Shown one piece after another: positions 1 through 64,000 of a DNA stretch of 64,000 bases. This DNA comes from Hemiscyllium ocellatum (Eukaryota). The position numbers and the translations under genes are program-made. Each line of letters starts with the position of its first letter. Positions within the stretch are counted from its first letter, which is position 1. The stretch spans positions 37,783,090 to 37,847,089 of the forward strand of contig NC_083435.1 in the NCBI RefSeq assembly GCF_020745735.1, given 5' to 3'. The notes under the pieces are model-generated. The model saw nothing but the letters and a program-made list of their open reading frames with translations, made no database searches and had not been told where the DNA came from.

Positions 1-1195
1 GTGACAAGTTCGATGGAAGTGACAAAGAGGATCGATGAGGGTAGTCATTGGTGTTGCTTGCGTTGATTTAAGTGAGGCCTTTAACAAGATTCCAATTGGG
101 CAAAAATTAAAAGCCCATGGGATACAAGGTTGAATTGGATTAAAGTTAGCTCAGTAACAGGAAACAAAGGGTAATGTTGGTGGCTGCCTTCGTGAATGGA
201 AAGCTGTTTCCAGTGGGTACTCTGAAGCACTCGGCGTTAGGATCCCCTGCCGTTGGATTGATACATTAACGATTTGGAATTGAATGTGGATGGGGATACA
301 ACTGGGAAATCTGAAAACACAAAAACTAGCCATTTAATGGATAGTTTAGAGATTAGCTGTAAGCTCCAAAATGATATAGATAGGTTGGTGAAGTGGGCAA
401 GGAAGTGGCAGATAGAGTTCAACCCTGATAAGTGTGAGGCAATACATTGACGGAGATCAAACAGTAAATGGGAACACACAATAAACGGGAATATACTGAA
501 CGGGGTGGATGAAGTAGAAGATCTTGGTGTGCAAGTAGATATGGCTGGAAAGAAGGCATATGGAATGGTGTCTTCCACTGGCAGATGGAGAGAATACAAA
601 AATGGTGATAAATGATGAAAATGAATCAGACATTGGTGGGTCTACTGGGGTATTGAGTGCATTTCTGGTGACCACATCAGAGGTAGGAAGTAATTACTCT
701 GGAGAGAGTGCAGAGGAGATTTACTAGAAAGTTGCCAGGGCAGTAGAAACGTAGCCATGAGGAGGGATTGGAGAGATTGGGGAGGTTTTCCTTGGACCTG
801 AGAAAGCTGACGGGTGACATGATTGAGAGATACACAATAGTGTGAGGTAGAGATAGAGTCGACAGGAAGAATCTGTTTCCCTTGACAGGGGGATTAAAAA
901 TTCAGGGTCATAGATCCAAGCTAAGTGGCAGAAAGGTTGGAAGGGATGTGAGAAGAAAAATCTTTTCACATGGAAGATGGTGGGTATCTGGAATTCACCA
1001 CCTGTGTTAGTGGTGGAGGTAGAGACCCTTACCACTTTTAAAATGTACCTAGATCTGCTCCTTCTGTAAGCTGTAAGCTGCAAGCTGCAAGAATTCTGGG
1101 CTGTGTTTAGGAAAATGAGATTAGGAAGGAAATCGGGTATCTTTGGATCAGCATGGGCTAATGGGCTGAATGGCAGCCTTCTGTGCTGTAACATT
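1..1195 (+). mobile_element. Old, heavily decayed CR1-type LINE RT/3' fragment
   Basis: Degenerate RT motifs (AFNKIP-like near 80, VQRRFTRKLPG-like near 705-745) and a CR1-type 3' tail (gggctgaatggcagccttctgtgctgta) near 1165-1190; many stops. Confidence 0.6.
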
Positions 1196-1813
1196 TCAAT
1201 GGTTCTCAGGCACAGACAATTACTGAGATGGGTTTGTCCTGATCACACCAACATTCAGGAGCAATTCTGCAGTAGCATCACCTGCCCTGCCATCTTTGTT
1301 ATCTGTTCATTAATGTATTATTTTCTCTTCATTCATGTTAAATTATTAAAATCCACTACTCCCTGTGAATTTCATTACCGTTAGTAAATGTTACCAATAT
1401 TAATAAAACCTTATGATTACACAGTAAATGTCACAATTCCAAACAAAAGAGCAAAGTACTCACTGAGCAATCCTGTCTCCCGATGACCCCACTCTTCACT
1501 TTTCTTCTGACCCACTCGACACACAGAGTGAAGCTCCCTCTCTTACTGTTTTACTTTGTTTTATCCCACTGTCTGTCTCAGTCCTACTCCCTCTCTCATA
1601 GGGGCAATGTGTAGTTCAGAAAGGTTTGTAATCAAAGCTCTATATTGTTGTCAATAGAAAATTAAAGAGGAAATCTACAACAGCTATTCTATTTAAATTC
1701 TGGAAAATGACATTGAAATGTTATGATTCAACATTACTGTTACTGGCCTGTTAATAGGCACATTTACATTTTTTCTCAGTTATAATGCGGTTTAATATTT
1801 TCATGAATTCCAG

Positions 1814-2145
1814 CTCAGCCCTTTCTGGAGACCGGGCCCACCCTCCATCAGCAGGAAGTCATGGATAAGAATGTGGAACTGAAGCTGATGAGCAAATCTG
1901 AGCCCCAGCTCAAAACACAGCCCTTACAGAGAGAGTCCAAATATCCACGTGGCCTGGAAGAAGGGAATAAAGCCACAAATGAAGAAGAGAATCCCTCAGA
2001 AACAGACAAATTAAATCCTGCAAGCAATGTTTCTGATGGAAACACAGTGAAATATCATCTAGGTAGCAATGTAACTGAATTCTTACCCACCAGTGAGGAA
2101 CAAGAGGCAATGCAGAGTTTATTGAGGCCGTGCAATCCACATTGA
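1814..2145 (+). CDS. Putative terminal cytoplasmic-tail exon of an upstream MHC class I paralog (long frame, about 110 aa, E/K/S/N/P-rich)
   Basis: Acceptor ttccag at 1808-1813. Phase-1 entry gives (A)QPFLETGPTLHQQEVMDKNVELK...RPCNPH*, matching the phase-1 donor of the class I TM exon. Near-identical copy downstream of the in-window class I gene. The link to a class I gene is inferred from position. Confidence 0.5.
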
Positions 2146-2294
2146 GAAAGATCCCCATTACAACCCAACACTAGTCTGTGTACCCCAGAGTTTGGAGGAA
2201 CTGAAAATAATTGCCAGGGCGTAGAAATTGAAATCAATGTGGATGGCAAGCTGCATTCACAAGGGAAAGGAAGGTCTGATTGTATTTATAAATG

Positions 2295-2655
2295 CATTTC
2301 ATAGGATCACCCTAGCGTGGAAGCTGGCCATTTGGCCCATTGTGTATCAAGACCACACCTCTGAACAGCACCCCACACAGACCCACACCCCTCTTATCCC
2401 TGTGACCCTGTATTTGTCATGGCTAACCCACCGAGCCAACATCTCCCTCGATGCTGTGGGTAATTCAGCATGGCCAATCCACTGAACCTGCACGTGTTTG
2501 GATTATGGGAGGAAATCAGAGCACACGGAACAAACCCACACAGACACGGGGAGAATGTGCAAACTCCACACAGACAGTCGCCCGAGGATAGAATTAAACC
2601 TGAGTCCCTGTCACTGTGACACAAAAGTGCTAACCACTGAGCCACCGGGGTACCA
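2295..2655 (-). mobile_element. tRNA-derived SINE (HE1-like), shared at the equivalent position with 36078-36415
   Basis: Reverse-strand A/B box head (gtggctcagtggttagcact...ggtttaattc); same flanks in both duplicated copies. Confidence 0.8.
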
Positions 2656-2827
2656 CATTCAAGAGAAGCTATTCACAAATATTGAATTGGAAAGCCGGGT
2701 TTCAAACAGTGAAAGGAAAAGTCATCAGAATAAGATCTAGACTGGAAATTGTGCAACATAAGAGGTACTACATCATAGTTGGAGAAATAACTGTGATCCT
2801 GCATGTAAAGGATAAAGATAGTTTTGG

Positions 2828-3030
2828 AACATAGAGCATTACAGCGCAGCACAGGCCCTTCGGCCCTTGATGTTGCGCCGACCTGTGGAACCAATCTGGA
2901 GCCCATCCATCCTACACTATTCCATTCTCATCCATATGTTTATCCAATGACCATTTAAATGCCCTTAAACTTAGCAAGTCTACGACTGTTGCAAGCAGTG
3001 CATTCCACGCCCCTACTACTCTCTGAGAGT
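2828..3030 (-). mobile_element. CR1 3' terminal fragment, inserted in copy 1 only
   Basis: CR1 tail sequence interrupts gatagttttg/agagttttgatgag; the site is empty in copy 2 near 36585. Confidence 0.75.
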
Positions 3031-4273
3031 TTTGATGAGTTATTACCAATGTGTGCAGCACAAGTGATGAATGAGTTCCTCCCTTGCACTGGATATTCTG
3101 CAGGAAGTTATCAATCACGTGAGGAGAAAAATATGTTCCTCAAACCCATTATGTGCTGATGAGGCAAAAGAGGAGGCTGTTCAGTCTGTACTGGCTGTTT
3201 GAAGATTTATCTGTTTAGTTCCAGGCCTTCCCCTACCCCATAGCCCTGTAAATGATCCCTTTCAAGTAGTAAACAATTGGTTTTTGTAAGTTCTGTAGGA
3301 GAGGGAGTTAACTGCTCAGGATCAGTTAGGTAGAAAGAAATAGTAATGATAAATCCAAAATAAAACAATCAAACTTGGCAAGAGAACAAAAGGCAGAAAA
3401 AGTAGGATTAACTTTTTTCATTTTTGACTGTGGTGGATCTCAATCTAAAAGATTCACTCCCATGTTCTCTTTTCAAATACTGACTGGCCTGTTGTGCATT
3501 GTTTTCTGTTTTTAATTCTGTGTTATTTTAAAGTTGGAGACATGGACAGTTTAAGGTCATTGTATATCAGTAATGTCAGAAACCAACAGGAACTGCAACA
3601 GGTGGCTCATATCAGAATGCACAACATTAACATTTTGACTAGCTTATTCTTATACATTATATTACAATTTTCTGGTTTCAGATATTTTCATCAAGTACTT
3701 AAAAAGGGAATTATTTTAAAATGATGTTACTCAGTTATGAAGACAAATGTGGTTCCTGGCAATGTTATTGTGTTGCTAAAATTTTAAATTATTGAACAAA
3801 GCAAATTGTCTGAAATGTAGCCTAGATTCTTGTTGCAATCGTTTGGGAGTTTAATTCGGTAAAAAATAGATTTTTGAGTTTCTGCTGACCAGCTCTGATT
3901 GAGTTGAAATCATTTTCTATAGCCTTGCAGCAATTGTTTCTAGTCCCTAGTCATCTGTACTTTATCAAGTGATTTACTTTGAAATTGTATTTAATTTAAT
4001 TTTAATCAACGATAACCTGCATGCCAATAAAGTATTATTTAATCTGCCTTGGCATCATCTCTAACAACTCTTAGATACCCGTACAAATCTGCATGGAGAG
4101 TAAGTTACTAACTGATGGATGTCTCACCTTACTGAATTACATATACATTGCTATTTTGTTACTAAGTGACTGACAGGCTTTTAGTCTGACACTTTCTCCA
4201 TGCTGATTACCAATTATTACTCTTCCAATCCTTACATATCAGAGTGTGACTGAAAATGATAAATGATCTGCCA

Positions 4274-4902
4274 CCCAGGTAAATAGTGCTGTGACGAAGG
4301 CATATGGCGTACTGGGCTTTATTGGTAGAGGAATTGAGTTCCGGAGTCCTGAGGTCATGTTGCAGTTGTATAAGACTCTGGTGCGGCCTCATCTGGAGTA
4401 TTGTGTGCAGTTTTGGTCGCCATACTATAGGAAGGATGTGGAGGCATTGGAACGAGTGCAGAGGAGGTTTACCAGGATGTTGCCTGGTATGGTAGAAAGA
4501 TTGTATGAGGAAAGGCTGAGGCACTTTGGGCTGTTCTCATTGGAGAAAAGAAGGTTTAGGGGAGATTTGATTGAGATGTACAAGATGATTAGGGGTTTAG
4601 ATAGGGTTGACAGTGAGAACCTTTTTCCGCACATGGAGTCAGCTGTTACTAGGGGACACAGCTTTAAATTAAGGTGAGGTTGGTATAGGACAGATGTTAG
4701 GGATAGATTCTTTACTCAGCGGGTTGTGAGTTCATGGAATGCCCTGCCAGTAGCAGTGGTGGACTCTCCCTCTTTATGGTCATTCAAGCGGGCATTGGAT
4801 AAGCATATGGAGGTTATTGGGCTAGTGTAGGTTAGGTAGGCTTCGGTCGGCGCGACATTGAGGGCCAAAGGGACTGTACTGCTGTATTTTTCTATGTTCT
4901 AT
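4274..4902 (+). mobile_element. 5'-truncated CR1 LINE (ORF2 C-terminus plus 3' UTR)
   Basis: ORF 4291-4677 LYKTLVRPHLEYCVQFWSP...VQRRFTRMLPG; CR1 tail near 4860-4900; absent from copy 2 near 46850. Confidence 0.9.
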
Positions 4903-5224
4903 ACTAAACAGAACACTTTCTGGTCATCAGTATATACAGCAACCCTGGAATTTGCAATATATAACCCATCATATGATAATTCAGACTATACAACATGAAA
5001 CAGTCTCATCAACAGCAACAAATTACTTTCACATTTTCCCTAAATAAACACAATTCACATATTTGCATGATTTCAAAAAAGGATTTTAAATGTTATGATT
5101 TTTTTGGATTTATTAAAAGTGTATGATGAGGAAAGATCAAACATATAGTTCATACAGAAGAGTGAAAGACCACTGTTTAGTGACAGACTGGGGCTGTATT
5201 CACTTGCATTACCAAATGATGTCA

Positions 5225-6330
5225 TGAAAGAACTTATGAAACACCACCCTAGGCTCAAAGTTACCGTTAAGATGGAGCCGTCAAACAAGTTCCCTTTGCT
5301 CAAAGTGTTTGTTGAGAAATTTACTCATGGATTTGTTACTCCTTTCAATCACATATTGGGATTCCTACAGCTCCATACACTACAAGCTCAATCTTGTCTG
5401 CAAACTGGTGAGTAAAGCTCTATCCATCTGCTCACCGGGTGAGTTTGATGCTGGGATAGGGCCTATCAAGATGATCTTGCACAAGAATAGATTCGCTGAT
5501 CAGATCAACCTTTGCTGTGTTTTGTACAAACTCCTGAAAGGGGCTGTGACTTCCACTTTCAACCCTGAGAGGTGACCTATATACCTCAGACTACCCTGGA
5601 AAGAGGAAATGATCCAAACTTCGGAGCAGCTGAGCCAGTCATCTCACACTATGACTTTGCAGTTTCCACACAAATGGAATTCTGAAGCAACGGGATGCTG
5701 CTGTCGAGGCAGGAAAAGGTCTCGCCGAGCACACAAATAAGAACACACAGAAGTCCCTAATTTATGAGCATCTGGCCTACAAATTCTCACACTTAGAAAT
5801 GCAACCCCACATAGCGGTGTAATCTTAAAGATCCAAGATACGAACACTTCCTGTACTTATGAATGGCTGTTCTATATTGTGCTGCATTGTGTTCTGACCT
5901 GCACAGAAATAAACCTGTGAACGAACTCAAGATCAGAACTCATTTGCAGCCCGGGGACTACCCTATAATATAGTAAATGAGTTTTGATGGGAATGGTGTC
6001 AGCCACACATCACAACATATCTTTGACTGCAGCAAACAACTCATCCCTTTGACCATCCTGAGCAGACCACAAACTGATTGTGCCCAACCGGCCTCTGCTT
6101 ACAAGCCACAGTATACCATCTCCAACTTTACACATGAGACTGCTCTTAGACAATATTTACTAAACAGGTCTTACGCAGCTGAGAATTACATCAGAAACCA
6201 ATTGAAGATTATCCGGTAGACTTGCACGCTCGAAACTTGATATTTTCACGTACACAAATCTGGTCTTTACAGACAAAGGCATTTGGCGAAGTACCGCACC
6301 TTTTTCATTGAGGAAGGGATTATGGGAATG
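5225..6330 (+). mobile_element. Decayed Penelope-like element (RT thumb and downstream region)
   Basis: HPRLKVTVKMEPSNKFPLLKVFVEK and WDSYSSIHYKLNLVCKLVSKALSIC resemble PLE RT C-terminal motifs; a homologous remnant lies at 47210-47470. Confidence 0.7.
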
Positions 6331-6442
6331 CCAATACTTGCTGTCCTCCCCATGTCAAGCCCCTAACAGAACAAAACTTACCTCCTGCTCTCGTTCAATC
6401 AGCCAACTGAGGCTGACGTAACAGTCCCGCTGTATTTCCATG

Positions 6443-6668
6443 GAGAAAGTGAGGTCTGCAGATGCTGGAGATCAGAGCTGAAAATGTGTTGCTGGAAAAG
6501 CGCAGCAGGTCAGGCAGCATCCAAAGAGCAGGAGAATCAACATTTCGGGCATGAGCCCTTCTTCAGGCTCATTCCTGAAGAAGGGCTCATGCCTGAAATG
6601 TTGATTCTCCTGCTCTTTGGATGCTGCCTGACCTGCTGTGCTTTTCCAGCAACACATTTTCAGCTCTG
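6443..6668. repeat. About 220-bp foldback (palindromic) repeat, PLE-terminus derived
   Basis: Arms are reverse complements around ttcagg..cctgaa; same family at 37276, 53340, 56205 and 61165. Confidence 0.85.
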
Positions 6669-6759
6669 ATGCATTTCCATGCCAACCACATTTCAACCAT
6701 TCCGCACCCTCTTCCCAAGTTGTATAAATTGATACTCCCTCTCTAAGTTGTGTTTCTTG

Positions 6760-7140
6760 TGCATCAGTCCTGATAAACCAGGAGCAGAATTAGGCCATTC
6801 AGCCCTTCGAGCCTGTTCCACCATTCAATAAGATCATGGCTGATCTGCTTGTGTTTCAACTTCCACAAGTTCCCATCTACCCTGATAACTTTGCCCTATT
6901 TGCCTAACAAGGGTCTACCTGCCTCTACCTTAAAAATATTCAATGACACTGCCTCCATCACCTTCAAATTTGCATAGGCCTCTGAGAGAGAAAAAAAATC
7001 TCCTGATCTCTCTCCTGAAAGGAGAGTTTTAAAACAGTGTCCCCTAGTACTGGACTGACCAACAAGAGAAAGCATTCTTTCCACATCAAGACTGTTCAAG
7101 ATTTTATAAAATTCAATAAATCATCCCTCATTCTTCTAAA
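6760..7140 (-). mobile_element. Old CR1 fragment, interrupted by the younger CR1; resumes at about 10985-11520
   Basis: Reverse-strand CR1 3' region on both sides of the 7140-10983 insertion. Confidence 0.65.
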
Positions 7141-7223
7141 CATCAGTGTCAACAAACTTGGTCTGGTCAACTTTTCTCATAAAGCTATTTAGTGTTCTTG
7201 TTTGGTTGACTAAGTGTAGAGTT

Positions 7224-8070
7224 ATGGCAGCACAGGCAGTGGAGTGTTCCTCCTGCAGGATGTTTGAGGTAGGGGTGACCACCGATGTCCTGCCGACTTC
7301 GTCTGCAGGAAGTGCAGCCAGCTCCAGCTCCTCACAGACCGCGTTAGGGATCTGCAGCTGGAGTTGGATGAACTGAGGATTATTCGAGAGGCTGAGAGGG
7401 CGATAGATAGAAGCTACAGGGACATAGTTACATCAGAGAACAGAGGTAGCTGGGTAACAGTTAGAGGTGGGAAGGGGAGGAAGCAGGCAGTGCAGAGATC
7501 CCCTGTGGTCATTCCCCTCAACAATAAGTATACCGCTTTGGATACTGTTGGGGGGGACGGCCTAGCAGGGGTAAGCTGTAGTGACCGGGTCTCTGGCACA
7601 AGGTCCGGCTCTGAGACTCAGAAGGGAAAGGGGGAGAGGAGGAGAGCACTGGTTATAGGAGACTCTATAGTTAGAGGACGGACAGGCGGTTCTGTGGACA
7701 TGGGCGAGACTCTCGGATGGTTTGTTGTCTCCTGGGTGCCAGGGTCCAAGATGCCTCGGACCGTGTCTTCAGAATCCTTAAAGGGGAGGGTGTGCAGCCA
7801 GAAGTCATGGTGCATATTGGCTGGAAGCTAAAAGCTAGGACGGACAGAGTCGTCATCTCTGGGTTGTTGCCGGTGCCACATGACAGTGAGGCAAGGAATA
7901 GGGAGAGAGTGCAGTTGAACATGTGGCTGCAAGGATGGTGTAGGAGGGAGGGCTTCAGGGTATTTGGACAATTGGACTGCATTCTGGGGAAGGTGGGACC
8001 TGTACAAGCAGGACGGGTTGCACCTGAACCAGAAGGGCGCCAATATCCTGGGGGGTAGGCTTGCTAGCAC
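7224..8070 (+). pseudogene. CR1 ORF1 (zinc-finger/SGNH esterase type), frameshifted
   Basis: MAAQAVECSSCRMFEV N-terminus; esterase block ALVIGDSIVRG; VVISGLLPVP; split over several ORFs. Confidence 0.85.
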
Positions 8071-8224
8071 TCTTCGGGGGGGGGTTTAAACTAATTTGGC
8101 AGGGGGATGGGATCCGGACTTGTAGTCCAGCAAGTAGGTTAGCTGTTTTTCAGGATGTCCAGGAACGCAGGGAGGCTGTGGAGAAGGTAGCACTGACAGG
8201 AAATACTTGCGGACATAGAGATGG

Positions 8225-10770
8225 GTTCAAGTGTGTATACTTCAACGCAAGGAGTATCAGAAATAAGGTGGGTGAACTTAAGATGTGGATCGGTACCTGG
8301 GACTACGATGTTGTGGCCATCACAGAAACGTGGATAGAAGAGGGACAGGAGTGGTTGTTGGAGGTTCCTGGTTACAGATGTTTCAGTAAGATTAGGGAGG
8401 GTGGTAAAAAAGGAGGGGGTGTGGCGTTGCTAATTAGAAATGGTATAATGGCTGCAGAAAGGCAGTTCGAGGGGGATCTGCCTTTGGAGGTAGTATGGGC
8501 TGAAGTCAGAAATAGGAAAGGTGCAGTCACCTTGTTGGGTGTTTCCCCCCAATAGCAGCAGAGATGTGGAGAAACAGATTTTGGAAAGGTGCAGAAGCCA
8601 TGGGCGATTTCAACTTCCCAAATATTGATTGGAAGCTGTTTAGATCAAGTAGATTGGAGGGGACGGTGTTTGTGCAGTGTGTCCAGGAAGCTTTTCTAAC
8701 TCAGTATGTAGATTGTCCGACCAGAGGGGAGGCCATATTGGATTTGGTACTTGGTAACGAACCGGGACAAGTGATGGGCTTGTTAGTGGGTGAGCATTTT
8801 GGTGATGGTGACCATAATTCTGTGACTTTCACCTTGGTTATGGAGAGAGATAGGTGCGTGCAACAGGTTAGGTTTTACAACTGTGGGAAGGCAAGACAGG
8901 ATCTGAGGAGCATAAGTTGGGAGCACAGGCTGTCAGGGAAGGATGTCATTGAAATGTGGAACTTTTTCAAGGAACAGATACGAAGTGTCCTTGATATGTA
9001 TGTACCTGTCAGACAGGAAAGAGATGGTCGTGTGAGGGAACCTTGGTTGACGAGGGAGGTTGAATGTCTAGTAAAGAGGAAGAAGGATGCTTACATAAGG
9101 TTGAGGAAACAAGGTTCAGACAGAGCGTTGGAGGGATACAGGATAGCCAGGAGGGAGCTGAAGAAAGGGATTAGGAGAGCTAAGAGAGGGCATGAAAAAT
9201 CTTTAGCGGATAGGATCAAGGATAATCCCAAGGCCTTTTATGCGTATGTGAGAAACATGAGAATGACGAGAACGAGGGTAGGTCCGATCAAGGACAGTAG
9301 TGGGAGACTGTGCATTGAGTTGGAAGAGATAGGAGAGGTCTTGAATAAGTACTTTTCTTCAGTATTTACAGATGAGAGGGACCGTATTGTTGAAGAGGAG
9401 AGTGTGAAACGGACTGGTAAGCTAGAGGAGATACTTGTTAGGAAGGAAGATGTGTTGGGCATTTTGAAAAACTTGAGGATAGACAAGTCCCCCGGGCCTG
9501 ACGGGATATATCCTAGGATTATGTGGGAAGCAAGAGAGGAAATTTCAGAGCTGTTGGCAATGATCTTTTCGTCTTCACTGTCAATGGGGGTGGTACCAGG
9601 GGACTGGAGAGAGTGGCGAATGTTGTGCCCCTGTTCAAAAAAGGGAATAGGGATAACCCCGGGAATTACAGGCCAGTTAGTCTTACTTCGGTGGTAGGCA
9701 AAGTAATGGAAAGGGTACTGAGGGATAGGATTTATGAGTATCTGCAAAGACACTGCTTGATTAGGGACAGCCAGCACGGATTTGTGAAGGGTAGGTGTTG
9801 CCTTACAAGACTTATTGAATTCTTTGAGGAGGTGACCAAGCATGTGGATAAGGGTAGAGCAGTGGATGTAGTGTACATGGATTTTAGTAAGGCATTTGAT
9901 AAGGTTCCCCACGGTAGGCTTATGCGGAAAGTCAGGAGGCATGGGATAGTGGGAAATTTGGCCAGTTGGATAGAGAACTGGCTAACCGGTCGAAGTCAGA
10001 GAGTGGTGGTAGATGGTAAATATTCAGCCTGGAGCCCAGTTACAAGTGGAGTTCCGCAGGGATCAGTTCTGGGTCCTCTGCTGTTTGTAATTTTTATTAA
10101 TGACTTGGAAGCGAGAGTCGAAGGGTGGGTCAGTAAATTTGCAGACGATACAAAGATTGGTGGAGTTGTGGATAGTGAGGAGGGCTGTTGTCGTTTGCAA
10201 AGGGACTTAGATATGATGCAGAGCTGGGCTGAGGAGTGGCAGATGGAGTTCAACCCTGTCAAGTGTGACATTGTCCATTTTGGAAGGACAAATAAGAATG
10301 CGGGATACAGGGTTAACAGTAGGGTTCTTAGTAAGGTGGAGGAGCAGAGGGATCTTGGGGTCTATGTTCATAGATCTTTGAAAGTTGCCACTCAGTGGAT
10401 AGAGCTTGTAAGAAGGCCTATGGTGTGTTAGCGTTCATTAGCAGAGGGATTGAATTCAAGAGTCGTGAAGTGATGTTGCAGCTGTACAGGACCTTGGTAA
10501 GGCCCCATTTGGAGTACTGTGTGCAGTTCTGGTCGCCTCACTTTAGGAAAGATGTGGAAGCTTTGGAGAGGGTGCAGAGGAGATTTACCAGGATGTTGCC
10601 TGGACTGGAGAATAGGTCGTACGAGGATAGGTTGAGAGTGCTAGGTCTTTTCTCATTGGAACGGCGAAGGATGAGGGGTGACATGATAGAGGTTTATAAG
10701 ATGATCAGGGGAATAGACAGTCAGAGACTTTTTCCCCGAGTGTTGCAAGAGGACATAAATTTAAGGTGAA
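8225..10770 (+). pseudogene. CR1 ORF2 (AP endonuclease plus reverse transcriptase), frameshifted
   Basis: YFNARSIRNK, VAITETW, GDFNFP, LDLVL (EN); PGNYRPVSLTS, YMDFSKAFDKVPH, QGSVLGPLLF, FADDTK (RT); broken into 4 ORFs. Confidence 0.95.
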
Positions 10771-12149
10771 GGGTGGAAGGTATGGGGGGGATGTCAGGGA
10801 TAGGTTCTTTACCCAGAGAGTGGTGGGGGCATGGAATGCGCTGCCTGTGGGAGTGGCAGAGTCAGAATCATTGGTGACCTTTAAGTGGCAATTGGATAGG
10901 TACATGGATAGGTGCTTAAGCTAGGACAAATGTTCGGCACAACATCGTGGGCCGAAGGGCCTGTTCTGTGCTGTATTGTTCTATAAGAGAACCTGCACAT
11001 TCCAAATCTCAATCCAATAAACCTCCTCTGAGTCACGTCCAATGCATTTCATCCTTCCTTAACAAAGGAGTCTACGACTGCACACATTAATCCAGATGCA
11101 GCCTCATTAATGCCCTGGATAACTAAAGCATATCCATGTTCAATTCCTCTTGTAATAAGGGATAGCATCCCATTTGTCTTCTTAATCACATGCTGCACAC
11201 CAATGTTAGTTACTCATGCATTATAACACCTAGAATCTGCTCTAACTAAATAATACTGCTCTTTTAATCTTGTTGTCAAAGTGAACAACTTTACGTTTTC
11301 CTGTATTAAGCTATATCTGCCAGATTTGTGACAATTCACTCAACCTAACTATTTTGATCTGTGTCATTTTTATACCTTCTTCATAACGCACTTCCCTGTC
11401 TATCTTTGTGTCATCTGTATGTTTAGCTAAATTTAGCTTTGTCCCCTCATCTAAGTCATTGAGATAAATTCTAAAAGGCTGAGGGCGCAGCACAGACCCC
11501 TGTGGAACTCCAATTCACTGGAAAGTGGTGGTACATACTCTCTCTTTTCTGCTGACCAACAAGAAGTTAAAATAAAAGCAGATACTGACGACCTGAAATA
11601 AAAATAGAGAAAGGTTGCAAGTTGTGAGGAAGACGCCATGGAACTCATATCTTAATTCTGTTTTTCTCTCCACTGATGCTGTCAGACCTGCTGAGTTTCT
11701 CCAGCATTTTTTTGGGTTTTTTCCCCTATCCATGACATTACGTTATCCCCCAAAATTGTGAATTCCCACTTTATCCAATAATCAGCGTTGATAACACTCA
11801 CACTGCGCGAGAGGTGGTTAAACCCCAGGAGATGTAACTTGCCTTATCCTGTTGCTTTTGGGAGGGGGTTGGTAAAGACCTGTCCCATATCTGTTGGGGC
11901 TCTGCTTCTCTCAGGTGCTGTCCAGTCCCTGCTGCACTGTACTGCAGCTTTTCAATGAGGTGAAGCAACTCCCTCACCATCGTCTTGTCTAGATGGCAGA
12001 AAGTATTGGTTAGTCCGGCTTCTCGTGCAGTGAACAAGGATGTGGTGTCCTCCCCCTACACATTCATCTGTCTGTTTTGGAAACTTATTAGTTAACTGCA
12101 AGAGAGATGGATTCTGCTGACCACATTTTGGTTGCGTCTCCCTCAGTGT

Positions 12150-12490
12150 CTGCTATTTCAGCTCCAGAGCAGAAGTATGGTGGTTTGATTCCAGCCTCGG
12201 GTAACTTTCTGTGTGGTGTTTGCGTGTTCTCCCCATGTCTGTATGAGTTTCCTCTGGGTGCCCTGGTTTCCTCCCACAGTCCAAAGATGTGAAAGTTAGG
12301 TGCATTGACCATGCTATAATTGTCCATAATCACCAGGGATATGTAGGTCAATGGATTGGCCAAAATAAATGGGAGGTTACAGGGATAGGTCAGGGTATGG
12401 CTCTGAGTGGGATGTTCTTAAGAGGGCCGGTGTTGACTCGGTGGGACAAATGGCCGCTTTTAACACTGCAGGCTTTCTATGATTCTAAGC
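12150..12490 (+). mobile_element. tRNA-derived SINE, degenerate
   Basis: SINE body gtgtgtttgcgtgttctccccatgtctg...ctcccacagtccaaagatgtg with a CR1-like tail. Confidence 0.7.
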
Positions 12491-12544
12491 TCTAACTGGC
12501 TATGAATTTTTAACTGGGTGAAGTATCTCACTCACTCAAATAGT

Positions 12545-12830
12545 GTGGAAATTTAGATTAGGTTCCCTACAGTATGGAAAAAGGCCCAACAAGTCCACAC
12601 TGACCCTCCGGAGAGGAATCCAGAACCATTCCCCTACACTACAGGCAACTGAGCATGGCCAATTCACCTGGCCTGCACATCTTTGGATTGTGGGAGGAAA
12701 CCGGAGCACCTGGGGGAAACGCCTGCAATTGTGGGCCGAATGTGCAAACTCCATACAGTCGCCTGAGGCTGGAATCAAACCCTAGTCCCTGACGCTGTGA
12801 GGCAACAGTGCTAACCACCAATCCACTGGT
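12545..12830 (-). mobile_element. tRNA-derived SINE
   Basis: Reverse-strand head gtggttagcactgttgcctcacagcg...gggtttgattcc and (taatct)-type tail. Confidence 0.85.
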
Positions 12831-12860
12831 CAGACATCTTTCAGATTCTCGAGTAAGTCA

Positions 12861-13560
12861 GGTGGGGGAATCAGGGAGAGAGGGGCTGTGAGGGTGGGGA
12901 GTCAGGGAGTGAGGGGCTGTGAGTGTGGGGGGGTTAGAGAGTGAGGGGCTGCGAGGGTGGGGAAGTCAGGGAGTGAGGGGCTGAGAGGGTGGGGGTGTCG
13001 GAGAGTGTGGGGCTGTGAGGGTGGGGGAGTCAGGGAGTGAGGGGCTGTGAGGGTGGGGGAGTTTGGGAGTGAGGGTTTGTGAGTGTGGGGGGGGTTAGAG
13101 AGTGAGGGGCTGCGAGGGTGGGGAAGTCAGGGAGTGAGGGGCTGTGAGTGTGGGGGGTTAGAGAGTGTGGGGCTGTGGGGGTGAGGGAATCAGAGAGTGA
13201 GGGACTGTGAGGGTAGGGGAGTCAGGGAGAGAGGGGCTGTGAGGGTGGGGGAGTCAGAGAGTGAGGGGCTGTGAGGGTGGGGGAGGTAGAGAGTGAGGGG
13301 CTGTGAGGGTGGGGGAGTTAGGGAGTGAGGGCTGTGAGGATGGGGGAGGTAGGGAGTGAGGGTTGTGAGGGTGGGGGAGGTAGAGTGAGGGGCTATGAGG
13401 GTGGGGGAGTTAGGGACTGAGGGTTGTGAGGGTGGGGGAGGTAGAGAGTGAGAGGCTGTGAGGGTGGGGGAGTTAGGGAGTGAGGGTTGTGAGGGTGGGG
13501 GAGTTAGGGAGTGAGGGGCTGTGAGGGTGGGGGAGTCAGAGTGAGGGGGTGGGGAGTGAG
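12861..13560 (+). repeat. G-rich minisatellite, unit about 30-32 bp (gagtgaggggctgtgagggtgggggagtcagg), about 20 copies
   Basis: Direct tandem iteration is visible; strongly G-skewed. Confidence 0.95.
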
Positions 13561-14227
13561 GAACTGTCAGACTGGGAGAATGAAGAACTATGAGGATGGG
13601 GTGTCAGGGGTCGGGGTGAGGGTTGGGGTCCGGGTGCCAAGGGCTGTCTGTAAATAAAAAAAATGAGATCACGGACACATTCTGCCCTGGATTTTCTACA
13701 CCAGCTGGTGCCAGACTTCAGACCAACAGAATGATTGAGATTGAGGTTCCCTCCAGTACCAACCCAGAGCTGCTGACCAGCTTCTGCCAGGGCAGGCAGA
13801 CCAGGGACTCTCCAACTGGGCTGTTTATACTGGATTCATACTGGTCTTCATGGGTTTTACTGGACAGGTAGACACCTACTAAATACAGTCGGGGTCAGGA
13901 AACTGGGACGGTCTGAATTGAGCGGGAATACTTTATTCCAGTAATTTGTGCTTTTGTTAAAAATAAGATGCTGATCGGCTTCCTGTCACCTTCAATAGGA
14001 AAGGTGGGGAACATTTGGAGGCGCAGAAATTGAAATTGAGAAAGTTTATTTGCTGACAAAGGTTTGATGTTTTCTGTCTCTGTCTCTCAGATCATCATTC
14101 TCACCCCCTTCCTATCCAGAAGGTCACATCTCCAACCTCCCTGGTTATATTCCCTCCCCCCCGGACCCTCACCCTCCCGGTGACTGACCGTCCTGGGAAC
14201 TGGGGAGCAGACCTGGGTATCCCCTTC

Positions 14228-14290
14228 ATTGGGGAGTTTTATGGCGATAACCAATCAGCTCCCCTCTCCTTTTGTAGTTGGGAATCCGGA
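14228..14290 (+). promoter_or_regulatory. Candidate proximal promoter elements of the class I gene (ATTGG and CCAATCAG boxes, kB-like gggaatcc)
   Basis: ATTGG at 14228-14232, CCAATCAG at 14251-14258 and gggaatcc near 14280, about 150-200 bp upstream of the ATG. No canonical S-X-Y spacing demonstrated. Confidence 0.3.
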
Positions 14291-14427
14291 AATGAGTAGA
14301 TTTCAGCGTTCACAGGAAAATGGAGCCTCGATAAACTTGCTGTGTTGTGTTTTATTTCTCTTCAGTCCATAGGCACGAGTTGTCCCCCCCCCCCCCCCCC
14401 CCCAGAGCCTCCCATTCCCAGTCCCTG

Positions 14428-14500
14428 ATGGGATGCTGCACTCCCAGAATGTTGCTGATCCTTTTTCCCATCTTCTGGTGTTTCTCCCGGGTCTCTGCGG
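14428..14500 (+). CDS. MHC class I exon 1 (leader peptide)
   Basis: MGCCTPRMLLILFPIFWCFSRVSA+G, then donor gtgagt at 14501 (phase 1); alternative ATG at 14449; hydrophobic core and VSA cleavage motif. Confidence 0.85.
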
Positions 14501-15759
14501 GTGAGTACAGAATTCCGTTTTCCATTCTCACTTTCGCTTCTCCTCCTTGGGATTTTGTTTTTTTGAGGAATGGGATTGTCAGTGACTGTAGGAAACTGTG
14601 TGTCAAAATACTGCATTACCTTGTGGAGAGCTGGTCTCTGGGTCTAGACAGAACTACTCAGATATGTTTGTCTCTCCGTTGTTTTTTTTTGTCTCTGCTC
14701 GTGTTTTTATATCTGTGAGTCTGACCTTCCCCCACCCTCTTCCCGTGGATACAATGTTCTGGTGCTCAGAAGAAAGAGACACAGGGGAAACAAATTTGGG
14801 CAAGAGTCCAAAATTCAGACGAGCCATATATTCCTGGGGGCTGTCTGAAAGGAGGAGAGAGGGAGACTTAACATTCTGAATCCCCGTGGCAGAATTCAAA
14901 TTCATCACTAAGTGCTTCGAGGCTGGGTCTAACTCTCCAACAACCAGCATTGGAAACCTATTTTGCATCTGTGTTATCATTTCCGTTCAGTGAAAGATCC
15001 GCTAGCCAGAATTCAACCTCGCTTCCCAGTTGGTGTTTACACAAGTGAGCTATGTGGTGCTGTCAGATTGATGGCCGTGTATACAGAGCTCTGTGGGAGC
15101 TCCTGCTTTACCCTGGTCACCAGGCCATGCTTGAGTTTGGGTGTGTGGAGCCTGAGTTGTCCAGGAGGGTGACCGAGGGACAGAGGCTGGAGTGTAGAAG
15201 GATCACTGGGGTGGGGGATAACTGTGAATGGATGTGGAGCAGCAACTGCTCGGAGAGGTTTCACATTGCAGGGAGCTCACTAAAGAGCAAGGTGAATGTG
15301 TCCATGGTGGGGTGCTGGTATTAAATGGAGGGTTACACTGATTGAGCGGGTGCGGGGGTCAGTGAGCTGAACTGACTGGGCAGTTGGTTTGATATGCCTC
15401 AGCTTTGGTTCATTCCTGTAGCTGTTGTGGTTACCATGACAGTCCCACCTTCTCAATCTCACCCCTTGCCTGAGTCACGGTGACCCTCAGGTTAAACACA
15501 CCCCCAGTTGTTTCTCCCTGTTGAGAGGGGAGCCCTTTCCCCTTTATACCAGCCACTTTGGAGTAAAGGGTATTGTGAAAGTGCTGTGGGGAGGTGGACA
15601 TAGGGCAGGAGTTACAGAATCCTCGTTGAAAATGTTAATGATTTGGGGCTGGGGGGTGGGGGACGTGTGGAGCTGGAGAGAGAGAGAGATAGGGAGAGAA
15701 AATGAGAAAGGTGAAGGTAACTGAAGAGGTGTCTAAAGGTGAAGGAGCTGATGACTGGA

Positions 15760-16720
15760 ATCAATGATTATCAGTTGGAGTCATACCTGGCACATAGGAA
15801 GGTGGTTGTTGGAGATCAGTTATCTCAGCACCAGGAGTCCCTCGGGGTAGATTCCTTGGCCCAACCATCTGCTGCTTCATCAATGACCTTCCCTCTATCA
15901 TAGGTTCAGAAGTGTGCAATCATCATTGAACATCCTGATGTTTAATACCATTTGTGACTCCTCATATACTGAAGTAGTCCATGTTCAAATCCAGCAAGAT
16001 CTGAACAATATCCAGGCTTAGGCTGACAAATGGCAATTAACATTTGTGCCACACAAATGCCAGGCAATAACCGTTGCCAATAAGAGACAAATGCAATGGT
16101 GTTAACATTACTGAATCCCGAGTATCAACACCTTGGGAGTTACCATTGACCAGAAACTGAATTGGACACTCTATATAAATACAGGGGACTACGAGGGTAA
16201 GTCAGAGGTTAAGAATATTGTGACAGGGAACCCATCCCATGACATCCCAAAGCATAATCTTCAAGGCACAAGTCAGGAGAGTGATGGAATACTCATCACT
16301 TGCCTGGATGGGCGCTGCCTCAACAACGCTCAAGAAACCTGTCACCAACCAAGACAAAGCAGCCCACTTAATTGGCACCACATCCACTCCCTCCACCACC
16401 AATGCTCAGTAGCAGCAGTGTGTACCATGTGCAAGATGCACTGTGTAAATTTACCAATGATCCTTAGGCAGCACTTTCCAAATGCAGAATTACTTCCATC
16501 TGGAAGGACGAGGGCAGCAGACACATAGGAATAAGTTCCCCTCCAAGCCACTCACCATCCTGATTTGGAAATATATCGTTAGGTCAAAATCCTGGAACCC
16601 TACCCAACACACTCTGGGTCTAACTACAGCGCATGGACTGCAGCTCAGCACCCACTTCTCAAGGGCAACTGGGGGCAGGCCACAAACTGTTAGTGATGCC
16701 CACATCCCATGAGCGAATTT
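15760..16720 (+). mobile_element. Decayed non-LTR retroelement RT/3' fragment (CR1/L2 superfamily) in intron 1
   Basis: LGPTICCFINDLPSII-like and DKWQLTFVPHKCQA-like RT segments with stops. Confidence 0.65.
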
Positions 16721-16759
16721 TAAACAAAACACAATGCAGTGTGATGGGAACAGTGAAGT

Positions 16760-17770
16760 CACATGGGGTCGAAGGTGTGCGACAAGCTAAATGGATGGAG
16801 AACTGGCTGGACAGCAAGAGACAGAGAGTAGTAGTGGAAGGGAGTTTCTCAACATGGAGACCACTGGTGTCCCACAGGGATCTGTGCTCGGGCCACTGTT
16901 GTTTATGATATACAGAAACGATCTGGAGGAAGGTATCAGTAATCTGATTAGCAAGTTTGCAGATCACACAAAGATGGGTGGCGTAGCAGATAGTGAAGGG
17001 GAAAATGCAGCAGACTATAGGTAAATTGGAGAGTTCGACAGAGAAACAGCAGATGGAGTTCAATCTGGGCAAATGCGAGGTGATGCATTTTGGAAGATCC
17101 AATTTAAGAGCAAACTATACAATAAATGTAAAGGTCCTGGAGAAAATTGATGTACAGAGAGATCTGGGTGTTCAGGTCCATTGTACCCTGAAGTGACAAC
17201 ACAGGTCATTAGAGCAGTCAATAAGATATATAGCATGCTTACCTTCATCGGAAGGGGTATAGAGTACAAGGGTTGGCAGGTCATGTTTACGGTTGTATAA
17301 GACTTTGGCCCAGCCACATTTGGAATTCTGTGTACAGTTCTGGTCGCCAAATTATCAAAAAGATGTAGGTGTTTTGAAGAGGGTGCAAGCGAGGAAGAAA
17401 GGCTGAGTGGGGACCTGACTGAGATCTACAAAACCATGAGAGGTGTAGACAGGGTGGATAGCAAGAGGGCAACTTTTCCCAGAGTGGGGGATTCACTTAC
17501 TAGGGGTCACAAGTTCAAGCAGAGTGGGGAAAGGTTTAAGGGAGATATGCGTGGAAAGTTCTTTATGCAGAGGGTGGTGGGGGGTTTGGAACACATTGCC
17601 AGCAGAGATGGATACGATAGCAACATTTAAAATGTATCTAGATAGATACATGAATGGGCAGGGAGCAGAAGGATACAGATCCCTGGAAACTAGGCGGCAG
17701 GTTTAGATAGAGGATCTGGATCAGTGCAGGCTCGGTGGGCCGAAGGGCTTGTCCCTGTGCTGTAATTTTC
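16760..17770 (+). mobile_element. 5'-truncated CR1 LINE in intron 1
   Basis: QGSVLGPLLF, SKFADHTK, QMEFNLGKCEVMHFG; CR1 tail near 17735-17770. Confidence 0.9.
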
Positions 17771-18759
17771 TTTGTTCAGTCTGGCTTGGGCAGACCTAGT
17801 AACCAGTAACTGCCATCACCTTGCCTATTTGCACATACCCCGATGGCCATTTTGAGAATTGGCCACATGCTCCAAAATTGGAACTATCATCCATCATGTC
17901 AACAATGGTTGAGCTTGTTGTGTTGTTCAGTTATTGAACAATGGGAAATTTAGAAAAGTAATCAATCACAAGGCTGTCCTCTTCCTTGATACATGAGTAA
18001 GTCCTCTACTTTCATCTGAGGACAGGATGGATCGTTATGCGGATTTAGAGGCTTCTTCTGCTATTAAAGTTGATAGTTTTTTTGGAATACTTCACATGCA
18101 TCCACAAGTACTGAATTTCCTGATTCCATTCCTGGCCAATGCAGAGGTGCATGTGCTAGCTCTTTTGGACATTCACTCAGCGTTCACTCTAAGCTGCGTA
18201 ACTGTGCCATACACAGCTGCTCTGATCTTCCATGATGATTGTTGGCACACCAATCATGGCATTGGTCTCTGGTTCCAGACGTTGCTGCTACGCGTGGGTC
18301 GTGGGCAATACGGGGTAATTTAGCACGGCCAGTGCACATCTTTGCACTGTGGGAGGAAACCCACACAGGCACTGGGAGAATGTGCAAACTCCACCCAGAC
18401 AGTCATCTAAGGATGTGATTGAACACCGGTCCCTGGTGGGCTATGTGCTAACCACTGAGCCACCATGCTAACTTGTCATGACAGAGGTATGGCTGCACAT
18501 TTCTGAAGGAGCCTAAGAACCTTCTGCCAGAAATGCAGAGGTCTTTCTATATGTAAAAAAACAAGAGAATGGAGTGTGTTACTATCTGGGTGTTATAATC
18601 AGAAACTCCACTGACTGCAGTACTGTTTGTAGCTGCTTTTTGAGACAGTGGATTTGACAGTTTGAGTGACTCCTGTCATTGATTATAGGGTTTTTGGGAA
18701 TGGGCTTTGCTTGACTGAGTACACAAACCTGACCCTTTCACTTTTGTTTAAATCTACAG

Positions 18760-19020
18760 ACAGCAAAATTTACACTGCAGCCTTTATGGCTGTCTCTGGC
18801 ACAACTGACCTGCCTGAATACTTTGGTGCAACAATGATCAATGGAGTTCCTGTGACCTATTATGACAGTGACACCCGTCAGACAGTCTCCTTGCAGCAGT
18901 GGATGACAGATGCGTACGATGCTAATTACTGGAAAATTCTCACAAAGCAAGGGAACGAACATTCTGCCAAGGCAAGGGAGAACCTGAGGACGGTCATGAA
19001 AAGTGCAAACCAAACGTCTG
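18760..19020 (+). CDS. MHC class I exon 2 (alpha1 domain, 87 aa)
   Basis: Acceptor tctacag/, donor /gtaaga, 261 nt, phase 1-1. DSKIYTAAFMAVSG...YYDSD...QQWM...NYW...NQTS has the class I alpha1 pattern including the N86 sequon. Confidence 0.95.
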
Positions 19021-20803
19021 GTAAGATTACTGATACAGATTCCCCCCACTAGCTGCCCTGTCTAGAGCAGATCGGGATACAACCACAGTTAGACTGCAAT
19101 AGGTGAGACTGAGACATACACGAGTTGGGACACTCTGACCACAACTGTATGAGACAGCTGTGGAGTGGCTACCTAGTGGCCAATAGGCAGCAAATCCTGC
19201 ACTGATGCACACTATCATATGGGATCAGCTTCTGCACAGCAGTGAAGCTGCGATCAGAAATATATAAAACAATGATACCCATCTGGCAATCAGGGTCCTG
19301 TGTTTGTTGTTACAAACCACCTCTTCGTGTTGTTCTGTCCCATAAATGGACTCCTTATGCAACTGCCCGTGTGAATAATGGGCTTATTTTACTACTTTGT
19401 CTCATTGCGTTTGCCGTGGCTGTTATTGTTGTCATTTCCCACTCCTTGGCCTCTGTCCCTGTTTCCTTCAGATCTACCATTATCATCACCCTCCTGTAAA
19501 AGAGAAAAAGCTAGATACCTGTCCTGTTGCTGCTTAATCTCCAACCTCTCTTTCCTCTCCAGGAGCTTTAAATATGTGGTCATCTCCCGAAAGCATGTTC
19601 ATCTTCACAGGAACCTTATATCTGCATCCCACCGATCAGCTTTCCATTCCCGGAACAGCTCTTATCCCTTCACTTTCTTTGACCGCGTTGAAAAATCACT
19701 TTCCCTTTTCACCTTTTCTCAACCTGTCTGCAGCCATAGTGTCATACAGCACAGAAACAGACCCTTCGGTCCAACCTGTCCATGCTGACCAGATTTCTCA
19801 AACTAATTAAGTCCCCTCTGCCTGTCCTTGACCCATATCTTTATGAACCTTTCCTATTCCTGTATCTATCCAAATATTTTTTGAATGTTCTAACTGCACC
19901 TACATGAAAGATCTCTCTTTTCTTTCTTGTCAGCTATCATTACCAGATTACAATAATGTTTTCTTCTCAATGTCCACAGATATTTATTGTATCACCTGAC
20001 GGTGGTAAGTTTCCCCGTTTTCCTGCTTTCTCAGGTGGTTATTCCCTTGAGAAATTCTTCCTCATTCCTCCAGTAGCTCTTTCCTCGTTACTCGAGTGTA
20101 AGGTGTTAGTGAAGTACAACTTGCATAAAAATTCTGTTCAAAATGGAGCTGTCAGTGGACAGACAAAACGCCAAGGAACAAATCAGCTCATACCAACTTG
20201 ACCACAAAGGCTTACAAATATTCCTTGCCTGGGAAACAAGGGCCATTCCCAGTTGTCCATAGCATTCCCCTCGAGCCTCGAGACCATCGGCTGGTTGGAA
20301 CTTCACTTACCTGGATCCAGTCCTTTCTATCTAAAGCAATCTGAGAATCAGTATTAATGACGTTTCTCCCTGTTCCCTTAGTGTTACTTCTGGTATCTGC
20401 CTTGAATCTATTCTTGGTCCCTTCCCACTTCTCACTCTGCCCATTGGTAACATCATTGCAGAGCGCAGCACTTAGTGCACTGACATGTGCCTGAGCAATA
20501 CCCAGGCCTACCTCTGGATTCTGTGTAAGGAGAGTTGGAAACAAACTGGGGAGTTTAATAATGGGAAACAAGGAAATGGCAATGACTTTGGACAAATGTC
20601 GTAAACTTCAAAACAGAAGACACCGAATCTTAAACTAAACATTGTCACTACAGGGAAAAGACATAAGATAAACTAATGAGTCCAAAGGTTGCATCCCTAG
20701 GTTCTTAAATAGTTGCAGAGATGGTGGGTACATTGGTTGTAATTGCTAGTGCACTAGTTAATTAAATCTAAGCTGGGCTGATTTAGACAGATTTTTGATC
20801 TAC

Positions 20804-21512
20804 TGTTCTGAAGATGTGGGTGTACCTTTAAAAGAGTGAAGGACTTGGCAAGCATATCGAGTGCTGGAGAATTTACAAAGTAACATTTGATTAAGAACAA
20901 ACAGCACTCACTGAGTTGCCCGGAAACGACAAAAAAACAGAGTCACCTTAGGCCAACCAGTTTAAGTTATACCCGAAACAAAAATCAAACTACAATCCCA
21001 TTTGCCTTGAGTACATTGACAATATTAGAAGCCAATGGCAATCCGATGCTTTGAGGGTATAAGACTGGGGAAAATTGAACAGTTGAGAGGGGAACTGCCA
21101 AGTCCTAGCATGTAACAGACTGTTTGAAAAAATATCTCTCTTAAAAGTACCTTTTTGATCAGTAACCTGTGACGCAGAAATTCCTAACAAGGAGAAAAGA
21201 GGACACAGGAAGATCTGAAGGCAAGAACTTACAGCTACCTGGTTTTGAGATAAGAAGTGTTGTTTTGTAAATCTTAATTAGGAATTTTATCAGACTAGTA
21301 TTATAAAAGGAGCAGTAAAAGATAGGTTAGAGAAATAAATTGTAAGTAGTGGTTGGTTAATTATTCTTTGTTATACTTTGAGAAATAAAGTTGTTAAGTT
21401 TTACTTTACATAGTTCTTGGCCACTCGAATTTTTACAGATTACTGCATGGGATAAATCTTTTCTGGGTTCCTGGTTTTAAATTAAGCAGGGGAGTTTACC
21501 CGTGTCAGAACA
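20804..21512 (+). mobile_element. Solo LTR (709 bp) in intron 2
   Basis: TGTT...AACA termini; 4-bp TSD CTAC at 20800-20803 and 21513-21516; TATA-like gggtataa and AATAAA; related to 48317-49033. Confidence 0.8.
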
Positions 21513-21812
21513 CTACAAATGAGTGATGGGTTGTCAGTGGCAAGAAACAAAGTGGAGTTAAGACCACAATCAAGTCGGCAATGAAGAACAGAGCAGACTC
21601 AATGTTAAATGACTTGGTCCTATGTCTTATTATGGGTTTACATGACAAGGAATCGATTCATGTGAAACTGATCCCACTGAGAGATCTTGTTACTGTAACA
21701 GAACCCTCCAAGTAATCCATCAGGGTAACACTCAGCTAGCAGGGTGATGTCTGATTTTAAAGGAACTTTTCAGCGAACAATTAATTTGTGTTTCTCATTT
21801 TATCTTTGGCAG

Positions 21813-22088
21813 GAGTGCATATTTTGCAATTCATAAGGACTGTTGTGATCACTGCTGATGGCTCTATTAAGAGATCGATGAATGTTGGGTTTGATGGAAA
21901 GGACTTTATCAGTTTAGAGCCGGACAGAATGAGATGGGTCGCAGCAAATCACTTTGCAGTGAAGATCAAGGAGAACTGGGATTCGGATAAAGCGTGGAAC
22001 AGGCATTGGAAATGGCATTTGGAAGAGGAACTTGTTGAGCGTTTAAAATCACGTTTACACTTCGGAAAACAATACTTTGAAAGGAAAG
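21813..22088 (+). CDS. MHC class I exon 3 (alpha2 domain, 92 aa, no cysteines)
   Basis: Acceptor tttggcag/, donor /gtatgt, 276 nt, phase 1-1; GVHILQ...GFDGKDFISL...WVAAN...KENWD...LEEELVERLK...GKQYFERK. Confidence 0.95.
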
Positions 22089-22204
22089 GTATGTGTTTCT
22101 GTTTTGCTCCATGTTCTGATCTAACCTCACTGATCTATGAAACCGTTCTCCCATTCCATTCAGTGTCTGTCTGTTGTTTGTGTTTTCACCCTTTCCCATC
22201 ACAG

Positions 22205-22483
22205 TTCAGCCTGAAGTGTTCATCTCCAGGAGGGAGCCCAATGGTCAGGACAAGCCGCTCACTCTCTCCTGCCTGGTCACTGGGTTTTATCCTGCAGACA
22301 TCGAGGTGACCTGGCTAAGGAATGGAGAGGTCATGTCTGAGACCCAATCCTCGGGGGTTCGACCGAACCACGATGGGACCCATCAGATCCAGAAAGAGAT
22401 TGAGATCAATGCTGGGGATGAGGATCAATACTCCTGTCAAATTGAACACAGCAGCCTGGCAGAGGGCAAGCTCTATCAGTGGG
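22205..22483 (+). CDS. MHC class I exon 4 (alpha3 Ig-C1 domain, 93 aa)
   Basis: Acceptor cccatcacag/, donor /gtaagg, 279 nt, phase 1-1; LSCLVTGFYP, VTWLRNG, RPNHDGTHQ, YSCQIEHSSL. Confidence 0.97.
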
Positions 22484-22493
22484 GTAAGGGACT

Positions 22494-22494
<1 letters not shown>

Positions 22495-22529
<35 letters not shown>

Positions 22530-22549
22530 TGTCTGTCTGTCTGTCTGTC
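22495..22549 (+). repeat. Compound (GT)n(CTGT)n microsatellite at the start of intron 4
   Basis: Directly visible. Confidence 0.95.
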
Positions 22550-23289
22550 TTTTGAATCCTTTCCACCATTCAACAAGATTATGGATGATTTTCCCCACAA
22601 TTTAATTGAAAATCCTAAAACTTTAAAGTACACTATGAATTCTACTCTGTTATTCGACATGACCATGGCTAGTCATTGTCCTCCAATCCTCTTGACTCTC
22701 TGCTTCCCAGATGCCCTGATTCCTTGAGAAACCAAAGACCTCCCAATCCCAGTCTTAAGGATACTTAGAAAGTCTGACTTGATGGATCATTTTCTTGACA
22801 TTTTTATTATTTATGTTGCTGACGGACACTGAAACATATTCACAAGAACCTACAGTGACTCTTCAAACACAGGGCACGGGTTAGTTACACAAAAGGAAAC
22901 AACGCAGGACAGTTAGAACGACATTAACACAAACAGAAAAACAAAGTTTCATTGTGTTTATTCTTTTTAAAGATGCTCAATTCCAAAGAAATTCCACTGT
23001 CAGCTTTACACTTGAGTTTTTGAGTTCACAAATCCACCCAAATTCTGTTTGATTAGTTGATCCATACCCAAGTGTCTGTCCCACTATCGCTGGACATTTG
23101 TGGGAGCCTTTTCTTTGAGCTGGGTTCTCTCACTTATTTCATCTCTTCACTATGGTGGGTTCACTGCAGTAAATTAGCACCAATTCCTGGAGTTAGATTG
23201 GACCAAGTGCTTTTTTTTTTAAGTGTCGGCACTGTTTCTCTGTCTTTTTCTTCATTATCAGCTCAGCCCAGTTTCCCACAGTCAGTTCA

Positions 23290-23600
23290 GATTAGATTCC
23301 CTACAGTGTGGAAATAAGCCCTTCGGCCCAACCAGTCCACACCGACCCTCCGAAGGGTAACCCACCCAGTCCCATTTCCCTCTGACTAATGCACCTAACA
23401 CTACAGGCAATTTAGTCATGACCGATTCACCCGACTTGCACATCTTTGGACTGTGGGAGGAAACCAGAGCACCCAGAGGAAACCCACACAGACACGGGGA
23501 GAATGTGCAAACTCCACACAGACGGTCACCCAAGGCTGAGAATTGAACCTGGGACCCTGGTGCTGTGAGGCAGCAGTGCTAACCACTGAGCCACCGTGCC
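23290..23600 (-). mobile_element. tRNA-derived SINE in intron 4
   Basis: Reverse-strand ggcacggtggctcagtggttagcactgctgcc head and B box gggttcaattc. Confidence 0.9.
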
Positions 23601-23960
23601 GCTCTGTTTATTCCTCATCCCTTTGAAGTTTGATATGAAAACCATCAGTGATGCTGCCTCCTGGGCTGTCCAATGTAGCTCTGGGGATTGAACAAGGACA
23701 GAGCACAGACACCAGGGAGAATGGGAACAGGGTAACCCCCTAGGTTTGGAATAACGTGATGTTTATATCCCCATCAATGGGATCTTTTGTGACTTCACTG
23801 TACAGGGAAATCAGATAAGGGTCAAAGCAGCATTTCAATCAATCTAAACAATTCCCAAGGAGTGGGATCGGTTAAAATGGTCCCCAATCAACAAAAAATT
23901 GGGAATGGGTCCAGGAACAAAAATAATACTGGTGTTATTCAAATGTGTTTCAAATTCTAG

Positions 23961-24068
23961 AAGAAAACGGAGAGTGGTCCCACCTTTCCATAATACTTAT
24001 TATTACTGGATCAGTCGCTGGACTGGCGGTTATATTCGGGATAATCAGCTGGAGACGGTCATACAGAG
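23961..24068 (+). CDS. MHC class I exon 5 (connecting peptide, TM, stop-transfer)
   Basis: Acceptor caaattctag/, donor /gtaaga, 108 nt, phase 1-1; EENGEWSHLSIILIITGSVAGLAVIFGIISWRRSYR. Confidence 0.9.
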
Positions 24069-24078
24069 GTAAGACTCA

Positions 24079-24226
24079 GAGAGAGGGGAATGGGGAATGA
24101 GGGGACAGGGGGAGTCTGGGGGAATCTCCTGTACTGGGAGTACAGGGCGCTGAGAGGGGAGAGTGAGAGAGAGGGGAATGGGGAATGAGGGGACAGGGTG
24201 AGTCTGGGGGAATCTCCTGTACTGGA
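24079..24226 (+). repeat. Purine-rich 88-bp tandem duplication just after the TM exon
   Basis: gagagaggggaatggggaatgaggggacagg...atctcctgtactgg repeated with an offset of 88. Confidence 0.85.
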
Positions 24227-24299
24227 CATTGAGAAAGAGGAAGGTAGAACTGAGGGAATAATGAGTGAATTGGCCATGTTTAGTATGGTAATGTGGAAT

Positions 24300-27200
24300 G
24301 TGTGATCTAACCAAAGCACAATGACCTTTATCACCAGAGGGTTTGACGATAGGAGTGAAGACATCTTGCTACATTTGGGGAGCCTCAGTCCGAGGGTATC
24401 GTGTGCAGTTCCGGTCTCTTTACCTTTAGAGCCTTTGGCCTGAAAAGCCAGTGCTGATACATGGCTCCTTTTTAAACTAAAATCCTTTTACCTCCCTGCG
24501 ATCTGCATCCCTCTATCTCTCGCTGATTCATTTTTCTGTGAAGATGCCTCTTAATTGCTATTATACCGGCTCCTACCACTGCCTCTGGCAGCACATTCCA
24601 CGTATTTACCAGCCTGTGTTTCTAAAAAAACTTGCTTCTCACATCTCCTTTGAACTTTCCCCCCTTTACTTTAAACCTATGTCCCCTGGTATTTGACATT
24701 TCTACCCTGGGATAAAGACCCTGAGAATTCATTCTATCCATGCCTCTCATAATTTTGTAAACATGCATCAGGACAGCCCTCAGTCTCCATTCAAGTGAAA
24801 ACAAACCAGGTTTGTCGAATCTCTCCTCATTGCTCATACCCTCCAAACCAGGCAACCCCCAGGTCAACTGTTTCTGTATCCTCTCCAAAACCTCCACGTC
24901 ATTTTGTTAGTGTGGCAGCCAAAACAATAATGTGCTACTTATCTTTTCATTTTACGTATACTGACCTCACTCAAGAGACTTTCATGTGATAAATTATCGA
25001 AAGCCTTTAGTAAATCCGAATAGTGCATTATTCCTACCTCCATTTAATGAACAAAAGGCTTGGTCAGTAGTAGTCACTAGGCCCACAGGGATAATCCTCA
25101 ATTCCAAACCGACCCCAAATAACCTTTGACTCCCGGTTGGTCAAGAATAGATCAACACTACCTTTAAAAAATGTTAATGTCCCTGCATTCACTGCTTTCT
25201 GGAGAAACAGGTTCTGAAGATTCACAATCCTCTGACAGAAAAGAAATTTTCTCCCAGTTCATTGAAATGGAAGATCCCTCATTTTTAAACTAAGAATCCA
25301 ATGATTCTAGTCTCTCCCACAATAGAAACATTTTTTCAGCATCCACATTATCAAATCCCCTCAGGATCTCGTGTGTTCCAGTAAGAACATCTCTCCTACT
25401 TCTAAACTATAATGAATAGAGGCCCAACCTGTCCAACATTCTTCAGAAGGTAACCTAGCAACCCCTTCTCAGAACGGCTTCTGATACATCTATATCTTTA
25501 TCTTACATGAGGGGATCATACCTGTGGGTGGTCCTGCAGATGCTGTAGTACCAATGCCTTGTAAACTTTAACACAACATCCTTTTATGCATCAACTCTTA
25601 CATTAAACTGCAACATTTAATTAGCCTTCCGAATCACTTGCTGTACCTGCATCCTAACTTTCTGTGAATCATGTATCTTAACCCTTCAGAGTTCCACAGT
25701 CTCTCTCCCTTTAAATGAGATATTACTCCCTATTCTTGCTGCCAAAATGGACAAGGTGTGTGGAACACGTTGCCAGCAGAGGTAGTAGAGGCGGGCACAT
25801 TAGATTAATTTACGTTGTGTCTGGACAGACGCATGAGTAGGTGGGGAGCAGAGGGATACAGATGCTTAGGAATTGGGTGACAGGTTTAGACAGTGGATTT
25901 GGATCGGCTCAGGCTTGGAGGGCCGAAGGGCCTGTTCCTGGGTTGTAAGTTTTTTCTTTGTTCTCTCTTTGGTCAAGGTCATATTAACCATATTCTAAAC
26001 CAGCTGTCATATGCTTGTCCATTTATATCCCTCTGCAGACTCCAGTGTCTCTTTACTACTAACTTTGCTGCCTTTCTTTGAATTATCAATAAATTTGGTA
26101 ACCATCTATTTAGTTCCTTAAACCAAATTGATCTACATTGTAAATAATTAAGGCCTCTGCACTGATCACTGTGACTCTTCATTCGTCACATCTTGCCAAC
26201 CTGAAAATGACAGGTTTTTACATAATCTATCTCTCATATTAGGTCATCAATCCTCTGTCTACGCAACTTCACGTTACCATTGGTATGTGGTAACCTGTGA
26301 TGTGGTCTCTTGTGAAATGCTTTCTGGCAACCTGAGGTCACAATTTCCACAATGTTCCCTTTGACCAGTTGCTTGCTACTTTCTCAAAGAAATAAATTAG
26401 TCAAATATGATTGCAGTTTCACAAAAGCACATTGACCCAACCTGATTGCACTGAGATTGTTGAGGTATCTGTGTACAGCCTCTTTTATTAACATTCCAGC
26501 ATTTTCCCTGTGACAGAAGTGAGTGAACTGACCTGTACTTTCCCACCGTCTGTCTCTTGAAGAGAGGAGTCAAGTTGACTATTTTTCAACCTTACGGACT
26601 TTAGGAAATTTAAAACAAATGCATCCTTTGTCTCAGCGATGACTTCATAGATTCCCTACAGTATGGAAACAGGCCTTTTAGCCCAACAAGTCCACACTGA
26701 CCCTCCAAAGAGTAATCCACCCAGACCATTCCCCTTACCCCTGACTAATGCACCTAACCTACACACCCCTGAACACTATGGGCAATTTAGCACAGCCAAT
26801 TCACCTAACCTACACATCTTTGTGATTGTGGGAGGAAACCCACGCAGACAATGGGAGGATGTGCAAACTCCATTCAGGCAGTTGCCCGAGGCTGGGATTG
26901 AACCAGGGTCCCTGGCGCTGTGAGTGCCAACTGCTGTGCCACCTCCTTTTAAGACGCTAGGAAGAGGATGGTAAGAGAGTTCAAAACTAGAGGGCATAGG
27001 TTTAAGGTGAGAGGGCAAAGACTTTAAAAGGATGATAAGGCACAGTGTTTTCACAGAGGGTGGCGTGTGTATGGAATGAGCTGCCAGGGGAAGTGGTGGA
27101 GGCTGGTACAATTACAACATTTAAAAGGGATCCAGATAAGGAAGGGTTTCGAGGGAAATGGGCCAAATGCTGGAAAATTGGATTGGATACATTTAGGATA

Positions 27201-28950
27201 GCTGGTCGGCTTGGATGAGTTTGACTGCAGGGTCTTTTTTCATGCTGTCCATCTGTATAAGTCTATGATCTGGGAGTTTGTCAGTGTGTGTTCTGACAGC
27301 TTTTTCAATAATCCTGAGGGATTATCATTGTCTCCTTTTCTCGTCTGATTCAGAAATATTTTGGTGATTTTGTTTATCCTCAAAAACAAAGTACCTTCTC
27401 AATTCATCCACCTATTCAGTATTTAGTTTTATTAATGTGATTTGGGTGAACCTACTGGAAAGGTTAACATTCAGAAAGCGTACAATAGGGAAAAGTGGGT
27501 CGTATTCAGGTGAGCAGGCTGTGGTCAGTGAGACACCACAGGAAACTGTGCTGGGGATCTGGCTATTCACAATTTAAACTTATTATTGGGATGTGGGATT
27601 AAATTTAATGTTTCCAACTTGGCAGATGGCACTAAATTAGATATTAGAGGAGGTTGTAAGAAGGGTACAAGATGACTTGCAAAGGCTAAGTGAGTGGACA
27701 AGAACATTCACACATGGAATGGAATGTGGAGGAATGTGAGGTTATCCACATTGGTGAGGGATCAGAAATACAGCGTGTTTCTTACATCTGATCTCTCATA
27801 AACATCCATCAGCCAGGGGGACTGGGTCTGACCTTCACATCATCAATACATTGGGAAATAAAACCTGGCACCTCCTTCAGTTTAATACAAGCTTGGAGAA
27901 AAGTTCAAAACTTACCTGGAAGTTGCGCTGTGTGTTTGATATCCTAATGTTTGGTCTTTGTTGTACCTCCGTCTCCAAATAGCCGTTTGGTAGTTCAGAG
28001 CTTCAGTGTTGCTGAAGAAAAAGACACATTTTGAGTTTTTCATTTGCACTCATCAGGGGAATTCACGTGAGTGTTAATGTAAAGGGAAAGCAACATATAT
28101 GAGAGAAGAGTGCTGATTGGTTAGCAAGTGGGCTCTGATGGAGGTGTTGCCATGGAGAATGTAGCACTTAGTGATTGACGGCGATAACAGCTCGGCTTTG
28201 TTCAGATTTTCCCCAAGACCCACCATGCTGTAGGATGGGTGATGCAGGAAGGAGTACCGGGGACTTGTGAGAAAGGTACAGCAGTGAACATAGGTGATTT
28301 TATTCCATAAATATATAAGTAAGAAAGATTGGTAAATTCTGTGGATGATGAGTTCATAAAATATTTTGGGGACAGTTTCATGGAGCAGCATGTTGTAAAG
28401 ATAACCAGAGAGTAGGTTGGTTACATCTGATAATGTACAATGAGACAGGGTTAATTAATAATCACAGAATAAAGTTGCTTCGAGGGAGCAGTTATCCCAA
28501 TATAATCAAACATCCCATTCTGTTTGAGGAGGACCAGTGTGGATTTAAGACTATGGTTTTAAACTTCACTAAGGGTAGTTCTGGGGGCTTGAAGATAGAG
28601 AAATTAGGCTCAGGGATGGGTCAATGAAGGTGCAGTGTCAGCCATTTATGGAGATATATTTCACAGTACCAAGATTCCTCCTCAGTGGAAGGTAAGATTC
28701 TAAGGGAAGAATATGTCACTTATGGCCAACTAAAGGAAGTTAAGTGTAGTCTAAGGTTGAAACCACAAGTGTCCCATTCCAGAAATGTCAGGTCAGAAGA
28801 TTGGCCAGAAGGACTGCAAAGAATAACTAACAGATTAATAAGGATGGAAAATAGAGTATGCTAGTTAGAAATAAACAGTAAGGGTATTTATGGATATTTA
28901 AAAAGGAAAGGAATAAGGTAAGTGAGCATTGGTCATCTAGAGAGTGAGCC
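24300..28950. mobile_element. Mosaic of old CR1 fragments and SINEs in intron 5
   Basis: Multiple degenerate CR1 RT/3' pieces on both strands; SINE at about 26645-26940 (minus). Confidence 0.6.
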
Positions 28951-28984
28951 TGGACAGTGAATAAGAACATAACAAATGAATAAT

Positions 28985-29735
28985 TTGGAGGAGCCAGTGT
29001 TAGACTGGGGTGTACAAAGTTAAAAATTACACAACACCAGGTTATAGTCCAACAGGTTTATTTGGAAGCACTAACTTTCAGAGCGTTGCTCTTTCATCCG
29101 GTGGTTGTGGAACAGGACCATAAGACACAGAATTTATAACAACAGGATTGCAGTGTCATGGAATGTAATATTAAACAAATTTAGCTTGAGTCTTTCATCT
29201 TTTAGTATGATCATGTTAGCTTCGGTTCCTTCATAGGAACCCAGAATCCCAGAACTTTTTTTAAAGTTACATTCTCAAGATAGCTTTAACAATAGGTGCC
29301 ATTTCAGCTCTGATAGTGCGTTGAAGGTGTGAGGTTAATGTTAGGTCAGACTGATTCTATTTCCAAAGTGGGATTTAAGACTTTTACACAGATTTATGCA
29401 GTTTTTGAGCAAAATAAAGTGTAATTCTGCAAGTACAAATTCACCTCACAAACTTATGTGGGTGTATGTTAGGGGAAACCGAGTGTGTGTGTGCAAGTGG
29501 GTGGGTGTGGGGGTGTGAGTGTCTGTGAGAGAGTGTGTGTCTATGCGAGATTGTAATGGGGTATATGTCTGTGAGAGGGTGCTGTGTGTGAGTCTGAGTG
29601 TGGGGGAAGTATTTGTGAGCATATGAGAGAGAGCATGTGTATGAGAGTGTGTGTGTGTGTGTATGTGTGTGCGTATGTGTATGTGTGCGTGCGCGTGTGT
29701 GTATATAGTGCAGTGGGATCACCTGTAGTGCAACA
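28985..29735 (-). mobile_element. Penelope-like 3' end with internal (CA)n/(TG)n tract
   Basis: Same family as 41040-41965 in opposite orientation (shared cactacaggtga and ataaacctgttggactataacc segments). Confidence 0.7.
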
Positions 29736-30643
29736 AACAAGAGGCCAGCTCTTCAGGCCTACTCCACCATTCATTTTCTGATAGTCCACATTATTTTCCT
29801 GCATTGTCCTCATATCCCTTGATGTTCTTTAATATGCCAAACATTATTGATCTCAGTCTCAACATACGAACAATTGAGCATTCCCAGCCTCCCGAGACAG
29901 TCCGTACCGATGCATCACCGGGTTCTGAGTGAATGAATTCCTTCCCACCTCAGACCTCAGTGAGGTACCCCCTAATCTGGGCTGAGTCCCACAGGCATTA
30001 ATTCCTAACTCCCAGCCAACCTCCATTGACCCTGTTGACCACTGGAAAATGGGTTATGTTTGGGTGAGATCATCTCACATTCTTCTAACTCAAGAGAATA
30101 AAGGCCCAGTTTTCTTAACTTTACTTCCTGGGGCAATCATTCCATCACAGTAATTAGTTTGGTAAAATTTCTATCTGCACCAAGTATATTTTTCCATTGG
30201 TACGGACACCTAAACTACACACAGTAGTTTAGGTGACATCTCAATAGAATTGCAGTAAAGTGTCTTTACTCCTGTACTCAAATCCCCTTACACTGAGGGA
30301 CAGCATGTCATTTGCTTTAATTGCTTGCTGTTAACTGTAACTTTCAGTTCCCATGAACAAGGACAATAAAGTCCCTTTGAAGTTCAACACTTATCATTTG
30401 AGAAATGATAAGCCTATTACCATCTGTTCAATCTTATCGTGCCAAATGTATCTCATTATCAATACACTTAGAAATTAAATCTGGCACAACCTCAGATTTA
30501 ATATAATCTTAAAGAATTTCAATAGAAAACTTACTTTGTCTTAACCTGTGTGTAAGTTGGGCTGTGTTGGCATTGCGAAGTTTAGTCTTCATTGTATATC
30601 TCTGTCTCACCAAACAAATAGACATTTGGTAATACAGAATTTA

Positions 30644-30940
30644 CAAGTACACAATCCTTTATCCGAAATCCTTAATGTTCTTGTAAAACATTTTTCTTTG
30701 TAACAAGGTTGTTTGCAAACGGTTATCCCAACTTCACACCCACTTGACCCACGTCTCACTCAGACTTGGTGGCGTGGCCCAGCATTAGCAGGGGTCAATT
30801 CTGTCTCAGGGCTTATAGTACTCCCAGGTATGTCTGCTGTTTGGTAAGAGTTTTAAAATTTCACTGTTTAACTGTCATTTATTCCAAAATCTGAAAAACA
30901 GCTGGCCACCGAGGGTTTTGGATAAAGGAATGTGTACCTG
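30644..30940. mobile_element. Tc1/mariner (Tigger-like) MITE, 297 bp
   Basis: TIRs caagtacacaatcctttatcc / ggataaaggaatgtgtacctg (19/21 match); preceded by TA, followed by TG. Confidence 0.7.
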
Positions 30941-31269
30941 TGGTACTGCTGAAAGTATTTATACGGTATGAGAGAACAGTGCTGATTGGTTGGCAAGTGG
31001 ACTTTGGTAGACATTGCTTGGAGAATGCAACAGTTAATGACGGTTGATTGTGAACTGACAGACATCATTTTGCTTTCAAACTCGGCAGGTTGGCTCTGAT
31101 TAGTCAGGCATTGCCCTGAGAAATGAAGCAGTGAATGGCTGTCACCTTGTCTTTAATTGAACCATCACAGTGCAGGCACACGTGCTTTCTGTTAGAACAA
31201 GTCAGAGCACTGGCAACTGATATATCGAGTACACATCCAGTACACAAAAGGGTGCGAGTCTGAACAGTG

Positions 31270-31960
31270 GGATCTTGGAGCTCAGGTGCAGTGTGAAAGT
31301 GAAGTCACAGGTAGACACAGGGCAGTGAGGAAGGCTTTTGGCACACTGCCCTTCATTAGTCAGGGCAGTGAGGATAGAAGTTGAGAAGTTATGTTGCAGT
31401 TATACATTGGTGAGGCCAAGCTCAAGTATTGTGTTCTGTTGTGGTCACCTTGTTACAAGAGGGATGTTATTAAACTGGAAAGGGTGCAGAAGAAATTTAC
31501 AAGGATGTTACCAGGGCACAACAGTCTGAGTTATAGGGAGAGGTTGGACCAGCTAGGACCTTTTTCTTTAAAGCGTAGGAGACTGAGAGGGGATCTTAGA
31601 GAGGTGTATCACATCATGAGAGGCATGGATAGGGTGAATGCACTCAGTCTTTTTCCCAAGGTTGGGGAATCCAGTACAAGACGACATCAGTTTCAGGTTA
31701 GAGGGGGACGAATAAAAGGGAACCAGAGGGGCAACGTGTTTATACAGAGGGTGGTATGCAGATGGAATGAGCAGCTAGCAGAAGTGGTTGGGACGGGTAC
31801 ATTAACAGCATTTACAAGGCATTTGGACAAATACATGGATAGGAAAGGATTAATAGGATATGGGCCAAGTGCAGGGAAATGGGGTTAGCGTGGGTGGATA
31901 TTTTGGTCTGCATGGACCAGTCTGGGCCGAAGGGCCTGTATCTGTGCTGTAGGCCTCTCT
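31270..31960 (+). mobile_element. 5'-truncated CR1 LINE
   Basis: ORF 31391-31888 KYCVLLWSP...LERVQKKFTRMLPG; CR1 tail. Confidence 0.9.
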
Positions 31961-32769
31961 GACCCTCAATCCTACATTGGTTGTCAGCATAATTCCATGC
32001 ACACTCAGCATTATCCAACAAATGCTGTCCAGTTGTAGAATCGCATCTAATGTTAGACACTGTCTTTTTCATTTTGTAACCATGTCTCTGTCATAGCTGT
32101 CAGATTAAAACTAATTGTGCTCTCAATTCATTCCATCGGTGATAAACGCTTTGCAAATTCAGATACAGAGCCTTTAGTTCTGTCTTTTTAATATTCTTGT
32201 AACTTCTAGTTTCATCTCCAGTGCACACCTAACGTGTATGCTCTGTCCCTTCCTTCCATACACTGATCATCATTTCCCTTATTGGTATCTAGATCTCTTG
32301 CTTTATCTTTTCCAGTTAAGACCTGATTGTGTTTGCTGACACAAGTGCATGCACGCTCGGTGTTACTTTTAATTCCCACGTGTCTGGGGGAATGGGGGGA
32401 GCAAGGCCCAATATCTCCCACAGTATGATCTGTGCTGATGTCCTGAACCCTAATGTCTCCCACAGGGTCTGCACGCTACAGGGGGTGCTGATGGTACCTG
32501 CCTGAGGGGGAATGGGTCCGAGGAAGCTGGATAAGTGGTAATGGAACCGGAGAAAAGGTGGGAACAGGCCCAGGAAATTGGGGGTGTGCTCAGTAGAGGG
32601 GATTGGAAGGCAACATGGTTCCCAAGAAATGGTGGGGATGGACCTGGGAGAGGGGGAAGGAGTGGGGGAGGGAAAAGGGAAAGGGAGGGAGGGTTGGAAG
32701 GAGGAGGGCTGGAGGCTTCCTGGGTACCGCTTACACATTCCTTCCCCTTCTGCATTCCCACTACCTCCT

Positions 32770-33300
32770 CATTAACCATGTCCTCATTCCCCTCCCTCCC
32801 CCACGTACCCACCCCCTACATCCTCAATCCCCTCCACCCCCACGTGCCTATTCCCCACCCCCTATGTCCTCAATCCCCTTCCCTCCCCCCCCCCCCCGTG
32901 CCCATTCCCTTCCACCCATGTCCTCATTCCCCTCCACCAACGTGCCCATTACCCTGCCCCCCACATCCTCAATCCCCCCCCCCCACTCCAGTGCCCATTC
33001 CCTTCCACCCAGGTCCTCAATCCCCTCGACCCCACGTCCTCATTTCCCCCCCCCCACGTCCTCAATCCCCTCCCCCCATGTCCTCATTCCCCTCCCCCCA
33101 TGTCCTCAATCCTCTCCACTCCCAAGTGCCCGTTCCCCTCCACCCACGTCCTGAATCCCCTCCACCCCCACGTGCCTGTTCCCCGCCCACATTCCCATTC
33201 TCTTCCCCTCCCCCTTACATCCTCATTCCCCACCATGTCCTCTCTCCCCATCCATCCGGTCCTCACTCCCACCATATCCCGATCCTGTGTCCTCACTCCC
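32770..33300 (+). repeat. C-rich degenerate minisatellite (cctcaatcccctccacccccacgt-like), with a short inverted copy at 33900-33955
   Basis: Repeated cctca(a/t)tcccc motifs; the reverse complement reappears at 33900-33955. Confidence 0.85.
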
Positions 33301-33321
33301 TCTCACTGATCCCTGCTTCAG

Positions 33322-33368
33322 AAACATACACAAATGCAGAGAAAAAAATTTGTATGACATACATGTAA
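33322..33368 (+). CDS. Candidate short cytoplasmic exon of the class I gene (ETYTNAEKKICMTYM*)
   Basis: Acceptor ccctgcttcag/; phase-1 entry is open and carries a YxxA motif like class I tails; possible donors gtatga (33352) and gtaagt (33365). The pyrimidine tract could derive from the adjacent minisatellite. Confidence 0.3.
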
Positions 33369-34040
33369 GTTTGGCATGATGCTGGAATGTGCCTGGAATT
33401 GGGCGTGTTTCCGGATTAACATGGATGCACAGTGTCAGCAAACACTGCCTGAATTTTTCACATCTTCCCAAAGGTTCTCCCTTAGCCTTGAACTAAACAG
33501 CAGGGATGTCACTGTACAACTCAGCAGGACACTGGACATAGCACAGGTCAGGTGAGCAGTGCCCCCACTTTGCCCAGTTCGACAGCAAGTGCCCTCCAAG
33601 GTGCTCATTATCCCACAAAACCAACTCTTGCTGTTGTTGCCAATGTGGAGGATGATCTGGGATCATTCCCTTCCTACTGCCAGATCCTCTTTAACCCTGT
33701 GCTGATGTCCTGAACTCAAGTAGCTGCAAGCAACACAATCTTCTGAACTCTCAGCTGCAGAGAACTTAGTCTATCTCACTGAAAACGCTGATCCCTACCA
33801 CTTATATATTCCCATTAATTCTCCACACATCAATGGCATTGTGTACCATGGAGCCCTCGTCCATTCGCTCCTCCACCCTCTAGCCCCTGTGCTTCCAGGG
33901 GAGGGGATTGAGGACGTAGGGGGTGGGGAATGAGGACGTGGGGGGCAGGGTAATAGACAATTAAGTACTAGTACCCTTGACTACTGAACGAATCAAAGAC
34001 CCTTTGGGAAAGGGTGTGACTGCCTCCTGGACTGAGGGAT

Positions 34041-34193
34041 CCATCACCCTCCCTGATATATCACAGTGGTAACAGCTCAGTCTCCATCACCCTCCCTGAT
34101 ATATCACGGCGTTAACAGCTCAGTCTCCATCACCCTCCCTGATATATCAGAGCGTTAACAGCTCAGTCTCCATCACCCTCCCTGATATATCAC
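34041..34193 (+). repeat. 43-bp tandem repeat, about 3.6 copies
   Basis: ccatcaccctccctgatatatcac(n)taacagctcagtct iterated. Confidence 0.9.
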
Positions 34194-34219
34194 ATCCCAG
34201 TCAGACATCCCAATACGAT

Positions 34220-34990
34220 CTATTGGCCCATATCCCCCAAACCCTTCCTATTGATATACCCATCCAGATGCCTTTTAAATGCTGGAATTGTACCAACCTC
34301 CCCCACTACCTCTGGTAGCTCATTCTGTACATTCCCCACTCTCTGTGTGAAGACGTTCCCCTTTAGATCCCTCTTATATTTTTCCCCTCTCTCCCTAAAC
34401 CTATGCCCTCTGGTATTGGTCTCCCCCAACCTTAAGAAAAAATCTTGTCTTTTAATCCTATCCGTACCCTTAATTTTATAAACTTCCTGAAGATCACCCC
34501 TCAGCCTCCGACGCTCCAGGGAAAATAGCCTCGGCCTATTCAGCCCCTCCCTATCACTCAAACCCTCTAATCCTAGCAGCATCATGGGAAATCTTCTCTG
34601 CATCCTCTCAGCTTTAGCACCATACTTCCTGTAGACAGGTTGTACGCATCATTCCAAAAACAGTCTTATCAATGTCCTGTACAGACGCAGTATATACTCC
34701 CAATTCCTATCCTCAAGGCTGTGCTCAATGAAAGCAAGCATACCGCGTCTCCTTCCTGTCCACCTGGAACTCCACTTTCAAGGAACTATGCCCCTGTACC
34801 CCCAAGGTTTGTTTGTTCAGCAGCTCTCTCCAGGGCCCTGCCATTTACAGTATAAGGCTTATCCTGATTTGTCTTTCCAAAACACAACACCTCACATTTA
34901 CCTACATTGAACTCCATCTGCCATTCCTCAGCCCATTGTTCTGTCTGATCAAGGTCCCATCGTACTCTGATATAACCTTCTTCACTGTCC
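34220..34990 (-). mobile_element. 5'-truncated CR1 LINE
   Basis: Minus-strand ORFs QMEFNVGKCEVLCFG and QRRFPMMLLGLEGLS...FTQRV. Confidence 0.85.
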
Positions 34991-35019
34991 ACACCATCAC
35001 CTATTTCAATGCTCATAGA

Positions 35020-35365
35020 GCAGACTCCCTGCAGTGTGAAAACAGGCCATTTCGCCCACAAGTCCACGCTGATCATCGGAAGAGTAACCCACCCAGACCC
35101 ATTCCCATCCCCTACTATCTTACATTTAGCCCTGATTAAACCACCTCACCTACACATCCCTGACCATTATGGGGTAATTGAGCATGGCCAATTCAACTGG
35201 CCTGCATATCTTTGGACTGTGGGAGGAAACCAGAGCACCCGGAGGAAACCCACGCCAACACAGGGAGAATGTGCAAACTCTACACAGAGAGTCACCCAAG
35301 GCTGGAATTAAACCTGGGTCCCTGGAGCTGTGAGGCGACAGTGCTAACCACTGAGGCACTGTGCT
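35020..35365 (-). mobile_element. tRNA-derived SINE
   Basis: Reverse-strand A/B box head at about 35310-35365. Confidence 0.85.
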
Positions 35366-35611
35366 GCCTCAGTATCATTTGCAAATTAACTAACCATGCC
35401 TCCTATATTTGTTTCTAAATCATTTTATATAAACGACAAGAAGCAGTCAGCTGATTCAACAAGAAATCCAAAACAGCTGTTCGATATAAATCCTTGAAAA
35501 GAACTTTAAAATGTAATGATTCCAAATTTACTGTTACTGGCCTGTTAATAGGGACATTTACATTTTTCTCAGTTATAACGCGGTTTAATATTTTCATTAA
35601 TTCCCGCTCAG

Positions 35612-35935
35612 GTCTTTCTGGAGACCGGGCCCACCCTCCATCAGCAGGAAGTCATGGATAAGAATGTGGAACTGAAGCTGATGAGCAAATCTGAGGCCCA
35701 GCTCAAAACACAGCCCTTACAGAGAGAGTCCAAATATCCACATGGCCTGGAGGAAGGGAATGAAGCCGTAAATAAAGAAGAGAGTCCCTCAGAAACAGAC
35801 AAATTAAATCCTGCTAGCAATGTTTCTGATGGAAACACAGTGAAATATCATCTAGGTAGCCATGTAACTGAATTCTTAACCACCAGTGAGGAACAAGAGG
35901 CAATGCAGAGTTTATTCAGAAAGAACCTGTTCTGA
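35612..35935 (+). CDS. Putative terminal cytoplasmic-tail exon of the in-window class I gene (acceptor and frame uncertain)
   Basis: Paralog of 1814-2145. The long frame VFLETGPTLHQQEVMDK...SLFRKNLF* needs phase-0 entry at 35612. Direct phase-1 joining from the TM exon gives GLSGDRAHPPSAGSHG* (stop 35659-35661). Confidence 0.45.
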   Translation, partial: VFLETGPTLHQQEVMDKNVELKLMSKSEAQLKTQPLQRESKYPHGLEEGNEAVNKEESPSETDKLNPASNVSDGNTVKYHLGSHVTEFLTTSEEQEAMQSLFRKNLF

Positions 35936-36077
35936 ATGACCAAGTCAAGCCTAGACTGTGTCTCCCAGAGTTTGAAGGACTAACATTAATTGCAAGGAAC
36001 ATAGAAATTGAAATGAATGTGGATGGCAAGTTGTGCTCACAAGGGAAAGGAAGGTCTGGTCAGCTTCACAATTGTAT

Positions 36078-36415
36078 TTCATAGAATCTCTATAATGCAG
36101 AGGCAGGCCATTTGACCCATCAAGTTCACACTGACCCTCTGAACAGCATCCTACCAGAGCCATCCCCCCCAGCCCATCCCTGTAACCCTGCATTTTCCAT
36201 TGTTAATCCACTTTGCCTGCACATCCGTGGACATTATGGGAAATTTATCATGGTCAATCTGCCTGACCTGCAAAGCGTTAGACTGTGGGAGGAAACCGGA
36301 GCACCTGGAGGAAACCCACACAGACACGGGGAGAAAACTCCACACTAACAGCAACCCGAGGCTGGAATCGAACCTGGATCCACGGCACTGTGAGGCAGCC
36401 TGAGTCACCGTGCCA
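36078..36415 (-). mobile_element. tRNA-derived SINE, equivalent insertion to 2295-2655
   Basis: Same flanks as in copy 1. Confidence 0.8.
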
Positions 36416-37275
36416 CCCTACGTCAAGACAAGTTATTCACCAGTATTGAATAGGAAAGCATATTCAAGGTTTTCAAACAGTGAGAGGAAAGGTCACCACA
36501 AAAAGAGCTGGACTGGAAATTATACAACATGGAGGTACGGCGTCGAAGTTGGGGAAATGACTGTGATCCTGCATGTCAAGGATAGTGGTAGTTTTAATGA
36601 GTTATTACTGATGTGCAGCACAAGTGATGAATATGTTCTCTGCTGTGCTGCCATGCACTGGATAGTTTGCAGTGAGTTATCCGCTGGGAAGGGCAGATCT
36701 CAAGGAATTAACTCTTTCAGATAATGGGAATGCTCTGGCTGGGATTATTAGGGTATTTATGGAGAAACTGAGTGACAGATTCTACTGAGAAGTTGGGAAC
36801 TGTTACTTTTCAGTCTGAAAAGATTAATAAACAGTGCTTTAAACAACAGATTGAAAGCTCTATCACTACAAATCATTTGACTGAAAGAGTGAAGGACTGG
36901 GGAAAGGATATTGTTGAGAATATCTGTACCAAGCATCCATCCAATAAATTGCATATAATTTTTTTGTGCTGTGCTGTCTGTAATGATTGTAATGAGGTCA
37001 GCCAGCTGGACCTCATAGAATCTGAGTTCCCTGATTGGACCAGATTAACAGCCCCAATCAGGGAGCCCTGGCTGACAGATATAAATGGAATATCTGCCCC
37101 AGAGATGGTCAAAAGATGCTGAGGGTGGTTAGTGAAGCTGGAAGGTGGGTAGGAGCGGGCTGCTTCAGCGTGGTCGGAAGGTGGGAGGGACGGGGGCTTG
37201 CTGAGTCTGTATTGTCTGCACTTCTGTATGTAACAGTATTGTCTAATGTACAAATGCCATTGTCACTGTCTTCAT

Positions 37276-37485
37276 GGAGAAAGTGAGGTCTGCAGATGTT
37301 GGAGATCGGAGCTGAAAATGCGTTGCTGGAAAAGCGCAGCAGGTCAGGCAGCATCCAAGGAACAGGAGGCTGAAGATCAGAGCTGAAAATGGTTCCTGAA
37401 GAAGGGCTTATGCCCGAAATGTCGAATCTCCTGTTCCTTGGATGATGCCTGACCTTCTGCGCTTTTCCAGCAACACATTTTTAGC
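37276..37485. repeat. Foldback repeat (PLE-terminus derived), partially deleted
   Basis: gagaaagtgaggtctgcagatg arm and its reverse complement. Confidence 0.8.
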
Positions 37486-39384
37486 ATTGTCACTGTCTTG
37501 TCATATGTGGAACTGGGATTTGAGGTGTGTCCTTAACTCCCTGGAATATGGTTGAACAGTAGGGTTTGGGGCCTAGCTTTGCTGCTCCTCTTCCTTGTAA
37601 AAATGCTGTCTCTTGTACAGCTGTAAATGTTTTCTTGTAAACTGTTTTGTAATTTGTTTAATAAAATAAATAAATGGAATATGAAAATAAGCACTACCGC
37701 AGTTAGGCGATAGTGTGTGGGTTAAAAAAAGAAAAGAATTTTTAAAAAAATAAACAGGAGTGTCAGAGGTAACATTCACTCTGAGAGCTGACTCAGAGAA
37801 AAAAAGAAAAAAGAATTTAAAAAGTTAAAAAAAAATAAATGGAATGTGAAAGTAAGCACTACCGCAGTTAGGCGGTAGGGTGGGGGTTAAATTAAAAAAA
37901 TTTAAAAATAAACAGGAGTGTCAGAGGTTCGGCCACTCTGAGAGCTAGCTCTGAGGGGGCTCGATCACTGTCAAGGACTCTCCACGTGTGAATAAAGGGT
38001 GATTTGGTGACAGAATACCAGCCTTTGTGGAGTTATCCCACTCATGTTTCTCTGGATTATTGCTTGACCTTTCAGGAATATTGGTTCAGTGCCATAATGT
38101 TATATGTAGACGTTACAGTAATTGCTCTAGTTTATGCACCCACGGTTAAAGCAGTTAATCATTAAATAAGGAGTTTATGCCACACCATAGTTATTAAATA
38201 CTTTTGCATGTCACGGAGTCAAGAATATTAAAGCCCACAGTCATCTCATATGTTGCAGAAGGAATTAGCAATCTATCACACAACATCGTGTGGATACTGC
38301 AGTGCAGCATTCCGGCCTCTTCAGTACTGTCTTGTGAATTGCAGATCGCAGAAAAAAATAGAATAAATGGAATGTGTGGTGGAATATAAATAAAGATTTA
38401 TACACTTTGTTCGTCACTGTGTCGGACACCTGCACACACACAACATGGGGCCTGGGGAAAAATATAAGCACTACCGCAGTTAGGCACGAGTGTGGGGGAA
38501 AACAAGGAAAAGAAATAAACAGGAAGTCAGAGATTCTGTTCTGAGGAAGGCGGATTAGTGTCAAATACTTACCAAGTGTAATTAAAGGGTGACGTGGTGA
38601 TGGGACGCTGGCTGCTGTGGGGTTATATTTGTGGCAATGAGACAGAAAAAGAAGTGCTCCTGAAGAAATTGGCTCATCTTTGAGTCGGGGTAAGCGTTTC
38701 CGCCATTATGGTGTTATTTGGTAACCTTGACTCGTTTCAGTCCTGCCATCATAGGCTCGGCTCAGTACCTGGTAAAAATGTGTTATTGTTTCTAGGCAAA
38801 TGACACAGGGGCAGATGCAAAGCAAAGAGTAATTCTCCTGATAGCTTGGAGAGCCCCAGGTTTTTTTGGTTATTAGGTGGTAAGTGCTTCCTGAAGCTAA
38901 AACCATTCAAAGAGATGACGGATTTAGTTAAGGAATATTACAACCTCAAACCTCCTGTAATTCGAAGATGCTATCAGTTTTACTCAGCAGTTCAAGAATC
39001 CTTGTGGGGATTTTTGATGAGATTAAGGTGACCAGCAGAGGCATGTGAGTTTGGTGTAACCCATAATGAGATGTTGAGAGACCATTTGGTATTTGAGATT
39101 AAATGATGTGACCAATGCTAAGGGACCTAATGGCTGAAGCCCAACTGGACTTCAACCAGGCACTACAACTGGCTTGGTCGTTCTGAAGTGCAGCAAGAGG
39201 GGTTTAAGGGGTGACAGGGTGTTCCGATGTAAGGGTGACTGAGCTTGGGGAACACCACAATTGCATAGCCTCACCATGGACACACCCTGAACGCAGGGAC
39301 TCCAGGTCACAGCTAAAACCAAAACCAAAGCCAAGCCTCTACCAAACGGTTAACATATTTTCGAGGATCTGGGCCAGCAGTCAT

Positions 39385-39595
39385 GATTTGGAGAGGCCGG
39401 TGTTGGACTGGGGTGGACAAAGTTATAAATCACACAGCACCAGGTTATAGTCCAACAGGTTTAATTGGAAGCACTAGCTTTCGGAGCGACGCTCCTTCAT
39501 CAGGTGGTTGAGGTGATGAAAGAGCAGTGCTCCGAAAGCTAGTGTTTCCAATTAAACCCGTTTGGACTATAACCTGGTGTGTGATTTTTAACCTT
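39385..39595. repeat. Foldback PLE-terminus repeat inserted in the Gypsy element
   Basis: Arms caccaggttatagtccaa...agctttcggagc / gctccgaaagct...ttggactataacctggtg. Confidence 0.85.
39472..39506 (-). ncRNA. Minimal type I hammerhead-ribozyme-like motif
   Basis: Minus strand cac-CTGATGA-A-GGAGC-gtc-GCTCC-GAAA-GC-TA-gtg: core, 5-bp stem II, 3-bp stem I, palindromic AGCU in place of stem III. Confidence 0.55.
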
Positions 39596-40007
39596 GGGCC
39601 AGCAGGGCATTGTAGTTGCTGCCAGTGTGCAGACCCGAGACAGCAAAGCAGTCCCACTCTGCCTGACTTGAGTAAGAGAACTCATAGCCCAGGATCCAGG
39701 AGAGTACCCACCCTGGAAAGCCCACCTTCACACGGTTGGAACAGTTAAATTGCTTAGCAACATCCAAATCAGAACCAATCAAAATAAACGTCTGATTAAA
39801 TGGTCACCCAGTTCTAATGGAGGTTGAGATTGGTGCGGCTGTATCAGTGATTGCAGAGCCAGGCTTTAACTAGATTCCCTCTGGACTCCAGCCTTTAGGG
39901 TTTATGTAAGACCTCAGCCAGGCTGAGAACCTCTCCTGGGGAACCTTGACAGATTATGGGTACAACCTTGGCTTACGGTCTCGTCTAAGAAGCAGCTGGT
40001 TCACAGA

Positions 40008-40345
40008 ACATAGAACATAGAAAAACACAGCACAGTACAGGCCCTTCGGCCCTCGATGTTGCACTGATCCAAGCCCACCTAACCTACACTAGCCCACTAT
40101 CCTCTATATGCCTATCCAATGCCCGTTTAAATGCCCATAAAGAGGGAGAGTCCACCACTGCTACTGGCAGGGCATTCCATGAACTCATGACTCGCTGAGT
40201 AAAGAATCTACCCCTAACATCTGTCCTATACCTACCTCCCCTTAATTTAAAGCTATGCCCCCTCGTAATAGTTGACTCCATACGTGGAAAAAGGTTCTCA
40301 TTGTCAACCCTATTTAAACCCCTTATCATCTTGTACACTTCAGTT
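40008..40345 (-). mobile_element. CR1 3' fragment nested in the Gypsy element
   Basis: Minus ORF 40084-40377 YKMIRGL..RVDNENLFP; (ctatgtt) tail. Confidence 0.85.
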
Positions 40346-41039
40346 CCCACCGATTGTAGGAAAAGGCTCAGGCCCAAGCTTGATGGGCTGAAATGGGTTT
40401 AGAAAGTTTCACCTTGATTGGCTCAACATTTTTCGATGAGAAAATGGCTGCCTAAGTGAAGTCTGAATTAAATGCCCAGACCTTTTCAGGAAGGTCCTGG
40501 GACTATCCAAGGGGCTAAGGCCACCTTTACACGTTGAAGTAATTCCACAATTCTGCAAGGCCATCCCAGTGCCATTCTCTTTGTGCAGGCAGGAATCGGG
40601 AGCTTGGAAAACAAAGGAATCATCAGCCTGGGATGGTGTGCAGAATGGGCATCACCAGTCGTACTGATTGTGAAGGCCAGTTCACCGATGAGGGGATGTT
40701 AAATCAACAGTAAACTGCTGCTCACAGCTGGACAAATACCCAACCCCCTCACAGAGAGGATTTCTACACAAAGCTGACAAGGGGCTGCTCTTCAGGTCGC
40801 TGGACATGAGCCATGTGGGCATGCAATTGCCGTTAGATGAGGGTTCCCGGACGTATGCTACAATTAATACTCATTCTGGTTTGTACCAATATACAAGGCT
40901 GATATTTGGGATATCATCGGCCTGTGCCATCTTTCAGTGGACGATGGAGAACATTTTACAAGACCTACTCCAGGCTGCCATTTCTCTGGGTGATGTGCTA
41001 ATAACTGGGAAGGCTAATAAAGAGCATTTGAAGGACTAG

Positions 41040-41406
41040 CCGTCAAGGACGTTCAGTCTCGGATGTTCAGGTGACCGTCCTCCAAGGCGGACTTCAGGAT
41101 ACGCAACAATGCAGAGTGGCCGAGCAGAGGCTGATAGACAGGTTCCGTAGCCATGGGGATGGCCTCAACTGGGATCTTGGGTTCATGTCACACTACAGGT
41201 GACCCGCGAGACTGGACACTCACACACGCACGCGCACACACACGCACACACACACACATACACGCGCGCACACAAACACACACACACATACACACACGCG
41301 CACACACACGTAGACATACTCTCTCACACAAACACACTCTCACTTGGACACTGTCTCACACACGCACACTTTCTCACAGGCATATACTCCCTCACACTCA
41401 CACACA

Positions 41407-41447
<41 letters not shown>

Positions 41448-41965
41448 ATACACGTATATCAGTCTATGTGGTGAATTTACATTTGTAGATTTGTATTTGC
41501 AGAAACATGCAATTTTGTTCAAAAAGCAGACAATCTGTAGGCAGTCAGTCAGTGTGGCACTTTATAAATTCCTACTTTAGAAATGAAGCCGGTCTGACTC
41601 CAGGTTGACCGAGAATCACATTTGAAACAAGGTCTCACCTAAAATACACTGCCCTGAGATGTCACCTTTAGATTGATAAAACCTTAAGTTATCTCGGGGC
41701 AGGGACTTGGAAGAAATTCTGGGATTTACACATTAATCCCACAAAATGTGTATCTCCATTCTAACTGATTAGAGACTTAATAACAATCCAGGTTTGTTCA
41801 ATACATTCATATCAGTTGTGTGATTCTTTAATCTATTACCATAAAGCCTGAGTCGAAAGTATTCTCCCTCACTAGCTGACTGAGGAAGGGGCAGGTCTAT
41901 GAAAGCTTGTGGTTTCAAATAAACCTGTTGGACTATAACCCAGAGTCATGTGATTTTTGACTGAA
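41040..41965 (+). mobile_element. Penelope-like 3' end (GIY-YIG C-terminus, (CA)n tract, degenerate terminus) nested in the Gypsy element
   Basis: QGGLQDTQQCRVAEQRLIDRFRSHGDGLNWDLGFMSHYR* resembles the PLE endonuclease C-terminus. Confidence 0.7.
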
Positions 41966-42624
41966 AGAACTTGGACATGGTCCTTGGGTATTTCTGCAAG
42001 ACAGGTGTCTGCCCTAGAAGGGAAGAATAACTGTTCCAGGCACACCAAGTGACCGAGCTGACCTACAGTGTCGGTAAGACCTGTTTACACCCATTGGAGA
42101 ATAAAGTGAGGGCCCTCAAAGGTGTCTCCAGCTCCCACATCCCACAGCTTAGGGCGTAGGCTGGTGAATGATTACAGGAAGTCCTTCCATAACCTGGCCT
42201 CCAACCACACATCCTTACGTTTCCAACTGAAGACTGGTCAGCCTTGGAAATGTAGTCTTCAGGGAAGTGAAGAAGCAGCTTTCGCCATCTAAGGTGCTGA
42301 CACACTCTGATACCCAGTGAGATGTGCTGCTGACATGTAATACCTCCCCATTCAGTGTTGGCTCACAGACGGCCCAATGGAGAGGAATGCCCAATGTGTC
42401 TGTTTCCCGGACTTTGGCTGATGCAGTGTGTAAATACATCCAGATAGAGAAAGAAGCTTCAGTGGTCATCTTTGGTGGGAGAAATGTGCTACCGATATCT
42501 TTATGGATGTACATTTGTACTCACAGCAAACCTCAAACCCGTCAAGGGCTGACATAAAGAGGACGAATTCAGTGGTGGGCACTCACCCAGAGTGCGTGCG
42601 ATTACAAGCTGGAAAACTTGCAGG

Positions 42625-42790
42625 TACTGGCAGGTACATCACCACTGGTGCTCCCACCAGCGGGTACATCACTGGCACTGCCTTCACTGGCAGGTGCATC
42701 ACTGGTGATGCTCCCACTGGCAGGTACATCACTGGCACTGCCTTCACTGGCAGGTGCATCACTGGTGATGCTCCCACTGGCAGGTACATC
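42625..42790 (+). repeat. 30/60-bp tandem expansion inside the Gypsy integrase
   Basis: ggcaggt(a/g)catcactgg... units encode GRYITGTAFT/GRCITGDAPT repeats. Confidence 0.9.
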
Positions 42791-44829
42791 AATAGGCCAT
42801 CATTTACCAGCAGGGAATTTGAGTATTTCCTGAAGTCGAATGGCATATAAGGACAGCTCCATACCATCCATCATCCTGTGGTCAAGCAGAAGTAACAGGC
42901 TGAACTGTTAAGGCAAGCTGAAGGAAACAGCCTACAGCTTCACTCGATACCAAACTGTCCCTGTTCTCATTTGATTATCGGACCACCCTTTATGCAACCA
43001 AAGGGGTGGCTCGGGCAGAGTTGTCCTTGGGGCGAAGACTACGTACTAACTTAAACCTGCTCTTCCTTGACCTGGGAGCTGGGGTGAAATGGCATCAGGA
43101 ACACCAATACTTGACACAAGACTCCTCTAAGCAAGAGAGACTGTTTACTCATGGAGGAGGGGTTTTGGTGCTGGACCTATAGGAGTGCCTCTGCATGAGT
43201 AAGAGAATTGGTTGGTGCAAGGTCAGGAGCTGTGAAGTACAACATTTGGCTCAGTGAGGTGGTCCTGAACAAGCACGTGGACCACATGAAAGCTACACAC
43301 AGGGAGGGAGCAAAACATACACACACCTCCCCCCCTCAGAACAGCCAGAAACCAATGGGTTGTCCCCCTCTGCCTAGTGAAGAAGCTTCAGAGGCTAGCA
43401 TGGACACTGTGATGGAACAACCATCACGCCTTTACCACCTGAAGGGGAGGATGAATTTCTTCTGAGATGCTCAGGGCAAAAGAGGCAGGCTGAGCTCCAG
43501 AACAGACCAGCCGCATCCTAATCTGACTCAAAGGAAACAGACCCAGTGTGGACATGTCCCAGGAGAAGCTAAAGGAAAACTATCTACTGCCTACGTCCCG
43601 GGACTTAAACCGGAGGGATGCAGTGATCGGAATGATGTCAGCCCGGTGGACCTCAAAGAGTATGAGTTCCATGATTGGGGCTGTTAATCTGGTCCAATCA
43701 GGGAGCTCTAGCTGACAGATCGAAACAGGAATTACAGACATCCTGTTCACTCTGACAGCTCACTCTGAGGAAGCCAGACCAGGGTCAAGTACAATGCAGG
43801 TGTAAATAAAGGGCAATATAGTGACTCTCCTCTGTGGAGTTATTTCAATGCCCTTTGTATGTATAAACTGGAACAGCTCACAACACAGTGCTGTATGTGA
43901 CCAGAGTAGAGGGCTGAATGAACACAGGAATTAACAGTTATCAGTGAATGATACAACAAGAATTTGGAACAATTTGAGTTTAAAGAATAAACACATCAAC
44001 TGGAAACTATTTTCTTAAAAAAACTGAAGAAATTTCAACTAACGACACAGAAGCTGTAATATTCCTGCTGGCACTAGCATCAAAATGTTGTCCTTTTAGC
44101 GGGAAAACAGAAAATCCTGAAAATACTCACCAGCTCTGGCAACATCTGTGGAGAAAGATCATTTCCTCAGTAAGTATTCAAATGATACAGAATTGACTTC
44201 CAATCCTTGATTTCCCATTAGCTTTTCTAGTTTACTAATTACGTTTTAAATTTATTGTTTTCACCCAGCAACTTCTCTCTGTGTGCAGGATTGACCCTAA
44301 ATCAGCAAATGACTAAAGTAAAATCAAGGACTGTTTAAATTTGAAGCAGGTATTGAATATGCTGAGAGAAGCAGACAGCTCCATCATCTGAGCTATTTAA
44401 TGGGGAGAAAGATATGTTCCTCAAGCTCATATCATTTTCTACTAGTACAGCAAAATAGGATGATTCCTGATGAAGGGCTATTTCCTTGTTGCTCAGATGC
44501 TGCCTGACCTGCTGTGTTTTTCCAGCACCACATTCTCAACAGCAAAAGCGGAGGTTGTTCAGCCTATCCTGCCTCTGTGATAACTCTTAGAGTTATCTAT
44601 TTAGTTACAGTTCTTCCCCTTTCCCTGTAAATGATCCCTTCCAAGTGTTGATTGCCTTTTGTCAGTTCTGTATGACAGGGAAGTAACTGCTCAGAATCAG
44701 TTAGATAGAAAGAAATATTAATGGTAAATCCAAAATAAAATGACTAAATATGCAAGAGGCTAATCAGGATCTAAAAGTAGATATAAAAAGAGTCACTTTT
44801 CATTATATGTTCTCTTTTCAAATGCTGAC

Positions 44830-45180
44830 TGCACAGGGATGCTCCAGGGAAAACAGCCCCAGCCTTTGCAGCCTCTCCCTGTAGCTCAGATCCTCCAACC
44901 CTGGCAACATCCTTGTAAATCTTTTCTGAACCCTTTCAAGTTTTACAACATCTTTCCAATAGGAAGGAGATCAGAATTGCATGCAATATTCCAAAAGTGG
45001 CCTAACTAATATCCTGTACAGCCGCAACATGACCTCCCAACTCCTATACTCAATACTCTGATCAATAAAGGAAAGTATACCAAACACCTTCTTCACTATC
45101 CTATCTCCCTGCGACTCCACTTTCAAGGAGCTATGAACCTGCACTCCAAGGTCTCTTTGTTCAGCAACACTCCCTGGGAC
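44830..45180 (-). mobile_element. CR1 fragment (same family as 49095-52420)
   Basis: Close match to about 49490-49830. Confidence 0.8.
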
Positions 45181-45420
45181 CTTATCAAAATGTTATAATG
45201 CATTACATTAACATTTTTACTAGATTATTCTTATGCTTTTCAATTATTTTGTTATAGTTTCAGACATTTAAATCAAATAATTAAACAGGGAGTTACTAAT
45301 GATGTTGCTTGTGTTCAATTATTTGACAAGGTGTGGTTCCAGGCAATGTTGTCTTGTTGCAAAAATTTAACATCATTGAATGAAATTTTAACCTTAAAAT
45401 TCTTTTGGGAATTTAATTCC

Positions 45421-46420
45421 ACAGGGCTCAGTGTTGGGGCCACAGTTGTTCACGTTATATATTAATGATCTGGATGAAGGGACTGGGGGCAATCTAGCGA
45501 AGTCTGCCGATGATACGAAGTTAGGTGGGCAGGCAGGTAGTACTGAGGAAGTGGGGAGGCTGCAGAAGGATCTAGACAGTTTGGGAGAGTGGTCCAGGAA
45601 ATGGCTGATGGAATTCAATGTGAGCAAATGCGAGGTCTTGCACTTTGGAAAAAAGAATAAAAGCGTAGACTACTTTCTAAACGGTGAGAAAATTCGTAAA
45701 GCCAAAGTACAAAGGGATCTGGGAGTGCTAGTCGAGGATTCTCTGAAGGTAAACATGCAGGTTGAGTCCGTGATTAAGAAAGCGAATGCAATGTTGTCAT
45801 TTATCTCAAGAGGGTTGGAATATAAAAGCACCATTGTGCTACTGAGACTTTATAAAGCTCTGGTTAGGCCCCATTTGGAGTACTGTGTTCAGTTTTGGTC
45901 CCCACACCTCAGGAAGGACATACTGGCACTGGAGCGTGTCCAGCAGAGATTCACACGGATGATCCCTGGAATGGTTGGTCTAACATATGAGAATGGCTGA
46001 GGATCCTGGGATTGTATTCATTGGAGTTTAGAAGAGTAAGGGGAGACTTAATAGAAACTTTCAAGATAATAGATGGCTTGGAAAGGGTGGACGCTAGGAA
46101 ATTGTTCCGTTAGGCGAGGAGAGTAGGACCCGTGGACACAGCCTTAGAATTAGAGGGGGTCAATTCAGAACAGAAATGCGGAGACATTTCTTCAGCCAGA
46201 GAGTGGTGGGCCTGTGGAATTCATTGCCACAGAGTGCAGTGGAGGCCGGGACGCTAAATGTCTTCAAGGCAGAGATTGATAGATTCTTGATGTCACGAGG
46301 AATTAAGGGCTACGGGGAGAATGTGGGTAAGTGGTGTTGAAATGCCCATCAGCCATGATTAAATGGCAGAGTGGACTTGATGGGCCGAATGGCTTTACTT
46401 CCACTCCTATGTCTTACGTT
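45421..46420 (+). mobile_element. 5'-truncated CR1 LINE, inserted in copy 2 only
   Basis: ORF 45431-46000 LGPQLFTLYINDLD..SADDTKLGG..RPHLEYCVQFWSP; the site is empty in copy 1 near 3855. Confidence 0.9.
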
Positions 46421-47802
46421 TTATGGTCTTAATAAATAGATTCTTGAATTTCTGCTCACCAACTTTGTCTGAATTGAATTAACTTTCTATAACCTTGCAA
46501 CAATTATTTCTGTTCCGTTAGACATCTGTACTGTATCGAGTGATTTACTTTGAAATTGTATTAACTTTAATCAGCAATCACCTGCATATCAATAAAACAT
46601 CCACCTTGGTGTCATCTTTAACGGCAATTAAATATCTGGACAAATCTGTGTGGGGAGTAATTGACTAGAGGATGGAGCCCTCACCTCAGTGGATAATTTA
46701 TTACTATTTTAGTATTAAGTGACTGAATATATTTTCACTCGGACACCTTTCACACTCAGTGCCTCACTGTACTGCACAGTACTTCATTAGGGACCCTCAC
46801 AATCCCTTCAAGTCAGAGTGTGACCGTAAATGTATAAGATCTGATCATGTAGCCTGGCCTAGGTACGGAGCAGAACACGATTTTTTAGGTCATCAGAATG
46901 TATAGCAACCCCTAGAATTTGAAATTTGTTGGAATATATAACCCATCAGATGATAATTCAGACTATATATATCATGAAGCAATTTCATCAACAGTAATAA
47001 TTTACTTTTTATATGTTTCCCTAGTAAACACAATTCACATATTTTCCCATGATTTTTAAAAGGATTTTGATGGTTATTAATATTTTTGGATATGTTAAAT
47101 GTATATGATGAGGAAAGATTAAACGTATGATTCATACATATATATGAAATACCACAATCTAGTGACAGACAGGGGCTGTACACACTTGCATTACTGTGTG
47201 ATAACTGAAACAACTTACCAAAAACCATCCTGCATTCAGAGTTACCAAGCAAATGGATCAAGCAAACAAGTTCCCTTTCCTCTTAGTGTTTTTGAGAAAG
47301 TGATCACATGTTGAGATTCCTGCAGCTCCACCCACTACATGATCAATCTTGTCTGCATCCACTTAGTTAGTGATCGAGCCATCTCTTGGCTGAATGAGCT
47401 TGATGCTAGGATAGGGCATATCAAAGCTATCCTACACACTAATAGATTTGCTGATCAGTTCAACGTCAAGAATATTTGGAGGAGTGTTTGAAAACAAAAG
47501 GGAGAAATTAGTAAGACTGTATGGGAGACAGTGAAAGCAGAGACTGAAACTGAGGCAAACGAGGATTTGGCATTGTCAATGGCAAGTATTTCAATACAAT
47601 TGTCGATTCCTGTCTGGCCACAGGATGGTGCCAGAGGATTAGAGAATATCCAGTGTGGCACAACTATCCAAGAAGGGAAACTATAGACCGGCAGTGTAAC
47701 CTCAATGGTGGGGTGACGATTGGAAGCAAATCTGAGGGACGGAATTAGTTGGCAATTAGAGAGACAAGGATTAATCAAGAACAGTCACAATGGTTTTGTT
47801 AA

Positions 47803-48115
47803 CGGTGGCACAGTGGTTAGCACTGCTGCCTCACAGCGCCTGAGACCCGGGTTCAATTCCCGACTCAGGCGACTGACTGTGTGGAGTTTGCACGTTCTCC
47901 CCGTGTCTGCGTGGGTTTCCTCCGGGTGCTCCGGTTTCCCCGCACAGTCCAAAGATGTGTGGGTCAGGTGAATTGGCCATGCTAAATTGCCCATAGTGTT
48001 AGGTAAGGGGTAAATGTAGGGGTATGTGTGGGTTGCGCTTCAGCGGGTCGGTGTGGACTTGTTGGGCTGAAGGGCCTGTTTCCACACTGTAAGTAATCTA
48101 ATCTAATCTAATCTA
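47803..48115 (+). mobile_element. Young tRNA-derived SINE (HE1-like)
   Basis: ggtggcacagtggttagcactgctgcc (A box), gggttcaattccc (B box), CR1-like 3' end and (ctaat)n tail. Confidence 0.92.
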
Positions 48116-48316
48116 AAGATCATGTCTGATAACTTGATTAAATTTTCCTAAGAGCTGGCCGGGTGTGTAGTTGAGAGTAATGCATTTGATATAGTCTACT
48201 TCGACTTCAGAAACGCTTTTGATAAGGTCCTGCGTGGAAGACTGAAAGCAAAAGTTGATACACATGGGATCCAAGGAAACCTGGCTAACTGGATCCAGAA
48301 TCGGCTGAGTGGCAGG

Positions 48317-49033
48317 TGTTATGAAGGTGTAGAGATGTACTGTACCTTGGAGAGAGACGAGAAGCTGTTGCAGACTTCGAGAGGCACAGAGAGTCCTGAA
48401 CAAGATAACAATGTAACGTTTGGTTGAAACAAATAGCAGCAGCTGGGTTACTGTGAAACCTAAAAACAGATTCAAATTTGGCCAAATTATGCCCCAAGAT
48501 ACCAGAATTCAATCAAGTTTGAATTTGGTATTTTGATAATATTAAAACCAATGAAATGACCTGATATTTTGGGGTATAAAACTGGACATTTTGAACAGTT
48601 AGAAGGAGAACTGCTAAGTCATCATCAAGTACAGATTGCTAACAGAACAGCTCTCTGAGAGGTATCTGTCTATAAGAAGTTTGCGCAGCAGAACATCAAA
48701 AAGACGACAGAGGAAAATCTGCAGAGGAAGATACAAACAGAAGATTCAACAGCTGGCTGGTTTTGAAAGTTGATATTTTTTGTAAATCTTAATCAAGATT
48801 TTTATTGGGCTAGTAATGTAGAGTGGGAGGTAAAAGATAAGTTTAAAATAAATAAGTTGTAAATAGTTGTTGGTTTTAATATTCTCTGTTGTACTTAAAG
48901 AATAAAGTTGCTCATTTTTACTTTAGTAACTTCTGGGATAAGCTTTTGCCTTTTGAATTTTAACCGATGGCAGGTGAATCTTTACGGTATGGCTGTTTTA
49001 AATTAGCAGAGGGGTGATCCCTGTTGTATCACA
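48317..49033 (+). mobile_element. Solo LTR (about 717 bp), same family as 20804-21512, inserted in an old CR1
   Basis: TGTT...CA termini; shared gggtataa..actgg..ttgaacagtt and aataaagttg blocks; TSD ambiguous (cagg). Confidence 0.7.
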
Positions 49034-49094
49034 GGGGAAGCAGATTGTGACGGTCAAGTGAGTCCAGTGGGGTCACACACAGTTCAATACTAGA

Positions 49095-52000
49095 GTCATA
49101 GAGTCATAGAGATGTACAGCACGGAAACAGACCCTTCAGTCCAACCTGTCTATGCCAACCAGATATCCCAACCCAATACAGTCCCACCTGCCAGCACCCG
49201 GCCCATATCCCTCCAAACCCTTCCTATTCAAATACCCATCCAAATTCCTATTAAATGTTGCAATTGTACCAGCTTCCACCACTTCCTCTGGCAGCTCATT
49301 CCATACACGTACCATCCTCTGCGTGAAAAAGTTGCCCCTTAGGTCTCTTTTATATCTTTCCCCTCTCACCCTAAACCTATGCCCTCTAGCTCTGGACTCC
49401 CTGACCCCAGGGAAAAGACTTTATCTATTTATCCTATCCATGGTCCTCATAATTTTGTAAACCTCTATAAGGTCACCCCTCAGCCTCCGACACTCCAGGG
49501 AAAACAGTCTCAGCCTGTTCAGCCTCTCCCTATAGCTCAGATCCTCCAACCCTGGAAACATCTTTGTAAATCTTTTCTAAACCCTTTCAAGTTTCACAAC
49601 ATCTTTCCGATAGGAAGGAGACCAGAATTGCACGCAATATTCCAATAGTGGCCTAACCAATGTCCTGTACAGCCGTAATGTGACCTCCCAACTCCTGTAC
49701 TCATTACTCTGACCAATAAAGGAAAGCATACCAAACGTCTTCTTCACTATCCTATCTATCTGCGACTCTACTTTCAAGGAGCTATGAACCTGTTCCACGG
49801 TCTCTTTGTTCAGCAATAATCCCTAGGACCTTACCATTAAGTGTATATGTCCTGCTAAGATTTACTTTCCCAAAATGCAGCACCTTGCATTTATCTGAAT
49901 TAAACTTCATCTGCCACTTCTCAGCCCATTGGCTCATCTGGTCCAGATCCTGTAAAACTCTGAGGTAACCCTCTTCGCTGTCCACTACACTTCCAATTTT
50001 GGTGTCATCTGCAAACTTACTAACTGTACCTCTTATGCTCACATCCAAATCATTTATGTAAATGACAAAAAGTAGAGGACCCAGCACCGATCCTTGTGGC
50101 ACTCCACTTGTCACAGGCCTCCAGTCTGAAAAACAACCCTCCACCACCACCCTCTGTCTTCTACCTTTGAGCCAGTTCTGTATCCAAATGGCTAGTTCTC
50201 CCTGTATTCCATGAGATCTAACCTTGCTAATCAGTCTCCCATGGGGAACCTTGTCGAACACCTTACGGAAGTCCATATAGATCACAGCTACTGCTCTGCT
50301 CTCATCAATCCTCTTTGTTACTTCATCAAAAAACTCAATCAAGTTTGTGAGATATGATTTCCCACGCACAAAGCCATGTTGACTATCCCTTGCCTTTCCA
50401 AATACATGTACATCCTGTCCCTCAGGATTCCCTCCAACAACTTGCCTACCACTGAGGTCAGGCTTACCGGTCTATAGTTCCCTGGCTTATCTTTACCGCC
50501 CTTCTTAAACAGTGGCACCACGTTTGCCAACCTCCAGTCTTCTGGCACCTCACCTGTGACTGTCAATGATACAAATATATCAGCAAGGGGCCCAGCAATC
50601 ACTTCTCTAGCTTCCCACAGAGTTCTCGGGTACACCTGATCAGGTCCTGGGGATTTATCCACCTTTAACCATTTCAAGATATCCAGCACTTCCTCCTGTG
50701 TAATCTGGACATTTTGCAAGATGTCACCATCAATTTCCCTACAGTCTATATCTTCCATATCCTTTTCCACAGCAAATACTGGTGGAAAGTATTCATTTAG
50801 TATCTTCCCCATTTTCTGAGGCTCCACACAAAGGCCGCCTTGCTGATCTTTGAGGGGCCCTATTCTCTCCCTAGTTACCCTTTTGTCCTTCATATATTTG
50901 TAAAAACCCTTTGGATTCTCCTTAATTCTATTTGCCAAAGCTATCTCATGTCCCCTTTTTGCCCTCCTGATTTCCCTCTTAAGTATACTCCTACTGCCTT
51001 TATACTCTTCTAAGGATTTACTCGATCTATCCTGCTGTGCCTGACATATGCTTCCTTCTTTTTCTTAACCAAACCCTCATTTTCTTTAGTCATCCAGCAT
51101 TCCCTATACCTACCAGCCTTCCCTTTCACTCTAACAGGAATATACTTCCTCTGGATTCTTGATATCTCATTTCTGAAGGCTTCCCATTTTCCAGCCGTCC
51201 CTTTATCTGCGAACATCTGCCTCTAATCAGCTTTTGAAAGTTCTTGCCTAATACCGTCAAAATTGGCCTTTCTCCAATTTAGAACTTCAACTTTCAGATC
51301 TGGTCTATCCTTTTCCATCACTATTTTAAATCTCATAGCATTATGGTCGCTGGCCCCAAAGTGCTCTCCCATTGACGTCCCAGTCACCTGCCCTGCCTTA
51401 TTTCCCAAGAATAGGTCAAGTTTTGCACCTTCTCTAGTAGGTACATCCACATACTGAATCAGAAAATTGTCTTGTACACACTTAAGAAATTCCTCTCCAT
51501 CTAAACCTTTAACACTATGACAGTCCCAGTCGATGTTTGGAAAGTTAAAATCCCCTACCATAACTACCCTATTATTCTTACAGATAGCCGAGATCTCCTT
51601 ACAAGTTTGTTTCTCAATTTCCCTCTGACTATTAGGCAGTCTATAATACAATCCCAATAAGGTGATCAGCCCTTTCTTCTTTTTCAGTTCCACCCAAATA
51701 ACTCCCTGGATGTATTTCCGGGAATATCCTCCCTCAGCACAGCTGTAATGCTATCCCTCATCAAAAATGCCACTCCCCCTTCTCTCTCGCCTCACTTTCT
51801 ATCCTTCCTGTAGCATTGTATCCTGGAACATTAAGCTGCCAGTCCTGCCCATCCCTGAGCCATGTTTCTGCAATTGCTATGATATCCCAGTCCCATGTTC
51901 CTAACCATGCCCTGAGTTCATCAGCCTTCCCTGTTAGGCCCCTTGCATTGAAATAAATGCAGATTAATTTATTAGTCCTACCTTGCCCCTGCCTGCCCTG

Positions 52001-52420
52001 ACTGTTTGACTCACTTCTGTTCTCAGCTGTACCCATTTCACATTGATCTATTTCCTCACTATCTCCCTGGGTCCCACCTCCCCCCACCCCCACCACCTTA
52101 CTAGTTTAAATCCTCCCAAGCAGTTCTAGCAAATTTCCCTGCCAGTATATTAGTCCCCTTCCAATTTAGGTGCAATCCGTCCTTCTTGTACAGGTCACTT
52201 CTACCCCAAAAGAGATTCCAATGATCCAAAAATGTGAATCCTTCTCCCATACACCAGCTCCTCAGCCATGCATTCATCTGCTTTATCCTCCTATTCCTGC
52301 CCTCATTAGCTCGTAGCACTGGGAGTAATCCAGATATTACTACTTTTGAGGACCACCTTTTTAAATTTCTACCTAACTCTCTGTAATCTCCCTTCAGAGT
52401 CTCAACCCTTTCCCTTCTAG
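49095..52420 (-). mobile_element. Near full-length CR1 LINE, frameshifted
   Basis: Minus ORFs: esterase ORF1 remnant (VVISGLLP), EN (YFNARGL, GDFNFPNIDW), RT (YMDFRKVFDKVPH, QGSVLGPLLF, FADDTK); (ctatgact)n tail at 49095. Confidence 0.95.
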
Positions 52421-53339
52421 GTTCCTTCTTCTGGTGTATATCAATGATAGTGTAAGTAGAGGCTATGATTAAGGAGTTTGCAGATTTTTGTAAAGAAGAC
52501 AAGTGTAGATTTCAGGAAGATAGTTAGATTGGCAGAACTGTGGCAAGTGCAGTTCAATATGGAGAAGTGCGATGGTGTATTTTGGAAAGGCAAACCACAC
52601 AGGGGAACACACAATACATGGCAAGATTCTGAAAAGTGTTGATGAACAGATGAGTCTTGGGGGAAATGTCCACAGATCCCTGAAAGGTGAGATATAAATG
52701 AAAATGTGATCACACTAGCACAAAGGGTCAGGAGCAAGGGTAGGCCTTTGAGCCCTTCTGTGACTTGAGAACGGCTGATCTAACCTTTAAATCGTTTGAT
52801 TCCCATGTCACCCAAGACTCCATCTAACATAGCCTTAAAAATATTCAATAACCCTGCTGCCACCACTCTTCAAGGAAGAGAACTCGATCGACAAAAAAAA
52901 CCTTCTGAATCAAAATATTCTTCCTCACGTCAGCCTCAAATTGGCAACCCTATCTTTTAAACCTATGTCCCAAGTTCCACATTCACTCACGAGAGCAAAA
53001 TACATTTCAGGACCCACAGGGTGTGATATGTTTCAACACGTCCGTCTCTCATTCTTCTAATCTTCAATGGGTTTACCTCATGACCTTTTCTTACGTCATA
53101 AATCTACACCTCATCTCAGCGATCAAACATTCTCTGAACTGCCTCTGAAACCCTCCTTAAGAAAGGTGGTCGAAATTGGACAGCACTCCCGGTGTGATTG
53201 CACCAACGTCTCCACAACTGTTGCAAGACTTCTTTATCTTTTTATTCCATTGCATTGTAATAATGGCTAACATTCCATTTGCCTTCCTAATCACTTGAAT
53301 ATCTACAAGCTACAATGTAGCATTCTGCAGTGTCTGTCT

Positions 53340-53530
53340 GGGAGAAAGTGAGGACTGCAGATGCTGGAGATCAGAGTCCAGAGGGTGGTGCTGGGAAAGC
53401 ACAGCCGGTCAGGCAGCAGCTGAGGAGCAGGAGAATCGATGTTTCGGGAAGAGCTCGTGCCCAAAACGTCAACTCCCCTGCTCCTCGGATGCTGCCTGAC
53501 CTACTGTGTTTTTCCAGCACCACACTCTCG
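53340..53530. repeat. Foldback repeat (PLE-terminus derived)
   Basis: gagaaagtgaggactgcagatgctgg arm plus inverted arm. Confidence 0.75.
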
Positions 53531-54764
53531 ATTGCAGTGCCTGTCTGCATTGAAATAATAGTTCCCCTTTTTCAGTTTCTGTTCCACATTCTTCAGTCTC
53601 CCCATATTTAAATGATACTGTACTTTTCTATTCTTCTTCTCAAAGTGGATACTTGCATATCTTCTCAAATTAAACTCCATCTGCAAAACATTTTCTTCCC
53701 ATTTCATTCCTTGTCCACACATTTAACCTTTCTGTACCTCTCTGAAGTGTTTTTCTATCCTTTGCAGAAGTCTTTCTCCTACTATTTTTGTATCACCAGC
53801 GAACTTGGCTGCAGTATGGTATATCCCTTCATCTGAATCATTAACAGCGATATTTCTTCAAAGATGAGAGACTGGCAAAGCACTTGAGTCAGTGTAAGTT
53901 AATTTCCAGATGCTGTAAGCAATTAAACAGGCAGATGGCAAGTTGCCCTATATTACAGCAGGATTTGAGTATACGAATAAAGACATCTTACTGCAATCAC
54001 ACAGAGCATTGATGATACCACAGCTGAAGTATTGAGTGCAGATTTAGACTCCTTGCCTAAGATATTGAGATTAAGTTATGCCAAACTAGTTTCTAACTTG
54101 TCTGTCAACTTCGGAGCGTTTTTATGAAGGGTCAGATCAAAAATACAGAGAGACGGATCCTAGATGGCACAACACGTCACTTTTTATTCATTCACTGGGA
54201 TGAGGGTGTCACTGGCTAGGCCATCATGTGCCCAGAGGGCAGTCAAGAGTCAACTACATAGCTATGAGCCAGGAGTCACATGTAGGCCAGTCCAGGTAAG
54301 CATGGCAGCTTCCTTCCCTGAAGGATATTATTGAACTAGATGTGTTTTTTCCAACAATCAACAATGGATTCATGGTCATCATTGGACTTTCATTCCCAAA
54401 ATTTTATTGGGTTCAAACTCCCCCTGGGGACAGGATTCAGCCCCGGTCCCCAGAACACTACCTGGGTCTCTGAGTTAACAGGCCTGCACTCATCCCACTA
54501 GGCCGTTGTCTGGTGCATAGATTAACTTGCAAGGTGTGATTGTTGGCAGAACATTTGTAATAATGTTGAACTACACTGGGGTTGGCACTGATACTTGTCA
54601 TAGCCCGTTGGCTTCTCCCCTAAGTCATCTCAGTCATGAAGAACAGTTTCAATACAAACTCCACCATAGTTTCCTCTGAATGGGTTTCGGAGTTTCACAC
54701 TATATTGTGCAAGGTTCAGTAACACTATGCCTTTTCTCAAGTTCTCTTCAAAACCATTTTCAAT

Positions 54765-55060
54765 GTATTTAATACTAATAATACTATGATAGGACAAGCC
54801 AAACAGAGAACAGCCAGGGAATTCCTAGAGGCATGGCACTCATCCACAGATTCAATCAATAAGCACATTGACCTGGACCCAATATACCGACCACTGCAGC
54901 GGACAGCTGGAACTGACAACCGGAAGCGGCAGAGACAAACCATGCCAGATGAAACATCACAGAAGCGCTTCACAGGAGGCTTCCAAGCACTGAAGATGTC
55001 ACCTGGACAGGGGACGAAACATCTGCAACACAAATTCCCAGCTCGGCGAACAGAACCACA
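54765..55060 (+). mobile_element. Penelope-like 3' end with hammerhead-like terminus
   Basis: IGQAKQRTAREFLEAWHSSTDSINKHIDLDPIY (PLE endonuclease C-terminus); gcaCTGAAGA...GAAACATCtgc at 54987-55025. Confidence 0.8.
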
Positions 55061-55249
55061 ACGCATTTAATTGCAGCCTGTAGCCTTAGGTTCCTCAAGG
55101 ACATTAGTGAACCTGATATGTCTTTTTACAATATCAACAATATACTAAAGTTTTTAAATTCCAGATTTTTATTAAATTCAATTTTCACCATCTGCCACAT
55201 AGGATCTAAACCCATGTCCTCAGAATGTTAGCCTGGTGCTCTGGATTGT

Positions 55250-55545
55250 TAGTTTACTTACAGTATGGAAACAGGCCCTTCGGCCCAACAAGTCCACACT
55301 GACCCACCGAAGCGCAACCCTCCCAGACCCATACCCCTACACCTAACACAACAGACAACTTAACATTCACCTAACCTGCACATTTTTTTGGACTGTGGGA
55401 GGAAACCGGAGCACCCGGAGGAAACCCACGCAGATACGGGGAGAATGTGCAAACGCCACACAGTCAGTCGCCTGAGGCGGGAATTGAACCCGGGTCTCTG
55501 GCGCTGTGAGGCAGCAGTGCTAACCACTGTGCCACCGTGCCGCCC
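55250..55545 (-). mobile_element. Young tRNA-derived SINE
   Basis: Near reverse complement of 47803-48100. Confidence 0.9.
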
Positions 55546-56204
55546 AACATCACCACTACAGAATTAATGGCTGGTGGGGATGTTGGCGAGGATAAATTGA
55601 ACACTTGGCCTTGGCATCATTAGCATCATAGTCTAACCATCCGAGCTAACCATCCACTTGTAGGGTGGAGATGGCCAGTAACTTGCTTCAGGATGACTAA
55701 TTTTAGTCAAAGTGCATTATGATGCTCCGTGTTGGTGAATTAGACTCCAGCATTTCTGAGTGGAATGAATGATATTGAGGCCGGCTGCTATTTTCTCCTC
55801 CTGACACAGCATGCAGCATTGACAGGCTCGGTAAGGTCGCTGGTTATTGAGATAGCTGATGAATGGGTTTTAATTTTTTTTTAATTCCTTACATTCAGAA
55901 AAGTTTCCATCAGATTTCAAATCAGTAAATGTAACTCAGAACTTATCTTAAACTCTGTCTTACCTTTTTCACTGGAGTGTGGTTTAGAAAATCCTGAGGG
56001 TTATAGATAGGGTTAATGGTATGATGGGAGATGTCAAGTCTAGGGGTGTGTTTTAAAGGGGAGTCGACAGAGATTTAAAAATGACATGACAGGCAACTTT
56101 TTTACACAGAAGGTGGTTAGCGTGTGAAATGAACATCCTGAGGAAACGGTGGGTGTGGGTACGATAACAACATTTAAAGTACACTCAGGTAGGTACATGG
56201 ATAG

Positions 56205-56425
56205 GAGAAAGTGAGGACTGCAGATGCTGGAGATCAGAGCTGAAAATGTCTTGCTGGAAAAGCGCAGCAGGTCAGGCAGCATCCAAGGAACAGGAGAATC
56301 GACGTTTCGGGCATGAGCCCTTCTTCAGGAAATTCCTGAAGAAGGGCCATGCCTGAAACGTCGATTCTCCTGCTCCCTGGATGCTGCCTGACCTGCTGCA
56401 CTTTTCCAGCAAGACATTTTCAGCT
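56205..56425. repeat. Foldback repeat with an intact hammerhead-like core on the minus arm (56301-56328)
   Basis: Minus strand CTGAAGA-A-GGGC-tcat-GCCC-GAAAC-GTC. Confidence 0.8.
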
Positions 56426-56569
56426 AAGTGCGTGAATAGGAAAGGTTTGGAGGGATATAGGCCATGAGCTGGAAGCTGGGGCTAGTTTAGTTTGGGATTA
56501 TGATTGGCAATGGATTGTTTAGACTGAGGGGTCTGTTTCCATGCTGTGTGATGGTGATAAGCTTCCTAA

Positions 56570-56930
56570 TGCTGTGGGTTGTGGTTGTGGCTGTGGTTCA
56601 AGTTGTGAGTTTGCTCGCTGAGCTGACAGATTTGTTCTCAGACATTTCATCACCATACTGGGTAACATTATCAGTGAGCCTCTGATGAAGCGCTGGTGTT
56701 CTGTCCTGCTTCTATTAATATGTTTTGGTCTGTTAATGTGAGTGATATAATAACCAGTTCTTTTTCGGAGAGGTTAGTAAATGGGGTCCAAATGTGTTTA
56801 TTGATGGAGTTCCAGTTTGAATGCCAGACCTCTAGGAATTCCCGTGTATATCTTGTTTGAGCCAGACCCAGGATGGATGTACTGTCCCAGTCAAAGTGAT
56901 GTTCTCATGCTGTCTTAGCATTGGTTTGGT
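56570..56930 (-). mobile_element. Penelope-like 3' end remnant
   Basis: Minus strand HHFDWDSTSILGLAQTRYTREFLEVWHSNWNSINKHI. Confidence 0.7.
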
Positions 56931-58439
56931 GTAAAGTCTTTGAGTTTAAATTTTCTGCATCCACACAGCCAAAGCCCGAATCTAATTTTTATACTTTTGG
57001 TTTCAGAATTCTCTTTGCCTAACTTTTCTATTCCTCTGCAGCTGCTGCTTCACATGAAGTTTCATAAAGGGCTTCTCTCTCTGTGAGCTCGTGTGAGTTA
57101 TCCCATGCAGCTTTAAACTGTTCACCTCAATATAGATTAGATTAGATTACTTACAGTGTGGAAACAGGCCCTTCGGCCCAACAAGTCCACACTGACCCGC
57201 TGAAGTGCAACCCGCCCTTACCCATATGTGTGTGCCACACTTCTGTTGTTCTGGTGGAAGTATATGTCACTACTGGGATGCCCACTGCCAGTGCCATATT
57301 TGATGTTCAATTGCTGCCAGCCACAAATACCCCTTCACCGGGCCCCTAGAGTGAGGGAAATGAAAGCCAAAAGCTTCTGAGGGCACAGGTAACGAGACAT
57401 TGGAAATACGAGCTCACATTCCTAAATGGGTTGCTATTTTACATCGCCAATTCCATACTGGTTGCCCATCCTGAGTGCCTCACCATCCTACAACCCTCTC
57501 TAAGGGAGTGCTACTCTTAAGCTAATGCCCGACATTGCACAGCATCTTGCTATTATTCGATATGGCAGCATCATGTCCTGGAAAGCCTCAAAGAGATAGA
57601 AAACATTACGGGACAACAGCAAAAGTGAGCAAAAAACAAACAAAGTTAGCTGCATTCGCTTGTGGGAGTAAATAGGGACTACTTAACCTTTAATCAATAA
57701 CAAAATTTAGTCAGTAAATAGTCATTGCATCCTGCTCCTATCTACTGCAACCAGATGTAAATTAAATCTTGTCTGACATTTTTTATTATTATTCAGTCAT
57801 GGGATGTGGGTCTCGTTGGCTAGGTCAGCATTTATTGCCTGTCACTAATTGCCCACATGGCAGTTGAGAGTCACCCACATTGCTGTGGGTCTGGAGTCAC
57901 ATGTAGGCCAGACCAGGTAAGGATGGCAGTTTCCTTCCCTAAAGGATATTTGTCAGTCAGTTGGGATTTTCCCAACAATCGATAATGGATTCACAATCAT
58001 CATTAAACCCTTAATTCCAAATAAATAAAAAAATTGAGCTGAAATGCCATCAGCTGCCGTAGCAGGATTCAAACCCAGATCCCCAACACATTTCCTGGGT
58101 CTCTAGATGAATAGCCAAACAGTAACACTACTCAGCTATCTCCTCCCTGTTGTGCCCACTGCTGCATTACTCTATCGTGCTGAAGGTGATTTATTCTGTA
58201 CAATGACCTCATCTTCTTTCTTGAAAGCCGCTCTCCCAGCCCTTCAGCATCCAGCACATCTTTGTTGCTTGCTACAGAACACAGAGTATGAGGAATCTGT
58301 GACACACTTGGTCTGGACTGGACTGTAGGAATCCCTTCCATCCAAGCATTAGAACTGCATCTTCAGGAGGCCAATTATCGACTATATGATAACCCTGATA
58401 GAAAATGGGCTGTATTATATCTACCCAATCATCAGGTAT

Positions 58440-58580
58440 AAATATGTAAGTTAGCTCGCTGAGCTGGAAGGTTTGTTTTCAGATGTATCGTCACCATGAC
58501 TAGGTGACATCATTATTGTGTCATGGTGACGAAACGTCTGAAAACAAACCTTCCAGCTCAGTGAGCTAACTTACATACTT
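58440..58580. repeat. Foldback of a PLE terminus
   Basis: gtaagttagctcgctgagctggaagg / ccttccagctcagtgagctaacttac; gtcatggtgacgaaacgtc remnant core. Confidence 0.8.
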
Positions 58581-59380
58581 ATCATTAACCTGAGCTACAA
58601 AATCTTCTCAAAAATCACTAATCATCAGGAATTTTTGCAGAGAATAACCTTTGTCCTCCGTAACCATCCTGATAAAGCATCTGACCTATAATCGGTGTTC
58701 CTGGAAGCTTCCAGGACACGTGGTACAGACTTCAAAGCTGCAATACAGATGACCACAGACACTGCCCTTTTCTGTTGATGAAGTCAGTTCTGTTTCGATA
58801 CGGTGCTCTCAACACAACTGGTATACAGTGATCGCACGCCACACCTGAGAGAAGCCAGCTATGTTGGCAAGGAATATTGCCCAGGCTACACTGCTGACCT
58901 TGACACAGGGAAATAAGATAAAACAGTGTGATCTGGCACAAATTTCACCGTCAACAGCCTTGATCCATTAGCGGATTAAGAATAGAGAGATCCCACACAG
59001 GTTCCCAGTGAGAAATCTGGAAGGGGCCAGATGCATTAACATGCACTGCACGTGGTCGCCCAGCCCTTGTGGTCACTGTCCTGCTACAGCAGATGGCATT
59101 GCACTGCTTCGGAGTCCTGGGCCTTCCTTAGCCTGAGGTGGTAATGTGCCTTTCACCCAACTGGAGAAAATGGTATCAAAGATTTGAATCAGAATTAGAT
59201 TTTTTTTTATTAAAGACTTTACTGTCACTGTACATGAGTACAGTGAAAACTGTTGAAAGTTACCATTCTCTGACGCTATCTTGATTCCAAAACCAAAATA
59301 TTTTTTAAAAATGCAGCAGAAACAAAAGACAACAAAAAGGTAAGAAAAACGTCGAGATATTAAAGTCTAAGTCTTATCTC

Positions 59381-59581
59381 CCCATCCTGTACATGGCCCA
59401 CTCTCACTGCTGTCTCTGACTGTCAGGGGGCTGTTCCCCATCCTGTACACGGCCCACTCTCACTGCTGTCTCTGACTGTCAGGGGGCTGTTTCCCATCCT
59501 GTACACGGCCCACTCTTACTGCTGTCTCTGACTGTCAGGAGGTACCTCCCCATCCTGTACATGGCCCACTCTCACTGCTGT
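59381..59581 (+). repeat. 56-bp tandem repeat, about 3.6 copies
   Basis: cccatcctgtaca starts at 59381, 59437, 59493 and 59549. Confidence 0.92.
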
Positions 59582-59744
59582 GCGAATGCTGCCGATTCAC
59601 CCACCACAACAGGCGGTGAAAAAAACGAGAAAAAAAACGATAGAAAACACCACCGAAAGAAAGAATGAAAGTGGACAAGCCCTGAGCGAAGGATCCCACA
59701 AACAAACCTGCCGTTCCACTGTCATCTTGACAGATCATAGAATC

Positions 59745-60030
59745 CCCTCAGCCCAACAAATCCACAGTTTCCCACCTAGACCCGTTCCCCTCCCCTATTC
59801 CTCTACATTTTACCCCTGACCTACACACCCCTGAACACTACAGGCAATTTAGCATGTCCAATCTATCTAACCTGCACATCTTTGGATCAAGGGAAGAAAC
59901 CTGAGCACTCGGTGGTAACCCACACAGACACGAGGAGAATGTGCAAACTCCACACAGGCAGTCGTCCAAAGCTGGAATCGAACCTGGGACCCTGGTGCTG
60001 TGAGGCAGCAGTGCTAACCATTGAGCCACC
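59745..60030 (-). mobile_element. tRNA-derived SINE
   Basis: Reverse-strand A/B box head at about 59975-60030. Confidence 0.8.
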
Positions 60031-61164
60031 AATCCAGGCATTCTCTCACTCCTCTGCATCCTGAAGAGACCTTCAGCTGTGACGTTTGCATATGGAGCCA
60101 TCCAGCAGCTCCTGCAGGTTATTACTGGTGCATTAGTTCCTCATTAGTGTCTCTGTGTTTAGGTTATTGTATGACCACAGAGAGGAAGACCTCGCTTTGG
60201 TTAGATCCACTGGTCATAGTCCCAGCCAACCTGCAGGGGGAATATCAATAAACAAAAAGGTTTATAGTAACGCAAGCACTCAGCATTTGAATCACACAGA
60301 AATAATAGTTTGGAGCAGACCTCTACATCGTGGGACATGGAAGACTCTGACAAGAAGTGGGATGGAATGCTTCTGTGTTGACGTAGTGGACCTTATTTTA
60401 ATGTATCCAGCACAAGTCTAGGCACACAAATTCAGTCAGATGTTGTCACGGCAGTGGGATGATTGAAAGCTTTTCCCCCAACTCCACCATCACCATTGAC
60501 TTCAAGCCAGAAAGGCAGCTGTAAATCCAAAAGCATGTTGGTCAATACTTGGTTCAAAGGTCAGAGGAAATCAGTTCCAAGTCTTTGTGAAATGCGATGA
60601 GCACTTGCTCTGTCTTTATGAATTATGGCCTGCAGGTGACCACACTGTTAAGACTGACTGTGATTACTTCTGCTTCACAGAAATGACTCTGATCAATCTG
60701 AGATACCAGTGATGTCGTCAGGATTGGTTGTGTCCCACACAGTTGGACTCTGCATGGGAAAGGTTCAGAGGGATACAGGCCAAACGTAGGCCAATAGGAC
60801 TAGTTTGGTTTAGGATATCATCGGCATAGTCAAATTGGACCGAAGGGCCTGTTTCCGTGCTGTAGGACTGCCTTTGAAGGGCCTCATATTGTTCACGAGC
60901 AGCACCTGTATGCTCAGACAGGAACAAGAACTCTTACGCCACCCCCTGCTGGTGTGGTCACCGCAATTTTCCAGTTCCATTGCACCTCTGCAATTGAGAT
61001 GTGGAAGGAAGGTAATTCAGGTCACAGAGTCAGCCTAGTAATCTACCAGCCCCCAAAAACCTACATGTTCTTTCATCCTTGCACTCGATGTTAACCCTCA
61101 GTTTCTATTTGTTTCCACCTTCATCTTTCATTTCCATCTCTTTCTGCAATCATTCACTCCTGAG

Positions 61165-61395
61165 GCCCTGGTCTTCAGAGCTGAAAATGTGTTGCTGGAA
61201 AAGCGCAGCAGGTCAGGCAGCATCCAAAGAGCAGGAGAATCAACCTTTCGGGTATGAGCCCTTCTTCTTTCCTGAAGAAGGGCTCGTGCCCGAAACGTCA
61301 ATTCTCCTGCTCCTTGGATGCTGCCTGACCTGCTGCGCTTTTCCAGCAACACATTTTCAGCTCTGATCTCCAGCATCTGCAGTCCTCACTTTCGC
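61165..61395. repeat. Foldback repeat with a hammerhead-like core on the plus arm (61272-61299)
   Basis: CTGAAGA-A-GGGC-tcgt-GCCC-GAAAC-GTC. Confidence 0.8.
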
Positions 61396-63614
61396 CCTGG
61401 TCTTCAGCTCAGCCATGCTACCCATTATATTGGACTGTCTGCCCCTTTGAAGCCAAGATGGTGTTCACTGACAACGTTACAAGCCCTTGTTGTCTGACTG
61501 ACTGTCATCTCCTACTTTCATATGTTGCGTTTCCTCCATTCATAATTATTGTCCAGACAGCAGCCCAGCGTGTTGTCTCCAACCTCAGAATTGACTTGCC
61601 CAATTTCTCTATCACAGCAGTGGTTCTGTTCGGCCGGCCTTGACTTTAAGTGCGCAGATCCCCCTCAGGATTAAGTGTGACCCACGTTCTGACCAACTTA
61701 GAACAGCGACTCTAACTAATGAGTGATATAGCAACCCCTGACCAATGAGCAGCTTGAATCCTTACTGATGCCTGTACTGTTCTTCTCTTGACTTACTTCA
61801 ACTCCCCAGGCTGGATGGAACTGCAGGACGGGTCAAATCCAGGCTAACTGGGACTAGTTCAGTTTAGGAAACTTGGACAGCATGAACAATTTGGGTCGAA
61901 GGGCCTGTTTCTGCGCTGTATGACTCTGTGACTGGCCATGGCCCACTCCCTGGACTGCAATAACACTGAACCTGGAGTGAGATCAGATGCAGCCTTTGAC
62001 TGATTGTACACCATATCCCACAAGGCAGTCTGGCAGCAGCATCACACTGTGAAATGTCAGGCACTCCAAGGAGAAGCCTCCAATACTCCAATTCCAGACC
62101 TCAAAATGTGCCTGGATGATGTGGTAAGTCTGGTACAGGTCTGATGTCATCCTCCATGGGTAAGGTTCACAGCTGCTGGAGCACACCCTGAGATGATGGG
62201 GACTGCTGAGGAGATGTAGCAAGTGGTAAACTAGAGCCCGCAGGCTCCTGCTCACATTCTAACGTCAGGAATTCTCACTGTCGAGTTTCTCTCAGCCACA
62301 TGGGAGGATATAGAAACTGCATCTAAATAAGGCGGTAATGAAATGTGAATATATGCAAATATACCTTTTGCCACACACTAATGAAAATCTCAACTTGCCA
62401 ATGAAACCTTGAACGTATATTTTTGTTAACATCAACAATCTCATTTTATTTTTAAATTTGGAGGTCTTTTCCCAACTACCTCACCATGACCCAACTCATC
62501 AGGAGCTGGGAGCATTCAGTCAGTATTTCTGTTGGTGTTCCTTGATCTAAATATAACGGCATCATTCCTGGACTGATGTCTGCTGCTGTCTCAAACACTG
62601 CATCTTCACCTATCGATGTTGTACAATCCACATGATCAGAGATGTTACGACACACTTTAGGGGCAGGACTTGAACCTGTGAGATACTGTCAACTTTCATA
62701 ACATTTCATGGATTGAAAGAACCAGCAATAACCTTTTCTGGAATAAACTGTTTCTTGAGATAAAGGGACAAGGGATTAAGAGCAATAAGCCAATTATAAC
62801 AACGTGACGATACACCCTGCCTGGAGTGTGTCACAAAAAATCAAATATCAGAATGATCCTAACACAGCCAGCTCTGTGACCACTGCAGAGGCATCAGAGA
62901 ACATTGCAATGACCAGTGAGGATCCAGTCTCTAAACTGCAGGAAAGTATCTTGGACCAATGCGACTCCTATCACTAAACTACTTTAAATATAACGCTAAT
63001 TGTTGATAATTCAGTCTCGAATATGACATTCCCTTTGAATCAAATTGATAAATAATACTAAATGGAAAGTAAACATAATATACCAGTCAGGATCTAATCA
63101 GTAAACTATTAGGAACACAACATTTATAGATGGATTCAGTCATTACCCATTCTAATTATTCTAGTTGAAGATCTAGTAATTGAACCACAGTAAGTATCAG
63201 CATGTCAAAGGTAGATGATCTGTTTGTTATTAAATTGCCATTGTAAGAGTTTGCCCATTGCAAATCAGCTCCTTCATGACAACAATGGCCCTACTTGGGA
63301 AAATGACTTTATTGTGAAAAACACGACATAAATACAAGTCTAATACTTCAAACATAATGGTCACACATGATGCTCTAATCATTAAATCACTGTAAATACA
63401 ATACACCAGTGAGAACCCAATCATTAACCAGTGTAAATATAAAGCACACTGGTGAGGACATTATGAATTAACTATAGTAATTGGAAGCAATAATAAGCAC
63501 CAAGGCACTAAACCACTGCCAATATAAACCTGAATTGCAAGGATCCAGTTGCTGAACTATAACAAATATAACATGGACATTTGAAATCCTGTTCCAAACT
63601 ACAGTAAATATATC

Positions 63615-64000
63615 TCACTGTCAACGGGGGTGGTACCAGGGGACTGGAGAGTAGCGAATGTTGTGCCCCTATTCAAAAAAGGGAATAGGGATAACCCCGG
63701 GAATTACAGGCCAGTTAGTCTTACTTCTGTGGTAGGCAAAGTAATGGAAAGGGTACTGAGGGATAGGATTTATAAGTATCTGGAAAGACACTGCTTGATT
63801 AGGGACAGCCAGCATGGATTTGTGAAGGGTAGGTCTTGCCTTACAAGTCTTATTGAATTCTTTGAGGAGGTGACCAAGCATGTGGATGAGGGTAGAGCAG
63901 TGGATGTAGTGTACATGGATTTCAGTAAGGCATTTGATAAGGTTCCCCATGGTAGGCTTATGCGGAAAGTCAGGAGGCATGGGATAGAGGGAAATTTGGC
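63615..64000 (+). mobile_element. Young 5'-truncated CR1 LINE (RT region), continues beyond the window
   Basis: Nearly identical to 9576-9960. Confidence 0.92.

What the first reader, a model, noticed from the sequence alone, without database searches (positions are those of the whole stretch)
21813..22088. Intact MHC class I gene whose alpha2 domain lacks both cysteines of the C101-C164 disulfide
Seen: five exons join in phase with no stop. In HLA-A2 register (anchored on GVHxLQ, DGKDF, W133, W147, LE, GK), position 101 is Val (QFIRTVVIT) and 164 is Leu (LEEELVERL). Alpha1 and alpha2 contain no cysteine at all, while the alpha3 disulfide, N86 glycan and beta2m-contact residues (Q96, D119, G120, D122, R234, P235, D238, Q242) are kept. 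Established: C101-C164 is among the most conserved class I features, including in most non-classical molecules. Inference: replacing both Cys with hydrophobic residues in an otherwise clean ORF suggests a functional, more flexible or reshaped platform rather than decay. It may belong to a described shark non-classical lineage (e.g. the multigene UEA family) or to an undescribed one; I cannot assign it here.
Basis: partly seen in the sequence, partly recalled or inferred. Interest (0 to 1): 0.8.

Follow-up and report, generated by a model that had tools for sequence, protein, structure and literature searches.

The report
Shark UEA-type class I gene, disulfide-free
This is an intact-looking non-classical MHC class I gene of the epaulette shark whose alpha2 domain does lack the usual disulfide, but about 100 related genes in sharks lack it too, so the loss marks an old multigene family (almost certainly the described UEA lineage) and is not special to this gene.

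Summary
Exon 21813-22088 is a class I alpha2 exon with Val (GTT, 21842-21844) at HLA position 101 and Leu (CTT, 22031-22033) at position 164. The mature alpha1/alpha2 platform has no cysteine. The alpha3 pair, the N86 sequon and the beta2m-contact residues are kept.

The loss is not private to this gene. About 100 shark proteins from 13 species form one clade. In a 48-member alignment, 47 carry Val at position 101 (one Ile, never Cys). Position 164 is one of the more variable platform sites (L, F, Y, S, G, D and sometimes an unpaired C). At least 15 paralogues lie in this genome, and the scan had already flagged the same trait in 8 other windows.

The family is multicopy, found only in sharks, only about 30% identical to shark classical UAA, and has lost 6 of 8 peptide-end anchors. 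By elimination it is the published UEA lineage (Almeida et al. 2021). That paper is not held, so I could not check whether the Cys loss is already described there.

The gene looks functional: alpha2 dN/dS is 0.35, its tree branch is short, and the AlphaFold platform pLDDT is 85-94. Two caveats remain. Its long-tail splice acceptor is CG rather than AG, and I could not confirm transcription. Verdict: real, ordinary for its family, low novelty.

The parts
14428..14500 (+). Leader exon (MGCCTPRMLLILFPIFWCFSRVSA plus 1 base), donor GTGAGT
   Evidence: Signal-peptide scan. Identical to P0255 residues 457-480.
18760..19020 (+). Alpha1 exon, no Cys, NQT sequon at its end. Y7 is replaced by A and Y84 by S; Y59 is kept.
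   Evidence: Pfam MHC_I; numbering check.
21813..22088 (+). Alpha2 exon (the finding), no Cys
21842..21844 (+). Codon GTT = Val at HLA position 101 (normally Cys)
   Evidence: Val in 47 of 48 aligned family members.
22031..22033 (+). Codon CTT = Leu at HLA position 164 (normally Cys)
   Evidence: Variable in the family: L21 F10 C5 Y3 G3 S3 D2 T1.
22205..22483 (+). Alpha3 exon (C1-set Ig domain) with both Cys and the beta2m-contact residues R234, P235, D238, Q242
   Evidence: Pfam C1-set E 6.9e-19; invariant columns.
23961..24068 (+). Connecting peptide and transmembrane exon, donor GTAAG
35607..35935 (+). Terminal (cytoplasmic tail) exon in the long-tail frame, stop TGA at 35933-35935. The intron ends in CG (35605-35606) instead of AG. 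The canonical AG at 35610-35611 would instead give a 16-residue tail (GLSGDRAHPPSAGSHG) and a 348-aa product.
   Evidence: The RefSeq model P0255 uses the CG site.
1814..2157 (+). Terminal exon of the upstream tandem paralogue (its other exons lie before the window), with an intact AG acceptor at 1812-1813
   Evidence: It is the first half of the fused model P0255.

Best explanation
The gene is one tandem member of the shark-specific, multicopy non-classical MHC class I family that matches the published UEA lineage. In the family's common ancestor, before galeomorph and squalomorph sharks split, Cys101 on the beta-sheet floor was replaced by Val, and that Val has stayed essentially fixed. With its partner gone, helix position 164 was no longer constrained to be Cys. 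It now differs between paralogues (L, F, Y, S, G, D, occasionally an unpaired C), as do the neighbouring groove positions 159, 163, 167 and 171. In this gene's sublineage the pair is Val/Leu, conserved from Heptranchias to Hemiscyllium. Inferred, not shown: the Val-Leu hydrophobic contact takes the place of the covalent tether; the molecule is a beta2m-associated membrane protein; and its groove no longer clamps peptide ends (6 of 8 anchors replaced), so it probably carries a non-peptide or unconventional ligand or acts as a receptor ligand. This copy keeps an intact ectodomain and TM. Its long cytoplasmic-tail acceptor is mutated, so it probably has a short tail or a weakly spliced long one.
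For: Class I identity. Family-wide state: the closest alpha2 relatives all lack the pair. Across 112 aligned proteins, position 101 is V in almost all shark members and never C, apart from one mis-modelled row, while outgroups are C/C. In the maximum-likelihood tree the shark family is one clade (SH-aLRT 100). The gene sits in a 5-row orectolobiform clade (100) inside a 17-row clade (99) that includes Heptranchias, and that clade is nearly all V/L. Entropy: position 101 ranks 155th of 178 platform sites and position 164 ranks 18th. Codons GTT and CTT each lie two steps from TGT, via TTT (Phe), the second most common state at 164. Constraint: alpha2 dN/dS 0.35 against a whale-shark paralogue; terminal branch 0.027; beta2m contacts and the glycan site invariant; AlphaFold2 platform pLDDT 85-94 per 10-residue block. 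UEA assignment: the family is multicopy (at least 15 clusters in this species), seen in 13 shark species, and absent from rays above 37% identity. It is about 30% identical to shark UAA 6LUP. The literature names only UBA (derived from UAA) and UEA as expanded shark families (PMC12562908; PMC10751288).
Against: No named UEA reference sequence could be compared, so the assignment is by elimination. The terminal-exon acceptor is CG, and the tail's dN/dS against the neighbouring copy is about 1 on 15 differences, so part of the gene may be relaxed.
Confidence: 0.8

Rival explanations
1. This copy is a young pseudogene or a decaying duplicate, and its clean ORF only reflects recent duplication or gene conversion.
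For: The long-tail acceptor AG has become CG. Tail-exon dN/dS is about 1.05 against the neighbouring copy. RefSeq annotates the gene only as the second half of a read-through fusion model. There is no confirmed RNA. Alpha2 is 99% identical to paralogue P0163 while alpha1 is about 85% identical, which is compatible with gene conversion.
Against: Five exons have canonical sites and no stop. The terminal branch is short (0.027), and the split from P0163 predates the Hemiscyllium-Chiloscyllium split. Many of its alpha1 residues match the whale-shark orthologue and not the paralogue. A canonical AG 5 nt downstream still gives a complete 348-aa membrane protein.
Confidence: 0.1
2. The family is an undescribed shark class Ib lineage distinct from UEA.
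For: No sequence named UEA was available in any tool. All database names are automatic ('F10 alpha chain-like').
Against: The family is very large, found in all shark genomes sampled, and lies on the MHC chromosome. A comprehensive survey reports only UBA and UEA as multicopy and finds no class Ib gene outside these clusters (PMC10751288; PMC12562908). A family this size could hardly have been missed.
Confidence: 0.08
3. The Cys loss is a private, recent adaptation of this one gene.
For: None beyond the gene itself.
Against: Val101 is shared by 47 of 48 aligned members from 13 species, and the same trait was noted in 8 other windows.
Confidence: 0.01

Closest known systems
UEA non-classical class I lineage of sharks (Almeida et al. 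2021, J Immunol 207:824; cited in PMC10751288 and PMC12562908)
   Same: It is a multicopy, shark-only family on the MHC chromosome. The peptide-end anchors are not conserved, and it is distant from UAA.
   Different: Nothing contradictory was found. The identity rests on elimination and not on comparison with named sequences. Whether that paper reports the missing alpha2 disulfide could not be read.
Shark classical class I UAA (PDB 6LUP)
   Same: The fold and domain order are the same, as are the alpha3 disulfide, the N86 glycan and the beta2m-contact residues.
   Different: It is only about 30% identical. UAA keeps Cys101-Cys164 and the peptide-end anchors.
Shark UBA (the expanded family derived from UAA)
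   Same: It is also a multicopy shark class Ib family.
   Different: UBA is said to derive from UAA (PMC12562908). This family is no closer to shark UAA than to bird or fish class I.
Loss of the homologous Cys11-Cys74 pair in the other membrane-distal domain (class I alpha1, and class II alpha1 of tetrapods and elasmobranchs; Wu et al. 2021, PMC8236899)
   Same: It is a precedent that an MHC membrane-distal domain tolerates loss of the sheet-to-helix disulfide.
   Different: That paper describes the alpha2/beta1-side pair as well conserved, because it stabilises a part not supported by an Ig domain. Here it is that pair which is lost.
UFA/UGA CD1-like shark class Ib genes
   Same: They are non-peptide-type class Ib genes in the same MHC-Ib cluster.
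   Different: They are single or low copy, whereas this family is highly multicopy.

Membership tests
MHC class I heavy chain | An alpha1-alpha2 MHC_I platform plus a C1-set alpha3 domain and a TM, with one exon per domain in phase 1 | tested here: met
   Pfam PF00129 and PF07654; exon phases; Foldseek E 1e-25 to class I chains.
Classical (peptide-presenting) class I | Cys101-Cys164 disulfide | tested here: not met
   Val and Leu at these positions.
Classical (peptide-presenting) class I | Eight conserved peptide-end anchors (Y7, Y59, Y84, T143, K146, W147, Y159, Y171) | tested here: not met
   A, Y, S, I, N, W, H, R, so only Y59 and W147 are kept. Based on a hand alignment anchored on HMMER alignments.
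UEA | Large multigene family within a species | tested here: met
   At least 15 distinct 90% clusters from Hemiscyllium ocellatum, all on one 49.3-Mb contig; 8 other windows flagged.
UEA | Present in sharks, not detected in rays or chimaeras (feature recalled from the paper's abstract) | tested here: met
   Hits come from 13 shark species, including the squalomorphs Heptranchias and Pristiophorus. The best ray hits are 36-37% identical and carry both Cys.
UEA | MHC linkage, in the class Ib cluster with UDA | tested here: inconclusive
   All members are on one chromosome-scale contig. Unchecked scan notes place class II and other class Ib genes on the same piece. The flanking framework genes were not examined here.
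UEA | Clusters with named UEA reference sequences | not testable with these tools
   No named UEA sequence was returned by any search. The primary papers are not held.
UBA (alternative) | Close derivation from UAA | tested here: not met
   30% identity to shark UAA 6LUP. That chain ranked 38th or lower in both the sequence and the fold searches.

The most novel reading that the evidence does not exclude
The disulfide was lost once, through Cys101 to Val, at the base of a family more than 250-350 million years old. That loss turned helix position 164 from a structural residue into a paralogue-specific groove determinant, with unpaired Cys re-appearing in several sublineages where it could bind a ligand covalently. 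If the UEA literature has not described this, it would be the first large class I family known to work without the alpha2 tether.
Probability: 0.3. Interest if true: 0.5.

Novelty: new member of a known kind. Interest (0 to 1): 0.27.

Why it matters
The alpha2 disulfide is usually treated as a near-universal structural requirement of class I molecules. A family of dozens of genes per genome has kept beta2m contacts, the glycan site and purifying selection for hundreds of millions of years without it. That shows the tether is dispensable, and it offers a natural system for asking what the disulfide contributes to groove stability and ligand choice. For this particular gene the result is mostly bookkeeping. 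It is one more UEA-type copy, mis-annotated in RefSeq as half of a fusion model, with a damaged long-tail acceptor.

Tried and rejected
- **Sequencing runs:** both sequencing-run searches returned only holders guessed to be RNA, with 0.26-0.74 of the words. This is suggestive but is not proof of expression.
- **Literature:** the UEA and UDA primary papers could not be opened by PMC id or DOI. Three further literature searches found no statement on Cys in UEA.
- **Verissimo 2023 supplement:** it labels genes only 'MHC-Ib', not by lineage.
- **Ortholog DNA:** none could be fetched for proper dN/dS because the files were too large or not on record.
- **Locus L001:** it turned out to hold the orthologue of the upstream paralogue, not of this gene.
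- **Transcript-derived protein:** none identical to this gene exists in the protein collection.
- **Compensating disulfide:** I looked for one elsewhere in the platform. Family members have none or a single unpaired Cys, with no consistent pair.
- **Complex with beta2m:** not run, because no genuine shark beta2m sequence was obtained. The two hits named 'beta-2-microglobulin-like' are alpha3 fragments of this family.
- **Other class I exons:** the window has none apart from the upstream gene's last exon.

Full report
**What is in the sequence**

The interval 21813-22088 is a 276-nt exon with an AG acceptor and a GT donor. Pfam places it on positions 93-177 of the MHC_I profile (E 5.9e-12). The neighbouring exons are an alpha1 half-platform (18760-19020) and a C1-set alpha3 domain (22205-22483).

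HMMER alignments to solved class I chains put Val opposite Cys101 and Leu opposite Cys164. The codons are GTT at 21842-21844 and CTT at 22031-22033.

A leader exon lies at 14428-14500 with a GTGAGT donor. A connecting-peptide and TM exon lies at 23961-24068. All five exons are in phase and free of stops. The only cysteines in the product are three in the signal peptide and the alpha3 pair.

**Gene model and annotation**

The window holds only one set of class I domain exons. The cytoplasmic-tail exon occurs twice, at 1814-2157 and at 35607-35935. The first copy belongs to an upstream tandem paralogue.

RefSeq protein P0255 (XP_060706702.1, LOC132832638, Hemiscyllium ocellatum, 897 aa) is a read-through fusion of that upstream gene with this one. 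My six-exon model translates exactly to its residues 457-897.

The long-tail frame needs an acceptor whose last intron bases are CG (35605-35606). The upstream copy has AG at that point. A canonical AG five bases downstream would give a 16-residue tail and a 348-aa protein. Between the two tail copies in the window there are 3 synonymous and 12 non-synonymous differences, an omega of about 1. The ectodomain is clean, but the tail of this copy may be changing or decaying.

**The Cys loss is a family trait**

An exhaustive HMMER search with the alpha2 exon found six close representatives at 58-70% identity, then a drop to about 41%. All six lack the pair. They come from horn shark, basking shark, bamboo shark and catshark.

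Word-indexed searches gave about 100 relatives from 13 shark species. These include the squalomorphs Heptranchias perlo and Pristiophorus japonicus, and at least 15 distinct clusters from the epaulette shark itself. The best ray proteins are only 36-37% identical and keep both cysteines.

In a 112-row alignment, position 101 is Val in nearly every shark member. It is never Cys, apart from one mis-modelled row (P0010). Position 164 is L, F, Y, S, G, D, W, H or T, or an unpaired C in about ten members.

In a curated 48-row alignment, position 101 is V47/I1 and ranks 155th of 178 platform sites for entropy. Position 164 (L21 F10 C5 Y3 G3 S3 D2 T1) ranks 18th. The positions ranked above it include 65, 69, 73, 84, 159, 167 and 170, and position 163 is tied just below it.

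There is no compensating cysteine pair. Members have either no platform Cys or a single one. The scan had already noted the same trait in 8 other windows of this chromosome.

**Phylogeny**

I built a maximum-likelihood tree of 79 rows. Fused models and rows under 93% coverage were left out, and the two trait columns were excluded.

- The shark family comes out as one clade (SH-aLRT 100).
- This gene falls in a five-row orectolobiform clade (100) with whale shark, brown-banded bamboo shark and the epaulette paralogue P0163.
- That clade sits inside a 17-row clade (99) that includes Heptranchias and is almost uniformly V/L.
- The gene's own branch is short (0.027), and its split from P0163 predates the Hemiscyllium-Chiloscyllium divergence.

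GTT and CTT are each two steps from TGT, via TTT. Phe is the second most common state at 164, and F, Y, S, G and W are all single-step neighbours of TGY. This fits one early loss of Cys101 followed by free drift or diversification at 164. On the tree, several of the unpaired Cys164 residues could be re-gains and not retentions.

**Is it functional?**

- Against a whale-shark paralogue (L002), alpha2 has dN 0.25, dS 0.70 and omega 0.35.
- Alpha3 has omega 0.38 with dS of only 0.11, which suggests homogenisation of that exon.
- Q96, G120, D122, R234, P235, Q242, the alpha3 cysteines and the sequon are invariant across the family. D119 and D238 are nearly invariant (at least 90%).
- AlphaFold2 with the family alignment gives block-mean pLDDT of 85-94 over the whole platform, with normal strands and helices.
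- Foldseek finds ordinary class I chains at 29-34% identity, including shark UAA 6LUP at 30%.
- Six of the eight peptide-end anchors are replaced (A7, S84, I143, N146, H159, R171), so classical peptide clamping is unlikely.

Expression could not be shown. Runs that hold the exon words are only guessed to be RNA.

**Which family is it?**

The literature available here lists the shark class Ib lineages as UBA and UEA (the two expanded families, UBA being derived from UAA) and UDA, UFA and UGA (single or low copy). All of them map to the MHC chromosome (PMC10751288; PMC12562908).

A shark-only family with dozens of copies that is no closer to shark UAA than to bird class I fits only UEA. From memory of the abstract of Almeida et al. 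2021, UEA is a complex multigene family in sharks that was not detected in rays or chimaeras. It lacks the invariant peptide-binding residues and has a hydrophobic groove. That agrees with what is seen here.

The paper itself is not held. I could therefore neither compare named sequences nor see whether the missing disulfide is reported there.

**Context**

Wu et al. 2021 (PMC8236899) call this cysteine pair well conserved because it stabilises a region not supported by an Ig domain. They note that the homologous pair in the other membrane-distal domain was lost repeatedly. Grimholt et al. 2015 (PMC4364491) report the alpha2 pair as kept in the teleost S and P lineages. A whole family without it is thus unusual among class I molecules, but it is a property of the lineage and not of this gene.

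**Verdict**

Novelty is low, since it is a new member of a known kind. The residual interest lies in the family-level pattern of a fixed Val101 and a variable position 164, which may or may not already be described.

The rest of the window is LINE debris.

Noticed in passing
window 35595-35612 versus 1802-1819: The long-tail acceptor of the terminal exon is AG in the upstream paralogue and CG in this gene. An AG 5 nt downstream shifts the frame to a 16-residue tail. RefSeq's model nevertheless uses the CG site.
   Followed up: partly
window 1814-2157 and 14428-35935 (P0255): RefSeq LOC132832638 (XP_060706702.1, 897 aa) is a read-through fusion of two tandem class I genes, joined by a short linker upstream of this gene's start codon. 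It is very likely an annotation artefact.
   Followed up: partly
window 22205-22483 versus L002 22751-23026: The alpha3 exon has dS 0.11 against a whale-shark paralogue from another sublineage, while alpha2 has dS 0.70. Alpha3 is also nearly invariant across the family. This suggests concerted evolution or very strong constraint on that exon.
   Followed up: partly
alignment A1, first-sequence positions 41, 68 and 160: Many family members carry a single unpaired platform Cys: position 41 in 15 of 48, position 68 in 7, and HLA position 164 in 5. Two members have both C41 and C164. No consistent new disulfide is apparent.
   Followed up: partly
window 22490-22555: A (GT)n then (GTCT)n microsatellite starts a few bases after the alpha3 donor site.
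   Followed up: no
window 8061-10431 (+), 45431-46000 (+), 49782-51693 (-): There are LINE fragments with endonuclease and reverse-transcriptase ORFs between and beside the class I genes. tRNA-derived SINE-like elements lie in introns 1 and 4 (about 18330-18480 and 23380-23600).
   Followed up: partly
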